From NCBI GenBank assembly GCA_963709345.1, contig CAVPVX010000007.1:704001-768000 (forward strand): a DNA stretch of 64,000 bases, in the 5' to 3' direction. The notes below the pieces were generated by a model. The model saw nothing but the letters and a program-made list of their open reading frames with translations. It was not told the DNA's origin and searched no databases. Positions within the stretch are counted from its first letter, which is position 1; each line of letters begins with the position of its first letter. This stretch comes from an uncultured Actinomycetes bacterium. GTDB taxonomy: Bacteria; Actinomycetota; Thermoleophilia; UBA2241. This document shows, piece after piece, positions 1 through 64,000 of the stretch. The position numbers were made by a program, and so were the translations under genes.

Positions 1-25
1 GTCCGCGGCGCTCAACACCCACGGC

Positions 26-1099
26 ATGATCGAGATGGCGCTGGGGGAGTACGACGCCGCCGCGCGGCTCCTCCGCGAGGCGGCCGAGACGAGCGCGCGG
101 CACGGGCACGCTGCGGCCTCGTACATGATCCGGGACAACATCGCGTTTCTGCGTGCGTGCACGGGCGCCGTGAACGAGGGGCTCGAGTCACTGGAAGCGC
201 TGTGCAACGACGACGACGGCGCCCACGAGCCGACCCTGCTGTGCTTCGCACTCAGCCACGAAGCCAGTGTGCTCCGCCGTTGCGGCCGGGTCGAGGCCAG
301 CCTCGACCCGTGCCGGCGCGCAGCGCAGGCCGTCCCCGTCGAGCGCGACCCGTACCTCGCACTCAACGCGGCCACCAACCTCGCGTTCGTCGAAGGCATC
401 CTGGGTGAGTCGAGACACCGTGAGCTCGCGGGATTGGCGCGAACGGCGGCGACGGCCCGCCTCAGCTTCGTGGAGCTCAAGGGGCACCTCTACGACGCGA
501 TCCTGCTCTTCAGGGCCGGCGACAGAAGAAGGGCCGTCGAGAAGCTCGAGCGCTGCCTGCCGCGCCAGCTCGCCCTGGGTCACATCAACCTCGTCGCCCA
601 GGAGCTCGGCCCGCGCGCCGACGTGGCGGCGGCCGTCCTCCGCCGGAACCGGAGCAACGGACTCGGACCGCGGCTGCTGGACGCCCTCAGCCGGCATTGG
701 CAGTTCGAGAAGGTCAGGGAGCAGTTGCGGCGCGACTGCCCGTCGGAGGTCGGCACGTGGCTCCGCTATCTCGACGAGCGGGGGCGCGTCGGCACCCCGG
801 TCGCCGGCGCCGGAAGACGTGCCGACACCAGGGACGGCCTGGCCAGACGGCGCGTAGCGGAGGGCGAGGCCGGTGACACCCGTGACCCGCTCGCCGAGCT
901 CACGCGGCGGGAGCGCCAGGTCCTGGAGTTGATGGCGGAGGACAGGACGAACGCGGAGATCGCCGGGGAGCTCTACCTGGCGCTGCCGACCGTGAAGACA
1001 CACGTCACCCGGATCCTCCGCAAGCTCGGCCAGACCACGAGGCTCGGCGCGGTGCTGGAGTACCATCGCGCGATCGGCCTCATCGGCCGGTCGGCCTGA
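26..1099 (+). CDS. MalT/LuxR-family transcriptional regulator (TPR-like helices plus C-terminal LuxR HTH); probably 5'-truncated by the window edge
   Basis: C-terminal LTRRERQVLELMAEDRTNAEIAGELYLALPTVKTHVTRILRKLG is a typical LuxR HTH; the frame is open back to the window start. Confidence 0.85.
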   Translation: MIEMALGEYDAAARLLREAAETSARHGHAAASYMIRDNIAFLRACTGAVNEGLESLEALCNDDDGAHEPTLLCFALSHEASVLRRCGRVEASLDPCRRAAQAVPVERDPYLALNAATNLAFVEGILGESRHRELAGLARTAATARLSFVELKGHLYDAILLFRAGDRRRAVEKLERCLPRQLALGHINLVAQELGPRADVAAAVLRRNRSNGLGPRLLDALSRHWQFEKVREQLRRDCPSEVGTWLRYLDERGRVGTPVAGAGRRADTRDGLARRRVAEGEAGDTRDPLAELTRRERQVLELMAEDRTNAEIAGELYLALPTVKTHVTRILRKLGQTTRLGAVLEYHRAIGLIGRSA

Positions 1100-1203
1100 T
1101 CGGTGGACGCGCGGCGATCGTCCCGGCCGCGACGAGACGACAAATACGACCTGGGTATGATTCACAAAGGATTCCGACAGGCTAGCCTCCTGGCGTAGCG
1201 TCT

Positions 1204-2244
1204 ATGCCCCCGAAGGAGAACCTTATGGAATCGCCCGTTTCCGTCACCTACATCGAGTCGACCAACATGAGCCAGCGCAAGCAGACCGTCATCGACATCC
1301 TTCGCGACAGCCGCGACTTCGTCTCGGGCGAGGCGATGAGCGACGTTCTCGGTATCTCCCGCAACGCCGTGCACAAGCACATCAAGTCGCTGCGCAAGCG
1401 TGGCTACCGCATCACCGGGGTTTCGCGCAGAGGCTACCGGCTCGAGGACGAGCCCTGCCGGCTCTCCATGGCGCACGTCACGACCCGCACCGAGAAGACG
1501 GTGTTCGGGCACTCCTTCCGCTACCACGACGAGATCGAGTCGACCAACATCGAGGCCAAGGCGCTGGCCACCAGAGGCGCCCCCGAGGGCACGGTGGTCG
1601 TGGCCGAATCGCAGACGGCCGGCCGCGGCCGGCTCGGCCGCCGCTGGACCTCGCCGGCCGGCAAGGGCCTCCTCTTCTCCGTCATCCTCCGCCCCCCGCT
1701 GCCGATGAACGAGGCGCACCTTCTCACCATCGTGGCCGCCGCGGCGGCGGCCGAGGCGATCGAGAAGCACGTCACCGCCGGCGTGGCGATCAAGTGGCCG
1801 AACGACCTGTTCATCGGCGACCGCAAGGTCGGTGGCATCCTCATGGAGATCGCGGGCGAGCAGGACGAGGTCGATTGGGTCGTGCTCGGCATGGGGCTCA
1901 ACGTGAACACCGAGTACAGCGAGCTCCCCGTGGCCCTGCGGCGCACGGCCACATCGCTCAAGATGGTCGGCGGCGAGACCGTGGACCGCAGCGAGATCCT
2001 CGCCGGCCTGTTGCTGAGCCTCGAGTCCCACTACAAGACGGCCTCCCGCGGCGGGTTCGAGCGTGCCCTCACCGCCTTTCGCGAGCGCGACTACCTGCTC
2101 TCTCGCACCATCAGCGTCGAGACACGCCAGGGGCCGGTGGTCGGCGCCGCAGCCGGCATCGACGACCGCGGCGCGCTGCTCGTCCAGCTCCCCGAGCGTC
2201 GCATCCGCAGCTTCCACTCGGGCGACGTGACGTTGCACTCATGA
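1204..2244 (+). CDS. birA: Bifunctional biotin-[acetyl-CoA carboxylase] ligase / biotin repressor
   Basis: N-terminal HTH (FVSGEAMSDVLGISRNAVHKHIKSLR), QTAGRGRLGRRW, KWPND and KVGGIL motifs; start may be ATG 1225. Confidence 0.95.
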   Translation: MPPKENLMESPVSVTYIESTNMSQRKQTVIDILRDSRDFVSGEAMSDVLGISRNAVHKHIKSLRKRGYRITGVSRRGYRLEDEPCRLSMAHVTTRTEKTVFGHSFRYHDEIESTNIEAKALATRGAPEGTVVVAESQTAGRGRLGRRWTSPAGKGLLFSVILRPPLPMNEAHLLTIVAAAAAAEAIEKHVTAGVAIKWPNDLFIGDRKVGGILMEIAGEQDEVDWVVLGMGLNVNTEYSELPVALRRTATSLKMVGGETVDRSEILAGLLLSLESHYKTASRGGFERALTAFRERDYLLSRTISVETRQGPVVGAAAGIDDRGALLVQLPERRIRSFHSGDVTLHS

Positions 2245-2300
2245 CGCCCCGCTCGTAGCCGGAGAAGAACGCGGAACCCCCGGGCGGCAGACGGTCCGTC

Positions 2301-2329
2301 TTGACAGCCGCCCGGGGGCTCACTACATT
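2301..2329 (+). promoter_or_regulatory. sigma70-type promoter of bioY
   Basis: TTGACA (2301-2306), 17 nt spacer, TACATT (2324-2329). Confidence 0.75.
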
Positions 2330-2362
2330 GTCACCTCTCTCGATTCCAGTGAGGTTGACAAT
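2327..2362. promoter_or_regulatory. BirA operator (imperfect inverted repeat)
   Basis: ATTGTCACCT-N15-AGGTTGACAAT resembles the BirA box (TGTwAAC-N14-16-GTTwACA); overlaps the -10 element and the bioY start, directly downstream of birA. Confidence 0.75.
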
Positions 2363-2922
2363 TGCAGAGTACCGCGAGCCCGGTCACGACCCGCGATATC
2401 GCCGCCGCCGCCGTCTTCGCCGCGATGATGGCGGCGGGGGCCTACGTGGCCATCCCCGTCGGCTCCGTGCCGTTCACGCTCCAGACGCTCTTCGTGCTGC
2501 TGGCGGGGATGGCGCTCGGACCGCGACTCGGGGCTCTGAGCGTCGTCGCCTACCTGGGCCTCGGCCTGATCGCCCCCGTGTACGCCGGCGGCGCCTCGGG
2601 CCTCGGGGTGTTGCTCGGACCGACCGGCGGCTACCTCTGGGGGTTCATCCCGGCGGCGCTGGTGGCCGGCGCCATCGCCGGCGCCGGCCGGGCCTCGCTC
2701 CCGCGCCTGACGGCCGCCGGCCTCGCCGGCCTCTGCCCCATCTACGCCCTGGGCGCCCTGTGGCTGGCGCTGCAGCTGGGCGTCGGCCCGCGCTCCGCGT
2801 TGCTGCTGGGGGTGGCGCCCTTCGTGTGGGCGGACGTACTGAAGGCCGTGGCGGCGGCGCTCGCGGCGCGCGCGCTGGTCAGCCTGCCGCTGGATCTTCC
2901 CGCGCTGCAGAGAGACCGCTGA
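2362..2922 (+). CDS. bioY: Biotin transporter BioY (ECF S-component)
   Basis: VPFTLQTLFVLLAG and GPTGGYLWGF motifs; hydrophobic; next to birA. Confidence 0.95.
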   Translation: MQSTASPVTTRDIAAAAVFAAMMAAGAYVAIPVGSVPFTLQTLFVLLAGMALGPRLGALSVVAYLGLGLIAPVYAGGASGLGVLLGPTGGYLWGFIPAALVAGAIAGAGRASLPRLTAAGLAGLCPIYALGALWLALQLGVGPRSALLLGVAPFVWADVLKAVAAALAARALVSLPLDLPALQRDR

Positions 2923-4309
2923 CGTCGGCCAGCGCCTGGCCGCGCAGGCGCAGATTGATGCGGCCGCGCTCGTACTCGACCGTGAAGTCGGTGGAACTGC
3001 CGTCGCGGTAAGCGAGATTCTTGTCGCGAAGCACGCGCGCCAGCGCCTCGACGTACTTCTCATCCAGCGTCACGCCGCCCATCATGCGGAGCTCCTTGAG
3101 CGCCTCGAATGAGCTCCGCGCCGCGCGGTACGGGCGGTCTGACGTCATCGCGTGGTAGCTGTCCGCAACCGCGAGGATCTTGCTCAGCTCGGGGATCGCC
3201 TCGCCTTGGATCCCGTGCGGGTAGCCGCTGCCGTCGAGCCGCTCGTGGTGATAGCGGACGATGTCCGCCACCTCCTGGTACGCGGCCAGGTGCGAGAGCA
3301 CCTCCGCGCCCTTCTCCGGGTGCTGGCGGATGAACTGCCACTCCGCGTCGTCGAGCGCCGTCGCCTTGCGCAGGACCGCGTCGGGAACGCCCACTTTGCC
3401 GAGGTCGTGGAGCAGGCCGGCGAGGTGCAGCGCCTGCTCCTGCTCGTGAGGCAACTCGAGCACGGCGGCCATGTCGCGGCAGTACATGGCCACGGCCGCC
3501 GAATGCTGCGCCGTGTACTCGTCCTTGCTGTCGAGCAGCACCACCATGGCGGCGGCCAGGCCGATGTTCATCTCGAGGTACTGGTCGCTCAGCTCCGTCT
3601 GCCGGGCCACGTGCTCGCGCTCGCGCACCAGCAGCTTGAACATGTACTGGCTCGCGAACAGGGGGATGAACAGGAGTGCGACGGCGATGATGCCGGCGGC
3701 GGCGTAGAGCGCCGCGATCCCGAGGCCCAGCAGCAGCAGCACGCCCAGGGACCGGACGAAGGGCGGCATCTCCTCGCGCCAGAACGCGGCGAAGTGCCGC
3801 TTGTACTTGATGCGCATACCCAGGCTCAACAGCGCCAGGTTGGTCGCCTCGAAGACGACGGCCGTCGCCGCCCCCGCCACGATGAGCCCGAACGTCACCT
3901 CGTCGAGCTTCACGCCGAGCGGCCCCAGAAGAGCGTCGAACACCAACGAGGCGAGAAAGACGGAGACCACGAAGTTCGCGGTGTTGTAGACGACCACCAC
4001 TCGCGTGCTCTCGCGCCAGGCGCCCCACAGCCCGACGCCGATGGCGACGGCGATCGCCGGCAGGCGCCCGGTGAACATGATCGCCAGCAGGATCGGCAGA
4101 TTGAACGCCGCCAGGGTGACCCTGTCGGAGACCTCCACGGCCATCTCGTCGGCGATGATCGCCAGCACGAGGAAGACGGCGGCGTCGCGGATGGCGGCCG
4201 GTGAGAGCGGGATCGGACCGGGGAAGAAGGATGCGTACGCGGCCACGAACCCGGCGCACAGCGCCAGGCTCGTGGTGAGCACGCGGTAATTACGCTCGGC
4301 TATGGACAC
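2879..4309 (-). CDS. Membrane-anchored HD-GYP cyclic di-nucleotide phosphodiesterase with an N-terminal multi-TM sensor domain
   Basis: YTAQHS, LHDLGKVG, HHERLDGSGYP and DSYHAMTSDRPYR motifs; about 6-7 TM segments N-terminally; GTG 4309 preceded by GAGG (ORF track start 4351). Confidence 0.92.
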   Translation of the reverse strand: MSIAERNYRVLTTSLALCAGFVAAYASFFPGPIPLSPAAIRDAAVFLVLAIIADEMAVEVSDRVTLAAFNLPILLAIMFTGRLPAIAVAIGVGLWGAWRESTRVVVVYNTANFVVSVFLASLVFDALLGPLGVKLDEVTFGLIVAGAATAVVFEATNLALLSLGMRIKYKRHFAAFWREEMPPFVRSLGVLLLLGLGIAALYAAAGIIAVALLFIPLFASQYMFKLLVREREHVARQTELSDQYLEMNIGLAAAMVVLLDSKDEYTAQHSAAVAMYCRDMAAVLELPHEQEQALHLAGLLHDLGKVGVPDAVLRKATALDDAEWQFIRQHPEKGAEVLSHLAAYQEVADIVRYHHERLDGSGYPHGIQGEAIPELSKILAVADSYHAMTSDRPYRAARSSFEALKELRMMGGVTLDEKYVEALARVLRDKNLAYRDGSSTDFTVEYERGRINLRLRGQALADVSGLSAAREDPAAG

Positions 4310-4338
4310 GGCACCTCGCGGGGTGTGCAGTGCCCCGT

Positions 4339-4366
4339 CTATCGGCACCAAACCGGCAACGCTTGA
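4339..4366 (-). promoter_or_regulatory. sigma28 (FliA/WhiG)-like promoter upstream of the HD-GYP gene
   Basis: Minus strand TCAA-N16-GCCGATAG versus consensus TAAA-N15/16-GCCGATAA. Confidence 0.55.
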
Positions 4367-4370
4367 ACAG

Positions 4371-4451
4371 TCAGTGCATCTTGCTGCCGCCGCCGCTCGT
4401 GACGAGGGCGAACAGCAGGGACGCGAGTGTCTTTTCGATCTTCTTGCTCAT
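4371..4451 (-). CDS. 26-aa peptide MSKKIEKTLASLLFALVTSGGGSKMH (signal-peptide-like N-terminus, GGSKMH tail)
   Basis: ATG with GAGGT RBS about 6 nt upstream; basic N-terminus, hydrophobic core, then a C-terminal motif shared with the neighbouring peptide; below the ORF-track size cutoff. Confidence 0.8.
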   Translation of the reverse strand: MSKKIEKTLASLLFALVTSGGGSKMH

Positions 4452-4482
4452 GAGCGGACCTCAATCGATCGACAACTCGCGG

Positions 4483-4557
4483 TCAGTGCATCTTCCCGCC
4501 GAAACGGATGTGCATCTTGCCACCGGACCTGATGTGCATTTTTCCACCGAAGCGCAT
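4483..4557 (-). CDS. 24-aa tandem-repeat peptide MRFGGKMH-IRSGGKMH-IRFGGKMH
   Basis: Strong AGGAGG RBS 4 nt upstream of ATG; three 24-nt repeats differing mainly at synonymous positions (GGT GGA AAA / GGT GGC AAG / GGC GGG AAG). Confidence 0.8.
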   Translation of the reverse strand: MRFGGKMHIRSGGKMHIRFGGKMH

Positions 4558-4566
4558 GTTCCCTCC

Positions 4567-4593
4567 TAAAGGTTCTCGGCCTCATGCCGATAC
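4567..4593 (+). promoter_or_regulatory. sigma28-like promoter, divergent from the peptide genes
   Basis: TAAA (4567-4570)-N15-GCCGATAC (4586-4593), near-consensus. Confidence 0.6.
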
Positions 4594-4873
4594 ACAATGG
4601 TTGACAATCGTGCAGCGACTCTACGGAGACACGCCGGGTCGTGCCTAGCCAACGCATTTGGACATAGTGGGCAAGTCTCTCCGTCTCAGTTGCCATTTTG
4701 GACAACGCTTCCCGCTGCCGCCTGCATCGCCGCTCGCGCCGTCACCCGCGGACCGGGACATGCGACCCCGCATGTTGTAGGCTTCGTGCGCGGTCGCGCG
4801 GAGATCGGCCGCAGGGGCACGCCAGCGCGCCCGCCTCGCCCGAGTCGCGGCGCGCAGCAAGGGGGAACACACA

Positions 4874-6100
4874 ATAGAGGCGAACGCCGCCGCCACGGAG
4901 ACACCGGACGCATCCCTGGCCCGCAACAGCAGCTTCCTGCTGCTCTGGGTGGGCCAGTTCGTCTCGCAGATAGGCGACCGGCTGGCCGCGCTCGCCTTTC
5001 CGTGGCTCGTCTACACGACCACGGGCTCGGCCGTAGGCACCGGCGCCGTGTTCGCTCTTTACACGCTGCCCTACGTCCTCTTCGGCGCCTTCGCCGGCGT
5101 GCTGGTCGACCGCTACAACAAGCGCAGCCTGATGGTCCTCGCGGACGTGGTCCGCGCGGGCCTGGTCCTGCTGGTGCCGCTCGTCGCCTCCCGCTCGCTG
5201 CCGCTGGTTTACGTGCTCAGCTTCGCGATGGCGACGGCCGGTGTGTTCTTCGACCCCGCCAAGCTCGCCATCGTCCCGGAGATCGTGCCTCGGGCGCGGC
5301 TCATGCGCGCCAACTCTCTGCTCGCCACCGCCGAGAACCTCACCGAGATCCTCGGATGGGCCTTCGCCGGCCTCCTCCTCGCGTCGGTGAGCACGACGAC
5401 CGCTTTCGAGCTTGACGCCGTCACGTTCGTCGTCTCGGCCGTGGCGCTGCTGCTGATGCGCTACCGGACACCCGCACACGCGGCCGTCGAGCGAGGCGTG
5501 CGTGCGCTCTGGAACGAACTGAGCGAGGGGTTCGCCTTTCTTCGCGGTCACCCCGGTCTGCGTGCCAACACGATCATGATCATCGTCTGCGTCTCGGGCC
5601 TCGGGGCCGCCTACCCCCTCACCTTCATGCTCGCCGTCCGCGTGCTGGGCGGCGGGACCAGAACGTTCGGCCTCCTCGAGGCGGCCATCGGAGCGGGATA
5701 CCTCGTCGGCTCACTCGCGCTCGCCGCTCTCGCGCCGCGCGTGCGCAAAGGCTGGACGATGGTCGTCGGACTGGCGTTCATGGGGGTATGCCTCGTAGCC
5801 GTGGCCGCCGCGGAGTCGGTCTGGCAGGCGAGCATCCCCTTCCTGCTCTTCGGGGTAGCCAACGCCGTCGCCCTGATCGCCGTCGACACGTACCTGCAGG
5901 AGGTCGTGCCCGAGGGCATGCTGGGCCGGGTGCTGGGCACGCGCTTCACGCTCACGCAGGGCACCTACGCGCTCTCGGTGCTCGTGGGCGGCGCGCTTGC
6001 GGGCGTCTTCGACGTGCGCGCCCTCTTCGTGGTCGCCGGGGCGATCGTCGCCATGTCGGCCCTCCTGGGGCTGCTCTCCCGCGACGTGCGCGAGACCTGA
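4874..6100 (+). CDS. MFS transporter (DHA3/macrolide-efflux-like)
   Basis: NSSFLLLWVGQFVSQIGD and GVLVDRYNKRSLMV (MFS motif A); start uncertain: possible ATA 4874 after AAGGGGG, first canonical GTG at 4949. Confidence 0.85.
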   Translation: MEANAAATETPDASLARNSSFLLLWVGQFVSQIGDRLAALAFPWLVYTTTGSAVGTGAVFALYTLPYVLFGAFAGVLVDRYNKRSLMVLADVVRAGLVLLVPLVASRSLPLVYVLSFAMATAGVFFDPAKLAIVPEIVPRARLMRANSLLATAENLTEILGWAFAGLLLASVSTTTAFELDAVTFVVSAVALLLMRYRTPAHAAVERGVRALWNELSEGFAFLRGHPGLRANTIMIIVCVSGLGAAYPLTFMLAVRVLGGGTRTFGLLEAAIGAGYLVGSLALAALAPRVRKGWTMVVGLAFMGVCLVAVAAAESVWQASIPFLLFGVANAVALIAVDTYLQEVVPEGMLGRVLGTRFTLTQGTYALSVLVGGALAGVFDVRALFVVAGAIVAMSALLGLLSRDVRET

Positions 6101-6240
6101 CGCGCCGGCAGCTCCCCCAGGAGCCGGCCCTCCCGCGGCGGCTGCGGCGTCCCGGGTACAGATGATACCCTTGTGGCCATGTCCGTAGGGCGGCCGAAGA
6201 ACGCCGGGCCGAAGCCCTCGGGCGCGAACGCAAAGGCGCC

Positions 6241-7560
6241 ATGACCTCCCCCGGCACCACACAGACTTCCGGACTCCCGGCGACGCCACGCACGAGCTGG
6301 CTCCAGCTCGGCGTGGTCAGCGCGGCAGAGTTCGTGGTCTGGACGGGCTTCGGCGCGATCATGCCGTTCCTGCCCATCTTCCTCAGAGATGAGGCGCACA
6401 GCTCGCTGTTCATGATCGGTCTCATCTCCGCGATGTTCTACCTGGGTACGCTCCTGTTCTCCTCGCCCTTCGGCTGGCTCAGCGACATGATCGGCCGCAA
6501 GCCGGTGATGATCGGCGGCGTCACGCTCTTCGCCGTGGCGATGCTGCTCTTCACCACGACCATGAACCCCTGGTGGTTCGTGGTGTTCCGGCTGCTCGAA
6601 GGGGTCGGGACGGCAGCGGTGGCGCCGGCGGCCATGGCCTTCGTCGCCGACGTCACCACGGATTCCAACCGTAGCAAGTCCTACGGCATCCTCATGTCGG
6701 CGCAGTTCGGCGGGCTCATCGTGGGCCCGGCCATCGGCGCCATCGCCCTGCGCTTCCTCGGCGACGGCACCTCCGGCTTTCACGCCATCTTCTACTTCGG
6801 GGCGATCCTCGCGGCGCTGACCGCCGTGGCGCTGGTCGCCTTCATTCGCGAGCCGGCCCAGCTCCAGGAGCGTCGCCGTGCGCGGCGCGGAGCGAAGGCC
6901 GAGAAGCCGCCCTACGGCCAGATTCTCACGCCGGCCATCCTGGCCTTCCTGCTGGTCGGCTTCACCAGCCACTTCGCGATGGGCGCGTTCGAGGTCGTGT
7001 GGAGCCTCTACCTGCGCGACCTCGGCGCCTCGAACACCTACATCTCGGCCACGTGGATCGCCTTCAGCGTGCCGATGCTGTTCGCCTTCTTGGGCGGGAT
7101 CGTCGCCGACCGCTACAGCCGCTTCATCCTGATGTTCACCGGCTACACGATATCCGCAGCTGCGTGGGTCATCTACGGCACGACCACGAGCCTCGTGGTC
7201 TTCATCCTCGTCAACGTGATCGAGGGATTCGCAATCGCGTTCTCCTACCCGGCCAAGCAGGCCTTCCTCGTCCAGGTGAGCCCCAAGCGGTTCGTCGGGA
7301 CGGTGACGGGACTCGAGACGACCTCCATGCAGCTCGCCGGCCTGATCGGTACGCTGGCGGCGCCGGTCATGTACGGGTGGATGTCCGGCTACGTGATGGC
7401 CTTCGGCGGAGTCGTCAATTTCATCGGCCTGGCGATCGCCGCGCCGATACTCGCCCGCGCGTGGCGCCGCGTCCGGGCGGCGCCGGCGCCGGGAGCCGCC
7501 CCCGGCGAGACGGAGCCGCCGCCGGTGGCCGCCGCCCAGCCGCCGTTCGGAATCAAGTAG
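6241..7560 (+). CDS. MFS transporter (DHA1/TetA-like)
   Basis: GWLSDMIGRKPVM motif A, FRLLEGVG, about 12 TM segments. Confidence 0.9.
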   Translation: MTSPGTTQTSGLPATPRTSWLQLGVVSAAEFVVWTGFGAIMPFLPIFLRDEAHSSLFMIGLISAMFYLGTLLFSSPFGWLSDMIGRKPVMIGGVTLFAVAMLLFTTTMNPWWFVVFRLLEGVGTAAVAPAAMAFVADVTTDSNRSKSYGILMSAQFGGLIVGPAIGAIALRFLGDGTSGFHAIFYFGAILAALTAVALVAFIREPAQLQERRRARRGAKAEKPPYGQILTPAILAFLLVGFTSHFAMGAFEVVWSLYLRDLGASNTYISATWIAFSVPMLFAFLGGIVADRYSRFILMFTGYTISAAAWVIYGTTTSLVVFILVNVIEGFAIAFSYPAKQAFLVQVSPKRFVGTVTGLETTSMQLAGLIGTLAAPVMYGWMSGYVMAFGGVVNFIGLAIAAPILARAWRRVRAAPAPGAAPGETEPPPVAAAQPPFGIK

Positions 7561-7621
7561 CGGCGCAACGGAAACGGCGACGCGAGGGGCGGGCCGGCGC
7601 AGCCACACCCGCCTCAGGCGC

Positions 7622-8671
7622 TCAGAAGCGCCGGACCTCTCGGTACAGCGTGTCCCGCTGCACCGGCGTGCGGCCGGCGGCGCGAATGAGCCGCACCATC
7701 TCGTCCACGTCGCACTGGTTGCGCACGCCGGCGGCGGCGACGACGTTCTCCTCGATCATGGTGGAGCCCAGGTCGTTGGCGCCGAAGGCCAGCGCGACCT
7801 GCCCGAGCCTCAGGCCCTGCGTGACCCACGACGCCTGGATGTTCGGAACGTTGTCGAGGTAGACGCGGCTGACGGCCAGGAGCCGCAGGTAGTCGAAGCC
7901 GGTGGCGGGCGTGTGGCCGGCCGCGAGCTCCGTGTTGCCGGCCTGGAAGGTCCACGGGATGAAGGCGGTGAAGCCACCGGTCTCGTCCTGCAGGTCGCGG
8001 ATGCGACGCAGGTGCTCGACGCGCTCCGCCGGCGTATCCAGCGAGCCGAACATCATCGTCGCCGTGGTCTTCATGCCGAGGCCGTGCGCGACACGCATCA
8101 CGTCGAGCCAGGTGTCGGTGGGGATCTTGTGCGGGCTGATGGCGGTGCGCACCCTGTCGACGAGCACCTCGGCGCCGCCGCCGGGGACGCTGTCGAGACC
8201 GGCGGCGTGGAGGCGGCGCAGCGTCTCGTCCACGGTCAAGTCGCTCGTCTTGGCGAGGTGCGCGATCTCGGGTGGCGAGAGCGAGTGGATGTGGATGGGG
8301 TAGCGTGCCTTGATGCCGCTGAAGACACGCTCGAACCAGCAGATGTCGAGGTCCGGGTGCAAGCCGCCCTGCATCATGATCGCGGTGCCGCCGAGGGCGA
8401 GCGTCTCCTCGATCCTGCGGTGGATGTCATCCTCGGAGAGCAGGTAGCCCTCCCCGCTCCCCGGCTTCTTGTAGAAGGCGCAGAAGCGACAGCCGGAGAT
8501 GCAGTAGTCCGTGTAATTGATGTTGCGGTCGACGATGAAGGTGACGTCGTCGCCGGGGTGGAGGCGTCGACAGACGGTGTCGGCGCGGGCGCCCAGAGCC
8601 AGCAGATCGCCGCCCTCAAGCAGGGCGAGGGCCTCGGGGTCGGAGATCCGCCCTGGCGCCTGCTCGCTCAC
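7622..8671 (-). CDS. mqnC: Cyclic dehypoxanthine futalosine synthase (radical SAM)
   Basis: TFIVDRNINYTDYCISGCRFCAF, PGGGAEVL, FIPWTFQ and GANDLGSTMIEENVV. Confidence 0.93.
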   Translation of the reverse strand: MSEQAPGRISDPEALALLEGGDLLALGARADTVCRRLHPGDDVTFIVDRNINYTDYCISGCRFCAFYKKPGSGEGYLLSEDDIHRRIEETLALGGTAIMMQGGLHPDLDICWFERVFSGIKARYPIHIHSLSPPEIAHLAKTSDLTVDETLRRLHAAGLDSVPGGGAEVLVDRVRTAISPHKIPTDTWLDVMRVAHGLGMKTTATMMFGSLDTPAERVEHLRRIRDLQDETGGFTAFIPWTFQAGNTELAAGHTPATGFDYLRLLAVSRVYLDNVPNIQASWVTQGLRLGQVALAFGANDLGSTMIEENVVAAAGVRNQCDVDEMVRLIRAAGRTPVQRDTLYREVRRF

Positions 8672-8898
8672 GAGACATCCCGGTCAAGCCGCTTGACCAT
8701 GACGACCAAGTCGAAGCCGGCGAGAAAGCCGACCAGCCCTCCATCTTCCTCGCCGATGATGCAGGTGTCGCCGAGATGCTCGAACAACTGCGGGCACACC
8801 GCGTGCACCATGTGGCGGCCCGGCCACCAGTCGTCGATGGCCTGTGCGACCGCCCCCGCGTCCGTGGGCTCAGCGGCGTGCCACGCCACGGCGCTCAC
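8668..8898 (-). pseudogene. Internally deleted GNAT paralogue (76 aa)
   Basis: DDWWPGRHM..CPQLFEHLGDTCIIGEEDGGLVGFLAGF parallels the N-half of the adjacent GNAT, then jumps to a C-terminal strand; the acetyl-CoA motif is missing. Confidence 0.6.
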
Positions 8899-9398
8899 GC
8901 GCCGGCCTTCGGTTCGAGGAGCAGCTGAAAGCGCACCCGTTGGTCGCCGTGCGGCCCGCGCTCGGTGGTGACCGGGACGCCTTCGATCTCGTCGTCGCCG
9001 GGCAGGAGCGTGAACCCGAGCGCGGTGTGGAAGGCGATGGAGCCGGTGTTGACCGGAGCCGTGACGGCGCGGACCACGGAACGGCCGTCCGCGCGCGCCA
9101 TGTCGAGGAAGCGGCGGTAGAGGTCGCTGGCGAGACCGGCGCGCCGCCACTCGGGAGCCACACCGGCGAAGTGCACGTACGCCTCGTCGGCATGGTCCGG
9201 GCAGAAGAAGCCGACGAGGAAGGCGATGAGCCTGTCCTCGTGCTCGACGAGCAACGAGGTGCCGCGGAAGTGCTCGAAGAAGACGCGCGGCAGCAGCGCG
9301 CGCAGGTCGCGGCCGTCCCACCAAGCCGGCAGGACGGCCATCACGCGCTCCCAGTCGTCCGGGATCGGCCGGCGGAAGATGATGCCGGAACAGCTCAT
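8895..9398 (-). CDS. GNAT family N-acetyltransferase
   Basis: AYVHFAGVAPEWRRAGLA motif A and NTGSIAFHTALGF motif B. Confidence 0.88.
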   Translation of the reverse strand: MSCSGIIFRRPIPDDWERVMAVLPAWWDGRDLRALLPRVFFEHFRGTSLLVEHEDRLIAFLVGFFCPDHADEAYVHFAGVAPEWRRAGLASDLYRRFLDMARADGRSVVRAVTAPVNTGSIAFHTALGFTLLPGDDEIEGVPVTTERGPHGDQRVRFQLLLEPKAGA

Positions 9399-9409
9399 CG
9401 GCGCCGGCC

Positions 9410-10274
9410 TCAGGCGCCGCCGGCCGCGGCGGCCGGTCCGTCCAGGTCGGGGACGCGCGCGAGCTCGCCGATGACGGCGGCGCGCCGGTAGAACTCGCTC
9501 AGCCCCTCCCGGTACTCGGGCGTGAAACCGAACTTGAGCTTGTCGAAATAGTCCATGAGGTACGCCTGGCTGAAATCGTAGACCTGGGCGGCCGCGGCGG
9601 CGGTGGCCCCGGGAGCCGCCGCGCACGCGTCGCGCGACGCGAGAAGCGCAGCGCCGACCGCAGCCGCCGCCTCGGGGCGCGCCTCCACGAAGTCCCGGCG
9701 CGCGGCGCACACCGCGTACACCATCGGCAGGCCCGTGACGCTCTTCCACTCGGCGCCGAGGTCGAAGTGGTGCGGGTAGGCCTCCACGCGCAGCAGGTGC
9801 AGCGCCTCGTCGCCGATCAGGAGCAGCGCGTCGAAGTCCTCGAGGACCTCCGACAACGGGCCGCGGCGCGGCGCGAACTCCGGATCGATTCCCCACTCGC
9901 GGCAGAGCACCTTGAGCAGGCAGATGGAGGTCGCGCTCTTCTCCGTCAGCGCGACTCTGCGGATGCGCGCGAGCGGGGTGCGCGCGAACAGCTGGATGGA
10001 GTCCACGGCGCCGAACGAACTGATGGAGATGTGCGGCAGCAGAACCTGCTCCTCGGCGTTGCGGGCGAAGGCGATGGAGGATGACAGCGTGACGTCGATG
10101 GTCCCGTCGACCAGCATGTCGTTGAGCGCCGCGGGATAGCCCTCGACGATCTCGGCGCCGACGCCGCGGGCGGAGAGCTCGCCGCTGAAGTGGTGGTAGA
10201 GCGGAAAACAGTTGACGAACTCGATGCGCCCAACGCGCACGGGAGCGTCGACCGGCGCACCTGCGGCGGCCGGC

Positions 10275-10285
<11 letters not shown>
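9410..10285 (-). CDS. mqnA: Chorismate dehydratase (futalosine pathway)
   Basis: VGRIEFVNCFPL, SATS, LLIGDEAL and DLGAEWKSVTGLPMVYAV. Confidence 0.92.
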
Positions 10286-11396
<1,111 letters not shown>

Positions 11397-11415
11397 GGAA
11401 TGGACTCCAGGTTCG

Positions 11416-12396
11416 TCAGCTGTAGCGGTCGACTACCTGCGCCGCCACCTGGCCGAGCAGGTCGCGCTCGACGGTGTCGGGGCAGGAAGCAAGGACCGAC
11501 CGGGCCTCTTCAATGTACCGCAAAGCGGTGGCCCGGGCACGCTCGAGGGCGCCGCACTCGGCCACCGCGCGCAGGACGGCCGCCACGTCTTCGTCCGTGG
11601 CCGGCATCGCCAGGAGTCCCGCCAGCTCGGGCCGAGCCTCGAGAGCGTAGATGAGCGGCAGCGTGATCGTGCCGCCCCGCACGTCGGTCCCCGGGCGCTT
11701 GCCGGTGTTCGCCTCGTCACCCTCGCAGTCGAGGATGTCGTCGAAGACCTGGAAGGCCAGGCCCATGAGGCGGCCGAACTCGCCGACGGCGGCCACCGCG
11801 AGCGGCCCGGCCGCCGAGAGCATGGCGCCCAGCGAGCACGCGGCGGCGAACAGGTCGGCCGTCTTGCGTTCGCAGCGCCGCCCGTACGCCGACTCGTCGA
11901 CGGCGGTGTCGAAGGCCTCGGCGCGCTGCAGCACCTCGCCTTCGCTGAGGCCGACGGCGGTCGCACTCAGGATGTCCACGGCCGCCGGCTCGCCGGCGCC
12001 GACGAGCTCGGAGAAGGCGCGGGCGAGCAGGTAGTTCCCGGCGGACACCGCCGTCGACGCGCCGTAGCGGTGCGCCACCGTGGGCCGCCCCCGCCGCACC
12101 TCGGCCTGGTCGAGCACGTCGTCGTGCACAAGTGTCGCCATGTGCAGAAGCTCGACCGCCGCGGCTCCGCGGAGCACGGACTCACCCAGCGGGACACTCC
12201 GGCGCGCGCACAGGAGCACGAGCAGCGGCCGCATGCGCTTGCCTCCGGCTTCCAGTGTGGTCGCGCACGCCTTGCCGAGCGGACCCGGGTACTGCCCGGT
12301 CACGGTCGCGAGCCGCGCCTCGACGAGTTCGAGACCGCGCGCGTAGCGGCGCCGCTGAGCGGCCGAGCGCCACGAGAGGGCGGGGCGAGGCTTCAC
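11416..12396 (-). CDS. Polyprenyl diphosphate synthase (HepT/IspB-like)
   Basis: GGKRMRP, ELLHMATLVHDDVLD..RRG, KTA and AFQVFDDILD motifs; GTG overlaps the menG stop. Confidence 0.92.
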   Translation of the reverse strand: MKPRPALSWRSAAQRRRYARGLELVEARLATVTGQYPGPLGKACATTLEAGGKRMRPLLVLLCARRSVPLGESVLRGAAAVELLHMATLVHDDVLDQAEVRRGRPTVAHRYGASTAVSAGNYLLARAFSELVGAGEPAAVDILSATAVGLSEGEVLQRAEAFDTAVDESAYGRRCERKTADLFAAACSLGAMLSAAGPLAVAAVGEFGRLMGLAFQVFDDILDCEGDEANTGKRPGTDVRGGTITLPLIYALEARPELAGLLAMPATDEDVAAVLRAVAECGALERARATALRYIEEARSVLASCPDTVERDLLGQVAAQVVDRYS

Positions 12397-13181
12397 CTCG
12401 GCGCCTCGCCCACGTGCAGAGCCACGGCGCCGAACCCGAGGCGACGGAAGCGCACGTTGCGCAGCCCGGCGGCCGCCATGATCGCCGCCAGTCCCTCGGC
12501 GCGCGGGAAGGCGGCGACCGATGCGGGAAGATACGCGTACGCCGCCCGATCGCCGGTCACGACCCGGCCGAGAAGCGGGACGACCATGCCCATCCAGACT
12601 TGGTGGAAGCGCCGGCCGGGGCCGGCCGGCGCTTGCGTCGACTCGAGGCATACCACACGGCCTCCCGGGCGCGTGACGCGGGCCATCTCACGAAAGGCCC
12701 GCGCGACGTCCGGGACGTTGCGGACCCCCCAGCCCACCGTGACGGCCGCAAAGCTGTCGTCGTCGAAGGGCAGGTCGAGCAGGTCTCCGACGACGAAGGC
12801 GGCGGGCGCGGGCCTGCCGCGGCGCTCCCGCGCCGCGGCCTTCTCCCGCGCCCGGTCGACCATGGCCGCGGTGAAGTCGAGGCCGGTGACCGCGCAACCC
12901 GGACACGCGTCGAGCAGGCTGAACGTGAGATCGCCGGTGCCGCAGCACGCGTCGAGGACCGAGTCGCCGGAAGAGACCTGGGACTGGAGAGCTGCCGTCC
13001 GCCGCCACCGGCGATCGAGACCCGCGGTCATGAGCCGGTTCATGACGTCGTACCGTGCCGCGATGCCGCCGAACATCGCCTCGATCCGGCCGGGATCGCG
13101 ATCCATCGGCAGACCGCCCGTGCCGGCCGGCGCGGGCCGGCCTCCTGAGCCGGGCTCGTCGACCGGCTCGTCCACCGGCAT
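12393..13181 (-). CDS. menG: Demethylmenaquinone methyltransferase
   Basis: MFGGIAARYDVMN, VLDACCGTGDL and YAYLPASV; start could be the later ATG (MDRDPG). Confidence 0.92.
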   Translation of the reverse strand: MPVDEPVDEPGSGGRPAPAGTGGLPMDRDPGRIEAMFGGIAARYDVMNRLMTAGLDRRWRRTAALQSQVSSGDSVLDACCGTGDLTFSLLDACPGCAVTGLDFTAAMVDRAREKAAARERRGRPAPAAFVVGDLLDLPFDDDSFAAVTVGWGVRNVPDVARAFREMARVTRPGGRVVCLESTQAPAGPGRRFHQVWMGMVVPLLGRVVTGDRAAYAYLPASVAAFPRAEGLAAIMAAAGLRNVRFRRLGFGAVALHVGEAPR

Positions 13182-13792
13182 CAGCGCCGGCCCCCGTCCC
13201 ACGGCGGGAAGAGGGTCTGGGCGAAACCGAGGGCGCTCATCACCTTGCCGGCGATGTGATCGACCGCGTCCTGCAGCGACTGCGGCCGCGTGTAGAAGCC
13301 GGGCATGGCCGGGACCACGACGGCGCCGGCCTCGGCCAGTTCGAGCAGCCGGCGCAGGTGGATCTGCGTGAGCGGTGTCTCGCGCGGTACGAGCACCAGC
13401 GGTCGCCGCTCTTTGAGGGCGACGTCTCCGACGCGGTGCATGAGCGTGCGCGTCGTACCCAGCGCAAGGTGTGCGGCCGTCGACATCGAGCACGGGCACA
13501 CGACGGCGGCGTCGGGGAAGCTGCTGCCGCTCGCCGCCGGCGCCGCGAGGTCGTCGGGCGCGTACACCTCCGCGGTGGCGCCGGCGCGCTCGAGAAAGGC
13601 CGCAGTGACCGCCTCACGTCCCTCGGCGGGCAGCTCGAGTTCGTGCTGAAGAACGAGCACGCCGCTCTCCGAGACGCTGAGCTGCATGGCGCAGCCGGCC
13701 TCTGCCAGCGCCTGCACGAGACGCAGCGCGTAGGGCGCGCCGCTGGCGCCGCTCACGCCGACGAAGACGCTCTGTGGAGGGCGACCGGTCAT
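13181..13792 (-). CDS. ubiX: Flavin prenyltransferase
   Basis: VGVSGASGAPYA, PCSMST, DVALKERRPLVLVPRETP and PAMPGFY. Confidence 0.95.
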   Translation of the reverse strand: MTGRPPQSVFVGVSGASGAPYALRLVQALAEAGCAMQLSVSESGVLVLQHELELPAEGREAVTAAFLERAGATAEVYAPDDLAAPAASGSSFPDAAVVCPCSMSTAAHLALGTTRTLMHRVGDVALKERRPLVLVPRETPLTQIHLRRLLELAEAGAVVVPAMPGFYTRPQSLQDAVDHIAGKVMSALGFAQTLFPPWDGGRR

Positions 13793-14436
13793 GTCTCACG
13801 CTCCGTACGCCGGCGCCCGCAGCCGGCTGTTGCCTCAGGGATCGATGCCCCCTGCGTGTCACTGACCACCGTAGCAGCCCTTTGCCCGGTGCCGCCGTTG
13901 CCGTGGCGCGATACGGAGCGGTGGCACCGCACGCAGGTGCTCTTGGGGACGCGCTTCCGCGCCTTGTGGAACGTGCCGGCTTGACACGACCAGCAGGTGT
14001 CGTCGGGGTAGCTCCGGAAGTCGGTATGGCATGCGCTGCAGGTGGCGTCGGTGGGTGCCCCGCCGCTGTGGCAACTGCACCCGGCAGCGCCTTCGTGGCC
14101 CCACGCCCCGAGCGGCCGCTCTTGCTTGTAGTGATCGACGGGCGGCGACCCCGCGAAGACCACCTTGTCGAACGGCCAGTTCTCGGGCTTGAGGTGAGCG
14201 CTGAAGAAGTGGGGGAAGATGAAGATCACGCTGATGAGTGTGATGTACGCAGCGTGGAAAGACCAGGCCGGCAGCGACGAGCGCGGGCTCCGTCGCCTTG
14301 CACGACGCGCAGTACGTGGGTGTATCGGTGACCCAGACGGGGATGACCACGACGACCGCGAGCACGGCGATGAAGCCGATGGCGGCGGCGGCGGAGACCC
14401 ACGGCGACCGGTACCACGGACGCGGCCTCGGCTCAT
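13789..14436 (-). pseudogene. Degraded multiheme cytochrome c / cytochrome b mosaic
   Basis: TM anchor plus TDTPTYCASCK in one frame; HFFSAHLKPENWPFDKVVFAG plus CSACH, CWSCQ and CVRCH in another; no single intact frame. Confidence 0.6.
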
Positions 14437-14610
14437 AGCGGCAACGCGGGCGGCCCTAAGGCAAGATCGCGGACCTCTCTGGCTCAAGGCTCTGACAGTG
14501 CGGCCGGGCGATAGAGTCCCCACTCTTCGGTCCGGCAGACCGGATCGTGCCATCCCGGGTATACGGCGGCGAGTGCTTGTTGCCTTGATCCGCCGCCGCG
14601 GCGCCGCGCC

Positions 14611-15489
14611 TCAGTGCACCGTCACGGACAGGATGACCACGGCGCCGTAGAGCAGGCCGACGGCGCCGTTGACGGTCATGAAGCCCATGCCGACCTCGCG
14701 GAGGCCCCGCCGGGCGATATCGACGTGCGACCAGGCGAGGATCGCCGCGACCAGCGCCAGGCCGCACCAGTACACCCAGCCGAGCCCTGCGAGCGCGCCG
14801 ACGGCGGCGAGCAGCGCCACGGTGGCGATGTGTGAAGCAGCAGCGGCCAGGATCGCGCCGCGCTCGCCGGCGGCGACGGGCAGCGAGTGCAGGCCGTGAG
14901 CGCGGTCGAACTCGAGGTCGAAGACCGCGTACAGCACATCGAACCCCCCGACCCAGAGCCCGACGGCGAAGAACAGCAGCCAGGCCTCCGCGGCGACCGA
15001 GCCCGTGACCGCCACCCACGCGGCCGCCGGCGCCAGCCCGAGGGTGAGGCCGAGGAAGTAGTGGCAGAACCAGGTGAAGCGCTTGGTGTACGGATACAGG
15101 ACGAACGCCGCCAGCGGGATCGGCCAGAGGTAGCGGCACGGCGCGGAGAGGTTGATGGCGGCGACCACGAGCAGAGCCACGGAGACGGCGGTGAACAGCC
15201 AGACCTCGCGCCGGGCGAGGCGCCCCGTGGGCAGCTCGCGCTCCGCGGTCCGCGGGTTGCGCGCGTCGATGCCGGCGTCGATGAGGCGGTTGAGCGCCAT
15301 CGCCGCGCTGCGCGCGCCGACCATCGCCACGGTGATCCAGAGGAGCTGACTCCAGGTCGGCGCCCCGTCCGCGGCCAGGAAGGCGCCGGCATAAGCGAAC
15401 GGCAGGGCGTAGACGCTGTGCTCGATCTTGACGAGCCGGGCGAAGAGCGTGGGCCTGGAGACGCGGCCGGCGTCGCCGGAGGACGACAC
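14611..15489 (-). CDS. UbiA-family prenyltransferase (MqnP-like)
   Basis: KIEHSVYALPFAY, ARSAAMALNRLIDAGIDARNPRT, YPYTKRF and GFDVLYA. Confidence 0.92.
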   Translation of the reverse strand: MSSSGDAGRVSRPTLFARLVKIEHSVYALPFAYAGAFLAADGAPTWSQLLWITVAMVGARSAAMALNRLIDAGIDARNPRTAERELPTGRLARREVWLFTAVSVALLVVAAINLSAPCRYLWPIPLAAFVLYPYTKRFTWFCHYFLGLTLGLAPAAAWVAVTGSVAAEAWLLFFAVGLWVGGFDVLYAVFDLEFDRAHGLHSLPVAAGERGAILAAAASHIATVALLAAVGALAGLGWVYWCGLALVAAILAWSHVDIARRGLREVGMGFMTVNGAVGLLYGAVVILSVTVH

Positions 15490-15496
15490 CCGAGGG

Positions 15497-15727
15497 TCAG
15501 ACGCCGGGCGCGGCGGGCTTGCCTGCCGCCTTGTCGGCGGACTCGGCCTCGGGCTTCTCGGCCGGTGTCGAGGCGGGTGCGCTCGCGTCCGCATCGACCA
15601 CGCCCGCCGCCACGACGGTGGGCGACGTGATCCCCAGGTACGCGCTGATCGTCCAGCAGACGATGGCGATCGCCCAGTTGGCGAGCGACAGGATCAGCAG
15701 GTGGCGATGGATGTTCCCGTGAAACAC
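15497..15727 (-). CDS. Small single-TM hypothetical protein
   Basis: AGGAGG RBS before GTG; one hydrophobic segment followed by an Ala/Pro-rich tail; in operon orientation. Confidence 0.65.
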   Translation of the reverse strand: MFHGNIHRHLLILSLANWAIAIVCWTISAYLGITSPTVVAAGVVDADASAPASTPAEKPEAESADKAAGKPAAPGV

Positions 15728-15831
15728 GGCCGCCTCCTCACGTTGCCCGTGGCTTCGTCACGACGGCCCCAGTCTAGAAGCGCGTCGCTCCTGCGTAAAG
15801 CGTCGCGGGGAGACGCCGTTCGCGGGCGGCC

Positions 15832-17274
15832 TCACGTGAACGGCAGCCCGAGCTCGGCCCAGCGGGCGTCCACGCGGGCGACGACCTCCGGGCTCATACC
15901 CAGCTCGTCGGGCCAGTCGCGGGTGTGACCCTCCTCGGGCCAGGTCCTGGTCGCGTCGATACCCATCTTGGCTCCGTAGCGCGCCAGCGTGCTGGAGTGG
16001 TCGAGCACGTCGAGCGGGCCGTCGACCACGACGCAATCGCGGGCCGGGTCGACGTTGTTGAACACCCGCCAGGTGACGTCGCTGTAGTCGTGGACGTCCA
16101 CGTGCTCGTCGACGACCACGACGAACTTGGTGAACATCATCTGCCCCATGCCCCACACGGCGTTCATGATCTTGCGTGCCTGACCGGGATACTCCTTGCG
16201 GATGCTGATGATGGCGCAGTCGTGGAAGACGCCCTCGATCGGCAGGTCCATGTCGACGATCTCGGGCTGGACCAGCTGCAACAGCGGGAGGAAGAGGCGC
16301 TCTGTCGCCTTCCCGAGGTACGCGTCCTCCATCGGCGGCTTGCCGACGATGGTGGCCGGATAGATGGGGTCGCGGCGATGGCTCATGGCGGTGAGATGGA
16401 AGACCGGGTACTGGTCGGCCAGCGAGTAGTAGCCGGTGTGGTCGCCGAACGGCCCCTCGAGCCGCGTCTCTCCCTTCTCGACGTAGCCCTCGAGGACGAT
16501 CTCGGCGTCGGCCGGCACCTGCAGGTCGACCGTCTGGCAAGGGGCCATGTCGACCGGCTCGCCGCGCAGGAAGCCGGCGAACATGAACTCGCTGATGCCC
16601 GGCGGGAGCGGCGCCGTGGCGGCGTACGTGACGGCCGGGTCGGTGCCGAGGGCCACCGCCACCTCCATGCGGTCGCCCGCCTCGCGGAAGTTGGCCGCGC
16701 CGTCGTGGTGGACGTGGATGTGCATGCCGGTGGTCCGGCCGTCGAAGACCTGCAGACGGTACATGCCGGCGTTCTGGCGGCCTTGGCGGTCCTTGGTGAC
16801 GACGATCGGCAGGGTGATGAAGGGGCCGCCGTCGCCGGGCCAGGTGGTGAGCACCGGCAGGCGCGCAAGGTCCGGCGGGTCGACGACGACCTCGCGCCAG
16901 GCGGCCTTCTTGCCGTACCTGGGCCCGTAGGAGGCGAGTTCCTTGAGCTGGCCGAGCGCCTTGACCTTGCCGACGAGGCCGCTCGGCACCTGCAACTCGA
17001 GCAGGCCGCCGATGCGCTCTGCGATGTCGTCGAGCGGTGCGCCGAGCGCCAGCTCGAGACGCCTGTACGAGCCGAGCTGATTCATGAGAACGGGCACGGC
17101 CGGGCCGGCTCCGCCCGCCGGCCGCTTGGGCTGCTCGAAGAGCAACGCGGGGCCGTGGGCCTTGCTGGCCCGGTCGGCGATCTCGGCCATCTCGAGGTAT
17201 GGGTCGACCTCCGGACGCACGCGGGCGAGCTCGCCCTCGCGTTCCAGCAGACTGATGAAGGCGCGCAGGTTCAC
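15832..17274 (-). CDS. UbiD-family menaquinone biosynthesis decarboxylase (MqnL-like)
   Basis: WPGDGGPFITLP, NAGMYRLQ, EGPFGDHTGYY and KMGIDAT; start 17274 or 17280. Confidence 0.93.
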   Translation of the reverse strand: MNLRAFISLLEREGELARVRPEVDPYLEMAEIADRASKAHGPALLFEQPKRPAGGAGPAVPVLMNQLGSYRRLELALGAPLDDIAERIGGLLELQVPSGLVGKVKALGQLKELASYGPRYGKKAAWREVVVDPPDLARLPVLTTWPGDGGPFITLPIVVTKDRQGRQNAGMYRLQVFDGRTTGMHIHVHHDGAANFREAGDRMEVAVALGTDPAVTYAATAPLPPGISEFMFAGFLRGEPVDMAPCQTVDLQVPADAEIVLEGYVEKGETRLEGPFGDHTGYYSLADQYPVFHLTAMSHRRDPIYPATIVGKPPMEDAYLGKATERLFLPLLQLVQPEIVDMDLPIEGVFHDCAIISIRKEYPGQARKIMNAVWGMGQMMFTKFVVVVDEHVDVHDYSDVTWRVFNNVDPARDCVVVDGPLDVLDHSSTLARYGAKMGIDATRTWPEEGHTRDWPDELGMSPEVVARVDARWAELGLPFT

Positions 17275-17276
17275 GG

Positions 17277-17900
17277 TCACCTCCCGATGTCGGTGGTGGG
17301 GGTCGGGTCGGCGGTGGCCGGCCCAGCGACGGTATCGAGCGCGCGGAGCAGCGGCGAGGCGTCGGCGAGGCCGAGACGGCCGGCCGCCCGCGTGACGGCG
17401 GCGGGAACGTCCGCCTGGCGCGACCCTCCGAGGGCCGCGTCCACCTCGTCGAACAGCGCGGCGACCGCGGCGGGCTCGGCGCCGGCGTGCTGCGCCGCCA
17501 GCCCGCCCATCGTGTACGCCCACAAGGCGTCGTCGTCGGCGAACGGAGCCCGGCTGCCGCGAAGGTACGAGCAGGCGGCCATGAGCCGTGCCAGCAGGCC
17601 GACGGCGTCGATGTCGCCGCGCGCGGCGATACCGCGCAGGCCGCGCGCGTAGAAGTAGTCGCCGGCGAGCAGCCGTGCCGCAAGGTTATCCGCCTCCAGC
17701 GAAACCGCGCGGCTCTCACGGTAGTGGAGCAAGTACCCCTCGTAGATGAGCTCGATGGCGACGGCGAAGCCCGGGTCGATGCCGGCATCCAGCGTGGTGT
17801 ACAGCACGCCCCACCGGGGCTCGGGCGGCACGGAGAGGGGCGGGCCGAACTTCTCCCCGGCGTCGATCAGCGCCGCCGCCACGCCGGGAGCGATGTCCAT
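17277..17900 (-). CDS. Polyprenyl-synthase-fold accessory protein (possible HepS-like small subunit)
   Basis: IELIYEGYLLHY and RLLAGDYFYARGL resemble isoprenoid synthase helices but lack DDxxD; lies in the menaquinone operon. Confidence 0.55.
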   Translation of the reverse strand: MDIAPGVAAALIDAGEKFGPPLSVPPEPRWGVLYTTLDAGIDPGFAVAIELIYEGYLLHYRESRAVSLEADNLAARLLAGDYFYARGLRGIAARGDIDAVGLLARLMAACSYLRGSRAPFADDDALWAYTMGGLAAQHAGAEPAAVAALFDEVDAALGGSRQADVPAAVTRAAGRLGLADASPLLRALDTVAGPATADPTPTTDIGR

Positions 17901-17902
17901 CG

Positions 17903-18553
17903 TCAGTCCTGTTCCCTGTCGAGGTAGAACGTCAACGACATCAGCTCGCTGGAGAGGTCGACCTGGCGCACAAGCACGCCCTCGGGCGTGGGAACCTTGA
18001 CCGGCGCGAAGTTGAGGATCGCCCGCACGCCGGCCGCGGCCAGCCGCTGGATCGTGGCCTCGGCCTCGGTCGCGGGCACCGTGACCATGGCGATGTCGAC
18101 CTTTTCGCGACGGCAGAACTCGTCAAGCTCCGTGATGCTGCGCACGCGTCCGTCGTCGCCCGCCGCGTACCGGGCGCCGATGACGGTGGCAGAGCTGTCG
18201 AAGATGCCCGCCACGCGAAAGCCCTGCTCGCCGAAGCCGCGGTACCGAGCGAGGGCGCGGCCCAGCTGCCCGGCGCCGATGATGACCACGTTCCATGTGT
18301 GATCGAGGCCGAGGCAGCGGGTGATCTCGTCGACCAGCAGCGGCACCTCGTAGCCCACGCCGCGTGTGCCGAACTCGCCGAAGTACGAGAAGTCCTTGCG
18401 GATCTGCGCGGCGTTCAGGTCGATCATCTCCGCGAGGTCCTTGGATGAGACGCGGTCGACACCCCTGGCGCGCAGCTCGCGCAGCTTGCGCAGGTACAGC
18501 GCCAGCCGGGGGACGGTGACGCTGGGGACGTCGTTCTTGTCGACGTTGCGCAC
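17903..18553 (-). CDS. rex: Redox-sensing transcriptional repressor Rex
   Basis: TVPRLALYLR, QIRKDFSYFGEFGTRGVGY, GAGQLGRAL and ILNFAP. Confidence 0.96.
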   Translation of the reverse strand: MRNVDKNDVPSVTVPRLALYLRKLRELRARGVDRVSSKDLAEMIDLNAAQIRKDFSYFGEFGTRGVGYEVPLLVDEITRCLGLDHTWNVVIIGAGQLGRALARYRGFGEQGFRVAGIFDSSATVIGARYAAGDDGRVRSITELDEFCRREKVDIAMVTVPATEAEATIQRLAAAGVRAILNFAPVKVPTPEGVLVRQVDLSSELMSLTFYLDREQD

Positions 18554-18555
18554 GG

Positions 18556-19848
18556 TCAGGCCTCCGCCGCGATGAACCACTCGCACGCCGCCGCGGCGGC
18601 GTGCTCGAGGTCGGCATCGGTGAGCGCCAGCGAGATCATCGCCGCCTCGAACTGCGACGGGGCGAGGTAGACGCCGCGCTCGAGCATGTGACGCCAGTAG
18701 GAGGCGAAGGCCGCGGTGTCGGCGGCCTTCGCCTCGGCGAAGCTGCGCACCGGCCCTTCACAGAAGAACACGGTGAGCATCGGGCCGACGCGGTTGATGG
18801 TCACCGCGCGGCCGGCGGCCTCCGCCGCGGTGCGCAGACCGTCGACGGCCCGGGCGGCGAGCGCCTCGAGGCGCTCGTAGGTGTTCGGTTCGCCGAGCAC
18901 GCGCAGCGTGGCGGCTCCGGCCGCCATCGCCAAAGGGTTCCCCGAGAGAGTGCCCGCCTGGTAGGTGGAGCCGAGCGGCGCGACCGTCTCCATGATCTCA
19001 CGGCGGCCGCCGAAGGCGCCAACCGGGAGACCGCCGCCGATGATCTTGCCGAGTGTCGTGAGGTCGGGGGTCACGCCGAAGCGCTCCTGGGCGCCACCCC
19101 AGGCGACGCGAAAGCCGGTGATGACCTCGTCGAAGACGAGCACGGCCCCGTACTCGGTGCAGAGATCGCGGCAGGCCTCCAGGAAGCCCGGCTCCGGCGG
19201 CACCACGCCCATGTTGCCGGCCACCGGCTCCACGATGAGAGCGGCGATCTCCTCGCCGCGCGCCGCGAACAGGTCCGTGAGCGCGGCGACGTCGTTGTAC
19301 TCCACGAGCAGCGTATCGGCGGTCGTGCTCCTCGTGACTCCCGGGCTGTCGGGCAGCGCCAGCGTGAGCGCCCCGCTGCCGGCGGCGGCCAGGAACCCGT
19401 CGGAGTGCCCGTGGTAGCAGCCGATGAACTTGACGATCTTCTCGCGGCCGGTGAAGCCGCGGGCGACGCGCACGGCGCTCATCGTCGCCTCGGTCCCGGA
19501 GTTGACCATGCGCACGAGCTCGACGGAGGGCACCGCCTCGCAGATGAGGCGTGCCAGCTCGACCTCCAGCTCCGTGGGCGCGCCGTAGCTGGTGCCACGG
19601 TCCACCTGCTCCTTGAGCCGGCCGACCACCTCGGGGTGCCCCCAGCCGAGGATCATCGGACCCCACGACGAGACGAAGTCGACGAACTCGTTGCCGTCGG
19701 CGTCCCAGATGTGCGCGCCCTCGGCCCGGGCCATGAAGAGAGGGTGCGGCACGCCGACGCCCTTCATGGCGCGGACCGGCGAGTTGACCCCGCCCGGGAT
19801 GTAGAGCTGCGCCTCGGCAAAGAGACGAGCGGAGGTTTCGGTGTTCAC
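18556..19848 (-). CDS. hemL: Glutamate-1-semialdehyde 2,1-aminomutase
   Basis: IPGGVNSPVRA, VNSGTEATMSA, FDEVITGFR, GKIIGGGLP and APSQFEA. Confidence 0.97.
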   Translation of the reverse strand: MNTETSARLFAEAQLYIPGGVNSPVRAMKGVGVPHPLFMARAEGAHIWDADGNEFVDFVSSWGPMILGWGHPEVVGRLKEQVDRGTSYGAPTELEVELARLICEAVPSVELVRMVNSGTEATMSAVRVARGFTGREKIVKFIGCYHGHSDGFLAAAGSGALTLALPDSPGVTRSTTADTLLVEYNDVAALTDLFAARGEEIAALIVEPVAGNMGVVPPEPGFLEACRDLCTEYGAVLVFDEVITGFRVAWGGAQERFGVTPDLTTLGKIIGGGLPVGAFGGRREIMETVAPLGSTYQAGTLSGNPLAMAAGAATLRVLGEPNTYERLEALAARAVDGLRTAAEAAGRAVTINRVGPMLTVFFCEGPVRSFAEAKAADTAAFASYWRHMLERGVYLAPSQFEAAMISLALTDADLEHAAAAACEWFIAAEA

Positions 19849-19961
19849 TCGGGTCCTCCCTGAGCGTGAGAAAGCCTGTGCGAGACTGTGGACTATACTA
19901 CGTGCCTCGGGGCTGCCTGTGCCTCGGGGCACAATGTACCCGATATTCGCGAGGGGGCAGC

Positions 19962-20402
19962 ATGACCGTGACGATTCGCCACGCCGGTCCCGGCGACGAG
20001 CCCGCCGTCGTCGATCTGGTCCAGGAGATGGCCGTCGCCGAAGACTACCCGACGACGGTCGACGAGCACTACGTGCGCCACTTTCTCGCGTCGCCGGTCA
20101 GCGGCGTGCTGCTGGCCCTCGACGACGGCGCGCCCGTCGGTCTGCTCAGCTACGCCGTAGTGCCGGAGCTCTTCCACGCGGCCGACTCCGCCCTCATCGA
20201 GACGCTCATCGTGACGGAGGGCCGGCGAGGCGAGGGCATCGGGCGGCAGCTCGTCGAGACGGCGGTCCGCCTTTTCCGCGAGGCCGGTTGCGCCGAGGCC
20301 TCGGTGAGCACCGGCGCCGACAACGCGGTCGCCCAGAAGCTGTACTGCGATGCAGGGCTGACGGAGGCGTCGGTGCTCCTGGAGGCTCATTTCAGAGACT
20401 GA
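19962..20402 (+). CDS. GNAT family N-acetyltransferase
   Basis: LIVTEGRRGEGIGRQL and NAVAQKLY; GGGGG RBS before ATG. Confidence 0.85.
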   Translation: MTVTIRHAGPGDEPAVVDLVQEMAVAEDYPTTVDEHYVRHFLASPVSGVLLALDDGAPVGLLSYAVVPELFHAADSALIETLIVTEGRRGEGIGRQLVETAVRLFREAGCAEASVSTGADNAVAQKLYCDAGLTEASVLLEAHFRD

Positions 20403-20410
20403 CTGCACCA

Positions 20411-20452
20411 AGTCTTACCCTCGACTCGAACGTTAGACTTATCGAGCAAGGC
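20411..20452. promoter_or_regulatory. Imperfect 29-bp palindrome, putative transcription-factor operator (copy 1)
   Basis: AGTCTTACCCTCGACTCGAACGTTAGACT followed by TATC..CAAGGC; similar to 33916-33958. Confidence 0.4.
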
Positions 20453-20501
20453 ATCCGGTCTTTCCGCTCGTGGCCGGACCTGAAGGCGCCGGAGGGCGCG
20501 G

Positions 20502-21638
20502 TCAGCCGCTCGCCGGCGCACACCAGCCCTTGGGCACGTAGGCGCAGTAGGGCTCCTCGGCCATGTAGTCGCCGGTCGCCTCGTAGGCCCGCGCGCGGCA
20601 GCCGCCGCAGACCTTCTTGTACTCGCACACGCCGCACTTGCCCTTGAGCCCGTCGAAGTCGCGCAGCTCGTTGAAGAGCGGCGAGTCGCGCCAGACCTCG
20701 GGGAACGGCTGCTCGAGCACGTTGCCGGCGACCTTGTCGAAGTAGCCGCAGCCCTGCACGTCGCCGACGTGGCTGATGAAGCAGAAGCCGATGCCGGCGA
20801 GGCAGCCGCGGCTGAGCGTGTTCATGCCGCCATGACTGTGCGGGTGCACCTCGATCTTGCGGCCCTGCGCCTTGGCGCGCTGGCGCATGACGCGCCAGTA
20901 GTGCGGCACGTCGGTCGGCTTCATGAACAGATCGCTCTCCTGCTGCGCGTCATACATCCACTCGAGCGCGCGCTCGTACTCCTCCGGCGGCAGCTCCTGC
21001 TCCTCGAGCTCCTTGCCGCGTCCGGTGGGCACCAGCATGAACGGGTGGAAGCTGACGGCGCCGAGGTCGTCGGCGAGTTGCAGGAGGGCCGGAAGGTGGT
21101 GCACGTTCAGTTTCGTGATCGTCGAGTTGATCTGCACCTCTACGCCGGCGTCGAGACACGTGCGCACTCCGCGCACGGCGCCGTCGAAGGCGCCGGGGAC
21201 GCCGCGGAACTCGTCGTGCTCCGCGCCGTTCGGGAAGTCGATCGAGATGCTGACGCGGGCGATGCCGACGTCGTGCATGCGCCGCGCGACCTCGGGAGTG
21301 ATCAGGGTCCCGTTCGGCGACATCACCGTGCGCAGGCCCTTGCCGACGGCACGCTCGGCGATGTCGAAGACGTCGGGGCGCATGAGCGGGTCGCCGCCGG
21401 TGAGGATCAGGATGGGGTTCGCGAACGAGGCGATCTGGTCGACCAGCGTGAAGGCCTGTTCGGTGGTGAGCTCGCCGGGGTACGGCCCGTGCACGGCGCT
21501 GGCGCGGCAGTGTTTGCAGGCGAGGTTGCAGCTGCGCGTGACCTCCCAGGCGATGACGCGCGGGGGCGCGCCGCCGCCCCCGGCGTCGCCGGGCTGCAGA
21601 TCCGCGCCGTGAGGGTTTTCAGCATGTGGATGGTGCAA
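20502..21638 (-). CDS. ahbD: Heme b synthase (radical SAM/SPASM, siroheme-dependent route)
   Basis: IAWEVTRSCNLACKHCRASA, FMLVPTGRG, PHYWR, GCLAGIGFCFISH and CGGCRARA. Confidence 0.85.
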   Translation of the reverse strand: MHHPHAENPHGADLQPGDAGGGGAPPRVIAWEVTRSCNLACKHCRASAVHGPYPGELTTEQAFTLVDQIASFANPILILTGGDPLMRPDVFDIAERAVGKGLRTVMSPNGTLITPEVARRMHDVGIARVSISIDFPNGAEHDEFRGVPGAFDGAVRGVRTCLDAGVEVQINSTITKLNVHHLPALLQLADDLGAVSFHPFMLVPTGRGKELEEQELPPEEYERALEWMYDAQQESDLFMKPTDVPHYWRVMRQRAKAQGRKIEVHPHSHGGMNTLSRGCLAGIGFCFISHVGDVQGCGYFDKVAGNVLEQPFPEVWRDSPLFNELRDFDGLKGKCGVCEYKKVCGGCRARAYEATGDYMAEEPYCAYVPKGWCAPASG

Positions 21639-21749
21639 ACCGGACTCAGTGTGCCAGAGACGTCGGGGCGGCGCAACGCGTGCCTGCCGCTCCGCCTTTC
21701 GCCCCGGCGGACCGGGCCGGACCTGCCGCTCGGCGTCCGGCCCGAGCGG

Positions 21750-22721
21750 TCACGCCAGCCAGACGGCGATGTCCTTGGCGTGGTAGGTGATGATGAGGTC
21801 CGCGCCGGCGCGCTTGATGCCGGTGACGGCCTCCATGACGGCGCGCTGCTCGTCGATCCAGCCGTTGGCCGCCGCCGCCTTGATCATCGAGTACTCGCCG
21901 CTGACGTTGTAGGCGGCGAGCGGGAACTTCGTCTCCTGCTTCACGGCGTGGATGACATCGAGGTACGGCAGCGCCGGCTTGACCATGACGATGTCGGCGC
22001 CTTCTTCGATATCGAGCAGCGCCTCGCGCACGGCCTCCTCGCCGTTGGCCGGGTCCATCTGGTAGGTCTTCCGGTCGCCGAACGCCGGCGCCGATTCGGC
22101 CGCCTCGCGGAACGGCCCGTAGAAGGCCGAGGCGAATTTGCTCGAGTACGACATGATGATCGTATCGGTGAGACCGTCGTCGTCGAGCGCGTTGCGGATC
22201 GCGGCTACGCGGCCGTCCATCATGTCGCTGGGCGCGACGATGTCGGCGCCGCTCTCGGCGTGGGTGATCGCCATCTTGGCGAGCAGCTCGAGCGTGACGT
22301 CGTTGACGATCTCGCCCTCCTGGATGACACCGCAGTGGCCGTGGTCCATGTACTCGCACAGGCAGACGTCGGTGATCACGACCAGATCGGGGAACTCGTC
22401 CTTGATGGCGCGCACCGCCATCTGGATCACACCCTCCGAGTCGTAGGCGCCGCTGGCGGCCGAGTCCTTGTGCGACGGGATGCCGAAGAGCAACACGGCG
22501 GGGATCCCAAGGCGGACGATCTCGCGCACCTCGGGCAGGAGGTTGCCGATCGAGAGCTGGAAGCAGCCGGGCATCGACGAGATCGGCGTCTTGAGATTCT
22601 CACCGGCGATCACGAACAGCGGGTAGATGAGGTCCTCGATGTGGAGCTTGGTCTCACGGACCATGGAGCGGATCGCCGGCGTGCGGCGCAGGCGCCTCAT
22701 GCGGTAGCTGGGGTAGTACAT
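21750..22721 (-). CDS. hemB: Porphobilinogen synthase
   Basis: [38 protein letters not shown] and AYNVSGEY. Confidence 0.97.
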
Positions 22722-22864
22722 GTGGAGGAGTCCTTTCTTCGTGCGGGCGCAAACGGGGCCCGCCTGCGCCCGCAATCTTCGCGCGCGCGGCCGGTGATGA
22801 CAAGCGTGGTACGGCGCGAAGCGGCGGACAGCGCGGCGGCGGCGCCCTGCGGGCCCGCCGCGCC

Positions 22865-24142
22865 TCAGCCCGCAGGCGACGCGGCCGCCAGCTCCAGCGC
22901 CGCGCGGACCACCCTGGTGACCGACTCGCGGTCGCGGAGATGGCAGGACAGCACGGGAATCGACGCGCCGAGTCCAAGCGCCCTCGCGATCTGTTTCGGC
23001 GTCAGCTCGTCGTCGGCCATCGAGACGTAGGTGGCGACGACGAAGGGGACGTCGCCCATGCTCTTGACGAAGCTCAGGTCCGCCTTCGTGGCGCGCAGGC
23101 TGTCGGCGTCGTTGGCGTTGGCGAGGATCACCCAGGCGGAGCTCTCGCCGGCGAGACGCCGCCACGCCTGCTCCGGGCAGGACGAGGCGGCGGTGAAGAC
23201 CAGCGCGTCACCGGCGGACGACCCTGCCCCGCGCTCGTCGCCGTTCTCGGCCGCGGGCAGCTGGCCGGCGACCACGGGAATCTCCATCTCTTTGTCGTCG
23301 ATGAGCTCCACGCGCAGCTGCTTGACGACGTTCGAGTCGGTGAGCGTGTTCAGGAAGACCTCGTTGTAGAGGTCGATCGGTCCGCGCACGGCCACGCTGA
23401 GCCCCTTGCCGATGCCCTCGATCACCGGTTCGCTCACGGTGATGAGCCCGCTCGAGTAGAGCCCGTGGATGACCTTGGCGCCGCGAAAGCGGTCGAGGCC
23501 GGAGTCGCGCAGGACGACGTTGATGTCGGCGCGCCCGTCGATGCGCACGACGACGCGCCACTCCTCGGCGGTCAGCCTGAGCTCGCCATCCTCCTCCACG
23601 CGGTCGCTGGTGGAGAGGTGCGGCACGCGCTCGAGCGAGCCGAGGTGCTCGAAGATGAGCGCCCACTCGTCGATGCGGCGGCAGCCCTCCATCACAACCG
23701 TCTCGACGCTCATCTCGACGAGGATGTCCTCCTGGGCGATGCTGTCGTCGACACCGAACTCGAACTCCCCGTCGGACCAGCTGAAGAAGTTGAAGGCGGC
23801 GTCCTGGATCTGCTCCCGCACCGCCTGCTCCAGCGTGGCGCGGTCGATGCGCCCCTTCTCGAGGAGGATCCCACCGATGCGTGCGCCCTCCCCGGCCTTC
23901 TTCTGCGCGGCGAGCGCCTGCTTGAGCTGGTCGCCGGTGATCGCACCCGCCTTGACGAGCCGCTCGCCGAGCGGCAGCTGCTGCGGCACCGAGAACGCGT
24001 AGCAGATCATCCCGTTGCGGAAGAAGATCTTGCCCCACTCGCCTTCCCGGCGGATGGTGAGCGAACCGCTCTTGGCGCTCATCTTCACGAGCTGGAAGAT
24101 GTTGGGGAGACTGAACTCCTGCAGGTTGCCCTGGAGCAGCAC
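22865..24142 (-). CDS. DUF4388 (PATAN-like) protein with MshEN-like helices and a degenerate small-GTPase-like C-terminal domain
   Basis: [51 protein letters not shown] and [10 protein letters not shown]. Confidence 0.8.
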
Positions 24143-24239
24143 GACACGCCTTTCGTGAGGGATGACCGCGGGCGCGCGTGGATCCGCGCACGGCGCGCGT
24201 CTCGTAACCTACATCGGCAACGGCACCGACGACTTGAGG

Positions 24240-25681
24240 CTACGTCGCGGCGTCGCCGGCGGGCGCCGGGCGGGCGCCGTCGGGGCCGCGCGGCGTCACG
24301 CCGGGATCGCGGGTGGGACCCTCGGGACCGCGGTGCGAGCCGCCGACCTCGACGGCTTCGCCGAGGGCGTCGCCCGCGGCCGGGCCGTCCGGCAGACACA
24401 CCGGCGCTTCGCAGCAGCCCCCGAGCAGGCGGCTGCGCCGCAGCGCGAGTGTGGCGCCGGCGGCGGTCGCAAGAGCGGCGACGCCGCCGACCGCGACCGC
24501 CCAGCGCACGCCAAACCCGCGCACCAGCAGCCCGGTGACCGGCCCGCCGATAGGCGTGCTGCCGAGGAAGACCATCGACCAGAGCGCCATCACGCGGCCG
24601 CGCATGGCGCCCTCCGCGTTGACCTGCAGCAGCGCGTTGGTCGTGCTGACGAACAGCACGCCGGCGCCGCCGAGCAGCACCAGCAGCGCAAGGGCGAAGT
24701 AGAACCCCGGCGCCACGGCAAGCGCTACCGTGACGACGCCGAACGCGAAGGTGCTGGCCATGAGCAGACCGACGAGAAGGCTGCCCTCGGCTCGCCATGA
24801 GCAGGGCGCCGGCGAGCGCCCCGACGCCCATGGCCGCGGAGAGCGCGCCGTAGGCGCCGCCGCCGCGGCCGAACACGTCCTTGGTGAGCAGCGGGAGGAT
24901 CACGGAGTAGTTGTAGGCGAGCGTGCTCACCACGGCCATCATGAGCAGCGGCACGCGCAGGGACGGCGTGCTCCACGCGTAGCGCAGCCCGGCGCGGACC
25001 TGGCCCGGCAGGCGGCGCACCGGCTTGCTGCCCTGCAGATCCCCCGTGCGCATCACCAGGAGCGCCACGATCACGGCGCCGAACGACACCGCGTTGATGA
25101 AGAAGCACGGCGACACCCCGACGCCGGCGATGAGCAGGCCGCCGATCGCCGGCCCGACGATGCGCGACGCGTTGATGATCACCGCGTTGAGCCCCACCGC
25201 GTTGGCGAGGTCGTCGGGGCCCACCATCTCGTAGACGAAGCTCTGGCGCGAGGGCATGTCCATGGCCACGGCGGCGCCCGTCAGGCCGGCGAGCACCCAG
25301 ATCATCCATACGGTAACGACGTCGGTGACCGTGAGCACGCCGAGGATGAGTGCAAAGACCGCCGCCACGGACTGAGTGACGATGAGCAGCTTGCGCTTGT
25401 CCACGCGGTCGGCGAGCACTCCGGCCCAGGCGCCGAGCACCAGCACCGGCCCGAACTGAAGACCGACGGTGATCCCGAGGTCGACGCCGCTGCCGGTGAG
25501 CTGGAGGACCAGCCATCCCTGGGCGACGGACTGCATCCAGGTGCCGCTCATCGACACCACCTGGCTGATGAAGAACAGCCGGTAGTTGTAGATGCGCAGG
25601 GAGCGGAAGGTGCGGCGCAGCAGAGCCGGGCCGTCGCTCCGCCGCGGCCGCCCCGGCGTCTGCCCGGCGCGTGTCGCTCAC
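24240..25681 (-). pseudogene. MFS transporter (DUF894/EntS-like), split by frameshifts
   Basis: FRSLRIYNYRLFFISQVVSMSGTWMQ in one frame; C-terminal MRGRVMALW..GSTPIGG in another (shift near 24770-24790); likely GTG start at 25681 is also out of frame. Confidence 0.75.
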
Positions 25682-25712
25682 CTGCCCGCAGGCGCCCGGG
25701 AGACCGGCATCG

Positions 25713-25961
25713 TCACCCGCGCCGGAGGTACACGAGGTCCGCGCGCGAGACGACCTTGATCCCCGTGCCGGACGCCGCCGCCGCCTTGCGCAACCCGAGG
25801 GCCAGCGCCTGCGGCTTGCGCCCCGGCATCTCGACCAGGACCGAGGGCAGTCCCGAGGCGACGAAGTCCGCGACCGCCTCGGCGTAGACGCCGGAGCCGC
25901 GGCCACGCCGCGGCGGCACCTCGGCGGGGACGAGCTTGTAGGGCTTCGCGGTGCGGGACAT
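25713..25961 (-). CDS. Small basic hypothetical protein (82 aa)
   Basis: GGAGG RBS before ATG; protein-like composition (MSRTAKPYKL..VYLRRG). Confidence 0.65.
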   Translation of the reverse strand: MSRTAKPYKLVPAEVPPRRGRGSGVYAEAVADFVASGLPSVLVEMPGRKPQALALGLRKAAAASGTGIKVVSRADLVYLRRG

Positions 25962-26118
25962 GGACGGCACCTCCAGTGGGCGTCTTCCGGCCGTCGCGCG
26001 GCCATGCGACGTGCCGGTTGAGTCTACGTCAGACCGCTTGCGGGAACAGCGTCGGGTGAGGAGACCTGCCGGGCGGGCGCGGCGGAGCGCCCGGCCCGCC
26101 CCACCGAAGGAGTCGCCG

Positions 26119-26502
26119 ATGACCCTCAAGAACGAGACGCTGGTTCCCCTCTTCGCCGAGGCGAAGGCGCTGCTGACGCCCTACGCGGAGGATTTCACGG
26201 CGCGCCGCGACGAGCCCGGGTACTACGACCTCTGGTCCGAGAAGGACGTCGTGGTCGCCGGGCGAAAGCGCAAGGATGTCTTCTTCGCCGGGCTCGCCAT
26301 CCGGAAGAGCTACGTCGGCTTCTACTTCATGCCGCTCTACGCCGACGAAGACCTGGCGAGCGTCTTCGGCCCCGAGTTGGTGGCAACGCTCAAGGGCAAG
26401 TCGTGCTTTCACATCAAGGTGCTGACGCCCGAGCTGAAGGAGCAGATCGCGGACGCACTCGCCGCGGGCTATCGCCTGTACGAGGAGCGCGACTGGGTGT
26501 GA
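26119..26502 (+). CDS. DUF1801-like protein
   Basis: AAGGAG RBS; [13 protein letters not shown] and KGKSCFHIK. Confidence 0.8.
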
Positions 26503-26651
26503 CCGCGGCGCCGCGGACCGCTCACAGGGGGCTCCGGGCCCCGAACCCCGGCCTTGACGCGGCGGCGCCACCGACGAACGATGAGGCGGTGAACGCGAGC
26601 GCGGCGGCGGCGCAGCCGCTCCGCCGATGCAGGAGCCCGGAAGGGGACGCC

Positions 26652-27649
26652 ATGAAGAAGCTCATCAACCGGCCGGAGGACGTCGTCAGGGAGGAGCTCG
26701 CGGGCATCGCTCTGGCGCACGCCGGCAAGCTCCGCGTCCATACCGATCCGCACTACATCGTGCGCGCCGACGCGCCCGTGGGGGGCAAGGTGGCGATCGT
26801 CTCGGGAGGCGGCTCCGGACACGAGCCCATGCACGGCGGCTTCGTCGGGCCGGGCATGCTCGACGCCGCCTGCCCCGGCGAAGTGTTCACGTCACCGACG
26901 CCCGACCCCATCCTGGAGGCGACGAAGGCCGTCGACGGCGGCGCCGGCGTGCTCCACATCGTCAAGAACTACACCGGCGACGTCATGAACTTCGAGATGG
27001 CCGCCGAACTGGCTGTGGCTGAGGGGATCACCGTCGAGCAGGTCGTGGTGGACGACGACGTCGCCGTTCGGGACAGCCTGTACACGGCCGGGCGGCGCGG
27101 CGTCGGGGCGACGGTGCTGGCCGAGAGGATCTGCGGAGCGGCGGCCGAGGCGGGCCGGCCCCTCGCAGAAGTGGCCGGCCTCGCGCGCACCGTCAACGCG
27201 TCCGCGCGAAGCATGGGCGTGGCCCTCACGTCGTGCACCACGCCCATGGCCGGCAAGCCCACCTTTGAGCTCGGCGACGACGAGATCGAGTTCGGCGTCG
27301 GCATCCACGGCGAGCCGGGGCGCGAACGGCGCGCGCCGGCCCCGGCCCGCGACATCGTCGACGCGCTGGCCACGGCGATCGTCGACGATCTGCCGTTCGC
27401 GCGGGGGGACCACGTCCTGGCCTTCGTCAACGGCATGGGGGGCACGCCGCTCATGGAGTTGTACGTGGTGTTCAACGAACTGCACCGATTCCTCGAGGGG
27501 CGGGGTATCACGATCGCGCGCAGCCTCGTCGGCTCGTACATGACGGCGCTCGACATGGCCGGCTGCTCGCTCACGTTGCTGCGTCTCGACGACGAGCTCA
27601 CGGCGCTCTGGGACGCGCCGGTTGACACACCGGGGCTGCGGTGGGGCGC

Positions 27650-27653
<4 letters not shown>
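26652..27653 (+). CDS. dhaK: Dihydroxyacetone kinase subunit K
   Basis: [20 protein letters not shown] and GVGIHGEPG. Confidence 0.96.
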
Positions 27654-28348
<695 letters not shown>

Positions 28349-28350
28349 CC

Positions 28351-30924
28351 GTGATCGGGCTCGTCCTCGTCAGCCACAGCGCGAAGCTCGCCGAGGGCGT
28401 GGCCGAGCTGGCCGCTCAGATGGCCGGCCCGGAGGTCCGGATCGCGGTCGCCGGCGGCTTGGACCAGCCCGGGCGACCCCTCGGCACCGACGCCACTCTC
28501 GTGGCGCGAGCCATCGACGAAGCGTGGTCCGATAACGGAGTGCTGGTACTCATGGATCTCGGCAGCGCAGTGCTCTCCGCCGAACTGGCGCTGGAACTGC
28601 TCCCCGGGGAGCGCCGGGACCGCGTGCTGCTCACGGAGGCGCCGCTCGTCGAGGGCGCCGTCGCCGCGGCGGTCGCCGCCGGCCTCGGCGAACCCCTGAG
28701 CGCGGTCGCCGAAGAGGCGCGCGGCGGGCTGGCGGCGAAGGCGGAGCACCTCGCTCCGGAGGCGGATCGGGACGCTGCTTCGGCGGCGACGTCGAACGCC
28801 GCCCCGGGCAGGCCGCCGACCGGCCGCGAGACCGCGGACGCTCCTGCGCCGGCCCTGCGCATCACGGTCCGTAACCGCCTCGGCCTCCATGCCAGACCGG
28901 CGGCCCTGCTGGTCCGGACGGCCGCCGGCTTCGACGCCGACATGACTGTGGCGAACGCATCCGCGGCGCGCAGTCCCGTGAGCGCACGCAGCCTCAGCGC
29001 GGTCGCCACGCTCGGCGTCCGCCAGGGCGACGAGATCGTCGTGACGGCCTCGGGGCCGCAGGCCGGTGAGGCCCTCGTGGCCGTACGCCGGCTGGCCGAC
29101 GACGCGTTTGGAGAACCGCGCGAGGCGACGCCTCCGGAGGCCGCCCCGGACCACGCGACGCCTGGTCCCCAAGCGCCGTCCGTTGCCGGGGTTGAAGGGG
29201 CTTCGCCGCCACCCCCGGGCACGGTGCTCCGCGGCCTGGCCGCCTCGCCGGGCGTGGCCGTCGGCGCGGCGAAGCTCCTTCGGCCCGCGCCCGCCACCAT
29301 CGCGGACCTGCCCGCCGGAGATCCCGAGACGGAGCTGGAGGCGCTGGAGCGCGCTCTGACGGCCACCGCCGCCGATATCCGGCGAACGAGAGCGTCGCTG
29401 GCCGGCCGCGCCGGCGAACGCGACGCCGCCATCTTCGACGCTCACCTCCTCTTCCTGGAGGACGACGCGCTGCTCGCGCCCGCACGCGACGCCATCGCGC
29501 GTGGCCACCTCGCGGCGGCGCGCGCCTGGGCCGACGCCGTATCCGCGGCTGCGGCGGCTTGGTACGCGCTGGACGACCCATACCAGCGGGCGCGCGCCGC
29601 CGACCTGCGGAGCGTCGGCGAACAGGTCCTGCGCCACCTCGCGGGAGGCGCCTCCGCCGCGTCCCACGGCGACGGTATCGTCGTCGCCGCCGACTTCACG
29701 CCGGCCGAGACCGCCGCCCTCGACCGATCCGCTGTGCGCGGCATCGCCTGCGCCTTGGGGGGACCCACCGCTCACAGCGCGATACTGGCGCGGTCATTCG
29801 GAATCCCGGCAGTCGTCGGCTGCGGCGCGGAGCTCCTCGCCGTGGAGGACGGCACGCTCCTCCTGCTCGACGGCGAAGCCGGGACGGTGATCGTGGACCC
29901 GCCGGTCGACGCGGTCCGGACGGCCGAAGCCCGGCAGGCCGCCTGTGAGCGGCGGAGGGCCGGCGCACAGGCGCAGGCACACCTCCCCGCCGCCACGCGT
30001 GACGGCCTCGTCGTGCCCGTGGCGGCGAACATCGCCACAGCCGGTGACGCCCCGGCTGCCGTCGCCGCCGGAGCCGACGGCGTCGGCCTGCTGCGCACCG
30101 AGTTCCTCTTCCTCCAGACCGGCCACCCCCCGGACGAGGACGAGCAGGAGCGGGCCTACCGCGCGGTGGCGGAGGCGCTCGCGGGCCGGCCGCTCACCAT
30201 CCGCACGCTCGACGCCGGCGCCGACAAGCCACTGCCCTACCTCTCTCTCGCGCGCGAAGCCAACCCCTTCCTGGGGGTCAGGGGCCTGCGCCTCGGGCTC
30301 CGCCACCCCGAGTTCCTGCTCACCCAGCTTCGCGCGATCCTCCGCGTCGCTGCCGACCACCCCGTACGTATCATGTTCCCGATGGTCTCGACGGTGGAGG
30401 AGCTGCTGCGAGCCCGGGGACTGCTGGACGAGGCGCGGTCGTCACTCGGCGCCGGCCGTGTCGCCGCGACCGATGGCCTCGAGGTCGGCATCATGGTCGA
30501 GGTGCCGGCGGCCGCCCTGACCGCTGAGGCTTTCGCTCCGCACGTCGACTTCTTCTCGGTGGGCACGAACGACCTGACCCAGTACACGCTCGCCGCGGAG
30601 CGGGGCAACGCCGGTCTGGCGACGCTCGCCGACCCGCTGCATCCGGCTGTGCTCCGGTTGATCGACGTCACGGCGCGGGCGGGCGCGAACGGCGGCGCGT
30701 GGGTCTCGGTGTGCGGAGAGATCGCCGGAGAGCCGGCGGCGATCCCGCTGCTGCTGGGACTCGGCGTCGCCGAACTCTCGATGGCGCCGGCCCGGATCCC
30801 GCTCGCGAAGGAGGCGGTCCGAACGACGGACGCGGGCGCGGCGCGGCGGCTCGCCGGGAGCGCCCTGGCCGCCGCATCGGCCGCCGACGTTCGGCAGCTC
30901 TGCGGCGCCCCCCCGAACGACTAG
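28351..30924 (+). CDS. dhaM: DhaM(EIIA)-HPr-Enzyme I multiphosphoryl transfer fusion
   Basis: LVSHS and DLGSA (EIIA-man), GLHARPAA (HPr), TAHSAILARS, GVGLLRTEFLF and DFFSVGTNDLTQY (complete EI). Confidence 0.93.
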   Translation: MIGLVLVSHSAKLAEGVAELAAQMAGPEVRIAVAGGLDQPGRPLGTDATLVARAIDEAWSDNGVLVLMDLGSAVLSAELALELLPGERRDRVLLTEAPLVEGAVAAAVAAGLGEPLSAVAEEARGGLAAKAEHLAPEADRDAASAATSNAAPGRPPTGRETADAPAPALRITVRNRLGLHARPAALLVRTAAGFDADMTVANASAARSPVSARSLSAVATLGVRQGDEIVVTASGPQAGEALVAVRRLADDAFGEPREATPPEAAPDHATPGPQAPSVAGVEGASPPPPGTVLRGLAASPGVAVGAAKLLRPAPATIADLPAGDPETELEALERALTATAADIRRTRASLAGRAGERDAAIFDAHLLFLEDDALLAPARDAIARGHLAAARAWADAVSAAAAAWYALDDPYQRARAADLRSVGEQVLRHLAGGASAASHGDGIVVAADFTPAETAALDRSAVRGIACALGGPTAHSAILARSFGIPAVVGCGAELLAVEDGTLLLLDGEAGTVIVDPPVDAVRTAEARQAACERRRAGAQAQAHLPAATRDGLVVPVAANIATAGDAPAAVAAGADGVGLLRTEFLFLQTGHPPDEDEQERAYRAVAEALAGRPLTIRTLDAGADKPLPYLSLAREANPFLGVRGLRLGLRHPEFLLTQLRAILRVAADHPVRIMFPMVSTVEELLRARGLLDEARSSLGAGRVAATDGLEVGIMVEVPAAALTAEAFAPHVDFFSVGTNDLTQYTLAAERGNAGLATLADPLHPAVLRLIDVTARAGANGGAWVSVCGEIAGEPAAIPLLLGLGVAELSMAPARIPLAKEAVRTTDAGAARRLAGSALAAASAADVRQLCGAPPND

Positions 30925-30979
30925 CCGCGCCGGCGCGAGTCCCGCTCACGAACCCGCACAGCAGCGACGTGCCGCTCCG

Positions 30980-32509
30980 TCACAGTCCCTTCTCGGCCGT
31001 CAGCCGCCCGGACTTCACGGCCCGGGTGAACGCCTCGTAGTCGCGCTCGTTCTGGTCCGCGTACGCGACCGAGAAGCCGGCGATCGCCCGGTCGAAGGCA
31101 TCGCCTGTGCCCAGATACGCGGCGATCGCGACCCTGTCGCCCAGGCGCGCGTGCGCCCTGGCCAGGGTCGCGCCACACAGCCGCGCGTACAGCGTCAGCC
31201 CCGGAGCGCGCATCGTCTCGACATCGACGCTGCCCTTCCAGTCGTGCAGCTGGCGCACGTAGAAGTCGTGCATCCGGCCGTCCAGACCCTTGAAGCGCAG
31301 CCAGCCGAGGAAGACGTCGCTGGCCGCCTGCATCAGGCGCTGTCCCTCGACCACGCGCTGGCCGTGGTTGCGGTACTCGCTCCTGCCCACGAACCGCTCC
31401 AGAACCGAAGCCTGCGCCTCCTTCGCCTGCAGGAACAGCGGGGCCTGCTTCTGGCGCCCGCTCATGAGGAGGATCCACGCCCGCGTCCCGACGCTACCGA
31501 CGCCCACGACCTTGCGCGCCGTGTCGACGTAACGGAACTCCTCGATCGGGTGGTGTCGCTGCGCCAGCGAGTGCCGGTACGACCGGACCAGCCCGCGCAT
31601 CCATTTCTCCTTGGCCTGGCGGGTCGTCCCCGGGGGAAGCAGCTCCGCGAGCGGGACGATGAGCGGCGGGTCGGCGATGATGCGCAGCTGACCATCGACC
31701 TCCCCGGTCAATCTGGAGAGCGAACGGGTGTGGACGCGCCTCCTGGCCTTGGCCAGGTCCCGCTCCGCAGCACGCGCCTCGCGCTTGCCGATGCGCCCCT
31801 CGCGCACCTCCCGGCCGATCCACGACGTGATCTCCTCGGCGGTCAGGTGCGCGTACCAGGCGTCCAGCGCGCCCATGTCCGCGGCCCGGCGCATGGCGTC
31901 GCGGTACTCGTACACGCCGCCGGTGACCACGGCTCGCCGGTCGGCGGCCGACAAGCCGAGGTGGCGACCGGCGATCTCGAAGCTGGCCGCCAGGCGCTTG
32001 ACGTCCCACTCCCACGGGCCGGGGAGCGTCTCGTCGAAGTCGTTGATGTCGAACAGCATCTGACGCTCCGGCGACGCGAAGAGGCCGAAGTTCGAGAGGT
32101 GCGCGTCGCCGCAGAGCTGCACCTCGAAGCCGGAGTCAGGCGTGCCGGCCAGGTCGGACGCCATGATCAGCGCGGCGCCGCGATAGAAGGCGAACGGAGA
32201 GACCAGCATGCGACCGTGGCGGATGGGGACGAGCTCGGGGACCCGGCCCTCCGCCTGCTGCTCGAGCAGCGCGACGGAGTCCGGCCGGCCCGGGGCCGCC
32301 GCCCAGTGCGCATGGCTCGAGCGCGGCACCGTGCGGCGCGCCGCCTTGCCCTTGGCCACCCACTCCTCGGGACTCAGCAGCACGGACTCCCGCCGTGCGG
32401 CGGGCGACGGGCCGGATCGAGTCCCGGAGCCGCGCCGGGGGGGCGCCGCCGCGCCGCCGCGCGACCCACTCACTCCCGAAGCGGCGGACTTGCCTGATCT
32501 CGCCGCCAT
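30980..32509 (-). CDS. DUF2252 family protein (kinase-like fold)
   Basis: SPFAFYRG, CGDAHLSNFG, FDINDFDE and KVVGVGSVGTR. Confidence 0.92.
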   Translation of the reverse strand: MAARSGKSAASGVSGSRGGAAAPPRRGSGTRSGPSPAARRESVLLSPEEWVAKGKAARRTVPRSSHAHWAAAPGRPDSVALLEQQAEGRVPELVPIRHGRMLVSPFAFYRGAALIMASDLAGTPDSGFEVQLCGDAHLSNFGLFASPERQMLFDINDFDETLPGPWEWDVKRLAASFEIAGRHLGLSAADRRAVVTGGVYEYRDAMRRAADMGALDAWYAHLTAEEITSWIGREVREGRIGKREARAAERDLAKARRRVHTRSLSRLTGEVDGQLRIIADPPLIVPLAELLPPGTTRQAKEKWMRGLVRSYRHSLAQRHHPIEEFRYVDTARKVVGVGSVGTRAWILLMSGRQKQAPLFLQAKEAQASVLERFVGRSEYRNHGQRVVEGQRLMQAASDVFLGWLRFKGLDGRMHDFYVRQLHDWKGSVDVETMRAPGLTLYARLCGATLARAHARLGDRVAIAAYLGTGDAFDRAIAGFSVAYADQNERDYEAFTRAVKSGRLTAEKGL

Positions 32510-32646
32510 GGTCGCCTCCTCTCCTCGCCACGCCGGATGACCCAGTCTAGCGGCTGCCCGGCGCGCCAGATAGGGAGCGACCACCAGGGCGACGTCGGGC
32601 GACGAGCCCGGAGGAGGCCGTGCACTCCGGTCAGTCGCGCACGCCC

Positions 32647-33813
32647 TCAGGAGCGCGCGAATGCGGCGCCGTAGATCTCCTCGTAGGCGGCGACACTCAG
32701 CTCGCGCGGGTTGCCGATCGTCTGCGGGTCGTCGAAGGCGATGCGCGCCAGCATCGGGATCTCGCCGTCCGAGAAGCCGAGGTCGGTCATGCTGGGGATG
32801 CCGACGGCGTCGGTGAGCCGGTCGATCTCGCGCGCGCCGGCCTGGGCGGCCGCGAGCGGATCCAGGCCCGAGACGTCCACCCCGAGCCCTCGCGCGAGGC
32901 GCGCGTAGCGGGCAGGGTCCGCCGGGGCGTTGAACGCGCAGACGGGCCCGAGCAGCCGCGCCGTGAGGGCGCCGTGCGAGCAGTCGTGCACGCCGCCGGC
33001 GGACTGGCTCATGGCGTGCGCCGCGCCGGCGCTCTCGGTGCCGTAGGCCATGCCGCCGAGCGTCGCCGCGTGGGCCATGCCGGTGCGAGCCGTCAGGTCG
33101 GAGCCGTCGGCCACGGCCTTCTCCAGCCAGGCGGCGACGAGCTCCACCGACTCCAGAGCGACCGCGTCGTTCAAGAACTGGTGGTAGTCACACGTGTAGC
33201 ACTCCACGGCGTGAGCGAGCGCGTCCATCCCGGTGGCGGCGGTGATCGCCGGCGGCATGCCGAGCATCAGTTCGGGGTCGATGACGGCGGCGTGAGCGGC
33301 GATGAGGGCGGTGCCGCCGACGTTGAACTTGATCCTGCGGCCGGTGTCGGCGACCACCGCCCAGAGCGTGACCTCGCTGCCGGTGCCGGCGGTCGTCGGT
33401 ACGGTGACGAGTGGCGGGATGCGTCGCGTGATGGGCTCGCGGCCCCACTCGTACCGCGCGATCGACCCTCCGTGCCGGGCGACGACCCCGACGGACTTGG
33501 CGGTGTCCATCGGCGAGCCGCCGCCGATGGCCACGAGCCCGTCGCACGCCTCGTCCGCGTAGAGGCGCGCCGCGCGGTCGATGAGGTCGATATCCGGGTT
33601 GGGCCGCACCTCGTCGAACACGACCGCGTCGGGAAGCCGCTCCAGGGCCCTCGACGCCAGGCCGGCCGCGATGACGCCGGCGTCGGTCACGACCAGAGGC
33701 CGGCTCACGCCGAGGCCCTCCACCACCTCGCCGAGGCAGGCGATCGCCCCCGGCCCGTGGACGAGCCGTGTCGGCGTCTCGATGGTCCGCACGGCTTCGA
33801 CCTCGACGTTCAT
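32647..33813 (-). CDS. Iron-containing alcohol dehydrogenase (GbsB/choline dehydrogenase-like)
   Basis: GGGSPMD, PTTAGTGSEVT, GMDALAHAVE, AHAMSQ and HG; TESAGAAHAMSQSAGG resembles GbsB. Confidence 0.88.
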   Translation of the reverse strand: MNVEVEAVRTIETPTRLVHGPGAIACLGEVVEGLGVSRPLVVTDAGVIAAGLASRALERLPDAVVFDEVRPNPDIDLIDRAARLYADEACDGLVAIGGGSPMDTAKSVGVVARHGGSIARYEWGREPITRRIPPLVTVPTTAGTGSEVTLWAVVADTGRRIKFNVGGTALIAAHAAVIDPELMLGMPPAITAATGMDALAHAVECYTCDYHQFLNDAVALESVELVAAWLEKAVADGSDLTARTGMAHAATLGGMAYGTESAGAAHAMSQSAGGVHDCSHGALTARLLGPVCAFNAPADPARYARLARGLGVDVSGLDPLAAAQAGAREIDRLTDAVGIPSMTDLGFSDGEIPMLARIAFDDPQTIGNPRELSVAAYEEIYGAAFARS

Positions 33814-33915
33814 CCCCGTCGCCTCCCGCAGTCGCGTTCTCCGATGGCAGCGCTCGCCGTCGATCCTAGCGCGACGGACGGGCAGGCGCCGGCGAGGGGA
33901 GCGCGGATCACGCAG

Positions 33916-33958
33916 ACTCTAACTCTCGACTTGAGACTTATACTTATCTCCTCAAGGC
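33916..33958. promoter_or_regulatory. Imperfect 29-bp palindrome, putative operator (copy 2), in a divergent intergenic region
   Basis: ACTCTAACTCTCGACTTGAGACTTATACT followed by TATC..CAAGGC; similar to 20411-20452. Confidence 0.45.
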
Positions 33959-34074
33959 CTTTCCGTGACCTCCGGCTTGAAGCTCCACGCGGTTGGTGCG
34001 AGGCTTGCCCCGGTGCCGCGCGACGGCGACGCGTCGCTGCACCGGCCCGCGACCCTCGGACGGCTGGAGAGACC

Positions 34075-34710
34075 ATGGCGATCCTGCTCGACTCGGCTTC
34101 TGTGGACGATGCGGCTGCGGCCGCCGAGCTCGGCTTCGTCCATGGCATCACCACGAACCCGGCGCTCATGGCGCGAGAGACGACGAAGCCGCTCGCGCAC
34201 CTCGAGCGCCTGCTGGGCGCCTTCCCCACCGGCCCTGTCTGCTACCAGCCGACGCGCACGTCGTGCGACGAGATGGGCGAAGAGACGCGAGCCGCGGCGG
34301 CGCTCGCGCCCGGCCGGGTCGTCGCCAAGCTGCCGGCCACGCTCGAAGGGATCAGACTGGCGGCGGCGCTCCACAAGGAGGACATCCGCAGCGCCCTCAC
34401 CGCCGTCTACTCGCCGGCGCAGGCGCTGCTCGCGCACGAAGCCGGCTGCCTGTGGGTGATCCCGTACGTCGACCGCGCCGCCCGGCACTCGGCCGGCGCG
34501 GTCGTCATCGAGCTGGCGGCGATCCTGGAGCAACTCGACAGCAGCACTCGCGTCCTGGCCGCGAGCCTCAAGACGGCGCCGCAGGTCGTGGAGGCCGTCC
34601 TCGACGGCGCGCACGACATCACCGCGCCCCTCGACGTCATCCGCGGCCTCCCTGCGCACCCGCTCACCGAGTCCGCCGTGCGTGAGTTCGCGGCGCACTG
34701 GAAGACCTGA
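34075..34710 (+). CDS. Transaldolase / fructose-6-phosphate aldolase family protein
   Basis: LLDSA, GITTNP, VAKLP, PYVDR and LAASLK. Confidence 0.9.
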   Translation: MAILLDSASVDDAAAAAELGFVHGITTNPALMARETTKPLAHLERLLGAFPTGPVCYQPTRTSCDEMGEETRAAAALAPGRVVAKLPATLEGIRLAAALHKEDIRSALTAVYSPAQALLAHEAGCLWVIPYVDRAARHSAGAVVIELAAILEQLDSSTRVLAASLKTAPQVVEAVLDGAHDITAPLDVIRGLPAHPLTESAVREFAAHWKT

Positions 34711-34751
34711 GCACACCGGGCGCCGCACGCGACGAAGAGGAGCGCCGCTCG

Positions 34752-35213
34752 ATGACCGACGAGATGCGCCTGCGACCGGTGGGCGTCGTACGGACCCCGA
34801 AGAGCAGGGAGGGGCTCTCGGTCATCGACGTGGCTCCCGACCTCGAAGGCGTCCTCGACGGGATCGAGGACTTCTCCCATCTCCTGGTGCTGTACTGGGC
34901 TCACCTTCGCACGCGCCGCGACCCCCCGGTGGTCAGGACGCATCCATTCGGGGACGCGGACCTACCCTTGACGGGCATCTTCGCCACGCGGAGCCCGGCG
35001 CGGCCGAATCCCGTGTTGGCCGACGTCGTCCGGCTCGTGAAGCGCGACGGCAACACCCTCACCGTGGCCGGCCTCGATGCGCTGGAGGGCACGCCTGTGA
35101 TCGACATCAAGCCGTCGACCGGCGGCGACCACCCCGCCGAGGGCGTACGCGTGGCCCCCTGGCTGGACCGTCGCTACCCCGACTCCGGGCGGCGGGAAGA
35201 GGGAGCGGGGTAG
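34752..35213 (+). CDS. tsaA: TsaA/TrmO (YaeB)-like SAM-binding tRNA methyltransferase
   Basis: GIFATRSPARPNP and GLDALEGTPVIDIKP. Confidence 0.88.
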   Translation: MTDEMRLRPVGVVRTPKSREGLSVIDVAPDLEGVLDGIEDFSHLLVLYWAHLRTRRDPPVVRTHPFGDADLPLTGIFATRSPARPNPVLADVVRLVKRDGNTLTVAGLDALEGTPVIDIKPSTGGDHPAEGVRVAPWLDRRYPDSGRREEGAG

Positions 35214-35371
35214 TCCGGACGCGACAGCGCACGGCGGGCGCGCGAGGACTTGCGGCGAGAGAGCGCAGCAGCAGCCCCGCGCCGGCGCGGGGCGTGAAGC
35301 ACGCGAGGCCGGATGATAGCCTGACGCAGGCAGGGTCATCCGGCAGACGCGGCGACGGAGGACGAGCGGAC

Positions 35372-36670
35372 ATGGCATCGATGCACCGCACGCGAGCGCG
35401 AACGACCGTCATCCTGACGAGTCTGGCGCTCGCCCTCCTGCTCCTCGCTCCGGCCGGGGCTGCAGCAGGCCTCAAGGCGAGGATCGACGCGGCCCTGCAA
35501 CGGCACGGCATGTCCGGGTCGGGCACCTCCGTCGCCGTGTACGACCTCACCTCCAAACGCTATCTCTACTCACTGCGCTGGGACGTGCTCCGCCTGCCGG
35601 CATCCAACCAGAAACTGGTGACCTCGGCGGCGGCGCTCGCCACCTGGCCGGCCACGCATCGCTTCAGCACGCAGCTGTTCATCGACGGGGCGGCGCCCGA
35701 CGACGAGGGCGTGGTCCGCGGAAACGTCTACCTGCGCGGCCTCGGCGATCCGAGCCTCTCCACCACCGCGTTCCAAACGCGCCGGCTCCACTTCCGCACG
35801 TCCAACGTGCGCGACTTCGTCACCCGCCTGCGGGCCCTGGGGGTCAAACGGATCACCGGGCGCGTCGTCGCCGATGACGGCTACTTCGACCGCGCTCGCA
35901 TCGTCTCGACCTGGCGGCCCAGCGTGCTCGGCTACTGCGGCCCGCTCTCGGCGCTCACCTTGAACACGAGTGTGGGCGCCGACGGCCGGTACGTGCGCGA
36001 CCCGTCGCTGTGGGCGGCGAACAAGCTCACGAAGCTCCTGCGCGCCGCGGGCGTGCGAGTCGTGCTCGCCGCCGCGCGCGGGGTCGTGCCCGCGACGGCG
36101 ACGCTCGTCCACACGGAGCGCTCCGCGACTCTGAGGCGCCTCCTGGCGGCGATGAACAAGCCGAGCGACAACTTCTTCGCCGAGCAGTTGCTCAAGGGGG
36201 TCGGGGCGAGTTCCTCCGGCGCCGGCACGCCCGCCGGCGGCGCGGGAACGACCGCCGCCGGCGCCGCCGCGGCCAGGCACTACCTGACCGGCGCCGGCAT
36301 CACCAAAGGATTCCGCATCCGCGACGGCTCGGGGCTGAGCTACCAGAACAAGCTCAGCGCCCACACGGTGGTCAAGATCCTCGGCGCGGCGGCACGGCGC
36401 GCCGACTTCCCGGCCTTCCGGACGTCGCTCGCCGTCGCCGGCGTGGACGGCACGCTCCGGCAGCGGATGCGCGGGACGGTCGCGGCGGGCAACGTGCGCG
36501 CCAAGACGGGTACGCTGGCCGCGGCGAGCAGCCTCTCGGGCTACGTCACCTCCGCGAACCGGCATGCACTCACCTTCGCCATCCTCATGAACGGGAGCTC
36601 CTTGCCGGTGACACGAGCGCAGGCCGCGCAGGATGCGATCGCCGTCGTCCTGGCTCGCTCAAAGCCTTGA
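35372..36670 (+). CDS. dacB: D-Ala-D-Ala carboxypeptidase/endopeptidase (peptidase S13)
   Basis: Signal peptide, PASNQK (SxxK), SDNFFAE (SxN), DGSGLS and AKTGT. Confidence 0.93.
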   Translation: MASMHRTRARTTVILTSLALALLLLAPAGAAAGLKARIDAALQRHGMSGSGTSVAVYDLTSKRYLYSLRWDVLRLPASNQKLVTSAAALATWPATHRFSTQLFIDGAAPDDEGVVRGNVYLRGLGDPSLSTTAFQTRRLHFRTSNVRDFVTRLRALGVKRITGRVVADDGYFDRARIVSTWRPSVLGYCGPLSALTLNTSVGADGRYVRDPSLWAANKLTKLLRAAGVRVVLAAARGVVPATATLVHTERSATLRRLLAAMNKPSDNFFAEQLLKGVGASSSGAGTPAGGAGTTAAGAAAARHYLTGAGITKGFRIRDGSGLSYQNKLSAHTVVKILGAAARRADFPAFRTSLAVAGVDGTLRQRMRGTVAAGNVRAKTGTLAAASSLSGYVTSANRHALTFAILMNGSSLPVTRAQAAQDAIAVVLARSKP

Positions 36671-36688
36671 CGGAGGCGAGCGCGCCGC

Positions 36689-37051
36689 TCAGCGCAGTTC
36701 GCGCTCGGCGACCACCTCACGCTTGAGCACGCTCACGAGCCGCTGAAGCGCGGCAAAGACGTTGTCGCGGATGTCGCCGGCCACCAGGACCTTCATGATG
36801 TCGTCGCCCACGGCCAGCGTGCCCTCATTGACCCAGGCCCGCACGGCGACGACCCCCGGCCAGCTCCGGGCTTCGGCCAGCGCCTGCTCGAGCCGCGCCC
36901 GGTCGGTGTGCAACTCCATGCCGGCGACCGGCTCACCCGAGCGCGAGGAGCCTCTCACGATCCCCTGGTGCACCAGCAGCATGCCGATGCCGGCGGCCTC
37001 CGGGCGGGACTTGGCCTCGACGATCCAGTCGTTCACGTCGGGGGCGTCCAC
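36689..37051 (-). CDS. moaE: Molybdopterin synthase MoaE-like protein
   Basis: GMLLVHQGIVRG and GTLAVGDDIMKVLVAGDIR. Confidence 0.82.
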   Translation of the reverse strand: MDAPDVNDWIVEAKSRPEAAGIGMLLVHQGIVRGSSRSGEPVAGMELHTDRARLEQALAEARSWPGVVAVRAWVNEGTLAVGDDIMKVLVAGDIRDNVFAALQRLVSVLKREVVAERELR

Positions 37052-37053
37052 GC

Positions 37054-37497
37054 CTAGACCTGGTTGTAGAAGCGCTGCTCGTGAAGCGCGCCGGGGGCGT
37101 CGCTCGAGAGTTCGGCGCCGTCGGGCGCCAGGAGCACGACGCGCTCGCCGATGAACTGCAGCCGGGCGTCGAGTGCGTAGGCCAAGCCGCTGCAGAAGTC
37201 GACCAGGCGCTTGGCGACGTCGGGCCCGCAGTGCTGCAGATCGACGACCACGGGGTTGCCCGAGCGCAGACCCGCGGCGATACGCTGCGCGTCGTCGAAC
37301 TCCTTCGGTGCGACCAGGGCGAAGTCGAGGCGCGGCGCGCGCACGAGGGCGAGCGGACGCGGCGCCTCGTCGTACCGGCGGCGCTCGGCCGGCCCTTCCG
37401 AGCCATCGTCTTCGTTCTCGTCGTAGTACTCGTCGTAGTCATCGTACGCGGCGCCGAACTGCTCGACCACCGCGCGAAACGATCCTGCCAGGCTCAT
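37054..37497 (-). CDS. sepF: Cell division protein SepF
   Basis: PKEFDDAQRIA and AKRLVDFCSGLAYALD. Confidence 0.9.
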   Translation of the reverse strand: MSLAGSFRAVVEQFGAAYDDYDEYYDENEDDGSEGPAERRRYDEAPRPLALVRAPRLDFALVAPKEFDDAQRIAAGLRSGNPVVVDLQHCGPDVAKRLVDFCSGLAYALDARLQFIGERVVLLAPDGAELSSDAPGALHEQRFYNQV

Positions 37498-37584
37498 CGA
37501 CCCTCCGGCCTCCCGTCGCGCCGGGGCACGCCTGAAGTACGCGCGACTCGGGAGGACTCATCCGCTGTGCCGGAGCGTGCCCGT

Positions 37585-37842
37585 CTACTTCTTCGCCGCC
37601 GGACCCGCCCGCGCCTGCACGACCGAAGGCCAAGATCTCCCTGGTCCGCCTTCGACGGCCCGCGCCTCCCGCCAGTGGCGACGGCAGGCCGGAGCCGGCC
37701 GCCACTCGCCCGGCTCCGTCTGCACTGGGACCCAGGTCACGTCCGGGTCTCCGGACTCGGGCAGCGGCAGTCCGCAGTCGCGGCCGTGCTGCACCTCGTG
37801 CTCGTCGCCTTCACTGACGAACGCGAACCGTGTCTCTTCCAC
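37585..37842 (-). CDS. Small hypothetical protein
   Basis: GGAGGAG RBS before GTG; no recognisable family. Confidence 0.4.
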   Translation of the reverse strand: MEETRFAFVSEGDEHEVQHGRDCGLPLPESGDPDVTWVPVQTEPGEWRPAPACRRHWREARAVEGGPGRSWPSVVQARAGPAAKK

Positions 37843-38200
37843 GGCTCCTCCTTCCGGAGCCATCCGGCCACACCGGGCCGGCCGCACGCCTTTCACTGTA
37901 GGTCGCGTACGGGCGCGTGACACGTAGCGTGGTCGCCTGCGGGTGCCTCATCGCGGAAGGGCGGATCCTCCGGCGGCCGGGAGACGATCCCATCGGTGCA
38001 AGCCACCTGCCGTACGCGCATGTACGCACTCCACCTTCGGAACGTCTGAAGACCAAGGGTGGCGGACGGTGTGGCCGTCCGTATACACTCCCGACAACGA
38101 AGCCGCCGGCGGCGCTCGATGCGCCAGGCGCGGAATACGATTCCGGACCGGACAGGCTGCGGCGTGCCGCGCGGCAGCGAGCGACACACGGGAGGCGCCC

Positions 38201-38707
38201 ATGAAAAAGGCCCTCACCCTCGCCTTCATCACCACCGCACTGGCCCTGCTCCTCCTCCCCGCGGCATCACTGGCCGCGATCACTCCCACCAAGGCCGAGA
38301 GAACCGTCATCAAGCTCGTGAACAAGGAACGCGCCAAGCAGGGGCTGGCGGCGGTCCGTTTCAACGCCGCCCTGACCCGCGCCGCACGCGCCCATGCTCG
38401 CGAGATGGCGCGGCGCCAAGTGCTCACCCACCGCAGCGCCAACGGCGCCACGATCGCCGGACGCGCCGTCGCGAACGGCTACAAGCGCAGCAGGTACCGC
38501 TACTGGACCGTCGGCGAGAACGTCGCCAGCGCCCGCTCCGGGACGCCCTTCGCGACGCCGGCCGGCGCAGTATGCCTCTGGTCGCGCGCCAGCACACACC
38601 GCCAGATCATGCTGCGCGGCGTGTACCGCAACATCGGCGTCGGTGTGGCCACCGCGGCGAACGGGACTCGCTACTTCACCATCGACCTGGGACGCCGCAC
38701 GCGCTGA
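38201..38707 (+). CDS. Secreted CAP (SCP) domain protein
   Basis: Signal peptide, LVNKERAKQGL, AARAHAREM, GENVA, HRQIML and IGVG. Confidence 0.9.
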   Translation: MKKALTLAFITTALALLLLPAASLAAITPTKAERTVIKLVNKERAKQGLAAVRFNAALTRAARAHAREMARRQVLTHRSANGATIAGRAVANGYKRSRYRYWTVGENVASARSGTPFATPAGAVCLWSRASTHRQIMLRGVYRNIGVGVATAANGTRYFTIDLGRRTR

Positions 38708-38771
38708 GACCGAGCGCGGAACCGCGAGAGACGGGCGGCACGCGGGGCGGCAAGACCGGCAGGCCGCTCGC

Positions 38772-39881
38772 CTAGAAGCGGCCGCCTGTCCAGGCGCCGG
38801 CGATCGACTCGTAGCGCACCACGGCTCCCGTGTGCGGCGCATGGATCATCTGCCCGCCGCCCACGTAGATTCCGACGTGCCGGCTGAAGCTGCTGCTGCC
38901 GAAGAACACGAGATCGCCCGGCCTGAGGACTCCGAGCGCGACGGGCGCGCTCGCCTGCTGCTGCAGGGTCGCGCCGTGCGCAAGGCCGACGCCCACCTGG
39001 GCGTAGCAGTACATCGTGAGGCCTGAGCAATCGAAGCCGCTCGGGCTCGCGCCGCCCCAGACGTAGGGAACGCCGAGATAGCGCTGCGCGATCGCGACCA
39101 CGGCCGGATGGCCGGCGCCAGCCGGCCGCGAGCCGCCGCTGGAAGAACTGCCGCTCGAGCCGGATGAGGAGGAACCGTCGTCCGACGAAGTCGAGGCCAC
39201 GGCATCGGCGGCGGCCGTTTCGGCGGCAGCCTCCGCGGCGGCCGCTCTGGCGGCTGCCGCCTCCCTCGCCTCGAGCTCCGCGATCTCGCCCTCGAGGCCG
39301 CTCGCCACGCCTTGGAGCCGGGACTGAAGAGCGACGACCTCGTCCCTTGTCTCCCTGCGCCGGTCGACCAGCTTCTCGGCGGCCCTCCGGTCCAGCACAA
39401 GCGCGAGACGGCGATCGCGGACCTCGCGGCGGCGCGCCGCCGCGGCGGCCGTAGCGGCGGCATCGCTCTCTCCGACACGCGCCATCATCGAGACCTGTAC
39501 GACGAGGTCGTTGAAGCTGTGCGACGAGAGCGCGACGTCGATGAAGCTCACGTCAGGCGCCATGTAGAGCTGGCGGGCACGCGCCGCGAGTTGCTCGGTG
39601 GCCTCGCTCAGCTCGCGCTCCGCGACCGTGAGCAGCGCCCGGTTGCGCTCCATCTTGGCCCGCGCCTCGCGCAGCCGGCCGGTCGCCTCGTTGTACTGCT
39701 CGACGGCGACGTCCGCGCGTTCGTGGATGGCGTCGAGCTCCGCCTTGACGGCCTGGAGACGAGCCTCCTTGACCGAGAGGGGCGAGGCCTGGGCCGAAGA
39801 GCAGACGCCGGCAAGCGACGCAAGAACGGCGATGCCGGCCACGCCGAGGAGGCAGGCCCAGCGTTTGGCGCACATCTGCAT
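38772..39881 (-). CDS. NlpC/P60 peptidoglycan endopeptidase with coiled coil (CwlO/RipA-like)
   Basis: Signal peptide, coiled coil, Ser-rich linker, YLGVPYVWGGASPSGFDCSG, HVGIY and MIHAP. Confidence 0.93.
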   Translation of the reverse strand: MQMCAKRWACLLGVAGIAVLASLAGVCSSAQASPLSVKEARLQAVKAELDAIHERADVAVEQYNEATGRLREARAKMERNRALLTVAERELSEATEQLAARARQLYMAPDVSFIDVALSSHSFNDLVVQVSMMARVGESDAAATAAAAARRREVRDRRLALVLDRRAAEKLVDRRRETRDEVVALQSRLQGVASGLEGEIAELEAREAAAARAAAAEAAAETAAADAVASTSSDDGSSSSGSSGSSSSGGSRPAGAGHPAVVAIAQRYLGVPYVWGGASPSGFDCSGLTMYCYAQVGVGLAHGATLQQQASAPVALGVLRPGDLVFFGSSSFSRHVGIYVGGGQMIHAPHTGAVVRYESIAGAWTGGRF

Positions 39882-40238
39882 CGCCTCCTTGGCGGCGCGG
39901 CTGGGGCTGCGGCCCGCCTCTCACGGCAGACTCGCAGAGCCGGCCATCGATCACCGGGCAGATGACCGTCTTCCCCGCGACCGTGCCGATACCTGCGCGT
40001 CTGCCGTCTTCGCGCACCCATTCCGATCACCGCCACCGTGCTCGTCGCTGTCGCCTTGACATGCGCGCGGACTGGCAGGCCATGGGCGCAAGGGACGCGT
40101 GCGCCGCCACCGAGGTGCGACCCGTCACACGACGGGGCGGCTTCCCGGAACCCGAACGCCGGTCCTGCGCCACAAGGGTTTCCCACAGCCACGCGGCGGG
40201 GACGTGTACCTAGTCTGTCCGCGAAGAGGAGGTGCCTG

Positions 40239-40931
40239 GTGGAAGCGGTGACGGTCGATCTCAAGCTGGAGCAGCAGGCCTCGCTGGCGAGGCCGCGACA
40301 CGCCTACTCCTCCGTGGCGCAGCTGTTCTTTCGCTCCATGGATGTGCTTGCAGGCGATGAGACGACCCTTGCCAAGGCGAAGCTCATCGAGGCGCTCGCC
40401 TCGATCCCGTACCGGGCCTGGGAGAACCGCCAGTACCGGCGTCTCACGAGGCACTATGCAGACGAGGCGCTCGTGCGGCAGGCAGGCGCCATCATGAGCT
40501 GGGGTCGCGAGGCGCAGGACAACGAGTACATGCACCTGCTCGTCATCAACGAGAAGCTCAAGGAAGACGCCGCGAAGGACCCGATCTACCTGACGACGCC
40601 GCTCCCATCCCTGGCGGTCGGGTCCTATGCCCTGCTCTCGCGGACGCTGGCGCGCGCCGCCATCCGCCAGGCGTTTCTCTTCAACGCCGAGTTCGAAGAC
40701 CACGCCGAGCACTACTACGCGGAGCTGGTGGATCAGCACCCGGAGTGGGAGGACCAGCCCGTCACCAGCGGACTGGTGCGAGAGTACGGGTCCTTCCGCT
40801 CCTGGGCGGATGTGTTCCGCCGCGTCGGTCTCGACGAGCGCGACCACAGAAACGCCAGCTTCGCCTTCGCCGGCAGACCCGAGTTCATCGTCAGGTACGC
40901 AGGGATGCCGGCGGCTCCCGGCCCGGCCTGA
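40239..40931 (+). CDS. Alternative-oxidase-like (ferritin-like diiron) protein
   Basis: IEALAS, DNEYMHL, EFEDHAEHYY and DERDH match the four iron-binding motifs of the AOX family; GAGGAGG RBS. Confidence 0.75.
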   Translation: MEAVTVDLKLEQQASLARPRHAYSSVAQLFFRSMDVLAGDETTLAKAKLIEALASIPYRAWENRQYRRLTRHYADEALVRQAGAIMSWGREAQDNEYMHLLVINEKLKEDAAKDPIYLTTPLPSLAVGSYALLSRTLARAAIRQAFLFNAEFEDHAEHYYAELVDQHPEWEDQPVTSGLVREYGSFRSWADVFRRVGLDERDHRNASFAFAGRPEFIVRYAGMPAAPGPA

Positions 40932-41213
40932 CCGGCTGGAGGCGCCGCACGCGCTCCTCTGCCGGGTCGCCCCACACACGACCCGCACGAGCGTCGCGAG
41001 AGCCTCGTCAGGGCCGCGTCCGGACCTCCACCGACCACGCCTTGGCGGTCCCGGGAGTGGCGAGCAGCACGTGCTGCCGTCCAGACCGCCGATGCCCTGC
41101 TCGGGCGCGCCACGATCAATGCAGCCGACTCGGCCTTCGCGCCGGCCTCAGCGGTGATGGGCTCGCCTGCCACGAGGAAGGCGACTACCCCAGCGGTCGC
41201 CGCGCCGTGAGGC

Positions 41214-42068
41214 TCAGCCCACCGTGACCCACGTCAGAGCCGCAACGCCGACGAGGATCACCACCACGCCGGCCAGCTGCAGCCGCGTCAATCGCTCGTG
41301 CAGAAACACGTAGGCGGCCACGCTGGCGACGACGGCGAACTGAGACCCGAGGACGGCCGCGATGGCGACCGAGTCACGCGCGCCGACGGCGAAGCTGACA
41401 AACCCGAGCACCTCGGCGAGCCCGGTGAACACCACCAGAGGGAGCGCCGAACGAGAGAGCCTGAGCCGCCGCGACAGCGCCAGCGGGATGGTCACGACGG
41501 CCACGCCGACGAGGCGCGGCGGCAGCACCGCCCAGCCGACGGGGAGCGACGCGCTGAGATGCCCCGTCGCGAAGATGCCGACGCCGAACGACAGCGCCGC
41601 CAGCGCCGCCAGCCAGAAGGCGCCCGATCCCGACGTGCGCTGGTCGAGCGTCGGCTCATCGGGGGCCGCTCCCGCCAGCACGATGCCCAGCGCCACCATC
41701 GCCAGAAGCACGGCCGGAGCGACGCCGAGCGCCTCGCCGGTCGCCAGGGCCAGCACCGCCGCGATGGCGCCCTCGGTAGAGGCCACCGGCGTCACGATGC
41801 CGACCTTGCCGCGCCGCAGCGCCGTGTACGCCAGGAGCAGCCCCACGACGTTGCCGAGACCCGACACGAGCATCCACGCCATGTCGGCAGCGCCGAGGGA
41901 GCCGGGCCTCGGCTCGACCGCGATCACGGCGAGGTTCGCGATCAGCCCGATGAGCATCACCCACGCCACGACGGACCAGGCGCCGATCATGCGGCTGGAG
42001 CGGGCGGAGCAGAACGTGCCCAGCCCCCACGCCACGGCGGCCCCAAGCCCTCCCAGGAGGGCGATCAC
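41214..42068 (-). CDS. EamA/DMT family transporter
   Basis: About 10 TM segments in two repeats; FLHERLTRLQLAGV. Confidence 0.88.
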   Translation of the reverse strand: MIALLGGLGAAVAWGLGTFCSARSSRMIGAWSVVAWVMLIGLIANLAVIAVEPRPGSLGAADMAWMLVSGLGNVVGLLLAYTALRRGKVGIVTPVASTEGAIAAVLALATGEALGVAPAVLLAMVALGIVLAGAAPDEPTLDQRTSGSGAFWLAALAALSFGVGIFATGHLSASLPVGWAVLPPRLVGVAVVTIPLALSRRLRLSRSALPLVVFTGLAEVLGFVSFAVGARDSVAIAAVLGSQFAVVASVAAYVFLHERLTRLQLAGVVVILVGVAALTWVTVG

Positions 42069-42491
42069 GCGTCAGCGTCTGATAGGGACGCAGCGACGGC
42101 GCGAGAGACGATGACCTCGCGATCCACCACGCCCTCCTTCCTGCGCTCCCGGACCACCTTGGCCGATCCGCCCGAGCTGCCTCCATCCCGAGGATCATGG
42201 GCCGCCACACAGCTGGATGAAGAGAGCGCGTCCGGTAGACGCCCGTATGCCTCGACAGCCCACCCGAGTCCGCCCTGCGGGATGCCGACGGACGCGAGGA
42301 TACTACGTTGTTCGGCAGCGTCTGCGTCGGCGACGGCCGGTGCGAACTCGAGCGCGGGAGGCACGACAGACGAGAAGGCACTCATCGGCGAGGCCGCCAA
42401 AGTGAGCGGCGGCGAGGACGAGATGGAGGTCGGCGTCCCGATGCTCGTCGTCGAGACGGTGTAGGTCAGGCGCCGCGGCGGGCCGGGTGCG

Positions 42492-42785
42492 TCAGCCTCT
42501 GCGGCCCCGGGGCCGGCGGCGCGGGCGCTGCACGCCCGGCGGCCGCGCCTTGTCCCACTCCTCGGGGTGGCCGTGGTCGCGCCGGTTCATGTGCGCGAAC
42601 AGGTCGCTGCGGCGCGGGAAGGCCTCGCCGCAGGTCGCGCAGCGAAACGTGATCGGCGTGCCGAGCCGCGCCTCTCCGCAGTCGTCGTGAGCCAGGCACA
42701 TGTGCGTGTCGAGCTCGCGCTTCGACCTGAGGGCAGCGCTGCAGAGAGCGCAGACGAAGGTCTTTGGAGGGGCGATCGCGGGCAC
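42492..42785 (-). CDS. Small protein with two C2H2 zinc fingers
   Basis: FVCALC..L..HMCLAH and FRCATCGEAF..L..HMNRRDH; AGGAAGG RBS. Confidence 0.75.
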   Translation of the reverse strand: MPAIAPPKTFVCALCSAALRSKRELDTHMCLAHDDCGEARLGTPITFRCATCGEAFPRRSDLFAHMNRRDHGHPEEWDKARPPGVQRPRRRPRGRRG

Positions 42786-43184
42786 CCGGCACCTTCCTCT
42801 CGACGACCTGACCGCAACGTGGCACTGCTGCTCCCGTCAGATCGCGACGGCACGGTGGTTCTGACAGCTTGTTCCCTCTATTCCCCGATTCGAGAAATAC
42901 AGCACCCCGCATCGGCCATGTCAGCGCCGCGCCTCGATCGCCGCCCGATCAGTTCGCACGCTTCCCAGAGCACGAACAGCGCCCCGGCCGGCGCACGCGA
43001 CGACACCCCGGCCGAAGGACGGCGGCAAGCCGGCGGACCTGTGCCCGCTCGGACGATGCCGATAGTGGGTTGTGGAACACTATTCGTGCTCCCATACTCG
43101 TGTGCAGGGCCCGACGCGCCCTGGTGGCGCCGCCGGCGCGGCGGACCGGCGCGGCCTCGGGCGGAATGCGGCACGGGCGATCAC

Positions 43185-44291
43185 ATGGTCTCAGTCCGGT
43201 ACGCGGGCACGCTCGCCCGCTTCATCCACAGAACCACGCTGTCTCCCGGCCGCCGCTGGTGGATCGGCGGAGCGGCCGTCCTCACCCTCGCGGCCGCGGC
43301 CCTCGGGGGCGACGACCTGGCCCGCATGGGCCGCTCCTTCGCCGGCGCCGACTGGCGATGGGCCGCAGTGGCCGGCGCGCTCACTCTGGCCTCGCTCGTG
43401 CTCCGCAGTCTCGTGCTCCAGACCATCGTCGGCGCTATCGGCGACGTTCGCGCCCGGTTCGGCGAGGCCTTCTCGGCCACGAGCATCGGCCAGCTGGCCA
43501 ACTCGCTCGTCCCCGTGCGCGTCGGCACCGTACTCTCTCCCTACGTGCTGTACGTGCTTCTGCGCCGGCGTGGCGCTCACTTGCCGTTCGCCACGTCGTT
43601 GGGCGTCACGCTCACGGAGCGGATGTTCGCCATCGCCACCTTTCTGGTGATGGCGCTCCTCTTCCTCTCGACTCTGTCCACGCCGGCGTGGGCGACCAAC
43701 ACGCTGCTGGTGAGCGCCGCCCTCATCGCCGTGCCGGTCATCGGAGGCATCGTCCTCGATGTGCGGCGCGAGAAGGTCGCGGAGGCGTGCGCGCATGGCG
43801 GCCCGCGCGTCAGGCGCATGGGCCGCTGGCTGCCGCAGCTCATCCAGAGCCAGCGCATCTGGGGCAGGCCCCTGGCGGCGCTGGCCGTCTCGGGCACCCA
43901 GATCCTGGCCTGGATCGCCCAGCTGGCCGCCGCGTTCGCCATGCTCCAGGCATTCCATCTTGGGGCGGCCGGGCTGCGCGGGGCCGCCCTCGTCGTCGTC
44001 CTCACGAACCTGATCAGCCTCGTCCCGGCGACGCCGGGGAACGTGGGCACCTTCCAGGTGGCCGCGGTCGCGGCGCTGGCGACGTACGGCGTGGCCGCCG
44101 GCCCGGCCCTGGCCTACGCGCTCGGCCTGCAGGCCCTGCAGCTCGTCGTGGGGGTCGTCGCCGGGCTCGGGGCGCTCAGCGTACAGGACATGACGCTCGC
44201 CGACATCGCCGGCCGCAGCCGCCAGGCAGCCGCTGCGCTCCGGACCCCCGAGCCGAGCGTCTCCGTCGCGGAAGGCCCCGCCGGAGGCTGA
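43185..44291 (+). CDS. Lysylphosphatidylglycerol synthase TM-region (UPF0104 flippase-like) protein
   Basis: IGQLANSLVPVRVG, ERMF and PATPGNVGTFQ. Confidence 0.85.
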   Translation: MVSVRYAGTLARFIHRTTLSPGRRWWIGGAAVLTLAAAALGGDDLARMGRSFAGADWRWAAVAGALTLASLVLRSLVLQTIVGAIGDVRARFGEAFSATSIGQLANSLVPVRVGTVLSPYVLYVLLRRRGAHLPFATSLGVTLTERMFAIATFLVMALLFLSTLSTPAWATNTLLVSAALIAVPVIGGIVLDVRREKVAEACAHGGPRVRRMGRWLPQLIQSQRIWGRPLAALAVSGTQILAWIAQLAAAFAMLQAFHLGAAGLRGAALVVVLTNLISLVPATPGNVGTFQVAAVAALATYGVAAGPALAYALGLQALQLVVGVVAGLGALSVQDMTLADIAGRSRQAAAALRTPEPSVSVAEGPAGG

Positions 44292-44347
44292 GCCGGCCGT
44301 GCGGACACGCTCGGCCGCGGCCCGACGGACGGAGCGGCGGCGGTCGC

Positions 44348-44647
44348 TCAGCCCGTCGTCCCGGAGCGGCGCCTGAAGAGCATCGCCGCGACGACCACCG
44401 AGACGACAACCGCGCCGGCGACGGGCACGGCGACGGCGACCTTGCCCCTGGCCGCCGCGGCGCGCCGCCGGCCGGCGTCCAGCGCCTCGTCGAGGTCGCG
44501 GCGCAGCGCGGTGAACGACTGCTCCAGCCCGTCGCGCTCCTTCTCGATGTCGGCCAGTATCTGCCCGCGCGGGCGCGCAGGCGCCGTGGCCTCTTCGGCC
44601 GGCGGCGCCACGGCCTCGGCGTCGGCGCCTGGGGTCTCGGTTCTCAT
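44348..44647 (-). CDS. DUF3618-like protein
   Basis: QILADIEKERDGLEQSFTAL plus C-terminal TM; usual partner of a DUF1469 gene. Confidence 0.65.
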   Translation of the reverse strand: MRTETPGADAEAVAPPAEEATAPARPRGQILADIEKERDGLEQSFTALRRDLDEALDAGRRRAAAARGKVAVAVPVAGAVVVSVVVAAMLFRRRSGTTG

Positions 44648-45165
44648 GCTTCCTCCCGTCCCGTGTCCGATCGCGGCGCGGACGCCGGCGCGCCGGGGGT
44701 CGCTTCCCGCCCGGCGCCGGGCGCCGCCGCCGGCGGCCTCCGCCCCGGCATGACCCCGGCGCGGACGCCGGCAGTCGTGCCGCGCGCGTGCGCCTTGATG
44801 AGCGCGGCCGTCGCCTGCGCCTCCGCCAGGGCGTTGTCGGGCGGCACCTCCTGGAGCTTCTGGATCTGGCTGCGGCCGACCAGCACGAGGATCGTGATGA
44901 CGAGGACGAGCGACAGCGTCACGATCAGCAGTGACAGCCACAGCGGCAGGACGAGCGCCAGGGCGACGGCGATCGTCGCCAGGGCGAAGCCGACGGCATA
45001 CAGAGCGATCAGACCGGCGCCGGCGAAGACGCCGACCGCCGTCCCGAGCTGAAGCCCCTTGACCTTGAGCTCACTGCGCAGCAGCTCGAGGTGGAGCTGC
45101 GCGAGCCGCCGCCCTCGCGTACGGATGTCGTTGACCGACTCGGCCAGGCGCTGCTGCGACTGCAT
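44644..45165 (-). CDS. Phage_holin_3_6 (DUF1469) family membrane protein
   Basis: LHLELLRSELK and two TM helices with LPLWLSLLIV. Confidence 0.8.
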   Translation of the reverse strand: MQSQQRLAESVNDIRTRGRRLAQLHLELLRSELKVKGLQLGTAVGVFAGAGLIALYAVGFALATIAVALALVLPLWLSLLIVTLSLVLVITILVLVGRSQIQKLQEVPPDNALAEAQATAALIKAHARGTTAGVRAGVMPGRRPPAAAPGAGREATPGAPASAPRSDTGREEA

Positions 45166-45403
45166 CCCCCCACCTCCCCTGGTGCATCACCGAGGCCGGG
45201 CCGGCCCGGCGGCTACGCGAGCAGTATAGGGCCACTGTGACAACGCGCAACGGTCCTGGCGCCGGCGAAAGGCGCCCGCCCCGTCCAGTCCTTCCACGCG
45301 GCCCGGCGGTCCGCCCGGCGGGAGGCTCGAGCGACCTCCGCGCGGTAGAGTGGACCCAACCAACGTCGGCGGACTTGAAGTGGACACCGAAGGGAGTGAG
45401 CCC

Positions 45404-46873
45404 ATGAAGCGCAATCTCCAGGCGGGCGTGCGGCGCAACGCCGGCGCTCGCTTTGAGGTCTTCAGCGAAGCGGACCTCGACGACATCCATCGCGCCACAC
45501 TGGAGGTGCTCGAGCGCACCGGTGTGTTCGTGGAGAGTGACGACGCGCTCGACGTGTACGCCGACGGCGGCTGCCGCGTCGATCGCGAGACCAAGACCGT
45601 GAGGTTCCCGCCGCACATCATCGAGGACGCCATCCGCTCGTCACCGAGCAGCGTGCGGCTCTGCGGGCGGGTGCCGGAGAACGACATCATGCTCGAGGGC
45701 GGCCGGGTCGGCTTCACCAACTTCAGCGCCGGCATCATGGTCCTCGACCCGCGGACCGACGAGCACCGCCAGTCCACCGGGCAGGACGTCGCGGATCTCG
45801 CACGCATGACCGATTACCTCAGCGAGATCGACACGTACGAGCACTCCGTCGAGAGCCGCGAGTCGTCGCAGGACACGCTGGCCGTGCGCGACGCGGCCAT
45901 CGGCCTCGCGAACACGACCAAGTGCGTCGGCACCGGGGCGCTCTCGACGGACGACGTCGAGGCCATCGTGCGCATGGGCGCCGCCGTGGCCGGCGGCGAG
46001 GACAAGCTCCGCGAGCGGCCGCTCGTCTACTTCTGCGAGTGCCCCGTCAGCCCGCTGAAGCTCACGCGCGACGCGGCCGAGGTCATCATGGGCGCCGCCC
46101 GCCACGGCCTCCCGAACAACGTCATCTCCATGGCGATGTCCGGCGCGACCTCCCCGGTCACCTTGGCCGGCACGCTCGTCACGCACAACTGCGAGGTGCT
46201 CTCGAGCATCACCCTCGCGCAGCTCACCGAGCGTGGGGCGCCCAGCATCTACGGCTCGTCGACGACGACCATGGACCTGCGGCTCGCGACGGCCTCCGTG
46301 GGCTCGCCCGAGCTCGGCTTGCTCAGCGCCGGCGTGGCCCAGCTCGCACAGCGCTACCTGCTGCCGAGCTTCGTGGCCGGGTTGTAGGCAGACTCCAAGC
46401 TCGGTGACGTGCAGACCGGTCACGAGAAGACGATGACCGCCCTCATGGCAGCGTTGGCAGGCGCCAACCTGATCTACGGGGCGGGAATGACCGAGTCGGG
46501 CGTCACCTTCGATTACGCGCAGTACGTGCTCGACAACGAGATCGCGACCATGGTCAAGCGCGCGGTCGGCGGCATTCCCGTCAGCGACGAGGATCTGGCC
46601 GTCGACGACATCCACAAGGTCGGGTCGTTCGGCCACTATCTGGGCCTCCCGGCGACCCGCAAGCGCGGGCGCGAGCTCAGCCAGCCCAAGCTTCTTGACC
46701 GCCGCGGTCGCGAAGGTTGGGAGGCCACGGGCTCCGTGGACGCCTACTCCGCCGCCAAGGAGGCGGCGAAGCAGATCCTCGAAGAGTACCGGCCGGAGCC
46801 GCTCTCGAGCGACGTCGCCGACGAGATCCAGGCGATCCTGCACGAAACGGAGGAGCGGCGCGGCGTCTCGTGA
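45404..46873 (+). CDS. mttB: Trimethylamine:corrinoid methyltransferase with in-frame TAG (46385-46387, codon 328), predicted pyrrolysine
   Basis: CPVSPL, SMAMSGATSPVTLAG and YGSSTT; the reading frame continues LPSFVAGL-TAG-ADSKLGDVQTGHEKT in frame to 46873, matching the Pyl position of MttB. Confidence 0.9.
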
Positions 46874-46891
46874 CGTCACGGGCGGCGGGGT

Positions 46892-47908
46892 CTACCCCCC
46901 GCCGCCCACCGCGGTCTCGAAGTCGATGCGCGTCTCGGGGACGACCTCGAGCGTGATGGGCATGTCGAACACGCGGCCGCGCAGCGCCTCCTGCAGCGGT
47001 TGTGACGACGGAAGACCGCCCTGGCCGGCCACGACGATCCGCAGACGGTCGTCGACGACCTCCACAGACACGAGCCGGAAGTCGCTCCCCTCCAGCCACG
47101 CAGTGGCGGCCTCGGTCGAGCGCTGGTCGATCAACGTGTTGATGATCGACGACAAGCTCGTCGCCGCCAGCGGGACGATGATGAGGACGCCCAGCACGAT
47201 CGCGAGCGCGAGCGCGGTCACCCTGGCGCGCTTCGACTGCTCGGCGAGGTAGGCGCGCGGATACCCCATGATCCAGAACATGAACGCCCCGGTCAGCAGG
47301 ATGGCGAGGTAGTTGGTGACGAACAGCAGCAGGCTGCCCAGAGCGAGGTCGTAGTTCTTCGTCGCGAGCAAGACGCCGACGTTGGAAAGTGGAGGCACCA
47401 GAGAGATCGCGATGGCCACGCCCGGCAGCGTGTCGGAGACGTCCTTGCGCCCGGTCGCGAAGGCGCCGGCGAGCCCGGTGGCCAGCGCGGCCAGCAGATC
47501 GATCAGTCGCGGTGAAGTGCGGCTCATGATCTGGGAGTTCGCCTCGACGTCGATGATGGAGCTGAAGCCGCGCGTGAGCGCGAAGCCCACCGCGACCGCC
47601 GTGCCGATGCCGAGGAGGGAGATCGTGAGCGACCGGCCGATCGCCCGCCGGTCTCCCAGGCTCACACTGAACGCCAGCCCCATGATGGGGAGCATCAACG
47701 GCGCGACGATCATCGCGCCGATCACCGTGGCGACGGAGTCGGCGAGCAGGCCGTACGTGGCGATCGCCGAGGCCAGCACGAGGAGCATGAAGAAGCGCCA
47801 GATCTTGCGCCTCTGCTCGGGCTGCTCGAACAGCAGCACGTCCCTCACGCGCCGCAGCTCTCCGTCGTCGACCCTGCCACCGTGGAAGAACTCGTTGAAC
47901 GCGCTCAC
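46892..47908 (-). CDS. DUF389 (TIGR00341-like) membrane protein
   Basis: SVATVIGAMIVAPLMLPI, SRTSP and LPGVAIAISLVPPL. Confidence 0.9.
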   Translation of the reverse strand: MSAFNEFFHGGRVDDGELRRVRDVLLFEQPEQRRKIWRFFMLLVLASAIATYGLLADSVATVIGAMIVAPLMLPIMGLAFSVSLGDRRAIGRSLTISLLGIGTAVAVGFALTRGFSSIIDVEANSQIMSRTSPRLIDLLAALATGLAGAFATGRKDVSDTLPGVAIAISLVPPLSNVGVLLATKNYDLALGSLLLFVTNYLAILLTGAFMFWIMGYPRAYLAEQSKRARVTALALAIVLGVLIIVPLAATSLSSIINTLIDQRSTEAATAWLEGSDFRLVSVEVVDDRLRIVVAGQGGLPSSQPLQEALRGRVFDMPITLEVVPETRIDFETAVGGGG

Positions 47909-48194
47909 GTCGCCCCCTCGTCTCAGCCGGCGCGTCCGGCGTGTCCGGACTCCGGCGCCTTCGCCACTGCGGCGACATGTTCGCACAGACGCGTCGATTA
48001 TGGGAGGCGAAGGACTCCTGGAGCGGAGTGCCCGGGTGGGCACAGCAAAGCACCAGATCGCACGTCCGCGGCCACGTGAGAGCGCCCGGGACAGGGCGGC
48101 AGGGGGCGGGTGTGACATGGAGTCGGAGTTGCGCTCAAGGCCGCAGCGGCGAGCAGCCTCGCCGCCCGGCGCACTGCGGCGCGCCGGGGCGCGG

Positions 48195-49283
48195 TCAGGC
48201 GGCGCCGGTCGTCAGCCTCGCCTCGAGCGCCGGGAACGCCCCCACCACCATGTCGACGAGCCGGTCCGTCGGCCGCGTCAGCGCGTCAGTGGCCGGGACG
48301 CCGAGCTCGAGCTCGTAGAGGATGATCGCGGCGCTGACCTCGGCGTCGGTCATGTCCTCATGGTTGATGGTGAGGCCGATGACCGGCGTGCCGGCGAACG
48401 CCCGCAGGAGGGCGATCTCACTCGCCGCGGTCGGCGTCGGCACCAGGGGGAAGTCGCCCAGCATCTTGCGCGCCGGCGCGTGCTGCAGGATGACCGCGTC
48501 GGGCCGGGCGCCTCTGAGGATGAAGGTCGACGACAGGTAGGCGGGATGACTCAGCGCGCCCTGCCCCTCGATGACGATCACGTCGGGGTGCTCGGCCTCG
48601 AACGCTTCCACCACCGTGGCCTCCACTTCGCCCGAGCAGTACTGGCACGGGATGGCGTCGAGCGCGACCCCGTAGCGCGCGCCCTGGATGAGCCCGGTCT
48701 GGCCGGTGCCGACCATGACCGCCTTGATCCCGCGCTCATTGAGCGCACGCGTCAGGACGACGGCGGTCGTGCGCTTACCGACGGCGCCGTCGGTGCCGAG
48801 CACGGCGACGCGCGGGCAGGCCACCTCGTCGATGGCGCCGGTGAACATGCGCAGGTCTCTCTTCGCGCGCGGGCGGCGCACGTCGAGGATCCGCACGCCG
48901 TGCGTCGCCGCAGCCGCCGCGAACTCCGCGTCGTCGTTCAGGAACTCGTGCAGGCCGTTGACGATGTGCATGCCGCGGCGCATCGCATCGAGCACGACAT
49001 CGCGCTGGTGAGCAGAGAGCAGGCCGCTGAGCGGCGCCACGCCGAGGATGAAGTAGTCGGGAACGCGACCCGCGAGCGCGATGGCGTCCACGAGGTCGGC
49101 ACAGATGGGAATTCCGTTCGGAGCGTCGTCGAGAAACGCTCCGGCGTCGAGACCCGCCTTGGCGCTGTCGATCACCGAGAGGATCTCGTACTTCTCGGAA
49201 TGACGGACCAAGCCGTTGGCGGTCTTGCCGTCGGGGGTGCCGAAGAACCCTTCGGAGTACACGACCGCGGTCTTGCTCATCAT
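48195..49283 (-). CDS. DUF1611 family protein (DgcN-like N-acetyltransferase)
   Basis: GKTANGL, NGLHEFL, GTDGAVGKRTT, TGQTG and EGQGALSHP. Confidence 0.9.
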   Translation of the reverse strand: MMSKTAVVYSEGFFGTPDGKTANGLVRHSEKYEILSVIDSAKAGLDAGAFLDDAPNGIPICADLVDAIALAGRVPDYFILGVAPLSGLLSAHQRDVVLDAMRRGMHIVNGLHEFLNDDAEFAAAAATHGVRILDVRRPRAKRDLRMFTGAIDEVACPRVAVLGTDGAVGKRTTAVVLTRALNERGIKAVMVGTGQTGLIQGARYGVALDAIPCQYCSGEVEATVVEAFEAEHPDVIVIEGQGALSHPAYLSSTFILRGARPDAVILQHAPARKMLGDFPLVPTPTAASEIALLRAFAGTPVIGLTINHEDMTDAEVSAAIILYELELGVPATDALTRPTDRLVDMVVGAFPALEARLTTGAA

Positions 49284-50020
49284 GAGGAACCTCCGGGCTC
49301 TGGTCGTCTGCCGCCGTCGAACCGCGGCGTGTGCTCGAGGAGCCCGGAGACGTCGAGACCCTGATGGAACGTGCCGACGTCCCGGCGCTCGAAGAGGCGG
49401 CCGCGGCCGGTGACGACCGCGGACTCGCCGCTGACGCGCAGCCACGCGCCCTCGTACAGCGCCAGCACGGCGCAGTCGTTCTCCTCGAGGAACTCCGCGA
49501 TCCGCTCTTCCCGGGTCTCTCCCATGAAGGTCGAAGACGGGTCGGCGTCGATGTAGTGGAGGTTGATCTGGAAGGGCACCAGGCCGAGCGCCGCGAAGCT
49601 CGGCGGCAGACAGATGGGCATGTCGTTGGTGGTGCGGATGGTCGGGCAGGCGACGTTCGTGCCGGCGGAGGCGCCGACGTAGCGCGTCGCGCCCTCACGA
49701 ACCCGGGCGCCGAGCTTGTCGATCACGCCGAGGCGATAGAGGGAGTCGAGCAGCCGGAAGGTGTTGCCACCGCCCATCAGTACGACTTCGGCTTCGAGGA
49801 TCGCCCGGTCCGGCGCGCCCGAGCGATGGGCGGACACCGCCTCGATGCCGATCGATGCGAGCGCCGCGCCGGCCCTGTCGGCGTAGTCGTCCCAGTCCGC
49901 GAGCGCGTACGGGATGAACGTGACCACAGCGCCGGCCGAGACGCCGACCAAGGCCTCGGCGGCATGGGAGAACATCGTGCCGCCGTGGTTGGTGGAGTTG
50001 GAGAGCAGGAGCAACTCCAT
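49280..50020 (-). CDS. pepE: Dipeptidase E (peptidase S51)
   Basis: LLLSNS, GGGNTF, GASAG, TIRTTNDMP and GETREERI. Confidence 0.95.
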   Translation of the reverse strand: MELLLLSNSTNHGGTMFSHAAEALVGVSAGAVVTFIPYALADWDDYADRAGAALASIGIEAVSAHRSGAPDRAILEAEVVLMGGGNTFRLLDSLYRLGVIDKLGARVREGATRYVGASAGTNVACPTIRTTNDMPICLPPSFAALGLVPFQINLHYIDADPSSTFMGETREERIAEFLEENDCAVLALYEGAWLRVSGESAVVTGRGRLFERRDVGTFHQGLDVSGLLEHTPRFDGGRRPEPGGSS

Positions 50021-50133
50021 GTGCGCCCTTCTGGTCGGCCGGCCCGTGAGGCGCTCATGAGCAAGCTGTTGACGGCGCGAGTGGGCTGGGCGGCCCTGCG
50101 GCTACCCAGCCCACGGCGTTCGCCGGAGAGCGT

Positions 50134-50337
50134 CTAGAGAGCGGTCACCTGCGTCGCCTCGGCCTTGCCCTTCTGGCCGGTGGCTTCCGTGAAGGACACG
50201 GCCTGACCCTCGGCGAGGTTCTTCACGCCGTCGCCCTGGATCTCGGAGATGTGGACGAACAGGTCGTCGCCGCTCTCACGCTCGATGAAGCCGTACCCTT
50301 TGTCTGCGTTGAACCACTTGACTTTGCCTTCTGCCAT
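50134..50337 (-). CDS. cspA: Cold-shock protein
   Basis: [15 protein letters not shown] and DLFVHIS. Confidence 0.95.
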
Positions 50338-50466
50338 TTCAGTCTCATCCTCTCGCACCACCGGGGCACAAACACAAAAAGCGACCCGACCTTCACCGCC
50401 AGAGTGCGGTGTGTCACGTCGCATTCCCGCGAGCCGGGACGGCTCGCCTGAGTGAAGTATAGCCCT

Positions 50467-51375
50467 TTACCGCTCGCTCGGGCCGTCGGTCGCCGTTGAC
50501 CTCCGGAGAAAGCGCACGGCCTGGAGCGCCGCGACCTGGCCCTCGCCGACGGCCTTGGCCGTCTGGTAGGGCTCTCCCGTGCAGTCCCCCGCCGCGAAGA
50601 CCCCGGGCACGGCGGTCTCCATGTGCCTGCCGACGGTCACATGGCGACCGTCGGAGTCCAGGCCGTCGAGAAGGGTCCGGGGGGAGACGCCGTTGCGGTA
50701 GATGAACACGGCGTCGACCTCCAGATCCTCGGCGGGCAGCGTCACCACCATGCCGCCGTCGGCGCGCGCCAGCCGCGTCGGGCGCGCTCCGGTCAGCACG
50801 CGCACGCCCTCCGGAAGACGGTTGTCACCCTTGTACAGAGGCAGGTAGGTGACGTCGACCGCGTAGTCCTCCGCCAGCGCCGACGCTTCTTCCTCGCCCT
50901 CGGGGGCGTAGCTGATGAAGGCCGCGCGGCGCCCCGCGAACAGCCTGCCGTCGCAGGTGACGCAGTAACACACGCCCTGACCGACGAGCTCCTCTTCCCC
51001 CTCGATCTCGGCTTCGCGGTACACGCCGGTGGCGAGCACCACGGCGCGCGCGTGGTACATCTCGCGCTCGCTGAAGACGGCGAACCCGTCCGCGTCTGGG
51101 ACGATCTTCGAGGCCTTCTGCTCGATGAGCGGCACGTCGAACTCGGCGAGGTGACGCCGGAACGCCTCCGCCAGCTCCTCCCCGCTCGCGGCGGCGAACC
51201 CGAGGTAGTTGGCGACCGAGTGCGCCTTGCGGATCAGGCCCGACGGCGCCTGCCCGGCCATCACGGCCACGGTGCGCTTGCGGTTGGCCACGTTGACGGC
51301 GGCGGAGATGCCCGCCGGCCCCGATCCCACCACAATGACGTCGTACTTCACCGACTTGGCCGCGGAGTCTTCCAC
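50467..51375 (-). CDS. Thioredoxin-reductase-like FAD/NAD(P) oxidoreductase
   Basis: VVGSGPAG, YCVTCDG, GVFAAGD and KAVGEG. Confidence 0.88.
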   Translation of the reverse strand: MEDSAAKSVKYDVIVVGSGPAGISAAVNVANRKRTVAVMAGQAPSGLIRKAHSVANYLGFAAASGEELAEAFRRHLAEFDVPLIEQKASKIVPDADGFAVFSEREMYHARAVVLATGVYREAEIEGEEELVGQGVCYCVTCDGRLFAGRRAAFISYAPEGEEEASALAEDYAVDVTYLPLYKGDNRLPEGVRVLTGARPTRLARADGGMVVTLPAEDLEVDAVFIYRNGVSPRTLLDGLDSDGRHVTVGRHMETAVPGVFAAGDCTGEPYQTAKAVGEGQVAALQAVRFLRRSTATDGPSER

Positions 51376-51498
51376 CTCAGTCCCTTCGTTCAGTCGTCCC
51401 AGCCCGGTGGGCCGGAACTCGCCTCAACGAGAGACTCCCCCCGACGGCATCCCCGAAAACGGGTGCGCCGGGGAGAAGATGGCAGGCGGCCCGATGCG

Positions 51499-52038
51499 TC
51501 AGTGGCGAGGAGCGTCGTCGCCCAGGGCGCGGCGCAGGCTCTCCCGACGCTTGCTCAGCGCCTCGCGGTGCCCCTTGATCCCACGATCCGTACAGTCGAG
51601 AAGGCCGAGCGACGCCGCGCACTCGATCTCCTCCAGCGCCTCCGCCGGCAGCCCCGCGCGCTTGAGCAGGAGACTCAGACGGTCGAAGCCGAGCAGCAGG
51701 TCGCGGCGCACACCCTCGTGATCCAAGGGGTCGGCTGCCGCCTCCAGCACGCCGACGATCGCATCCCGATACAACGCCGCCGCGCGGGCGGGGTCGCTCT
51801 TCTCACACTCGCGGGCGTCGCTCATCAGCAGCGAGGCATCCTCAGAGACGGGCGCTGAGTGGTCGCCACGGCCGTCCCGGCCGGCGACCTGCCCGGCCAC
51901 ATTCGCGCCGCCCTGCGCGGCAGGCGCTTCGGTCACCGCCGAGGCCGTGCTCACCGGCGAGCCGACGCGCGTCCCGCACACCGTGCAGAAGGTCGCCGTT
52001 TCACCGATGGACAAGCCGCAGTGCTCGCACGCTCGCAT
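51499..52038 (-). CDS. Zinc-ribbon protein with TPR-like helices
   Basis: CEHCG..FCTVCG N-terminus; helical C-terminus. Confidence 0.7.
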   Translation of the reverse strand: MRACEHCGLSIGETATFCTVCGTRVGSPVSTASAVTEAPAAQGGANVAGQVAGRDGRGDHSAPVSEDASLLMSDARECEKSDPARAAALYRDAIVGVLEAAADPLDHEGVRRDLLLGFDRLSLLLKRAGLPAEALEEIECAASLGLLDCTDRGIKGHREALSKRRESLRRALGDDAPRH

Positions 52039-52164
52039 CGCCCCTCCCCGACCGTGTCGCTCCTGCCTACTATCGGCAGAAAACAGGCAAGCCGTAGCAC
52101 GCGGCCGATCCCGCCGCTCGCGCCCGCAAGCTCCTCCGCCCGGCGCCGGCCCGGCGGCAACGCC

Positions 52165-52863
52165 TCAGCCTTCGCCGGCGCCCCAGAAGGGCGCGTGGCG
52201 CCGGCGGCAGAACTCGCGGTAGTCGCCGAGGAACTCGAAGTCGGCGTAGTCGATGCTCGCGACGCGGCCGCGGTGCAGCACGAGCTGCGGGTTCGCCTCG
52301 TTGAGCTGTGAGACGAGCGCGGCCTCGGCTGCGCTCAGTGGGCCCAGCACGGCGCCGAGGTGGAGCGCCCACACGGATGAGGCGTCCGGCTCGAACTCGG
52401 GCGGCAGGAAGATGTTGTCGAAGACCGCCGCGCCGCCCTCGTACCGGTACTCCGCCTGCGCGGAACCGTCGGCGGCCGTGGCCGGCGCGACCGGGATCAC
52501 CGTGTGCGAGAGCAACCAGTTCGAGACCGACGACACGTGCCGCGAGTGCCCCGGCAGCGACTCGGCGGCGAGCTGCCAGTGGTAACCGGAGGCGTTGCAG
52601 CGCAGCACGTGCTCGCGCTCGATGGTCGCCTCCGCGCCCGCCTGCGCCATCCAGCCGGTGAAGTCGGCCAAGCCGTGGAACGGCGTGTCCGTGGCTTCGA
52701 AGATGGCGAGCACCGGCGCGTAGTCGGCGACCTCGTCCGGCGCGAGGCCGCGCAGGTACTCGAACACGCGCCGCTCCTCCTCCGCCGTCACCGGGCAGGG
52801 GCAGCTCAGCACGATCCTGAGCGCCAGCTCGAGCGCCTCGCCTCTGATCCTCATCCTCGTCAC
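52165..52863 (-). CDS. Hypothetical protein
   Basis: GGAG RBS; high-GC codon usage; no family recognised. Confidence 0.65.
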   Translation of the reverse strand: MTRMRIRGEALELALRIVLSCPCPVTAEEERRVFEYLRGLAPDEVADYAPVLAIFEATDTPFHGLADFTGWMAQAGAEATIEREHVLRCNASGYHWQLAAESLPGHSRHVSSVSNWLLSHTVIPVAPATAADGSAQAEYRYEGGAAVFDNIFLPPEFEPDASSVWALHLGAVLGPLSAAEAALVSQLNEANPQLVLHRGRVASIDYADFEFLGDYREFCRRRHAPFWGAGEG

Positions 52864-53140
52864 TCTCCAGTCTCTGTGGCCGGCGCGTCGGCGCCGCGAT
52901 GATCGATCGTCGAGAGCGCGTCCACCGGCATCGGAACCGGGGAGTGGCGGATGCGCTCGATGGTCGCGGCTCTCACGCGGAGCCTGCCCCGGGGGCGTCG
53001 GCAGGACGGGGCCGAACGGGGTGATCGGCGACCGCCGCCAGGAGCGTGCGGCGGGAGGCGCTCACCGGCGGCGCCGGTCGCGGGTCGCCGTGCGCGGCTT
53101 GGTCATCGCAGCGGCGCAGAAGAACACCTTGACCTACGCG

Positions 53141-53449
53141 TCAGCCCCGACCGCGCCGCCCACCCCGCTTGTCGCTGCCGCCGGCGACGGAGGCCGTATA
53201 CGGCAGCAACGCCATCTCGCGGGCCACCTTGATGGCCGTCGCGACCTGGCGCTGGTGGCGCCGGCAAGCGCCGGTGACGCGGCGGGTCTTGATCTTGCCG
53301 CGATCGCTCACGAAGCGGCGAAGGGCCGCCACGTCCTTGTAGTCGACCTCGTCGACTTTGTCCTTACAGAACGAGCAGTAGCGACGACGTGCGGGGTCGA
53401 TGGGACGACCTTTCCTGGGCGTCCGTGGTTGAGCTTTGCTCTTCGGCAT
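53141..53449 (-). CDS. rpsR: 30S ribosomal protein S18 (Zn-binding form)
   Basis: [35 protein letters not shown]. Confidence 0.96.
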
Positions 53450-53580
53450 TCATTTCCCTTCTAAGGCCGTGCCTGCGTGTCTGCGCTCTCCGAACAGCGC
53501 AGACACGAGACTATCACCTGCATCCGACTGACTCACGCCGCGTAGCCTATCGTCTCCCGTCGTGATCCCGTCGTTGTCAG

Positions 53581-53700
53581 GCGCCTCGTCGGCCGACTGT
53601 CGGCGGTCTTGCCGATTCGGAAGAGACGCGAAACGCGACGCCGCGGAGGTGCACTGTGCAGCAGCACAGTGGTGCCCGCGGCTGGAATCGAACCAGCGAC
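53581..53700 (-). repeat. att-like repeat: tRNA-Arg 3' fragment (53670-53700) plus downstream flank, homologous to about 61841-61964
   Basis: TGGTGCCCGCGGCTGGAATCGAACCAGCGAC has 2 mismatches to the tRNA end; the flank TGTCGGC(G/A)GTCTTGCCGATTCGGAAG and GCACTGTGCAGCA is shared. Confidence 0.85.
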
Positions 53701-54041
53701 CACGGTCAGGAGGCTGTCCGCATCCGACTTCCAGAGTCGCGCGACCCCCGTGTAGACCAAGGCGAGGCTCTCCCACCCTGTGAACTCGTGCGCACGTTCC
53801 TTTCTTTGCAGTCTCTGCAAGCGCACCGATCACGGCCGGTGACAGACGGCCTCTGGCGAGCTGCCGCTGGCCTCGGGGCTCACACGGCACCGTACCCCTG
53901 GTCACCGACCTACCGTCTGAGGCCTTTGCTCGTTGCGGTCCCCCGCAGAAGCGACAGCACCATGTCTACGAATCGCGACCAGTCACCGGGCCCATCGAGA
54001 AAGACGGCGTGGTCACCACCGAACGTGCCGGTCGGCCGACC

Positions 54042-54821
54042 TCAGCCGACGGCTCCGGATGTCTCAGGAAGCGTGCTGCCGCCGTCGATGAAGAACGCCT
54101 GCCCGGTGACGTACTCCGCCTCGTCGGAGGCCAGGTAGGCAGCCAGATGACCGATCTCCTCGGGCCGGCCGAGCCGGCCCATGGGGATCGTCGCGGCCAT
54201 GAGATCGACGGTCGCCTGGACGGCCTCGGGCGACGTGCCGTGCGCGAGACTCTCGACCATGGGCGTGCGGAAGACGCCGGGGCAGATCATGTTCACATTG
54301 ATGCGCGCGCCAGCGAACTCCACGGCCAGCGCCTTGGTGAATCCCCAGATCCCCGCCTTCGTCAGGCCGTAGGCCGTCTCGCCCGGGTCCGCCACCTGGG
54401 TCCCCGTGACCGAGGAGAGATTGACGATCTTCCCGCACTGGTGCTTCAGCATGTGCGGCAGCACGGCCTGACAGCAGTTCCACGTGCCCTTGAGGTTCGT
54501 GTCGATGTGCAGGTCCCTGATCTCGTCGGACATCTCGAGGAAGGGCACGACGCGCAGGATGCCCGCGTTGTTGACGAGGATGTCGACGCGGCCGAACTGG
54601 GTCACGACGTCGTCGACCGCCGCGCGCAAGGCTACGCCGTCTCTGATGTCCACGATGAATGCGGCGGCGCCTCCGACTTCTCGCGTCGCTGCGAGAACCT
54701 CGTCGTCGACGTCGAACAGACTGACCGCCGCGCCTTCGCGTGCCAGGATCCGCGCGATGCCCAGCCCGATGCCCATCGCGGCGCCCGTGACGATGGCGGT
54801 CTTGTTCTCAAGCCTCCCCAT
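54042..54821 (-). CDS. ucpA: SDR oxidoreductase UcpA-like
   Basis: TGAAMGIG, NNAG, SSVTG..ADPGETAYGLTK and IDGGSTLPET. Confidence 0.85.
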   Translation of the reverse strand: MGRLENKTAIVTGAAMGIGLGIARILAREGAAVSLFDVDDEVLAATREVGGAAAFIVDIRDGVALRAAVDDVVTQFGRVDILVNNAGILRVVPFLEMSDEIRDLHIDTNLKGTWNCCQAVLPHMLKHQCGKIVNLSSVTGTQVADPGETAYGLTKAGIWGFTKALAVEFAGARINVNMICPGVFRTPMVESLAHGTSPEAVQATVDLMAATIPMGRLGRPEEIGHLAAYLASDEAEYVTGQAFFIDGGSTLPETSGAVG

Positions 54822-55308
54822 GATCAACACTCCCCGCCCGGCCTAAGCGGATGGTCCACATATCCCACGCTCCGCCTTCCCATTCGACCTGCCGTTCAAG
54901 CTTCATCCCGAGGCGCGCCGCCACTCGCCTGGAGCGCTCGTTCTGCGTCTTGATGAGCGCGCACAACCGGCGCAACCCGAGGCTTGTCGAATGGGCGAGG
55001 ACGCCTTGCGCGGCTTCTGTCGCGTACCCATTCCCCCACATGTCACTGCGCAAGTCCCAGTTGAGTTCCGGCAGCCTCTCGCCTTCGATCTCTCTCATCA
55101 CCAAGCCGCAATCCCCGATGACGCGCCCGGTCGACCTCAGTACGACGGCGCACTCACCCATCCCGTCGCTGCGGTAGCGCCGTAGCGCGTCCTCCAGCCA
55201 CATCCCTGCCTGCTCCCGCGTCATGGTGTCGGGTTCAGTCCACATGACCTGTGGATCGCCGAAGACCTCGGCGATCTCGTCGAGATCGCCCATTCTGAAC
55301 CCGCGCAC
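54808..55308 (-). CDS. RimJ/RimL-type GNAT acetyltransferase
   Basis: IGDCGL, WGNGYATEAA and NERSRRVAARLGM; true start probably a little upstream (IETARVTVR). Confidence 0.85.
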   Translation of the reverse strand: MRGFRMGDLDEIAEVFGDPQVMWTEPDTMTREQAGMWLEDALRRYRSDGMGECAVVLRSTGRVIGDCGLVMREIEGERLPELNWDLRSDMWGNGYATEAAQGVLAHSTSLGLRRLCALIKTQNERSRRVAARLGMKLERQVEWEGGAWDMWTIRLGRAGSVDHGEA

Positions 55309-55830
55309 GGTGACGCGGGCCGTCTCTATGCAAGAATCCGCGGTCAGAACGGCTTGCGCCGGCAGGTCGGCGTTCTGCTTCCAGTTGGAATCGATATCGG
55401 CTTCGCCTCCAGTCGACTCGTCGTCGCTGCCAAGGCAGACGACATCGCCCCGACGTCCGCATCAGGCCCGCAGGAAAGGGCTCCCACGACGGTTCTGCGG
55501 CGCCCCCTCGGCCGGCGCCTCGAAGAAGGCCATCGGTCGGTCGAAACATGCGGCGCCACCGGAGTCTGAGCCTAGCGGATGCATCCGCGGGAGCGCAATA
55601 CCATGCCTGCGCAACACGAAGCCGACACTGGTCTTGATGACGTGCGCCAGCCAGGACGACTCAAGGTGAAGCGCCTTCGGTTCCGCCGTCGACTTGGGGC
55701 CGGCGCCCGAGGAAGTCGCCATGCGGGGCCCAAGCCAGGCGGCCGGCACTCATGTTCATCGCGGTCTTGAACGGACACGCAGCGGGCATACCGAGGAGAC
55801 GCCACTGCCACCAAACAGGAAGGAGCCATC

Positions 55831-56412
55831 GTGAAGAAGTCGCTCGGAGCTGAGACCCTGCTCTACCCCACGCCCGTGATGGTGGTCGGCAGCTACGATA
55901 CCGAGGGGCGGGCGAACGTGATGACGGCCGCCTGGGGCGGCGTCGCCTGCTCCAAGCCGCCCTGCCTCTGCATCTCTCTGCGGGCGGCGACTGCCAGCCA
56001 CGCGAACATCATGGCGCGCAAAGCGTTCACGATCAGCCTGCCGAGCCGCATCCAGGCAGCCGAGGCCGACTACTTCGGGATCGTTTCGGGACGCAAGGTC
56101 GACAAGTTCGCTGCCACGGGCCTCACGGCTGTGGACGGCGAGTTCGTCGATGCGCCCTACGTGGCCGAGTTTCCGCTCAACATCGAGTGCGAGCTCAGCG
56201 AAGTGCACGAGCTCGGCCTGCACACCCAATTCATCGGCCTCGTCAAGGACGTCAAGGTCGAGGAGAGCTGCCAGGACGCAGAGGGGCGTCTCGATGTGCG
56301 CAGACTCGATCCCATCGCCTTCGGTATTCCGGAAAGCTACTTCGCGCTGGGCGAGCTGCTCGGCCCGGCCTACTCGATCGGCAAGGTCTTCAAGGCCACC
56401 ACGGGCGGCTGA
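55831..56412 (+). CDS. Flavin reductase (flavoredoxin-like) family protein
   Basis: YPTPVMVVG, NVMTAAWGG, ADYFGIVSGR..DKF and HTQFIG. Confidence 0.9.
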   Translation: MKKSLGAETLLYPTPVMVVGSYDTEGRANVMTAAWGGVACSKPPCLCISLRAATASHANIMARKAFTISLPSRIQAAEADYFGIVSGRKVDKFAATGLTAVDGEFVDAPYVAEFPLNIECELSEVHELGLHTQFIGLVKDVKVEESCQDAEGRLDVRRLDPIAFGIPESYFALGELLGPAYSIGKVFKATTGG

Positions 56413-56574
56413 GCACCAGCGCACGTCGCCCGAGACGATGCGAGCATCTGAACGGTAGAGGCCACGGGGTCGACCACTCATCGCGAGGCGGCGGGCGCAG
56501 TATGCGGCGGTCAGGGGTATAGGCTGACTTGTCACGCATCCGTGCGTCGCGCACCGTTACGACAGGGAGGCCTC

Positions 56575-57516
56575 GTGGCACACACAGACATCTTCCCAGG
56601 CCAATGGCAGCCGCAGGTGGTACTCATGGCGGCGCTCGAGGTCGGTCTCATCGAAGCGCTCCTCGACCGGCCCTGGCCGCCGGCGGAGCTGGCGAAGGAG
56701 CTCGCTCTGGACGAGCGCGCCACGCTCCGCGTGACCGCTGCCCTCGTCGATGCCGGCTACCTCGAACAGCACAGCGATGGCGTGGTCGTGGCGCCTGAGG
56801 TTCGCGCTCTCCTGGATCCCGGTGACGACGCCTTCGTCGGCGACCGGCTGCTGCACGTCCACGGCCTGCTCGAGCGTTGGGCGCAGCTACCCGAGGTCCT
56901 GCGCTACGGCCGTCCGGCGCGCTCTGAGAGCACACCGGAGTCCCTGGTGGCGTTCATCGGCTCCATGCGCGTCGGAGCTCGCGATCGCGCCAAGCCGCTG
57001 GCCGACCTTCTCGCGACACTGTTCCCGGGCACCAAGACCGTGCTCGACATCGGCGGTGGACCGGGCACGCAGGCGCTTGCCTTCCGAGGGCACGGCTGGG
57101 AGGTGACGGTGCTCGACTTCCCCGAGGTGATCGACCTCATGGCAGAGGACCTCGGGCAGGCCGGCATCGCCGCCATCAAGGCTGACGCGACGCAAGGCGT
57201 GCCCGCCGGGGACTTCGACCTCGTCCACTGCGGCAACCTCTTCCACTCCATGTCGCGCGAGGAATGTGCATTCGTCGCAGGTGGCGCCGCCACCGCCCTC
57301 GCTCCCGGCGGCGCCCTGGCCATCTTCGATTTTCTCCGTGGCAGGGGGCTGCGTTCGTCGCTCTTCGCGGTGAACATGCTCGTGGCCACGAGCGCCGGGG
57401 ACGTCTACGCCGAGGAGGACTACCGGCGCTGGTGCGAGGCTGCCGGACTTCGGGACTTCGCTGTGCGCGAGGTGGACGGGCAATCGCAGTGCCTGCTCAC
57501 CGCCACCAAGCCCTGA
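56575..57516 (+). CDS. SAM-dependent O-methyltransferase (family 2, with dimerisation HTH)
   Basis: AALEVGLIEAL, VLDIGGGPG and GNLFH; GGGAGG RBS. Confidence 0.88.
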   Translation: MAHTDIFPGQWQPQVVLMAALEVGLIEALLDRPWPPAELAKELALDERATLRVTAALVDAGYLEQHSDGVVVAPEVRALLDPGDDAFVGDRLLHVHGLLERWAQLPEVLRYGRPARSESTPESLVAFIGSMRVGARDRAKPLADLLATLFPGTKTVLDIGGGPGTQALAFRGHGWEVTVLDFPEVIDLMAEDLGQAGIAAIKADATQGVPAGDFDLVHCGNLFHSMSREECAFVAGGAATALAPGGALAIFDFLRGRGLRSSLFAVNMLVATSAGDVYAEEDYRRWCEAAGLRDFAVREVDGQSQCLLTATKP

Positions 57517-57708
57517 CGCGCAGGTGCGTACGGCGAACGAAGGTCGCAGACAGACCTGCAGCAACGTCGCAAGAGACCGCGCGGCGCGGCGCTCCTTCGC
57601 GACGGGACGGCTGGCACACAGGCCACGCGAACCTGGTGGGGCGCGGAATACGCCGCACAGGGCCTTCGCGCCGACGGCCTGCCGCCGCGGCAGCGATGTT
57701 CGCCGGAC

Positions 57709-58923
57709 TCAACTCTCCGGTGGCCGGCCACCCGGCCGCGGCGCCGATCCCGGCCGCTCCCGGTAGGGCGCGAGGTCGCCGCCGGCGCGGCGCAGCGCCC
57801 GGGAACCGTACCGCGCTCGCACGGCGTCGATGGCCTCGTCGCAGGCGCGCTCACGCCCCGAGTCGCCGAGGCCGAGCTCGAGGGCCTCGCCGCAGAGGCC
57901 GCTGAGCGTGATGCCGACGAGGCGCAGGGGTCGACCGGGCACGTGCAGCTCGCCCAGCAGAGCGAGGGCCGCGTCGTAGATCACGGTGGTGGTACTCGTG
58001 GGCCTGGCCAGGGTGCACTGCCGGCTCCGCGTTCGGAACGACTGATCGCGCAGCTTCAGGGTCAGCGTGCGGCAGGCGTAGCCCTCCCGGCGCAGCTCAC
58101 TCGACGTGCGGTCGGCGAGGTCGAGCACCGTCGCCGCCAGCAGCTCGGGGTCGGCGGTGTCGGCGGCAAAGGTCACCTCGTGGCCGAGTGACTTGGGCGC
58201 CGCGCGTGCGGCGTGCACGGCCTCGTCGCTGCCCCCGAAGGCAAGGTCCTTGAGAGAGGCGGCGGCCCCGGCGCTGAATGCGCTCTCGAGCAGAGACGGT
58301 TCGGCGTCCTGCAGCCGGCCGATCGTGCTGATGCCAAGGGAGCCGAGGCGCCGGGCGGTCACCGGGCCGATGCCCGAGACCGCACCGACCAGCATCGTGC
58401 GCAGGCGGCCGCGCACGTCCGCCTCGGTGAGCGTCGTGAGGCCGGCGGGCTTCTCCAGTTCGGCGGCCAGCTTGGCCAGCGTGCGCGTGGGGCCGATGCC
58501 GATCGAGCAGGAGAGGCCGAGCTCAGCGCGCGTGAGGGCCTGGACCCTCGCGGCGATCACTTGCGGGGAGCCGAAGAGGCGGCGTGAGCCGGTCACGTCC
58601 AGGAAGGCCTCGTCTATGGAGACCGGCTCGACGAGGTCGGTGAAGCGCCCGTAGAGCGCGAGCAGCTGCGCTTGCGCCGCCTTGTAGGCAGCCATGTCGA
58701 CGGGCAGGAAGACGGCCTGCGGGCAAAGGCGCAGGGCCCTTGCCATCGGCATCGCCGTGCGCACGCCGCAGGTGCGGGCTTCGTAGGAGCAGGTGCTCAC
58801 CACGCCGCGGCTCTCGGCGGAGCCGCCGACGACCACCGGGCGCCCGACGAGTTCGGGCCGGCGCGCCTGCTCCACCGAGGCGAAGAAGGCGTCCATGTCG
58901 ATGAGCAGGAGAGAGCGGGTCAT
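57709..58923 (-). CDS. dinB: DNA polymerase IV
   Basis: IDMDAFFASVE, CSYEAR, SIDEAFLD and LAKLAA. Confidence 0.95.
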   Translation of the reverse strand: MTRSLLLIDMDAFFASVEQARRPELVGRPVVVGGSAESRGVVSTCSYEARTCGVRTAMPMARALRLCPQAVFLPVDMAAYKAAQAQLLALYGRFTDLVEPVSIDEAFLDVTGSRRLFGSPQVIAARVQALTRAELGLSCSIGIGPTRTLAKLAAELEKPAGLTTLTEADVRGRLRTMLVGAVSGIGPVTARRLGSLGISTIGRLQDAEPSLLESAFSAGAAASLKDLAFGGSDEAVHAARAAPKSLGHEVTFAADTADPELLAATVLDLADRTSSELRREGYACRTLTLKLRDQSFRTRSRQCTLARPTSTTTVIYDAALALLGELHVPGRPLRLVGITLSGLCGEALELGLGDSGRERACDEAIDAVRARYGSRALRRAGGDLAPYRERPGSAPRPGGRPPES

Positions 58924-59206
58924 TGACGCTCATCCTGATGCGCGCGGCCGGCCGTGTCGAGAGGGCCTGCAGCGCACAGGTCATCCAGCTATCTCCCGCC
59001 ACAAAGCACCGCGCCTACGCAGCGACTTCACGACGGCCGCCGACCGGCCGCCGACGCAGCAGTCATGAGCTTCCTCACCAGTGCGAGGCGTTCACGGCGC
59101 TTGAGAGCCTCGGCGTGTCGTCAAATGGCTTCACGCCGACTGCCTGCAGCCCTTGTCGCTGGTAGGCTGCAGGGATTCGAGGCCGCCAGGACCGCCAACG
59201 GGGAGG

Positions 59207-59395
59207 ATGAACGACGTGGAACCACTGCAGGTGACGTTGCGACGCGCCAAGGAGACCAAGAACACCGTGCGCTACGAGGAGCCGGAGAGCGATCAGCCTC
59301 AGGTGATCGGCACACTGTACATGCAGAAGTGGGCTGTGCACCGCCTCGAGGACCCAGAGACGATCGCGGTCACCGTTACCCCTACCCAGGAATGA
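59207..59395 (+). CDS. Small beta-rich hypothetical protein (62 aa)
   Basis: GGGAGG RBS; KETKNTVRYEE..IGTLYMQK; ATGA-coupled to the next gene. Confidence 0.7.
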   Translation: MNDVEPLQVTLRRAKETKNTVRYEEPESDQPQVIGTLYMQKWAVHRLEDPETIAVTVTPTQE

Positions 59396-59700
59396 ACGCC
59401 GAGGAGCCCGCAGCCGAGAGTCAGGTCGGTCTGCAGTTCTCGCTCTACCCGCTACGCCAGGAACACCTCAGGCCGGCGATCAGCGCCGCCCTTCAGGCAA
59501 CCACCACGGCCGGCCTTGAGGCCCACGTGGGCCAGCTGAGCAGCTTTGCCGCGGGCGACGAGGACGCCGTCTTCGCCGGCGTGCGCGCAGCGTTTGACGC
59601 CGCCAAGTCGTTCGGACCCACGGTGATGGTCGTCACGCTTTCGAGCGGGCTACCGAGTGAAGCGACGGTCGCGGACATTCAGAGCACCACCGAAGCTTGA
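59392..59700 (+). CDS. YkoF/thiamine-binding-protein-like protein
   Basis: QFSLYPL, GQLSS and GDEDAVFAGV. Confidence 0.75.
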   Translation: MNAEEPAAESQVGLQFSLYPLRQEHLRPAISAALQATTTAGLEAHVGQLSSFAAGDEDAVFAGVRAAFDAAKSFGPTVMVVTLSSGLPSEATVADIQSTTEA

Positions 59701-59869
59701 GCGCCGACTGCGCCCTCTCCGGCGCAGCTTCGCCATCTGTTCGGGAGCGCCCTGAGCGTGCCGCTGCGCGGCGTACTCGGCAGCGCGCCGGGTCGCCAGC
59801 AGGGCGCGTCGCGCGAGGCGGCGCAGTTCGGCGTCTTTGGCGCCGGCCTCTGCCGCGCTGAGGTGCGCG

Positions 59870-60168
59870 AGGGCTTCCGCGAGCGGCGCTCGTAGCGCGG
59901 CGCGGCGGCGGGCGCCGCGAGTGCCTTGCGGATCGCCTGGCGCGACCAGCCGGTGCGCCGCGCGGTCTCGCGGATCGACCAGCCGTCATGGGCGCGCAGC
60001 TTGATGAACTCGACGTCGACCATCCTCAGCACTTGCCTTCCTCCTGCTCCCGTCGCGAGCGTCCCTTGAGAGCGGGAACCCGACCGACGGTACAGGCACG
60101 GTTGGGGTGGTCAGCTTTTCGGTGATCGAAACACCCTCAGGTGGTCAGCATTTAGGCTAGCGAACGCA
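59870..60168 (-). mobile_element. IS21-family remnant (left end plus truncated istA)
   Basis: Starts TG at 60168; repeated GCTGACCACC motifs (60106-60115, 60140-60149); AGGAGG RBS then MLRMVDVEFIK..GWSIRETARRTGWSRQAIRKAL HTH, truncated after about 55 aa. Confidence 0.75.
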
Positions 60169-60413
60169 CTTGCCGGATGCGGCAACACATCGGGCTCGCA
60201 GGGGGCAGACGATGGGCAAGCAGGAACGACGCAACCGGCCGAGCGGGAATACGACCTCGATGAGACCGGCAAGGCGGCGGCGGACCTGCTGGGCGGAGAG
60301 GGCGCGGCCGAAGGACGGGGCATCGACGTGGCCCTTTGCAGGAGCGTCAGAGGCGCAGGTGCCGCACTTCGGTCTTGAACTCAGGCGTCACCGCGAACCG
60401 GTGCGATGCCTCG

Positions 60414-60857
60414 TCACGACTTACCCCAGCCGGGCAACTGACTGGCTTGCTTCACCCATGCGGCGAACTGCTCCTCGTCGAACTGGTCGTCCTCGTAGAT
60501 GTTGAGGTAGCGCACGTTCTCGTCTTTGGACTCGCCCGGAGGGACGGGGTCCAGCGACGAACCGGTGAAGAAGGCCACTTTCACGTACTTCGCGAAGCAA
60601 TGGAAGTTGAGGAACCAGCCCTGCCCTTCCATGCCGTAGAACGGCGAATTCCAGCGCACCGCCTTTCGCACGTCCGGGACGGCTCGCACGACGATCGAGT
60701 CCAGGTGACGTCCGACGTCGCTCTTCCAGCCCGGCATGGCCTTGATGTAGGCCTGTACGGGAGCGTCGCCGTCGGCCTTCGCGATCTGAGGATTGCCGCC
60801 TGAGAGGAGGACCGGCTCCGCTGCCTCTCCGGACTTCCTGGTCACCTTGCCCGCCAT
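60414..60857 (-). CDS. DUF1801 domain protein
   Basis: LLSGGNPQIAKADGDAPV, AMPGWK, KAVRWNSPFYG and WVKQASQLPGW. Confidence 0.9.
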   Translation of the reverse strand: MAGKVTRKSGEAAEPVLLSGGNPQIAKADGDAPVQAYIKAMPGWKSDVGRHLDSIVVRAVPDVRKAVRWNSPFYGMEGQGWFLNFHCFAKYVKVAFFTGSSLDPVPPGESKDENVRYLNIYEDDQFDEEQFAAWVKQASQLPGWGKS

Positions 60858-61004
60858 TGCGCATACTCCTGACCCATAGGTTCACCGACGCCCTGATGAT
60901 TGCCCCGGCGGATGCTTCAGTACGCCTACCGCACCGCGGATAAGCTGCGAGCGTCGCGGCCCCGCGTTGCTGCGGCGCTTTGGCGAGCCGGCTTGATCCG
61001 CTTG

Positions 61005-61360
61005 TTAGTCTGCGTCTCCCACCTCGGCCAGGAGCGCCTCGCACTCGGCGCGCAGCACTGGCACGTCGTCGCGGGCGATCAGCCAGACGATGCGGTCGTC
61101 GACGTGCAGATAGGCGTGCGTGAGCTGGTTGCGGAAGTCGACGATGCGGCGACCGTTCGTGATGCGCGCGAACAGCTGCGGGCTCGGTGCGCGAGAGCAC
61201 GGCGACCGCCTCGCCGATGATGGTGAACTCGCGCTCGACGGCCGAGCGCAGCATGCGCGTCGCGTGGTACTCGTCGAACTCCACGCCGGAGAGCACCGAC
61301 GTCGATGGCGTCGCAGGCCTCGATGACATCGCGCAGATAGGCCGGCGCGTCACGCTGCAT
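61005..61360 (-). pseudogene. HepT-like (DUF86, HEPN) RNase toxin with two +1 frameshifts
   Basis: MQRDAPAYLRDVIEAC / RSAVEREFTIIGEA / FRNQLTHAY (RxxxxH) are read in three successive frames. Confidence 0.8.
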
Positions 61361-61658
61361 AGAGGAGCTGCTTGGTACGCTCGATCTCGCGCGCCACGTA
61401 GCGGTTGCGGACGGCGTCGACCATGAGCAGGTCGACCTCCGTGCCGAGCAGGGCGCGGAGATCGTCGAGGAGGCCGAAGTAGGCGTCGACCAGGGCGTAC
61501 CCCTCATGCGGGCCGAACTCGACGAGCAGGTCGATGTCGCTCTCGCCGGGGCGGAAGTCGTCGCGCAGGGCGGAGCCGAAGACCTCGAGGCGCGCGACGC
61601 CGTGCCGGGCGCACAGCTCGGCGATCGCCTCACGCTTGTCCTGCAGCACGTCGACCAC
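61350..61658 (-). CDS. MNT minimal nucleotidyltransferase antitoxin
   Basis: VFGSALRDDF..SDIDLLVEF and VDL; overlaps the HEPN gene start. Confidence 0.9.
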   Translation of the reverse strand: MVDVLQDKREAIAELCARHGVARLEVFGSALRDDFRPGESDIDLLVEFGPHEGYALVDAYFGLLDDLRALLGTEVDLLMVDAVRNRYVAREIERTKQLLYAA

Positions 61659-61933
61659 GACGACCACCTCCGACCGCCATGCTACCCGGGTGCGCCGCGG
61701 CTGGCCACAGTGGACGACCGCCGACGCCCCGCCTGAAGACAGACCAACAAGGCTTCTGCAGTCTGCGAAAGACGCCCGCCTCCGCGTCGCCACGCTGCCC
61801 CAGTGATGCCGCGTGGTCGAGTGTCACGTCTCGTGATGTCGCGTCTCGTCGGCAGAATGTCGGCAGTCTTGCCGATTCGGAAGGCGTGCTGCCGAAACGC
61901 CGCACCACGAAAGCGCACTGTGCAGCATCAAAG

Positions 61934-62009
61934 TGGCGCCCCCGGCTGGAATCGAACCAGCGACACCAGGTTTAGGAAACCTGTGCTCTATCCACTGAGC
62001 TACGAGGGC
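61934..62009 (-). tRNA. tRNA-Arg(CCT)
   Basis: GCCCTCGTAGCTCAGTGGATAGAGCACAGGTTTCCTAAACCTGGTGTCGCTGGTTCGATTCCAGCCGGGGGCGCCA: cloverleaf, anticodon CCT, CCA end. Confidence 0.96.
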
Positions 62010-62064
62010 ATTGTGCCGATTTGCAGGGGTTTTTCCTCTGCGACAGCCGGACCAGAATACCAGA

Positions 62065-62084
62065 GTTGCGAAAAGGTTGCGAAA
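62065..62084. repeat. GTTGCGAAA direct repeat, candidate integrase arm-type sites
   Basis: Two copies 11 nt apart between the integrase-side cargo and the tRNA 5' end. Confidence 0.45.
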
Positions 62085-62274
62085 TCTGCAGGAAACCTGC
62101 GGCGAGGCGGCCGAAGGCGGCCGGCAGAACGGCTGAACCCGCGAGCCGAGAGTGCCTACGGGAGGGGTCAGTTGCGGCGGCTTGCGAGCGCCAGGTACGG
62201 GCGCGAAGGTTGGGCGTCGGTGCCCCGGGTAGGCTCTGGTGCAGTCTGACGAGGCGAGGAGCGGAGTCGGGTCC

Positions 62275-62961
62275 ATGAGCACAAAACCAGAGCAGCAGTC
62301 CATCGCGGACCGGGAAGCGCACTTCCTCCCACTCGACCGCTTCAACGCCTTCTCCGACGGCGTCTTCGCGATCGCCATCACGCTGCTGGTGCTTGAGATA
62401 GCCATCCCGCATGCGGGCGAAAGCGTGTTGCCGGCGCTGCGCGAGCAGTGGCCCGAGTTCCTCGGCTACTTCATCAGCTTCGCCTTCATCGGCGGCATCT
62501 GGATATCGCACTCCGGCGTGACCAAGTTCATGAAGCACGGAGACACGGAGTCGTTCACACTGAACCTCTTGCTCCTGCTCCTCGTCGGCCTGCTGCCCTT
62601 CAGCACGGCGCTCATGGTCACGCACCTGAAGGGCGCCGACGCCGAGGTCTCCGTCCTGCTCTACGGCGTCAACCTGCTGCTCGCCTCGCTCGTGCTCAGC
62701 CTGCTCATCCGCTACCTCGCGCGCGAGCCCTCGCTGCTCGTCGACCAGGTCGCGGAGGGCACCCTGCGGCGCATCACCCGTCGGCGCTGGACCGCGCTCG
62801 GGCTGAACCTGCTCGCGATCGCCGTGGCGCTCATCGCCCCCAAGGTCGCCGTCGGCCTCTACCTCGTCGAGACCACGCTGCTCCTGGTCATCCCGTTCCT
62901 CGGTCTGCGCCGGCACCGGCATCAGCCGAGACCGGCCGGAAGCGGCGGTCGGAGCAGGTGA
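62275..62961 (+). CDS. TMEM175 (DUF1211) family K+ channel
   Basis: RFNAFSDGVFAIAITLLVLEI, YFISF..W..H and LLPFST. Confidence 0.92.
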   Translation: MSTKPEQQSIADREAHFLPLDRFNAFSDGVFAIAITLLVLEIAIPHAGESVLPALREQWPEFLGYFISFAFIGGIWISHSGVTKFMKHGDTESFTLNLLLLLLVGLLPFSTALMVTHLKGADAEVSVLLYGVNLLLASLVLSLLIRYLAREPSLLVDQVAEGTLRRITRRRWTALGLNLLAIAVALIAPKVAVGLYLVETTLLLVIPFLGLRRHRHQPRPAGSGGRSR

Positions 62962-62980
62962 TCCAAGGACGCTGGAAGGA

Positions 62981-64000
62981 CTAGCCGCGACGGCTTGCGA
63001 GCGCGATGACGTTGTCGGGCGCGGGCTGCGCATCCTCGGCCGCCTTCGTCTCAGCCTGCTCGAGGGCGGCCCTCGTCACCTCGTCGAGCCCTGCCACCGC
63101 CTTCGCCCGCGCGGCGGTGGTGAGGCGCACGTAGTGCCGCAGCGTGGTCGCCGGGTCGGAGTGCCCGAGCCACTCCTGCGCCTGCTTGACCCCGTAGGTC
63201 TCGTAGACCCAGGTGCCGAACGAGTCTCTGAGCCCGTGGATCGGAAGGTGCGGGTCGATCTTCTGGCGAGCGACCCAGTTCCACCACTGGCTCTTGAGGG
63301 TCGAGGGCGCCATCTGGGTGCCGTCCTTCTTGGGGACCACGCGGCCGGCCTCGTTCCAGGCCGGGCCCTGGGCCAGGCGGTACTCCTTCTGGGCGGCGAG
63401 CCAGACGCGCAGCTCGTCGCAGGCCGCGGCGGGCAGCGGCACGGTCCGCGCCTTGCCGTTCTTGGGCGGGTACTCGAGCAGCGTGCCGTCCTCGTCCTCT
63501 TCGACGGTGCGGGACACGGTGACGAAGCCGCGCTCGAGGTCGAGGTCGCTCCAAAGCAGGCCCGCGATCTCACCGACGCGCAGGCCGGAGAAGCCGGCGA
63601 GCACGCCGGCGGCGTGGACCTGCAGGCCGCGCGCCTTGATCACCGTGCTCGCGATCTCCTCCATGCTCCAGACCGGGCGCGTCTTCGGGCGCAGGGCGGG
63701 CGGGTTCTTGACGCGCAGCGCCGGGTTCACGAGCAGCAGCTCCTCCTCGAGCGCCCAGTTGTAGGCGGTCTTGAGCATCGCGTGGTGGTGGGCGACGGTG
63801 GTCTCGGCCAGCGGCTTCGCCTTCTTGCTCCCCCGCAGCTTCGCGGCGTAGTAGGTCGAGAGCTGCGCGCGGGTCAGCTTGCCGGCGAGCACCTGGCCGA
63901 GCGCGGGGTCCACGTGGATCCGGCGGATGCGGCGGTAGGAGTTGTAGCTGGCGACGCGCATCTCGCCGCGGGTCGCCTCGAGCCAGCGGTCGAGGAGCTC
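62981..64000 (-). CDS. Tyrosine recombinase / phage integrase (5' end outside the window)
   Basis: SGLRVGEIAGLLWSDLD, PKNGKAR, HGLRD, LGHS and LRHY catalytic motifs. Confidence 0.93.
   Translation of the reverse strand, partial: ELLDRWLEATRGEMRVASYNSYRRIRRIHVDPALGQVLAGKLTRAQLSTYYAAKLRGSKKAKPLAETTVAHHHAMLKTAYNWALEEELLLVNPALRVKNPPALRPKTRPVWSMEEIASTVIKARGLQVHAAGVLAGFSGLRVGEIAGLLWSDLDLERGFVTVSRTVEEDEDGTLLEYPPKNGKARTVPLPAAACDELRVWLAAQKEYRLAQGPAWNEAGRVVPKKDGTQMAPSTLKSQWWNWVARQKIDPHLPIHGLRDSFGTWVYETYGVKQAQEWLGHSDPATTLRHYVRLTTAARAKAVAGLDEVTRAALEQAETKAAEDAQPAPDNVIALASRRG

Follow-up and report, generated by a model that had tools for sequence, protein, structure and literature searches.

The window, that is, the whole stretch of 64,000 nucleotides analyzed, carries on its minus strand two tandem short ORFs, ORF-A and ORF-B, each with its own ribosome binding site and both co-directional with the gene of a membrane HD-GYP phosphodiesterase (Table 1), which is the arrangement given in the preliminary description. 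ORF-A is separated from ORF-B by 31 nt and ORF-B from the start of the HD-GYP gene by 61 nt. Nearby in the window lie bioY, birA and two MFS genes, neighbors which recur in at least 40 orthologous loci. The product of ORF-A consists of three in-frame repeats of eight residues, each closed by K-M-H, while that of ORF-B runs from a basic N-terminus through an uncharged hydrophobic core to GG(G) and a tail which also ends in K-M-H. In both ORFs TGA follows directly after K-M-H, and a stretch of about 190 nt contains KMH four times, as was originally noticed. At the nucleotide level ORF-A is built of a 24-nt unit present in 3.1 copies (4486-4559, found with TRF), and a fifth copy of this unit, with 71% identity, forms the 3' end of ORF-B. 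When all six frames of the genome (3,110,482 bases) were searched, K-[MIL]-H followed by a stop was found twice, in ORF-A and in ORF-B, which excludes chance as the origin of the K-M-H ends; four of the five occurrences of G-x(0,1)-KMH also lie at this locus. Neither ORF has a match in Pfam or NCBIfam, except for a weak one to Phr_nterm (E 0.085).

Table 1. Features of the locus, in positions of the window.
Feature	Position	Strand	Characteristics
Leader before ORF-A	4558..4623	-	TAGAGT, candidate -10 assigned by eye, 4618-4623; invariant GTCAAC(C) 4599-4605; TATCGGCA 4585-4592
ORF-A (P0001)	4557..4483	-	24 aa + TGA; ATG start; AGGAGG (SD) 5 nt before ATG
ORF-B (P0002)	4451..4371	-	26 aa + TGA; ATG start; GAGG (SD) 8 nt before ATG
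Spacer between ORF-B and the HD-GYP gene	4310..4370	-	TTCAAGC 4361-4367; GCCGATAG 4339-4346; GC hairpin 4319-4337; SD GAGG 4314-4317
Membrane HD-GYP phosphodiesterase gene	2879..4309	-	476 aa; GTG start; HD_5 match; HHERLDGSGYP
Stretch covered by RNA libraries	4283..4582	-	ORF-A, ORF-B and first bases of the HD-GYP gene

The enzyme encoded downstream consists of a MASE9-like membrane domain (residues ~1-210), a long helix and an HD-GYP domain. The match to Pfam HD_5 (PF13487) is strong (147.3 bits, cut-off 27.2, E 4.9e-43), the HD profile scores 73.8 bits, and the translation contains both the HD dyad in LLHDLGK and the sequence HHERLDGSGYP. Across 22 orthologues no variation is seen at H301, D302, H354, H355, E356, D359, G360, G362, Y363 and P364. 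With the AF2 model as query Foldseek found the solved HD-GYP structures 4mcw (E 2.4e-5), 4r8z and 9rbz, the pLDDT of the catalytic half being moderate. Profile, motifs and predicted fold thus assign the window enzyme to the HD-GYP phosphodiesterases, with hydrolysis of c-di-GMP as its predicted activity, and the multi-helix N-terminal half in the AF2 models agrees with the multi-TM protein first described. The true start is GTG 4309, preceded by GAGGTGCC, and this start is conserved (22 orthologues). The longest ORF would start at TTG 4351, which overextends the gene, and the segment 4351-4310 holds an in-frame stop in two orthologous loci (L011 and L037).

The membrane domain scores 21.6 bits (E 2.3e-4) with the MASE9 profile (PF20972), which is under the Pfam cut-off of 24.3, and is therefore termed here MASE9-like and not a member of the family. 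The sole match of the MASE9 family search in the genome was a paralogue (G000:C7:264066-264551) with 26.2 bits, which aligns to the membrane domain of the window protein with E 1.7e-11 and 31% identity. Helices of the AF2 model span residues 3-28, 37-55, 70-79, 82-98, 103-128, 140-169 and 173 onward, and the short pair 70-79/82-98 agrees with the likely intramembrane hairpin of MASE9, a domain of six to seven helices of which two do not reach across the membrane, as given in the accessible part of Galperin and Chou (bioRxiv 10.1101/2021.11.05.467447), who proposed that ligands are bound within the membrane. MASE9-HD-GYP proteins treated there, T. maritima TM1467 and S. venezuelae HdgA, have the same architecture of a membrane domain with a likely hairpin followed by HD-GYP, whereas the window protein scores under the Pfam cut-off. 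In the available portions of the literature MASE9 has no ligand on record (bioRxiv 10.1101/2021.11.05.467447, PMC6205966), for HdgA it is stated that "activating signals ... are missing" (PMC6205966), and neither an accompanying small ORF nor a fold resembling S-components is mentioned in those portions of the two papers.

When the model of the membrane domain was compared with known structures by VIA-align, the top 14 rows were all S-components of ECF transporters or CbiM/NikM, at Z 10.6-14.8 and rmsd values of 2.9-4.3 A over 152-189 aligned residues, while the next row had Z 9.3; these values should be read with the caveat that helical bundles can reach Z 13-14 through arrangement alone. The top rows belong to one family and cover whole chains. 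The predicted fold of the sensor domain is thus S-component-like, with six helices, as in RibU, ThiT, FolT, BioY, PanT and CbiM/NikM. It differs from these proteins in being fused to a signaling domain and in having no match to any S-component family in Pfam. The likeness is one of modeled fold, and a shared fold does not establish a shared function. An origin of ORF-B by separation of helix 1 from the sensor domain found no support, hhalign of the two alignments giving a probability of 0.1. Prediction of a complex between residues 1-235 and ORF-B returned a score of 0.03 and a mark of 0.32, which give no verdict because a partner of <30 residues is outside the calibration.

The preliminary description called for conserved short ORFs upstream of homologues, and such ORFs were found. 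Of 66 upstream regions of orthologues, 62 contain ORF-B, in 46 distinct DNA and 31 distinct peptide sequences. The entropy of its three codon positions is 0.58/0.35/1.06, and pN/pS, computed from 990 pairs of 45 sequences (L068 was left out as frameshifted), is 0.375, while the shifted frames give 1.10 and 2.02. The peptide of ORF-B is under purifying selection. An ORF-A with the end [KR]-[MILV]-H-stop accompanies ORF-B in 59 of these 62 regions; K and H codons vary synonymously, and the hydrophobic position is M, I, L or V with the codon pattern N-U-N. The number of repeats differs among the 44 distinct ORF-A sequences (one in 17, two in 11, three in 14 and four in two). Some assemblies have retained the nucleotides of an internal ORF-A repeat but not its reading frame, which constraint at the nucleotide level or assembly errors would also fit. 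The tail tripeptides of ORF-A and ORF-B match in 19 of 30 classes, or in 8 of 19 when rows with KMH in both are removed, a level reached in 628 of 20000 permutations. ORF-A and ORF-B are real, conserved genes which have escaped annotation, and they are invariably found together with this membrane HD-GYP gene.

A strong match to ORF-B, one per genome, is found in 58 of the 63 genomes of the family (f1) which have an orthologue of the sensor, and in none of the other 11 families of Thermoleophilia. Synteny of the whole neighborhood is conserved by descent, therefore co-occurrence within this family alone says little. One 100% complete genome of the same family (G006) has the enzyme and lacks ORF-B, and its motif is K-L-R. 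The sister family (f6) was represented by 13 orthologous loci. In 12 of them a complete ORF of like build stands behind a strong SD and encodes a tail which is Trp-rich and thus unlike that of ORF-B, and the thirteenth is cut by the contig end. Four further families of the class have homologues (L075-L081, L128-L131; identity 30-36%) at which no ORF-B-like gene was found. At some of these loci ORFs of 5-6 codons stand behind strong SDs and are indistinguishable from chance.

A sample of 30 bona fide MASE9 sensor genes from across Actinomycetota was surveyed with a fixed rule for small ORFs of like build. The rule, drawn up after examples had been looked at, was positive for 15 of 29 upstream regions, one of 29 opposite strands and none of 658 control windows. 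Counted anywhere in the locus, a like-built ORF of 23-32 aa accompanies 18 of the 30 MASE9 genes, and the remaining 12 loci have none by the rule. Partners of these ORFs include sensors with HD-GYP and with histidine-kinase outputs, in at least eight families. The mini-genes accompany MASE9 genes whatever the output domain, which fits a partnership of peptide and sensor. In three loci (L160, L161 and L171) the small ORF is oriented divergently and therefore cannot act solely in cis, while in L157, L159 and L166 the small gene is present in two or three identical tandem copies. Run over the 3.1-Mb genome the rule gave two hits (L179, L180), which look like false positives, one of them being the end of a longer ORF. 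ORF-B itself fails the rule (hydropathy 2.14, threshold 2.3), and a profile HMM of 18 phylum-level peptides does not recognize it (rank 369 of 2254, E 170); it is thus tied to the phylum-wide ORFs by a similar build and position, and homology is not demonstrated.

The build is uniform among the 53 distinct peptides compared. Their median length is 25 aa, the N-terminus has a net positive charge in all 53, and the uncharged run, small-Gly-small stretch included, spans 15-22 residues with a median of 17. In 50 of the 53 peptides 3-6 residues follow the small-Gly-small stretch. Among the 53 tails, 50 contain an aromatic residue or His and 48 a basic residue, and none has an acidic one. Tails vary between lineages, while the remainder of the peptide keeps its build. 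A similar tail is found on a different kind of protein: the paralogous MASE9 phosphatase gene is preceded by the gene of a subtilase which carries K-aromatic pentapeptide repeats as its tail, and in 15 of 16 loci this subtilase, with 5-14 repeats of W-T-K-F/Y-R/K/A, overlaps the start of the MASE9-SpoIIE gene. Multiplication of the small gene or of its tail is a recurring pattern, seen as tandem copies, as ORF-A repeats and as subtilase repeats.

On balance, ORF-B is a real gene for a peptide of about 25 residues, which has the build of a bare export signal (about 15-17 uncharged residues behind a positive N-terminus, then the small-Gly-small stretch and a basic/aromatic tail of 3-6 residues) and which probably serves as a dedicated trans-acting partner of the membrane sensor of the neighboring HD-GYP enzyme, its tail being either cleaved or tethered. 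That the peptide gene stays paired with that of the sensor is established by its conservation; export, cleavage, binding and an effect on activity are inferred, as follows. The peptide would insert with its N-terminus inside and its C-terminus outside, and its tail would either be cut behind the small-Gly-small stretch by signal peptidase or be kept tethered to its own helix. The tail could then fill the pocket that a fold of the S-component type opens outward. Occupancy of this pocket would be relayed along the long helix to the HD-GYP domain in the cytoplasm and set its activity, and breakdown of c-di-GMP would track the supply of peptide. ORF-A, which has no export signal, is probably a family-specific derivative of the ORF-B tail, with one to four copies of x-x-x-K-hydrophobic-H. 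It could provide extra copies of the tail motif, or it may be a translated leader, tuning the expression of ORF-B and the enzyme, instead of a source of ligand.

No described system of this kind was located in the literature or in Pfam/NCBIfam, which is in accordance with the initial impression that the module is not a recognizable one. Partial parallels exist. In Firmicutes the precursors of Phr and SHP consist of an export signal and a short C-terminal active part which is variable between lineages, and their genes lie beside those of the receptors. The small genes described here share this plan with Rap/Phr and Rgg/SHP: they are tiny, encode approximately an export signal and a short, lineage-variable C-terminal part and adjoin the gene of the presumed receptor. 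However, Phr and SHP receptors are cytoplasmic RRNPP proteins reached after re-import, while here the sensor is a polytopic membrane protein whose output is HD-GYP, kinase or PP2C, the hosts belong to Actinomycetota, and the window locus has no processing protease, PptAB-type exporter or Opp gene. With the Agr and Com systems (AgrD/AgrC, ComC/ComD) the module shares a small peptide gene next to a polytopic membrane receptor, and some MASE9 partners are histidine kinases as well. It differs in the absence from the window locus of an equivalent of AgrB or ComAB, in showing no sign of thiolactone chemistry, in the predicted S-component-like fold of the sensor and in the predicted output, hydrolysis of c-di-GMP and not phosphorylation.

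The tail need not be a ligand, because any single-pass membrane protein tends to have basic and aromatic residues where its helix ends. As a sub-case of the partnership, ORF-B could be a permanent single-pass membrane subunit, with no released ligand and no signaling between cells, and we regard this as possible rather than probable. MgrB and SafA with PhoQ, KdpF, and CbiN with CbiM are comparable, as the ORF-B peptide likewise has fewer than 50 aa, one hydrophobic helix and a gene beside that of the membrane protein it would bind in the bilayer. The peptides are indeed built like small membrane proteins with interfacial basic and aromatic residues, and no gene for processing or export is conserved beside ORF-B. 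CbiM/NikM, which work with a small membrane partner, are among the top fold matches. On the other hand, the uncharged run is more like an export signal than a stable span and is shorter than the hydrophobic run of MgrB, SafA, KdpF or CbiN. Both ORF-A and the secreted subtilase, at its end, have the tail motif with no membrane helix before it, the tails differ by lineage while the rest of the build is kept, and some lineages have tandem duplicates. The central proposal of the preliminary description, that the KMH peptide is the ligand of the sensor in a circuit resembling quorum sensing, stands in part: the conserved pairing, the selection on the peptide and the phylum-wide mini-genes speak for a partnership of peptide and sensor, and a permanently membrane-embedded subunit would fit them about as well as a ligand.

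Alternatively, ORF-A and ORF-B could be purely cis-acting uORFs, in which ribosomes translating or pausing at K-hydrophobic-H-stop would remodel the leader RNA and set translation of the HD-GYP gene or survival of its transcript, the peptides themselves being functionless. This is in our opinion unlikely, in spite of several features of the locus that would suit it. The genes of the window are close and co-directional, and ORF-A, immediately upstream, shortened to as few as eight codons behind a strong SD and conserved only in its last three residues, is typical of arrest or leader peptides such as TnaC, the Erm leaders and SpeFL. The K-L-R of G006 resembles the basic-x-basic arrest motif of macrolide-sensing leaders. 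ATCGGC and GCCGAT boxes flank both ORFs and are paired in RNAalifold, MFE and centroid folds; GCCGAT, in the spacer, is invariant in all 29 aligned leaders, and the RNAalifold helix consists of six invariant pairs with zero covariation. RNA libraries cover the leader with five contigs of 151-256 nt (runs X1-X3, three studies, sediment libraries, from close relatives), although presence in an RNA library is no proof of transcription. One contig (X2) spans 4283-4539, which would fit small ORFs lying on the same transcript as the HD-GYP gene in the window. Cover is confined to the stretch in Table 1, and its absence beyond is not readable as low expression of the enzyme gene. Against a role purely in cis stand the conservation of ORF-B over its full length and not just at its end, the three divergent loci and the association of like-built ORFs with MASE9 genes of varied outputs. 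In the sister family a promoter-like box, TTGCTATAAT, separates the small ORF from the enzyme gene. An alternative RNA structure also found no support. Past its invariant core, the long-range helix that would enclose both ORFs shows no covariation, its variable arms giving -13.92 kcal/mol in cognate and -13.74 kcal/mol in non-cognate combinations (mean z -0.53 against shuffles), and the z-score of the whole-leader fold is -0.84. Covariation of CTTTAG with CTAAAG, apparent by eye, was gone once the variants were tabulated. For the leader, Rfam returned noise at E up to 10, a sigma-70 scan gave no promoter and no terminator was found.

It is very improbable that the two ORFs encode RiPP-like multi-core or metal-binding peptide precursors unrelated to the HD-GYP enzyme: a core-like motif is repeated, with invariant His and frequent Met, and modification of a RiPP precursor by an enzyme of the HD superfamily was demonstrated recently (PMC12186529, accessible part), but conserved genes for a modifying enzyme, a protease or a dedicated exporter are absent beside them (the recurrent neighbors listed above are kept by descent), the HD-GYP domain has the full canonical set of motifs, Met is replaced by I, L or V in many lineages, and the tails of other families lack His.

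If the partnership of ORF-B with the sensor is extended to the whole phylum, MASE9 may, rather speculatively, be a receptor derived from S-components for ribosomal peptides of 3-6 residues, released from precursors made of an export signal and a ligand. It would then be a widespread and hitherto unnoticed type of signaling in Actinomycetota, and perhaps in other phyla, feeding into c-di-GMP turnover, histidine kinases and PP2C partner-switching. Lineage-specific tails would be its pherotypes, and tandem genes, repeat genes with no helix (ORF-A, for instance) or the repeat tail of a secreted subtilase would increase the dose of ligand.

The input of membrane-embedded MASE domains of c-di-GMP enzymes and kinases is a long-standing question, for which a linked mini-gene is a concrete candidate. 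Our data suggest that this orphan sensor has a peptide partner which has not been described before. To our knowledge, peptide pheromones are hardly known in Actinomycetota, and the partnership, if true, would add to this phylum a route from peptide to second messenger. It would also tie a sensor domain to the fold of ECF S-components, and it would mean that genes of 23-32 codons, under the usual cut-off of gene callers, can be the missing half of signaling systems.

The preliminary description had placed two tandem small ORFs ending in K-M-H, each with its own ribosome-binding site, co-directionally before a membrane HD-GYP gene, and this arrangement was confirmed on the minus strand. Lysine-rich at its N-terminus, ORF-B continues with an uncharged hydrophobic segment and GGG, and its tail closes in K-M-H. 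A 24-nt unit is found in 3.1 copies by TRF, and an additional, 71%-identical copy forms the 3' end of ORF-B. In six frames of the 3.11 Mb host genome (G000), K-[MIL]-H-stop occurs twice, at ORF-A and at ORF-B; G-x(0,1)-KMH has five occurrences, of which four are at this site. The enzyme gene begins at a GTG, and the TTG at 4351 that opens the longest ORF is wrong; 22 orthologues keep a GTG or TTG start after a GAGGTACC- or GGGGTGCC-like box, and two relatives have an in-frame stop within the stretch preceding the conserved start. On the upstream side lie two MFS transporter genes, transcribed divergently. The product of bioY is itself an ECF S-component and the model of the adjoining HD-GYP sensor domain falls in that fold class too, which is probably a coincidence. 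The HD-GYP query matches at least 13 places in the host genome, many for 3.1 Mb, and the radical-SAM gene of the window has no apparent relation to the small ORFs.

Positions of the small ORFs, the enzyme gene and accompanying features (window coordinates unless a G000 contig is named)
Feature	Position	Strand	Remarks
ORF-A (P0001)	4557..4483	minus	24 aa; three 8-residue units, K-M-H closing each; preceded by AGGAGG
ORF-B (P0002)	4451..4371	minus	26 aa; preceded by GAGG
Enzyme gene	starts at GTG 4309	minus	3' of ORF-B; 476 aa; N-terminal half membrane, C-terminal half HD-GYP
bioY	2362-2922	plus	downstream of HD-GYP gene, convergent with it
birA	1204-2244	plus	downstream of HD-GYP gene, convergent with it
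Radical-SAM gene	7622-8671	minus	CofH/MqnC C-terminal region
TTTGGACA, two exact copies	4657-4664 and 4697-4704	plus	divergent ORF-A/MFS region
GTCAAC(C)-N-TATCGGCA	4585-4605		before ORF-A
GCCGATAG	4339-4346		after ORF-B
Stretch with RNA contigs	4283-4582		
MASE9-SpoIIE (PP2C) gene	G000:C7:263610-265415		outside the window; then RsbW-like HATPase gene
Subtilase and MASE9-SpoIIE locus (L148)	G000:C7:261971-266232		same contig as the window, outside it

Enzyme orthologues of 48-94% identity were gathered, 20 loci from a genome search and 53 from contig records (52 relevant), the two sets overlapping in many genomes. When the regions upstream of these homologues were searched for short ORFs, as had been suggested, ORF-B was kept in 62 of the 66 regions of sufficient reach (46 distinct DNA sequences, 31 distinct peptides) and ORF-A, ending [KR]-[MILV]-H-stop, in 59 of the 62 having ORF-B. 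Across 401 genomes of the class, strong matches to the ORF-B profile (E <=3.5e-8) are confined to the host's Thermoleophilia family (f1), one per genome and two in a single genome. They are present in 58 of the 63 f1 genomes holding a sensor orthologue, and in the remaining five the match is partial, weak or, in genome G006, absent. This co-occurrence within f1 reflects descent, because the whole neighbourhood is conserved (luxR-type gene, birA, bioY, enzyme, ORF-B, ORF-A and two MFS genes). Codon-position entropy of ORF-B is 0.58/0.35/1.06, and its pooled pN/pS in 45 sequences, one frameshifted row left out, is 0.375 in frame; shifting the frame gives 1.10 and 2.02. As judged from the aligned sequences, the ORF-B peptide is under selection over its full length.

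The unit of ORF-A follows the pattern x-x-x-K-hydrophobic-H, with M, I, L or V as the hydrophobic residue (codons N-U-N) and synonymous variation in the K and H codons. Distinct sequences carry one (n=17), two (n=11), three (n=14) or four units (n=2), the smallest form being 8 codons long, and at three loci (L030, L039, L018) the units are separate mini-ORFs with a Shine-Dalgarno sequence (SD) for each. The last of these loci, from the 100% complete G006, has the enzyme orthologue without ORF-B; in its place are two 8-codon ORFs ending S-W-K-L-R, with strong SDs and a spacing of about 100 nt. ORF-A and ORF-B share their tail tripeptide in 19 of 30 classes; once the dominant KMH/KMH rows are set aside, 8 of 19 are identical, and 628 of 20000 permutations that ignore relatedness reach that level. 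Single internal ORF-A repeats are off-frame with intact nucleotides in L003/L027, L006/L063, L064, L008/L036, L014/L046 and L012/L062, and in three cases a compensating indel puts the last repeat back in frame. Such repeats speak against a pure peptide reading and could be attributed either to assembly error, which is possible because some of these assemblies are also frameshifted in the enzyme gene, or to constraint at the nucleotide level.

Two further boxes of the leader, GTCAAC(C)-N-TATCGGCA and GCCGATAG, are invariant or nearly so in 29 diverged leaders, and the two regions are complementary across 6-8 nt. A local hairpin about the first box shows apparent covariation by eye. The copies of TTTGGACA lie 40 nt apart, the corresponding TGTCCAA box is kept in relatives, and the pair may be a regulator site. 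RNA contigs of 151-256 nt from close relatives, found in three sediment libraries of three studies, take in both small ORFs and the opening bases of the enzyme gene, and a single contig bridges all three. They fit a transcript that spans the leader and are proof of neither transcription nor translation.

Against the profile of the membrane sensor domain MASE9 (Pfam PF20972) the window protein scores 21.6 bits, just under the cut-off of 24.3; a paralogue of the same genome, homologous to it with E 1.7e-11, clears that cut-off at 26.2 bits. Its membrane domain was modelled with pLDDT 86.2 and pTM 0.84. Among 48,161 chains compared by VIA-align, the top 14 rows are all ECF S-components or CbiM/NikM (Z 10.6-14.8, rmsd 2.9-4.3 A over 152-189 aligned residues, frequently the full target) and the next is MreD with Z 9.3; helical bundles may reach such Z by arrangement alone, and here one family tops the list. 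The pocket of an S-component opens outward and accommodates ligands weighing a few hundred daltons, which is about the size of a peptide of 3-6 residues. In the catalytic half, which matches solved HD-GYP domains, all motif residues are kept.

Orthologues of the membrane domain (234 aa as query) are present in 68 of 79 f1 genomes and 14 of 24 genomes of the sister family f6, and are rare in the rest of the class. Twelve of the 13 f6 loci fetched contain a complete small ORF of 25-28 codons, with an ORF-B-like build and a strong SD, and in the 13th this region is lost at a contig end. The f6 tail is Trp-rich, whereas that of f1 ends in K-x-H, and ORF-A is absent from f6. In L115-L127 the small ORF is separated from the HD-GYP gene by a stretch with a TTGCTATAAT box and a GTCGAT/ATCGAC inverted pair, and the f6 enzyme gene may have a promoter of its own there.

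PF20972 was searched for in a sample of 301 Actinomycetota genomes and proved present in 94, and the best-scoring 30 bona fide MASE9 loci were taken as the phylum sample. We applied a fixed rule to them: 20-34 aa, K/R within the first six residues, a hydropathy of 2.3 or more over 11 residues, an SD, and a small-Gly-small stretch followed by a short tail containing W, Y, F or H. This rule, drawn up after examples had been seen, is satisfied in 15 of 29 upstream regions, one of 29 opposite strands and none of 658 control windows from the same loci; in whole-locus scans it is satisfied in 18 of 30. Over the whole host genome it gives two matches, both apparently false. Three of the small ORFs (L160, L161, L171) are divergent from the MASE9 gene, about 205-220 nt start to start, and in L154 and L174 (the latter an unpublished genome) a similar ORF falls outside the rule. 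The output of the 30 MASE9 genes is HD-GYP in 19, histidine-kinase modules in nine and nothing further in two, and the small ORF accompanies both HD-GYP and histidine-kinase genes. In three genomes of 36-38% G+C (L157, L159, L166) the small ORF is repeated in tandem before a MASE9-HD-GYP gene, the 2-3 copies being identical and every one having an SD. Pfam and NCBIfam hold no family covering these peptides, the weak matches being to signal-sequence models alone, and in the literature on MASE9, HdgA and HD-GYP with small ORFs or leader peptides we found no description of such a pair. ORF-B of the window misses the rule with a hydropathy of 2.14 and goes unrecognised by a profile built from the 18 peptides of the phylum sample (rank 369 of 2254, E 170); its tie to the phylum-wide ORFs is therefore one of likeness in build and position, and no homology to them was detected. 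The f6 family is a bridge between them, its enzyme being orthologous and its peptides satisfying the rule.

A similar motif is found at the MASE9-SpoIIE paralogue of the host, where the 3' end of a secreted subtilase (S8) gene overlaps the start of the sensor gene and the subtilase C-terminus is a run of W-T-K-F-R-type pentapeptide repeats. The same arrangement is present in 15 of 16 f1 loci fetched, with 5-14 copies of W-T-K-(F/Y)-(R/K/A). In the host genome the subtilase frame is split into three overlapping ORFs. Since the ORF-A/ORF-B tails, the G006 mini-ORFs and the subtilase repeats all adjoin such genes, the motif (W/G)-(T/S)-K-hydrophobic-(R/H) accompanies MASE9(-like) sensors in three different guises.

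The most economical account of these results is that the small ORF product partners the MASE9-type sensor domain in trans, because the pairing holds irrespective of output domain and orientation, selection covers the whole peptide, and gene or tail has been multiplied repeatedly. In one form of this account the peptide may remain in the membrane as a sensor subunit; no export or processing gene is linked to it and its tail residues are ordinary for a membrane interface, both of which favour a subunit. ORF-A, which is f1-specific and without an export signal, may provide extra tail copies by some route or be a translated leader, and for this ORF alone a purely cis-acting role is conceivable. 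Taken across the whole family, an exclusively cis-acting role of the two ORFs is improbable. In the other form of the trans-acting partner, the tail may be released as a pheromone- or autocrine-type ligand, as originally proposed, and this form is favoured by the shortness of the hydrophobic run, by the small-Gly-small stretch and by tail copies that lack a helix.

What the first reader, a model, noticed from the sequence alone, without database searches (positions are those of the whole stretch)
4483..4557. Tandem octapeptide ORF (M/I)R(F/S)GGKMH x3 with synonymous divergence and no signal peptide
Seen: three 24-nt units differ mostly at third codon positions (GGT GGA AAA / GGT GGC AAG / GGC GGG AAG; CGC/AGG/CGT), preceded by AGGAGG. 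This pattern suggests selection on the peptide rather than on a DNA repeat. Inference: a multi-core precursor cleaved into near-identical units, an intracellular mimic or antagonist of the exported neighbour peptide, a His/Met metal-binding mini-peptide, or a His/Met-responsive leader peptide.
Basis: partly seen in the sequence, partly recalled or inferred. Interest (0 to 1): 0.8.

Follow-up and report, generated by a model that had tools for sequence, protein, structure and literature searches.

The report
Repeated mini-peptide gene before c-di-GMP enzyme
A tiny, unannotated gene that encodes the same eight-residue peptide three times sits with a second small peptide gene in front of a membrane signalling enzyme in one family of uncultured soil and sediment bacteria, and both peptides are kept by selection for a shared Lys-hydrophobic-His end whose job is still unknown.

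Summary
It is the first cistron of a conserved unit: ORF1, ORF2 (4451..4371, a 26-aa hydrophobic peptide ending GGGSKMH), then a MASE9-like HD-GYP c-di-GMP phosphodiesterase. The unit was found only in one family of Thermoleophilia.

In 40 of 47 distinct loci, ORF1 starts after a strong ribosome-binding site and ends in [K/R]-[M/I/L/V]-His-stop, as ORF2 does. Across 52 repeat units, the G-K-M-H codons vary only at third positions. In-frame expansions of 5, 6, 8 and 9 residues and duplications of the whole mini-gene arose separately. The seven frame-broken loci all come from one assembly series, and all seven also carry a disrupted HD-GYP gene.

Selection therefore acts on the peptide, not on a DNA repeat. 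Met is not conserved, which weakens the His/Met readings.

The function is inferred, not shown. My best guess (about 0.4) is that the two peptides act in trans on the co-encoded sensor enzyme. The main rival (about 0.3) is a sequence-dependent regulatory leader peptide. No known family matches.

The parts
4483..4557 (-). ORF1: 24-aa mini-gene, three 8-residue units each ending G-K-M-H; stop TGA at 4485..4483
   Evidence: Orthologues in 40 of 47 distinct loci end in [KR][MILV]H-stop. Third-position-only variation in the GKMH codons.
4562..4567 (-). Shine-Dalgarno site AGGAGG of ORF1
   Evidence: A G-rich SD lies 3-11 nt before the start codon in all 47 loci listed.
4371..4451 (-). ORF2: 26-aa peptide MSKKIEKTLASLLFALVTSGGGSKMH, with a basic N-terminus, a hydrophobic core, a Gly/Ser linker and the same KMH-stop
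   Evidence: Alignment A1 has 26 distinct sequences. Variable columns by codon position 1/2/3 are 8/5/21. No conserved RNA structure. Found in 65 of 89 genomes of the family.
4459..4463 (-). weak SD-like TGAGG before ORF2
   Evidence: conserved as CTGAGGT in the alignment.
2879..4309 (-). MASE9-like HD-GYP c-di-GMP phosphodiesterase. The probable start is GTG at 4309 behind GAGG (4317..4314), not the TTG at 4351 of the longest ORF.
   Evidence: HD_5 4.6e-43; MASE9 21.7 bits against a cut-off of 24.3; 23 of 26 orthologues match MASE9. Relatives carry stop codons in the 4351..4310 stretch.
4585..4592 (-). conserved 5' leader element TATCGGCA, preceded by conserved GTCAACC at 4605..4599
   Evidence: The MFE and centroid folds pair it with 4347..4340.
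4340..4347 (-). conserved intergenic element TGCCGATA between ORF2 and the HD-GYP start, the reverse complement of the 5' element
   Evidence: Both elements (cores RTCGGC and GYCGAT) are present in 42 of 46 loci.
4949..6100 (+). divergently transcribed MFS transporter (Pfam MFS_3; DHA3/EntS/Mef-like); start codon uncertain
   Evidence: It holds the same position in 45 of 52 related loci; the other 7 lack upstream flank.

Best explanation
ORF1 is a real, translated mini-gene and the first cistron of a lineage-specific operon: ORF1, ORF2, then a MASE9-like HD-GYP phosphodiesterase.

Its working part is the tripeptide [Lys/Arg]-[Met/Ile/Leu/Val]-His. It shares this with the C-terminus of ORF2, a 25-26-aa peptide with a signal-peptide-like or membrane-seeking core. 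The ancestral ORF1 encodes one 8-9-residue peptide, such as MRKGAKIH or MRFSAKMH. In the window's clade that unit was triplicated in frame, and each copy has since been kept by selection.

Inferred mechanism: both peptides act in trans on one partner, most likely the co-encoded membrane sensor enzyme. ORF2 would present the K-x-H tail at the membrane. ORF1 would supply soluble copies, several per peptide, of the same tail as agonist, competitor or dose booster. Together they would tune c-di-GMP breakdown.

Shown: translation signals, peptide-level selection, the shared motif, the linkage and the recurrent expansion. Inferred: that the peptides act in trans, and that the HD-GYP protein is their target.

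I put about 0.9 on 'translated gene under peptide selection' and about 0.4 on the trans-acting mechanism.
For: Coding and selection
- A strong SD and ATG precede ORF1.
- 40 of 47 distinct loci keep an SD-proximal ORF that ends in [KR][MILV]H-stop. The codons differ (AAG ATG CAC, AAG GTT CAC, AGA CTG CAC, CGC ATG CAC) and all three stop codons are used.
- In 52 units the GKMH codons vary only at third positions. Unit-specific synonymous codons (GGA AAA / GGC AAG / GGG AAG) recur across genomes, so the triplication is old and every unit is still constrained.

Short-read and RNA-library contigs
- Contigs from three RNA-library runs of three studies cover ORF2 and ORF1 with no indel in ORF1. They differ from the window at 5 places in ORF1: 3 synonymous, plus I>V and R>K.

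Recurrent expansion
- Separate in-frame expansions: 8 aa x3 and x4, 9 aa x3, 6 aa x2, 5 aa x2. Whole mini-gene duplications are also seen.

ORF2
- It is conserved over its whole length at protein level only.

Correlated change in the two tails
- Both peptides end RLH in L048 and KIH in L018 and L042. The codons differ between the two ORFs, which argues against gene conversion.

Linkage
- ORF2 and an orthologue-level HD-GYP hit co-occur in 64 of 65 ORF2-positive genomes. Of 24 ORF2-negative genomes, 18 lack that hit.
- ORF1 frame loss is seen only where the HD-GYP gene is also disrupted: 7 of 7, against 5 of 40.

The sensor domain
- The paper that defined MASE9 proposes that its ligand binds within the membrane (bioRxiv 10.1101/2021.11.05.467447, passages read).
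Against: - No binding or activity data exist.
- Co-occurrence and co-loss of adjacent genes are expected from single deletions, and related genomes are not independent samples.
- The middle residues of the two tails differ in many lineages (KLH/KIH, KVH/KLH, KIH/KVH), so co-variation is weak.
- If ORF2 inserts with its N-terminus inside, its tail would face outward. ORF1 has no export signal, so the two tails might never meet the same site.
- An operon with short upstream ORFs and conserved complementary leader and intergenic elements also fits cis-regulation.
- One genome (L105) has no ORF2 and two mini-ORFs that end KLR, not KLH.
- RNA-library contigs do not prove transcription, because DNA can be present in such libraries.
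Confidence: 0.4

Rival explanations
1. Cis-acting regulatory leader peptides. The nascent chain ending in K-hydrophobic-His slows the ribosome at or near the stop codon of ORF1 and of ORF2. This would set how many ribosomes or how much open mRNA reach ORF2 and the HD-GYP gene, as in TnaC, SpeFL or Erm-type leaders. Extra units would add extra pause sites.
For: - Two short ORFs lie directly upstream of the enzyme gene on one strand. One RNA-library contig spans 4283-4539.
- In ORF1 only the last three residues are conserved, and the peptide is only 8-9 aa in most lineages.
- The conserved leader element TATCGGCA and the intergenic element TGCCGATA are complementary and pair in the MFE and centroid folds. 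Both are present in 42 of 46 loci. The two core substitutions seen (in L016 and L018) keep a G-U pair.
- In some genera ORF2 starts 5-13 nt after the ORF1 stop with no SD of its own.
Against: - Internal units, which are not followed by a stop, are as strongly conserved as the last unit.
- ORF2 is conserved over all 26 residues, not just near its end.
- The distances from the stops to the next start or to the RNA element vary widely: 5-60 nt and about 24-55 nt.
- All three stop codons are used.
- The fold of the whole leader is not better than shuffles (z = -1.09). RNAalifold finds no covarying local hairpin.
- The correlated K>R and M>I changes in both peptides are not expected if the ribosome is the only partner.
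Confidence: 0.3
2. Precursor of a released product. ORF1 is a multi-core, leaderless precursor, and ORF2 is a leader-plus-core form of the same short peptide. The peptide is cut out and exported, perhaps by the divergent MFS pump, as a signal or other bioactive peptide.
For: - Near-identical units abut head to tail and have been multiplied repeatedly.
- ORF2 resembles a short secretion precursor: a basic N-terminus, a 10-15-residue hydrophobic core and small residues before the tail. It also has a sub-threshold match to the Phr N-terminal model (E 0.085).
- A DHA3-type MFS transporter is always next door. It has a weak likeness to a ryptide export pump (E 4.4e-9, far below the cut-off).
Against: - No protease, radical-SAM maturase, P450, ATP-grasp or C39-ABC gene lies within about 5 kb. 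The nearby radical-SAM gene is MqnC of menaquinone synthesis.
- No conserved cleavage motif flanks the units.
- The conserved synteny may be inherited order with no functional link.
- The Phr match is not significant.
Confidence: 0.15
3. His/Met metal-binding mini-peptide, or a His/Met-sensing attenuator.
For: The window's peptide has 3 His and 4 Met in 24 residues. His is invariant at the end of the SD-proximal ORF1 in the 40 intact loci of 47. It is likewise the last residue of the nearest K/R-x-H ORF in the 42 loci where one was found.
Against: - Met is replaced by Ile, Leu or Val in many lineages. In most single-unit forms only one His remains.
- No metal transporter or His/Met biosynthesis gene is downstream.
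- Lys/Arg conservation is not explained.
Confidence: 0.06
4. Non-coding repeat: an array of DNA or RNA binding sites that happens to be open in one frame.
For: In 7 of 47 loci the units keep their nucleotides (GGCAAGATGCACATC) but fall out of frame with the SD-proximal ATG or with each other.
Against: - Variation in the conserved half of the unit has a strict three-base period.
- In other genera the motif is kept as amino acids with different nucleotides.
- All seven frame-broken loci come from records with the same isolate prefix, and all seven also have frameshifts or stops in the HD-GYP gene.
- None of the 13 loci in the set whose record titles lack that prefix is broken.
- Rfam finds nothing.
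Confidence: 0.04

Closest known systems
Small membrane or signal peptides encoded beside their sensor (MgrB-PhoQ type regulators; AgrD/ComC-type peptide precursors in one operon with a polytopic receptor). Recalled, not tested.
   Same: A peptide gene of under 50 codons sits directly upstream of, and on the same strand as, a polytopic membrane sensor protein. The peptide has a hydrophobic core and a short conserved tail.
   Different: The output domain is an HD-GYP phosphodiesterase, not a histidine kinase. There are two peptides with one shared C-terminal tripeptide, one of them a tandem repeat. There is no sequence similarity to any of these families, and no processing or export genes of the Agr or Com type are present.
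Phr family secreted Rap-phosphatase inhibitors (NCBIfam TIGR04429)
   Same: A short precursor with a basic N-terminus and a hydrophobic core, followed by a short hydrophilic C-terminal peptide that contains a basic residue.
   Different: ORF2 scores 13.4 bits against a cut-off of 25. It is 26 aa rather than about 40-60 (length recalled). No Rap/TPR receptor gene is adjacent. ORF1 has no leader at all.
Nascent-peptide sensing leaders that stall at or near a stop codon (TnaC, SpeFL, Erm and Mef leaders). Recalled.
   Same: Very short ORFs upstream of the regulated gene, with conservation in ORF1 concentrated in the last residues. One variant genome ends in K-L-R, which resembles the +x+ motif of macrolide leaders.
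   Different: Tandem internal copies are under selection. ORF2 is conserved throughout. No conserved spacing to a sequestered start site or terminator was found, and any stop codon is used.
Minimal RiPP precursors: biarylitide BytA (5 aa, 18-bp gene; abstracts seen in the listing) and microcin C MccA (7 aa, with an MFS exporter; recalled)
   Same: Among the smallest genes known, often starting MR and (BytA) ending in His. An MFS pump lies nearby, as in the mcc operon.
   Different: There are no aromatic residues at the cross-link positions and no P450 or MccB-like gene nearby. The C-terminus is His rather than Asn. The peptide is longer and repeated.
MASE9-HD-GYP proteins (bioRxiv 10.1101/2021.11.05.467447; passages read)
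   Same: The downstream enzyme has this architecture: an N-terminal integral membrane domain plus HD-GYP with HHERLDGSGYP.
   Different: The two-peptide module is not a general feature of MASE9 genes. None of 29 MASE9 loci from other families of the phylum has a K-x-H-stop ORF within 350 nt upstream.

Membership tests
Phr-type secreted signalling peptide precursor (TIGR04429) | Score above the curated cut-off of the family model | tested here: not met
   ORF2 scores 13.4 bits (E 0.085) against a cut-off of 25. ORF1 has no match.
Phr-type secreted signalling peptide precursor (TIGR04429) | Sec-type signal peptide followed by a C-terminal mature oligopeptide | tested here: inconclusive
   ORF2 has a basic N-terminus, a 10-15-residue hydrophobic core and a small-residue stretch before SKMH. 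No signal-peptide predictor was available. ORF1 has no hydrophobic stretch.
Phr-type secreted signalling peptide precursor (TIGR04429) | Adjacent cognate Rap/RRNPP (TPR) receptor gene | tested here: not met
   The neighbours are the HD-GYP protein, an MFS transporter, BioY and BirA.
Nascent-peptide arrest leader (TnaC/SpeFL/Erm-leader type) | Short ORF upstream of the regulated gene on the same transcript | tested here: inconclusive
   Same strand, with gaps of 31 nt and 61 nt. One RNA-library contig spans 4283-4539, but contigs do not prove a single transcript.
Nascent-peptide arrest leader (TnaC/SpeFL/Erm-leader type) | Conserved RNA switch that couples a stalled ribosome to the downstream start or to a terminator | tested here: inconclusive
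   Complementary 8-mers are conserved in 42 of 46 loci and pair in the MFE fold. There is no covariation, the fold has z = -1.09, and spacing is variable.
Nascent-peptide arrest leader (TnaC/SpeFL/Erm-leader type) | Ribosome stalling that depends on the peptide sequence | not testable with these tools
   Needs toeprinting or ribosome profiling.
Biarylitide-type minimal RiPP | Aromatic residues at the two cross-linked positions of a 5-aa precursor | tested here: not met
   The conserved tail is Lys/Arg-aliphatic-His, and the peptides are 8-33 aa.
Biarylitide-type minimal RiPP | Adjacent cytochrome P450 | tested here: not met
   Of the genes within about 5 kb, those scanned match GerE/LuxR, BirA, BioY, HD-GYP, two MFS transporters and MqnC. 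The ORF at 9410-10285 matched no NCBIfam model at E <= 1e-5.
Multi-core peptide precursor | Several near-identical core units in one ORF | tested here: met
   Three units in the window; 2-4 units of 5, 6, 8 or 9 aa in relatives.
Multi-core peptide precursor | Conserved flanking cleavage or recognition sites and a co-located maturation enzyme | tested here: not met
   The units abut with no spacer. The residue after His is I, L, S, T, Q or H in different lineages. No protease or maturase gene is nearby.
MASE9-HD-GYP phosphodiesterase (the downstream gene) | HD-GYP catalytic domain | tested here: met
   HD_5 4.6e-43. The sequence contains HHERLDGSGYP.
MASE9-HD-GYP phosphodiesterase (the downstream gene) | MASE9 membrane domain above the Pfam cut-off | tested here: inconclusive
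   The window protein scores 21.7 bits against a cut-off of 24.3. 23 of 26 orthologues match at E <= 0.01, the best at 3.6e-8.

The most novel reading that the evidence does not exclude
The K-hydrophobic-His peptides are self-encoded ligands of a MASE9 membrane sensor. ORF2 would be the membrane-delivered form. ORF1 would be a soluble form whose dose is tuned by repeat number. Together they would gate a c-di-GMP phosphodiesterase. This would be a peptide-to-c-di-GMP signalling module with no described counterpart, and the first ligand assigned to a MASE9 domain.
Probability: 0.2. Interest if true: 0.8.

Novelty: new variant of a known kind. Interest (0 to 1): 0.6.

Why it matters
- Genes of 8-26 codons are missed by annotation. 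Here comparative data alone show two of them under clear peptide-level selection.
- They sit in front of a sensor enzyme whose membrane domain (MASE9) has no known ligand.
- The repeated, independent in-frame multiplication of a mini-peptide is unusual for bacteria. It gives a natural dose series for testing what the peptide does.
- If the peptides control the enzyme, this links small-peptide signalling to c-di-GMP turnover in a poorly known, uncultured actinobacterial lineage.
- If they act in cis, K-x-His-stop would be a new arrest or coupling motif.

Tried and rejected
- **Rfam** (evalue mode, 4200-5000): only chance-level hits, E >= 0.98.
- **Promoter and terminator scan:** nothing useful.
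- **Pfam, NCBIfam and PDB sequence searches** with ORF1 and ORF2: no significant match.
- **Complex prediction** of the HD-GYP protein (alignment A2) with ORF2 (A1): no verdict, score 0.25 against a mark of 0.32. The partner is shorter than any protein in the tool's calibration set.
- **RNAalifold on the 5' leader** (40 sequences): only 3 invariant pairs. The local hairpin I thought I saw shifts register between clades.
- **RNAalifold on ORF2** (24 sequences): 0 pairs.
- **Duplex-energy test** of the 5' against the 3' element: z mostly between +1 and -3. The script hit its time limit after 34 of 47 loci, so I do not use it.
- **K-x-H-stop ORFs upstream of 29 MASE9 genes** in other families: 0 of 29, with 0 of 29 in the antisense control.
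- **Paralogue search for ORF2** in the window's own genome: only the locus itself.
- **Literature:** four full-text searches found nothing on such peptides. Supplements were not open to me.
- **Sequencing runs:** all shares were 0.33 or less, so I draw no conclusion about habitat. Parts of the stretch without cover are not interpreted.
- **Readthrough or fusion of ORF1 into ORF2:** rejected. The frames differ, and a stop lies 3 codons before the ORF2 ATG.

Full report
**1. The observation**

The feature is on the minus strand. ORF1 runs 4557..4483 and encodes MRFGGKMH IRSGGKMH IRFGGKMH followed by TGA. AGGAGG (4567..4562) lies four bases before the ATG.

Tandem Repeats Finder gives period 24, 3.1 copies, 78% matches and no indels.

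The feature is not a chance pattern. In the whole 3.11-Mb genome, AAGATGCACTGA occurs twice, at the ends of ORF1 and ORF2. Of 2027 SD-preceded ORFs of 6-41 aa, only ORF1 ends in [KR][MILV]H.

**2. Surroundings**

- Thirty-one bases after the ORF1 stop, ORF2 (4451..4371) encodes MSKKIEKTLASLLFALVTSGGGSKMH, which also ends KMH-TGA.
- Next on the same strand is a 476-490-aa membrane protein with an HD-GYP domain (HD_5 4.6e-43) and a MASE9-like N-terminal domain. The window protein scores 21.7 bits against a cut-off of 24.3, and 23 of 26 orthologues match.
- MASE9-HD-GYP is a described architecture. Its authors propose that the ligand binds within the membrane (bioRxiv 10.1101/2021.11.05.467447, passages read).
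- The longest ORF of this gene starts at 4351, but the stretch down to 4310 is probably not coding. L021 and L030 have stops there, and two RNA-library contigs read TGA at 4318. GTG at 4309 behind GAGG is the likely start.
- Upstream and divergent is a DHA3/EntS/Mef-like MFS transporter. Downstream and convergent is bioY.

**3. Distribution**

- Record titles place the relatives in uncultured Thermoleophilia.
- A profile of 26 distinct ORF2 sequences (A1) hits 60 of 79 other genomes of the window's family. Outside that family, among 401 genomes of the class, it gives only eight marginal matches (E 1e-3 to 1e-2) inside long ORFs.
- In the 89 genomes of the family, ORF2 is found in 65. Of these, 64 also have an orthologue-level hit to the HD-GYP membrane domain; the exception has ORF2 at a contig end.
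- Of the 24 genomes without ORF2, 18 lack that hit.
- The order MFS, ORF1, ORF2, HD-GYP, bioY holds in 45 of 52 related loci. The other 7 lack upstream flank.
- MASE9 genes are common in the phylum, in 94 of 301 genomes (a tally that includes four genomes flagged as unpublished). None of 29 such loci from other families has a K-x-H-stop ORF within 350 nt upstream, and none does on the antisense strand.
- The module is therefore a family-specific addition.

**4. Is ORF1 coding?**

Forty-seven distinct loci were analysed.

- In 40, the ORF that starts at the SD-proximal start codon ends in [K/R]-[M/I/L/V]-His-stop.
- Outside the window's clade it is usually a single unit of 8-9 aa: MRFSAKMH, MIRFCGKMH, MRTSVRMH, MTRSAAKIH, MRRPLKMH, MIVTMTKLH, MVARHIKVH, MRRENVRLH. 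One search adds MRKGAKIH, MRKGWKLH and MRQGAKIH.
- The motif is kept with different codons and with TGA, TAG or TAA. That is what selection on amino acids predicts, and it is hard to explain as a nucleotide motif.
- Within the window's clade, 52 in-frame units from 18 loci show no variation at the 8 first and second positions of the G-K-M-H codons. Third positions vary: GGN 56% minor alleles, AAR 15%, CAY 2%.
- The first half of each unit varies freely.
- Unit 1 tends to use GGA AAA, unit 2 GGC AAG and unit 3 GGG AAG across genomes. The triplication therefore predates the clade, and all three copies have stayed under constraint. On a tree of the flanking gene, this clade has 21 rows with support 99.
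- Contigs from three RNA-library runs of three studies cover ORF2 and ORF1 with no indel in ORF1. Their five differences from the window in ORF1 are three synonymous third-position changes plus I>V and R>K. They show presence in RNA libraries, not proof of transcription.

**5. The frame-broken loci**

In seven loci (L005, L007, L010, L011, L013, L019, L072), units are out of frame with the start codon or with each other. In two more (L008, L012) the middle unit is shifted by two compensating indels.

- The seven are identical to the named loci L067, L066, L059, L033, L040, L057 and L072. Their record titles share one isolate prefix and contig naming. I recall, from no call, that such naming goes with long-read assemblies, which are prone to indel errors.
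- In that series, 14 of 31 loci have frame changes in the flanking HD-GYP or MFS gene. In the other records, 0 of 21 do.
- All 7 ORF1-broken loci also have a frameshift or stop in the HD-GYP gene, against 5 of 40 ORF1-intact loci (Fisher 1.3e-5; related genomes are not independent). For the MFS gene the figures are 2 of 7 and 3 of 40.
- Either these consensus sequences are poor, or ORF1 loses its frame only where the enzyme gene is also decaying. Neither reading supports a non-coding role in the intact majority. Short-read mapping would decide between them.

**6. Recurrent expansion**

- 8 aa x3 in the window's clade, and x4 in L014 and L030.
- 9 aa x3 in L061 (MFVEYAKLH ITADYAKLH ITADYAKLH).
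- 6 aa x2 in L039, L051, L062, L053 and L056. On the tree these fall in at least two separate places.
- 5 aa x2 in L046.
- Two complete mini-genes, each with its own SD, in L035 and L038. L105 also has two.
- Every in-frame expansion keeps the K-x-H ending of each unit. Repeated multiplication argues that more copies of the motif are useful.

**7. ORF2**

- M1, E6, G21 and H26 are invariant in A1. S11, A15, G20 and K24 are nearly so. More distant members have G in place of E6.
- Variable columns by codon position 1/2/3 are 8/5/21 in 30 sequences. ORF2 is 88% identical at nucleotide level, while the 31-nt spacer before it is 51% identical.
- No conserved RNA structure is predicted within it.
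- Its build is a basic N-terminus, a 10-15-residue hydrophobic core and a Gly/Ser stretch followed by S-K-M-H. This resembles a short secretion precursor or a small membrane peptide. The only family hint is a non-significant match to the Phr N-terminal model.

**8. The shared tail**

- Both peptides end KMH throughout the window's clade.
- Both end KIH in L018 and L042, and both end RLH in L048. The codons and stops differ between the two ORFs, so gene conversion is unlikely.
- Many lineages differ in the middle residue (KLH/KIH, KVH/KLH). On the tree the middle residue changes 8 times in ORF1 and 6 times in ORF2.
- I take the co-variation as suggestive only.

**9. RNA elements**

- A leader block (GTCAACC at 4605..4599, TATCGGCA at 4592..4585) and an intergenic block (TGCCGATA at 4347..4340) are conserved. 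Both are present in 42 of 46 loci; the 6-mer occurs at 7.6e-4 per base in the genome.
- The two blocks are reverse complements of each other and pair in the MFE and centroid folds of the window's RNA.
- The two core substitutions seen keep a G-U pair.
- The fold as a whole is not better than shuffles (z = -1.09). No covariation supports the pairing.
- The pairing would enclose both small ORFs in a loop of about 240 nt just ahead of the enzyme's ribosome-binding site. It is the main reason to keep a cis-regulatory reading alive.

**10. Mechanism**

Shown:
- ORF1 has translation signals, peptide-level purifying selection on every unit, and a motif shared with ORF2.
- It is tightly linked to one enzyme gene, restricted to one family, and has expanded repeatedly.

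Inferred (about 0.4): the peptides act in trans on a common partner, most simply the MASE9-HD-GYP protein.
- ORF2 would be the membrane-delivered form.
- ORF1 would be a soluble form with several copies of the tail.

Main rival (about 0.3): sequence-dependent leader peptides that pause ribosomes and, with the RNA pairing, set translation of ORF2 and the enzyme.
- Against it: internal units are constrained, ORF2 is conserved over its full length, spacing is variable, and any stop codon is used.

Lesser readings:
- A released multi-core product exported by the MFS pump (0.15). No maturation genes are nearby.
- His/Met chemistry (0.06). Met is not conserved.
- A non-coding repeat (0.04).

The one direct test available, a complex prediction, gave no verdict.

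**11. Comparison and novelty**

The peptides fail the membership tests for Phr precursors, biarylitide or microcin-C-type minimal RiPPs, and classical multi-core precursors. They cannot be tested for arrest peptides.

Four full-text searches found no description of such peptides. Supplements were closed and could hold unlisted small ORFs.

I rate the finding as a new variant of a known kind: small peptides encoded with a sensor. It has an unusual, well-supported evolutionary signature and an open mechanism.

Noticed in passing
window 4310-4351 (minus strand): The longest ORF of the HD-GYP gene starts at TTG 4351, but this N-terminal stretch is probably not translated. L021 and L030 have in-frame stops there, and two RNA-library contigs read TGA at 4318. 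GTG 4309 behind GAGG is the likely start.
   Followed up: partly
window 4585-4592 and 4340-4347 (minus strand): The conserved 8-mers TATCGGCA (leader) and TGCCGATA (between ORF2 and the enzyme gene) are reverse complements and pair in the predicted fold. Both are present in 42 of 46 related loci. This may be a long-range RNA helix or a pair of protein-binding sites.
   Followed up: partly
L105 (G006:C4:205560-206160), minus strand: One complete genome of the genus has the HD-GYP orthologue but no ORF2. In place of ORF1 it has two mini-ORFs that end MRKSWKLR and MRQSWKLR, with Arg instead of His at the end.
   Followed up: no
related loci: The HD-GYP gene has frameshifts or internal stops in 12 of the 45 distinct loci that hold the gene, and the neighbouring MFS gene in 5 of 47. 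All such loci that have record titles come from one assembly series. It is unclear whether this reflects consensus errors or frequent decay of this enzyme gene.
   Followed up: partly
window 4653-4712 (minus strand), between ORF1 and the MFS gene: Two conserved copies of TGTCCA lie about 40 nt apart. The first is part of an imperfect inverted repeat, TTGTCCA-N3-TGGCAAC, seen across the genus alignment. It may be an operator for the divergent promoters.
   Followed up: no
window 2879-2922: The 3' ends of the convergent HD-GYP gene and bioY overlap by 44 bases. birA with an HTH domain lies just upstream of bioY.
   Followed up: no
G000:C7:263943-264623: The same genome has a second MASE9-type protein: 32% identical in the membrane domain, an open frame of 618 aa, and above the Pfam cut-off. 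The ORF2 search of this genome gave no hit there; its upstream region was not examined for an ORF1-like mini-ORF.
   Followed up: no

What the first reader, a model, noticed from the sequence alone, without database searches (positions are those of the whole stretch)
45404..46873. Probable pyrrolysine-containing trimethylamine methyltransferase in a high-GC (likely actinobacterial) genome
Seen: two ORF-track entries are one frame split only by TAG at 46385-46387, in the context PSFVAGL*ADSKLGDVQTGHEKT. Established: methanogen and firmicute MttB carry Pyl at this position (VAGxO-xD-xK..GHEKT). Inference: the organism uses the 22nd amino acid and demethylates TMA, which would be unusual for this lineage. 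No pylTSBCD, corrinoid protein or ramA is in the window, so the gene stands alone here.
Basis: partly seen in the sequence, partly recalled or inferred. Interest (0 to 1): 0.82.

Follow-up and report, generated by a model that had tools for sequence, protein, structure and literature searches.

The report
Pyrrolysine-type mttB gene in Thermoleophilia
This is a real trimethylamine methyltransferase gene whose in-frame TAG codes for the 22nd amino acid, pyrrolysine, in an uncultured soil actinobacterium that carries the full pyrrolysine machinery; the call is right, but the trait has already been reported for this group.

Summary
One frame, 45404-46873 (+), is interrupted only by TAG at 46385-46387. 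It passes the curated Pyl-MttB model (666 bits, cutoff 525). The TAG aligns with Pyl334 of solved M. barkeri MttB.

The "would refute" test fails to refute. The 98%-complete genome has pylB, pylC, pylD, tRNA-Pyl(CUA), pylSn and pylSc on contig 11. It also has 7 full-length TAG-mttB, 10 TAG-mtbB, corrinoid proteins and a RamA-type activase.

All 8 orthologs keep the TAG, and the part after it is under purifying selection.

The organism is an uncultured Thermoleophilia bacterium. PylS is found in 80 of 89 genomes of its family, but PylD in only 2 of 401 sampled across the phylum.

Caveats:
- pylC has a one-base frame break in the assembly; one public contig lacks it.
- TAG is still an ordinary stop, and RF1 is present.
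- The window copy has Ser-Ala where Gly110-Thr111 are expected.

Pyl-type mttB and mtbB expressed by Actinobacteriota MAGs are already in print (PMC10805028), and this scan has met the trait in at least 12 other genomes. It is a new member of a known kind. A small conserved hairpin after the TAG is the only possibly new element.

The parts
45404..46873 (+). mttB, a Pyl-type trimethylamine:corrinoid methyltransferase gene (489 codons including the UAG; stop TGA at 46871-46873)
   Evidence: One frame. Pfam MTTB 323.8 bits. NCBIfam TIGR02369 trimeth_pyl equivalog 666.4 bits against a cutoff of 525. PDB 7xcl_A and 7xcm_A MttB, 386-388 bits. GC3 0.94 before and 0.90 after the TAG.
45392..45396 (+). 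Shine-Dalgarno-like GGGAG, 7 nt before the ATG
   Evidence: Read directly from the sequence printed.
46385..46387 (+). In-frame UAG, the predicted pyrrolysine codon (residue 328 of the protein)
   Evidence: Aligns with X334 (Pyl) of 7xcl_A. TAG is kept in 8 of 8 orthologs. The same motif carries TAG in the 6 other full-length paralogs.
46385..46484 (+). Match to Rfam RF02510 PYLIS_3 ('Pyrrolysine insertion sequence mttB'), starting at the UAG
   Evidence: 75.9 bits against a gathering score of 38, E 1e-15, model positions 1-100. Several model pairs are non-canonical here, so the score rests mostly on the conserved coding sequence.
46453..46468 (+). 6-bp hairpin GUUGGC-AGGC-GCCAAC inside the coding sequence (peptide A-L-A-G-A-N), 68 nt after the U of UAG
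   Evidence: Part of the MFE fold. 125 of 126 pair cells are canonical in 21 distinct Pyl-mttB sequences. It is built from the rare codons TTG (4.6-4.9% of Leu) and GCA (4.5% of Ala), which are invariant in 21 of 21, while the loop Gly codon varies. 0 of 24 non-Pyl paralogs use TTG there.

Best explanation
The ORF 45404-46873 is an intact, functional mttB gene of an uncultured Thermoleophilia actinobacterium.

The ribosome reads its single in-frame UAG (46385-46387) as pyrrolysine, using tRNA-Pyl(CUA) charged by a split bacterial-type PylSn/PylSc. The Pyl is made from lysine by PylB, PylC and PylD, all encoded on contig 11. Shown here: the genes, the tRNA, the alignment of the UAG with Pyl334, and conservation of the UAG and of the downstream frame.

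Inferred from the family's known chemistry (M. barkeri MttB; PMC9842639): the Pyl imine binds trimethylamine and presents a methyl group to the Co(I) corrinoid of an MttC-like protein. Because the window copy has no corrinoid gene beside it, it would have to use one encoded elsewhere (12 such loci in the genome). A RACo/RamA-type activase on contig 9 would re-reduce the oxidised corrinoid. Dimethylamine would be handled by the 10 Pyl-type MtbB enzymes.

TAG ends about a quarter of the other genes and RF1 is present. Pyl insertion must therefore compete with termination, as in other Pyl-using bacteria. It is probably helped by regulated expression of the pyl genes (inference, not tested).

The enzyme that passes the methyl group on from the corrinoid was not identified.
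For: Family and Pyl column:
- TIGR02369 equivalog 666.4 bits against a cutoff of 525.
- The UAG aligns with X334 of 7xcl_A.
- Met249 and Tyr364, named as catalytic-site residues in PMC9842639, are kept.

Machinery in the organism's own genome (98% complete):
- PylSc 318 bits (cutoff 178), PylB 427 (348), PylD 212.5 (150), PylC 280 summed (248), PylSn 122.5 (51).
- tRNA-Pyl(cta) at C11:14991-15063, directly after pylD, with a 6-bp anticodon stem and a tiny D-arm.

Pathway:
- 7 full-length TAG-mttB and 10 full-length mtbB, each with exactly one TAG.
- Of these, 6 mttB and 5 mtbB were scanned with NCBIfam, and all pass their equivalog cutoffs.
- Corrinoid proteins lie beside several of them and beside pylSc.
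- A full RACo architecture is present.

Selection:
- TAG is kept in 8 of 8 orthologs.
- dN/dS after the TAG is 0.16-0.49 in 8 of 8 comparisons.
- Variable columns after the TAG by codon position are 55/47/101.

Lineage:
- PylSc is over the cutoff in 80 of 89 family genomes.
- tRNA-Pyl lies within 6 kb of pylSc in 23 of 32 relatives' loci.

Print: Actinobacteriota MAGs express Pyl-type mttB and mtbB (PMC10805028, passages).
Against: - pylC carries one extra base near C11:13877 relative to 7 of 7 relatives aligned, which shifts the frame for the last 60 or so codons. The only counter-evidence is a single public contig (264 nt, 1 mismatch, depth 2.39) that lacks the base.
- No RNA or protein evidence exists for this genome.
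- TAG is not avoided: 514 of 2088 crudely called ORFs end in TAG. TAG-ending genes have no nearer back-up stop than TGA-ending ones (median 50 against 53 codons, p = 0.77). RF1 is present. Read-through efficiency is therefore unknown.
- The window copy has the lowest model score of the 6 mttB copies scanned (666 against 681-740).
- No corrinoid gene lies nearby.
- It has Ser-Ala where M. barkeri has Gly110-Thr111. The structure paper calls Gly110 100% conserved among Pyl-MttBs, so substrate or kinetics may differ.
- The downstream methyl acceptor was not found: MtrH 0 hits, acetyl-CoA synthase 0 hits, and only a FolP-like and one weak Pterin_bind hit.
Confidence: 0.88

Rival explanations
1. 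The gene is Pyl-dependent, but the window's orthogroup is not specific for trimethylamine. It would be a diverged Pyl-MttB that acts on another methylated amine or works with different kinetics.
For: It has the lowest equivalog score of the 6 copies scanned (666.4 against 681-740). It sits as an orphan, without a corrinoid gene. It reads Ser-Ala at the Gly110-Thr111 position in 9 of 9 members of the orthogroup, and the sister paralog group reads Ser-Glu in 3 of 3. PMC9842639 states that Gly110 is 100% conserved among Pyl-MttBs.
Against: It still passes the equivalog cutoff by 141 bits. Pyl, Met249 and Tyr364 are kept. The Gly110 contact is through a main-chain carbonyl, which a Ser could also provide. 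No Pyl-MttB with another substrate is known to me (recalled).
Confidence: 0.15
2. The Pyl system is broken in this particular strain because the pylC frameshift is real. The UAG would then act as a stop, and the gene would yield only a 327-residue fragment.
For: The assembly has one extra base in pylC that 7 of 7 aligned relatives lack. Many MttB-family copies in this assembly are also split between frames.
Against: A near-identical public contig omits exactly that base (table 4), though it is one contig at depth 2.39. All 17 full-length TAG genes remain intact after their TAG. The many split genes fit assembly indel errors at least as well as they fit decay.
Confidence: 0.07
3. The gene is a pseudogene or a sequencing artefact: a chance nonsense mutation or base-call error in a non-Pyl MttB homolog.
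For: The genome holds 24 near-full-length non-Pyl MttB paralogs and many broken copies.
Against: The TAG sits at the exact Pyl column. It is present in 8 of 8 independently assembled orthologs. The downstream part has dN/dS 0.16-0.49 and an open frame of exactly 161 codons. The protein matches the Pyl-type equivalog, not merely the superfamily.
Confidence: 0.02

Closest known systems
Methanosarcina barkeri MttB (Pyl334; PDB 7XCL, 7XCM, 7XCN; Li et al. 2023, PMC9842639)
   Same: It aligns over the full length (query 2-484 against chain 3-490, 386-388 bits). The UAG falls at the Pyl334 column. Met249 and Tyr364 are kept. The post-UAG 100 nt match Rfam PYLIS_3.
   Different: It is a bacterial (actinobacterial) gene at 69% GC. 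It has Ser-Ala in place of Gly110-Thr111. No mttC lies beside it. The host is no methanogen, and its pylS is split into pylSn and pylSc. A 6-bp hairpin after the UAG is not part of the Rfam model's structure.
Pyl-type mttB and mtbB of Actinobacteriota MAGs from a permafrost mire (Ellenbogen et al. 2023, PMC10805028)
   Same: Same phylum and same gene pair, also recognised by truncation at the amber codon. The paper reports that such genes are expressed (passages read). Its supplement lists a Thermoleophilia order and family RBG-16-64-13.
   Different: The passages I read do not describe pyl genes, tRNA-Pyl, copy numbers or TAG usage. I could not show that this genome belongs to the genera named there.
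Pyl systems of Bacillota and Desulfobacterota (Desulfosporosinus, Sporomusa, Desulfitobacteriaceae, Desulfobulbus)
   Same: These hold the nearest PylSc outside Thermoleophilia, at 50-60% identity. They share the split pylSn/pylSc layout typical of bacteria (recalled). TAG is kept as a normal stop with RF1 present, as recalled for Pyl-using bacteria.
   Different: They belong to different phyla. This genome has a far larger set of Pyl genes (17 full-length). No acetyl-CoA synthase was found, so it is not an acetogen of the Sporomusa type.
Non-Pyl MttB superfamily (MtgB glycine betaine methyltransferase, PDB 2QNE and 9YCE)
   Same: Same fold family (213 bits). 24 near-full-length non-Pyl members lie in the same genome.
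   Different: Those have an ordinary residue at the Pyl column (T, V, I, S, H, A, G, M, L or C in this genome) and do not reach the Pyl-type equivalog. The window gene has UAG there.

Membership tests
Pyl-dependent trimethylamine methyltransferase MttB (NCBIfam TIGR02369; Pfam PF06253) | Whole-protein score above the curated equivalog cutoff | tested here: met
   666.4 bits against 525. Pfam MTTB 323.8 bits against 25.
Pyl-dependent trimethylamine methyltransferase MttB (NCBIfam TIGR02369; Pfam PF06253) | Single in-frame UAG at the column of Pyl334 | tested here: met
   Query residue 328 aligns with X334 of 7xcl_A (VAGL-UAG-ADSK against VAGS-X-SDAK).
Pyl-dependent trimethylamine methyltransferase MttB (NCBIfam TIGR02369; Pfam PF06253) | Tyr364 and Met249 of the active site (PMC9842639) | tested here: met
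   NLIYG and SMAMSG are present in the window copy and in 8 of 8 orthologs.
Pyl-dependent trimethylamine methyltransferase MttB (NCBIfam TIGR02369; Pfam PF06253) | Gly110 (in a Gly110-Thr111 cis-peptide), said to be 100% conserved among Pyl-MttBs | tested here: not met
   FTNFSAG reads Ser-Ala at these columns in 9 of 9 members of the orthogroup. The paralogs on C6, C10 and C11 keep Gly.
Pyl-dependent trimethylamine methyltransferase MttB (NCBIfam TIGR02369; Pfam PF06253) | Cognate corrinoid protein (MttC) and reductive activase available | tested here: met
   Neither is in the window. The genome has 12 corrinoid-protein loci, several of them beside Pyl methyltransferase genes, and a RACo-type activase at C9:6149-7930.
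Pyl-dependent trimethylamine methyltransferase MttB (NCBIfam TIGR02369; Pfam PF06253) | TMA:corrinoid methyl transfer activity, and Pyl present in the mature protein | not testable with these tools
   This needs an enzyme assay and mass spectrometry.
Pyrrolysine encoding system (pylT, pylS, pylB, pylC, pylD) | tRNA-Pyl with a CUA anticodon and the unusual tRNA-Pyl shape | tested here: met
   C11:14991-15063. ARAGORN calls it tRNA-Pyl(cta), with a 6-bp anticodon stem, a 3-bp D-stem and a short variable loop.
Pyrrolysine encoding system (pylT, pylS, pylB, pylC, pylD) | Pyrrolysyl-tRNA synthetase (PylSc catalytic part plus PylSn) | tested here: met
   TIGR02367 318.2 bits against 178. TIGR03912 122.5 bits against 51.
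Pyrrolysine encoding system (pylT, pylS, pylB, pylC, pylD) | PylB and PylD intact | tested here: met
   427 bits against 348 and 212.5 bits against 150, with no stops inside.
Pyrrolysine encoding system (pylT, pylS, pylB, pylC, pylD) | PylC intact | tested here: inconclusive
   The summed score of 280 is over the 248 cutoff. However, the assembly has a +1 base near C11:13877 that 7 of 7 relatives lack. One near-identical public contig omits it (depth 2.39).
Rfam RF02510 PYLIS_3 | Score above the gathering threshold, starting at the UAG | tested here: met
   75.9 bits against 38 at window 46385-46484.
Rfam RF02510 PYLIS_3 | The model's base pairs are formed | tested here: inconclusive
   Six positions are flagged as non-canonical pairs in the cmscan alignment. 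The source paper itself saw no common structure for mttB (PMC3639795, passage).

The most novel reading that the evidence does not exclude
Thermoleophilia Pyl-type mttB genes carry a lineage-specific mRNA hairpin that selection maintains (window 46453-46468, centred about 76 nt after the UAG). It is not part of Rfam's PYLIS_3 structure. It sits at nearly the same distance from the UAG as the covarying PYLIS_2 hairpin of mtbB (centred about 82 nt). Together the two could be a positional cis-signal that favours Pyl insertion over RF1 termination, in a bacterium where TAG otherwise ends about a quarter of the genes. Supporting evidence: of the 41 codons invariant in all 7 paralogs, the only two rare ones are the adjacent TTG and GCA that form the stem; the loop codon varies; and 0 of 24 non-Pyl paralogs use TTG there. 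An earlier report of this scan (e1-4927847) made the same claim on other DNA.
Probability: 0.25. Interest if true: 0.55.

Novelty: new member of a known kind. Interest (0 to 1): 0.35.

Why it matters
Pyrrolysine use is rare in bacteria. In this genome's phylum, PylD was found in only 2 of 401 sampled genomes. Yet a whole family of uncultured soil and peat Thermoleophilia carries it: PylSc is present in 80 of 89 genomes.

This genome has 17 full-length Pyl genes and about 24 non-Pyl MttB paralogs. It looks like a specialist in methylated amines that could compete with methylotrophic methanogens for trimethylamine and dimethylamine, which bears on methane budgets in wetlands (the theme of PMC10805028).

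In practice, standard gene callers split all 17 genes in two. These genomes therefore need Pyl-aware annotation. The lineage would also be a high-GC, non-Bacillota source of PylRS/tRNA-Pyl pairs.

The basic fact is already published and has been found repeatedly by this scan, so the surprise is modest.

Tried and rejected
- **Selenocysteine in MttB paralogs.** Four MTTB hits had an in-frame TGA, but all four TGAs lie upstream of the real start. Rejected.
- **C11:47019 as a Pyl gene.** It is a CobO-like gene ending in TAG, followed in frame by lysA. Rejected.
- **Other in-frame TAG candidates.** My GC3 scan gave 40. 11 were mttB or mtbB. I did not examine the other 28 beyond C11:47019. Most look like adjacent genes in the same frame, and the scan itself missed 1 mttB and 5 mtbB that were later found by HMM.
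- **Back-up stops after TAG-ending genes.** None found.
- **General synonymous constraint in the 35 codons after the UAG.** Not significant: 8 of 21 against 33 of 121, p = 0.31.
- **Single-sequence fold of the 120 nt after the UAG.** z = -1.88; 12 of 200 shuffles fold as well. Weak on its own.
- **mtbB hairpin as a novelty.** It is already in Rfam PYLIS_2.
- **Expression.** No RNA holder was listed by the look-up of sequencing runs.
- **Reads.** Only contigs at low depth were available. Runs X2-X4 hold relatives, not this strain.
- **Methyl acceptor.** MtrH gave 0 hits, acetyl-CoA synthase 0 hits, and Pterin_bind only a FolP-like hit and one weak hit. Not resolved.
- **Rfam gathering scan of the pyl locus.** 0 hits.
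- **MtbB against the PDB by sequence.** No relative found.
- **Literature searches that found nothing relevant.** pyrrolysine + Thermoleophilia (1 unrelated paper by title); pylS + Actinobacteriota (0); pyrrolysine + Actinomycetota (nothing relevant by title, and one paper read in passages).
- **Not used.** The search for homologous proteins, the search of protein representatives, structure prediction and complex prediction. The question did not need them.
Full report
**Observation.** The ORF listing gives two ORFs in one frame, 45350..46387 (ending in TAG) and 46409..46873. Translating 45404-46873 (+) gives a single frame with one internal stop. The ATG at 45404 has GGGAG 7 nt upstream, and the paralogs begin at the same residues.

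**What the gene is.** Read through the TAG, the protein matches Pfam MTTB (323.8 bits). It also passes NCBI's curated equivalog model for the Pyl-type enzyme, TIGR02369, at 666.4 bits against a cutoff of 525. Against the PDB it aligns end to end with M. barkeri MttB (7xcl and 7xcm, 386-388 bits). The TAG codon falls exactly on X334, the pyrrolysine.

The structure paper (PMC9842639, passages read) names Gly110-Thr111, Met249, Pyl334 and Tyr364 as the residues around the reactive imine. Met249 and Tyr364 are kept in the window copy. Gly110-Thr111 are Ser-Ala, and this holds in all 9 members of the window's orthogroup. A sister paralog group has Ser-Glu, and the paralogs on C6, C10 and C11 keep Gly. 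The paper states that Gly110 is 100% conserved among Pyl-MttBs, so this is a real departure. The contact is through the main-chain carbonyl, so the change need not abolish function.

**The decisive test: the rest of the genome.** The window is C7:704001-768000 of a 3.11-Mb, 11-contig, 98%-complete genome at 69% GC.

Contig 11 carries these genes in one 7.5-kb stretch:
- pylB (427 bits, cutoff 348)
- pylC (280 bits summed, cutoff 248)
- pylD (212.5 bits, cutoff 150)
- tRNA-Pyl with anticodon CUA, directly after pylD (C11:14991-15063)
- pylSn (122.5 bits, cutoff 51)
- a corrinoid protein
- pylSc (318 bits, cutoff 178)

The tRNA has the odd tRNA-Pyl shape: a 6-bp anticodon stem, a 3-bp D-stem and a short variable loop.

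**One flaw: pylC.** The PylC match changes frame about 60 codons before its end. Aligned with 7 relatives, this assembly has one extra base there, and all 7 relatives read through in one frame. I laid public contigs on the locus. In run X1, one near-identical contig (264 nt, 1 mismatch) leaves out exactly one base at L013:8877, which is C11:13877 (table 4). That points to an assembly error. It is a single contig at depth 2.39, however, and X1 may be the source sample, so I rate pylC as inconclusive, leaning intact.

**The gene is not alone in the genome.**
- An HMM search finds 64 MTTB pieces. 31 span nearly the whole model, and 7 of those have one TAG at the same motif: C6:35712, C7:341800, C7:749431 (the window), C8:2956, C1:442620, C10:88461 and C11:180069. 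There are also two TAG-bearing fragments.
- Ten full-length mtbB genes each carry exactly one TAG, and an eleventh copy is frameshifted.
- The 6 mttB and 5 mtbB that I scanned with NCBIfam all pass their equivalog cutoffs. The window copy scores lowest of the 6 mttB.
- Corrinoid proteins lie next to several of these genes. tblastn counts 12 such loci, five of them at least 99% identical to each other.
- A RACo/RamA-type activase with its full domain set is on contig 9.
- In the window itself the neighbours are a holin-X-like gene, an LPG-synthase-TM gene, DUF389, DUF1611 and a peptidase S51. It holds no corrinoid, RamA or pyl gene. The window copy is a true orphan and would have to use a corrinoid protein encoded elsewhere (inference).

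**Selection.**
- Eight other species of the genus have a clear ortholog (81-94% nucleotide identity over the gene).
- All 8 have TAG in the same column.
- After the TAG the frame stays open for exactly 161 codons in the 7 orthologs not cut by a contig end.
- dN/dS after the TAG is 0.16-0.49 in 8 of 8 comparisons, against 0.12-0.23 before it.
- Variable columns after the TAG fall 55/47/101 on codon positions 1, 2 and 3.

The part after the TAG is therefore translated, or has been throughout the divergence of these species.

**How TAG is handled genome-wide.** With a crude GC3-based gene caller, 514 of 2088 confident ORFs end in TAG, 1498 in TGA and 76 in TAA. TAG-ending ORFs have no nearer in-frame back-up stop than TGA-ending ones (median 50 against 53 codons; Mann-Whitney p = 0.77). 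RF1 is present (483 bits, cutoff 423). TAG is thus an ordinary stop here, and Pyl insertion must compete with termination. As I recall, this is the situation described for Pyl-using Bacillota, where the pyl genes are induced by substrate. Regulation in this organism is an inference.

**Lineage and rarity.**
- The records that hold the closest PylSc (66-86% identity) are titled as uncultured Thermoleophilia or Actinomycetota MAGs. The nearest others are Bacillota and Desulfobulbus, at 50-60%.
- PylSc is over the cutoff in 80 of 89 genomes of the same GTDB family, across all 11 genera.
- In a sample of 301 genomes of the class, PylD is found in 49 of 55 genomes of this family (not counting this genome), 3 of 55 of one other family, and 0 of 190 in the remaining ten families.
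- In a sample of 401 genomes of the phylum it is found in 2: this genome and one other of the same class.
- tRNA-Pyl lies within 6 kb of pylSc in 23 of 32 relatives' loci.

Pyl is thus a stable trait of one Thermoleophilia family and is rare elsewhere in the phylum, as far as sampled.

**What is in print.**
- Ellenbogen et al. [quoted passage not shown] They name RBG-16-64-13 among the most active genera (passages).
- Their supplement lists a Thermoleophilia order and family RBG-16-64-13.
- A preprint calls RBG-16-64-13 an undescribed actinobacterial genus.
- This genome's family may be that one, since one relative is a "Chersky" isolate and the supplement lists a genus Chersky-299 in that family. 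I could not show it.
- Searches for pyrrolysine + Thermoleophilia, pylS + Actinobacteriota, pyrrolysine + Actinomycetota and pyrrolysine + Actinobacteriota found no description of the pyl operon, the tRNA or the gene counts in this group. Subscription journals are not covered.
- This scan has already reported the same trait in at least 12 other Thermoleophilia genomes.

**RNA after the UAG.**
- The 100 nt from the UAG match Rfam PYLIS_3 (75.9 bits, gathering score 38). Six positions are flagged as non-canonical pairs, so the score reflects the conserved coding sequence. The source paper found no common structure for mttB (PMC3639795).
- A different, small hairpin stands out: GUUGGC-AGGN-GCCAAC at window 46453-46468. 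In 21 of 21 distinct Pyl-mttB sequences at hand (8 from this genome including 2 fragments, 13 from relatives), the Leu is TTG and the next Ala is GCA. The loop Gly codon varies (GGC, GGG, GGT). 125 of 126 pair cells are canonical, against 21-62 with slid partners.
- TTG is 4.6-4.9% of Leu codons and GCA 4.5% of Ala codons in this genome.
- Of the 41 codons invariant in all 7 paralogs, these two adjacent codons are the only rare ones. All the others have a share of at least 0.33.
- None of the 24 non-Pyl paralogs uses TTG there.
- There is no two-sided covariation, and the Pyl-type copies are each other's closest kin, so this is suggestive only.
- The mtbB genes have a longer hairpin at nearly the same distance from their UAG: 119 of 130 cells canonical, 4 of 13 pairs with changes on both sides, and slid controls of 41-61. 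That hairpin is already part of Rfam PYLIS_2 (69.9 bits).

**Open points.**
- The enzyme that takes the methyl group from the corrinoid was not found.
- No RNA or protein data exist for this genome.
- The two MtmB-like genes have no TAG. One has Ile at the Pyl202 column, so the fate of monomethylamine is unclear.

**Verdict.** This is a new member of a known, already published kind. The Ser-Ala active-site variant and the small post-UAG hairpin are the only features that go beyond it.

Noticed in passing
Genome-wide (e.g. C10:5000-31000, C2:330000-334000, C9:300-4600, C1:434000-454400); not in the window: The MttB superfamily is greatly expanded. There are 64 matched pieces, 31 of them near full length, and 24 of those lack Pyl, carrying T, V, I, S, H, A, G, M, L or C at the Pyl column. 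This suggests a specialist in quaternary and other methylated amines.
   Followed up: partly
C2:330290-333210, C10:13844-15245, C10:8783-10127, C7:338111-339503, C1:449578-454078, C8:11655-13051, C11:176097-177473: Many MttB and MtbB copies are split between adjacent reading frames, like pylC. These are either real decay of paralogs or one-base assembly errors. The one case checked (pylC) leans towards assembly error.
   Followed up: partly
C7:343293-343916, C10:87662-88282, C1:441970-442593 (-), C8:13078-13701, C11:177547-178167: Five corrinoid-protein genes are 99-100% identical at the protein level, with GC3 of 0.98-0.99, although the methyltransferase genes beside them have diverged to about 70-75% nucleotide identity. 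Gene conversion or very strong constraint could explain it.
   Followed up: no
C2:391900-393261 (-) = L107:7900-9261; C7:776285-777439: Two MtmB-like genes have no in-frame stop. The complete one has Ile where M. barkeri MtmB has Pyl202 (133 bits to 1l2q_A). It is a non-Pyl MtmB homolog of unknown substrate, and it lies between a TAG-mtbB and a non-Pyl MttB gene.
   Followed up: partly
L018:10608-10707 and the 9 other mtbB genes: The mtbB post-UAG region matches Rfam PYLIS_2 (69.9 bits, gathering score 36). Its 3' hairpin shows compensatory changes among the genome's own ten copies: 4 of 13 pairs changed on both sides, and 119 of 130 cells canonical. The predicted archaeal element is thus conserved in an actinobacterium.
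   Followed up: yes
C1:120215-120312 (-): A tRNA-Sec (anticodon TCA) is present, so the organism probably uses both the 21st and the 22nd amino acid. Its selenoprotein genes were not looked for.
   Followed up: no
window 7622-17523: A futalosine-type menaquinone gene set is present (MqnA-like VitK2_biosynth, two CofH/MqnC-type radical SAM genes, UbiA, UbiD, flavoprotein), followed by a Rex-like regulator at 17903-18586. This points to a respiratory, non-acetogenic lifestyle and fits the absence of acetyl-CoA synthase.
   Followed up: no
window 62981-63961 (-) and tRNA-Arg(cct) at 61934-62009 (-): A phage-integrase-family gene lies about 1 kb from a tRNA-Arg gene. This may be the edge of an integrated element. 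It is about 15 kb from mttB and was not examined.
   Followed up: no
L034 (record titled 'Deltaproteobacteria bacterium') and L049 (record titled 'Actinomycetota bacterium isolate palsa_647'): A contig labelled Deltaproteobacteria has a PylSc 78% identical to this genome's, as close as the Thermoleophilia relatives, so the label is probably a binning or naming error. L049 (69% identity) also has tRNA-Pyl and may represent the second Pyl-bearing family of the class.
   Followed up: no
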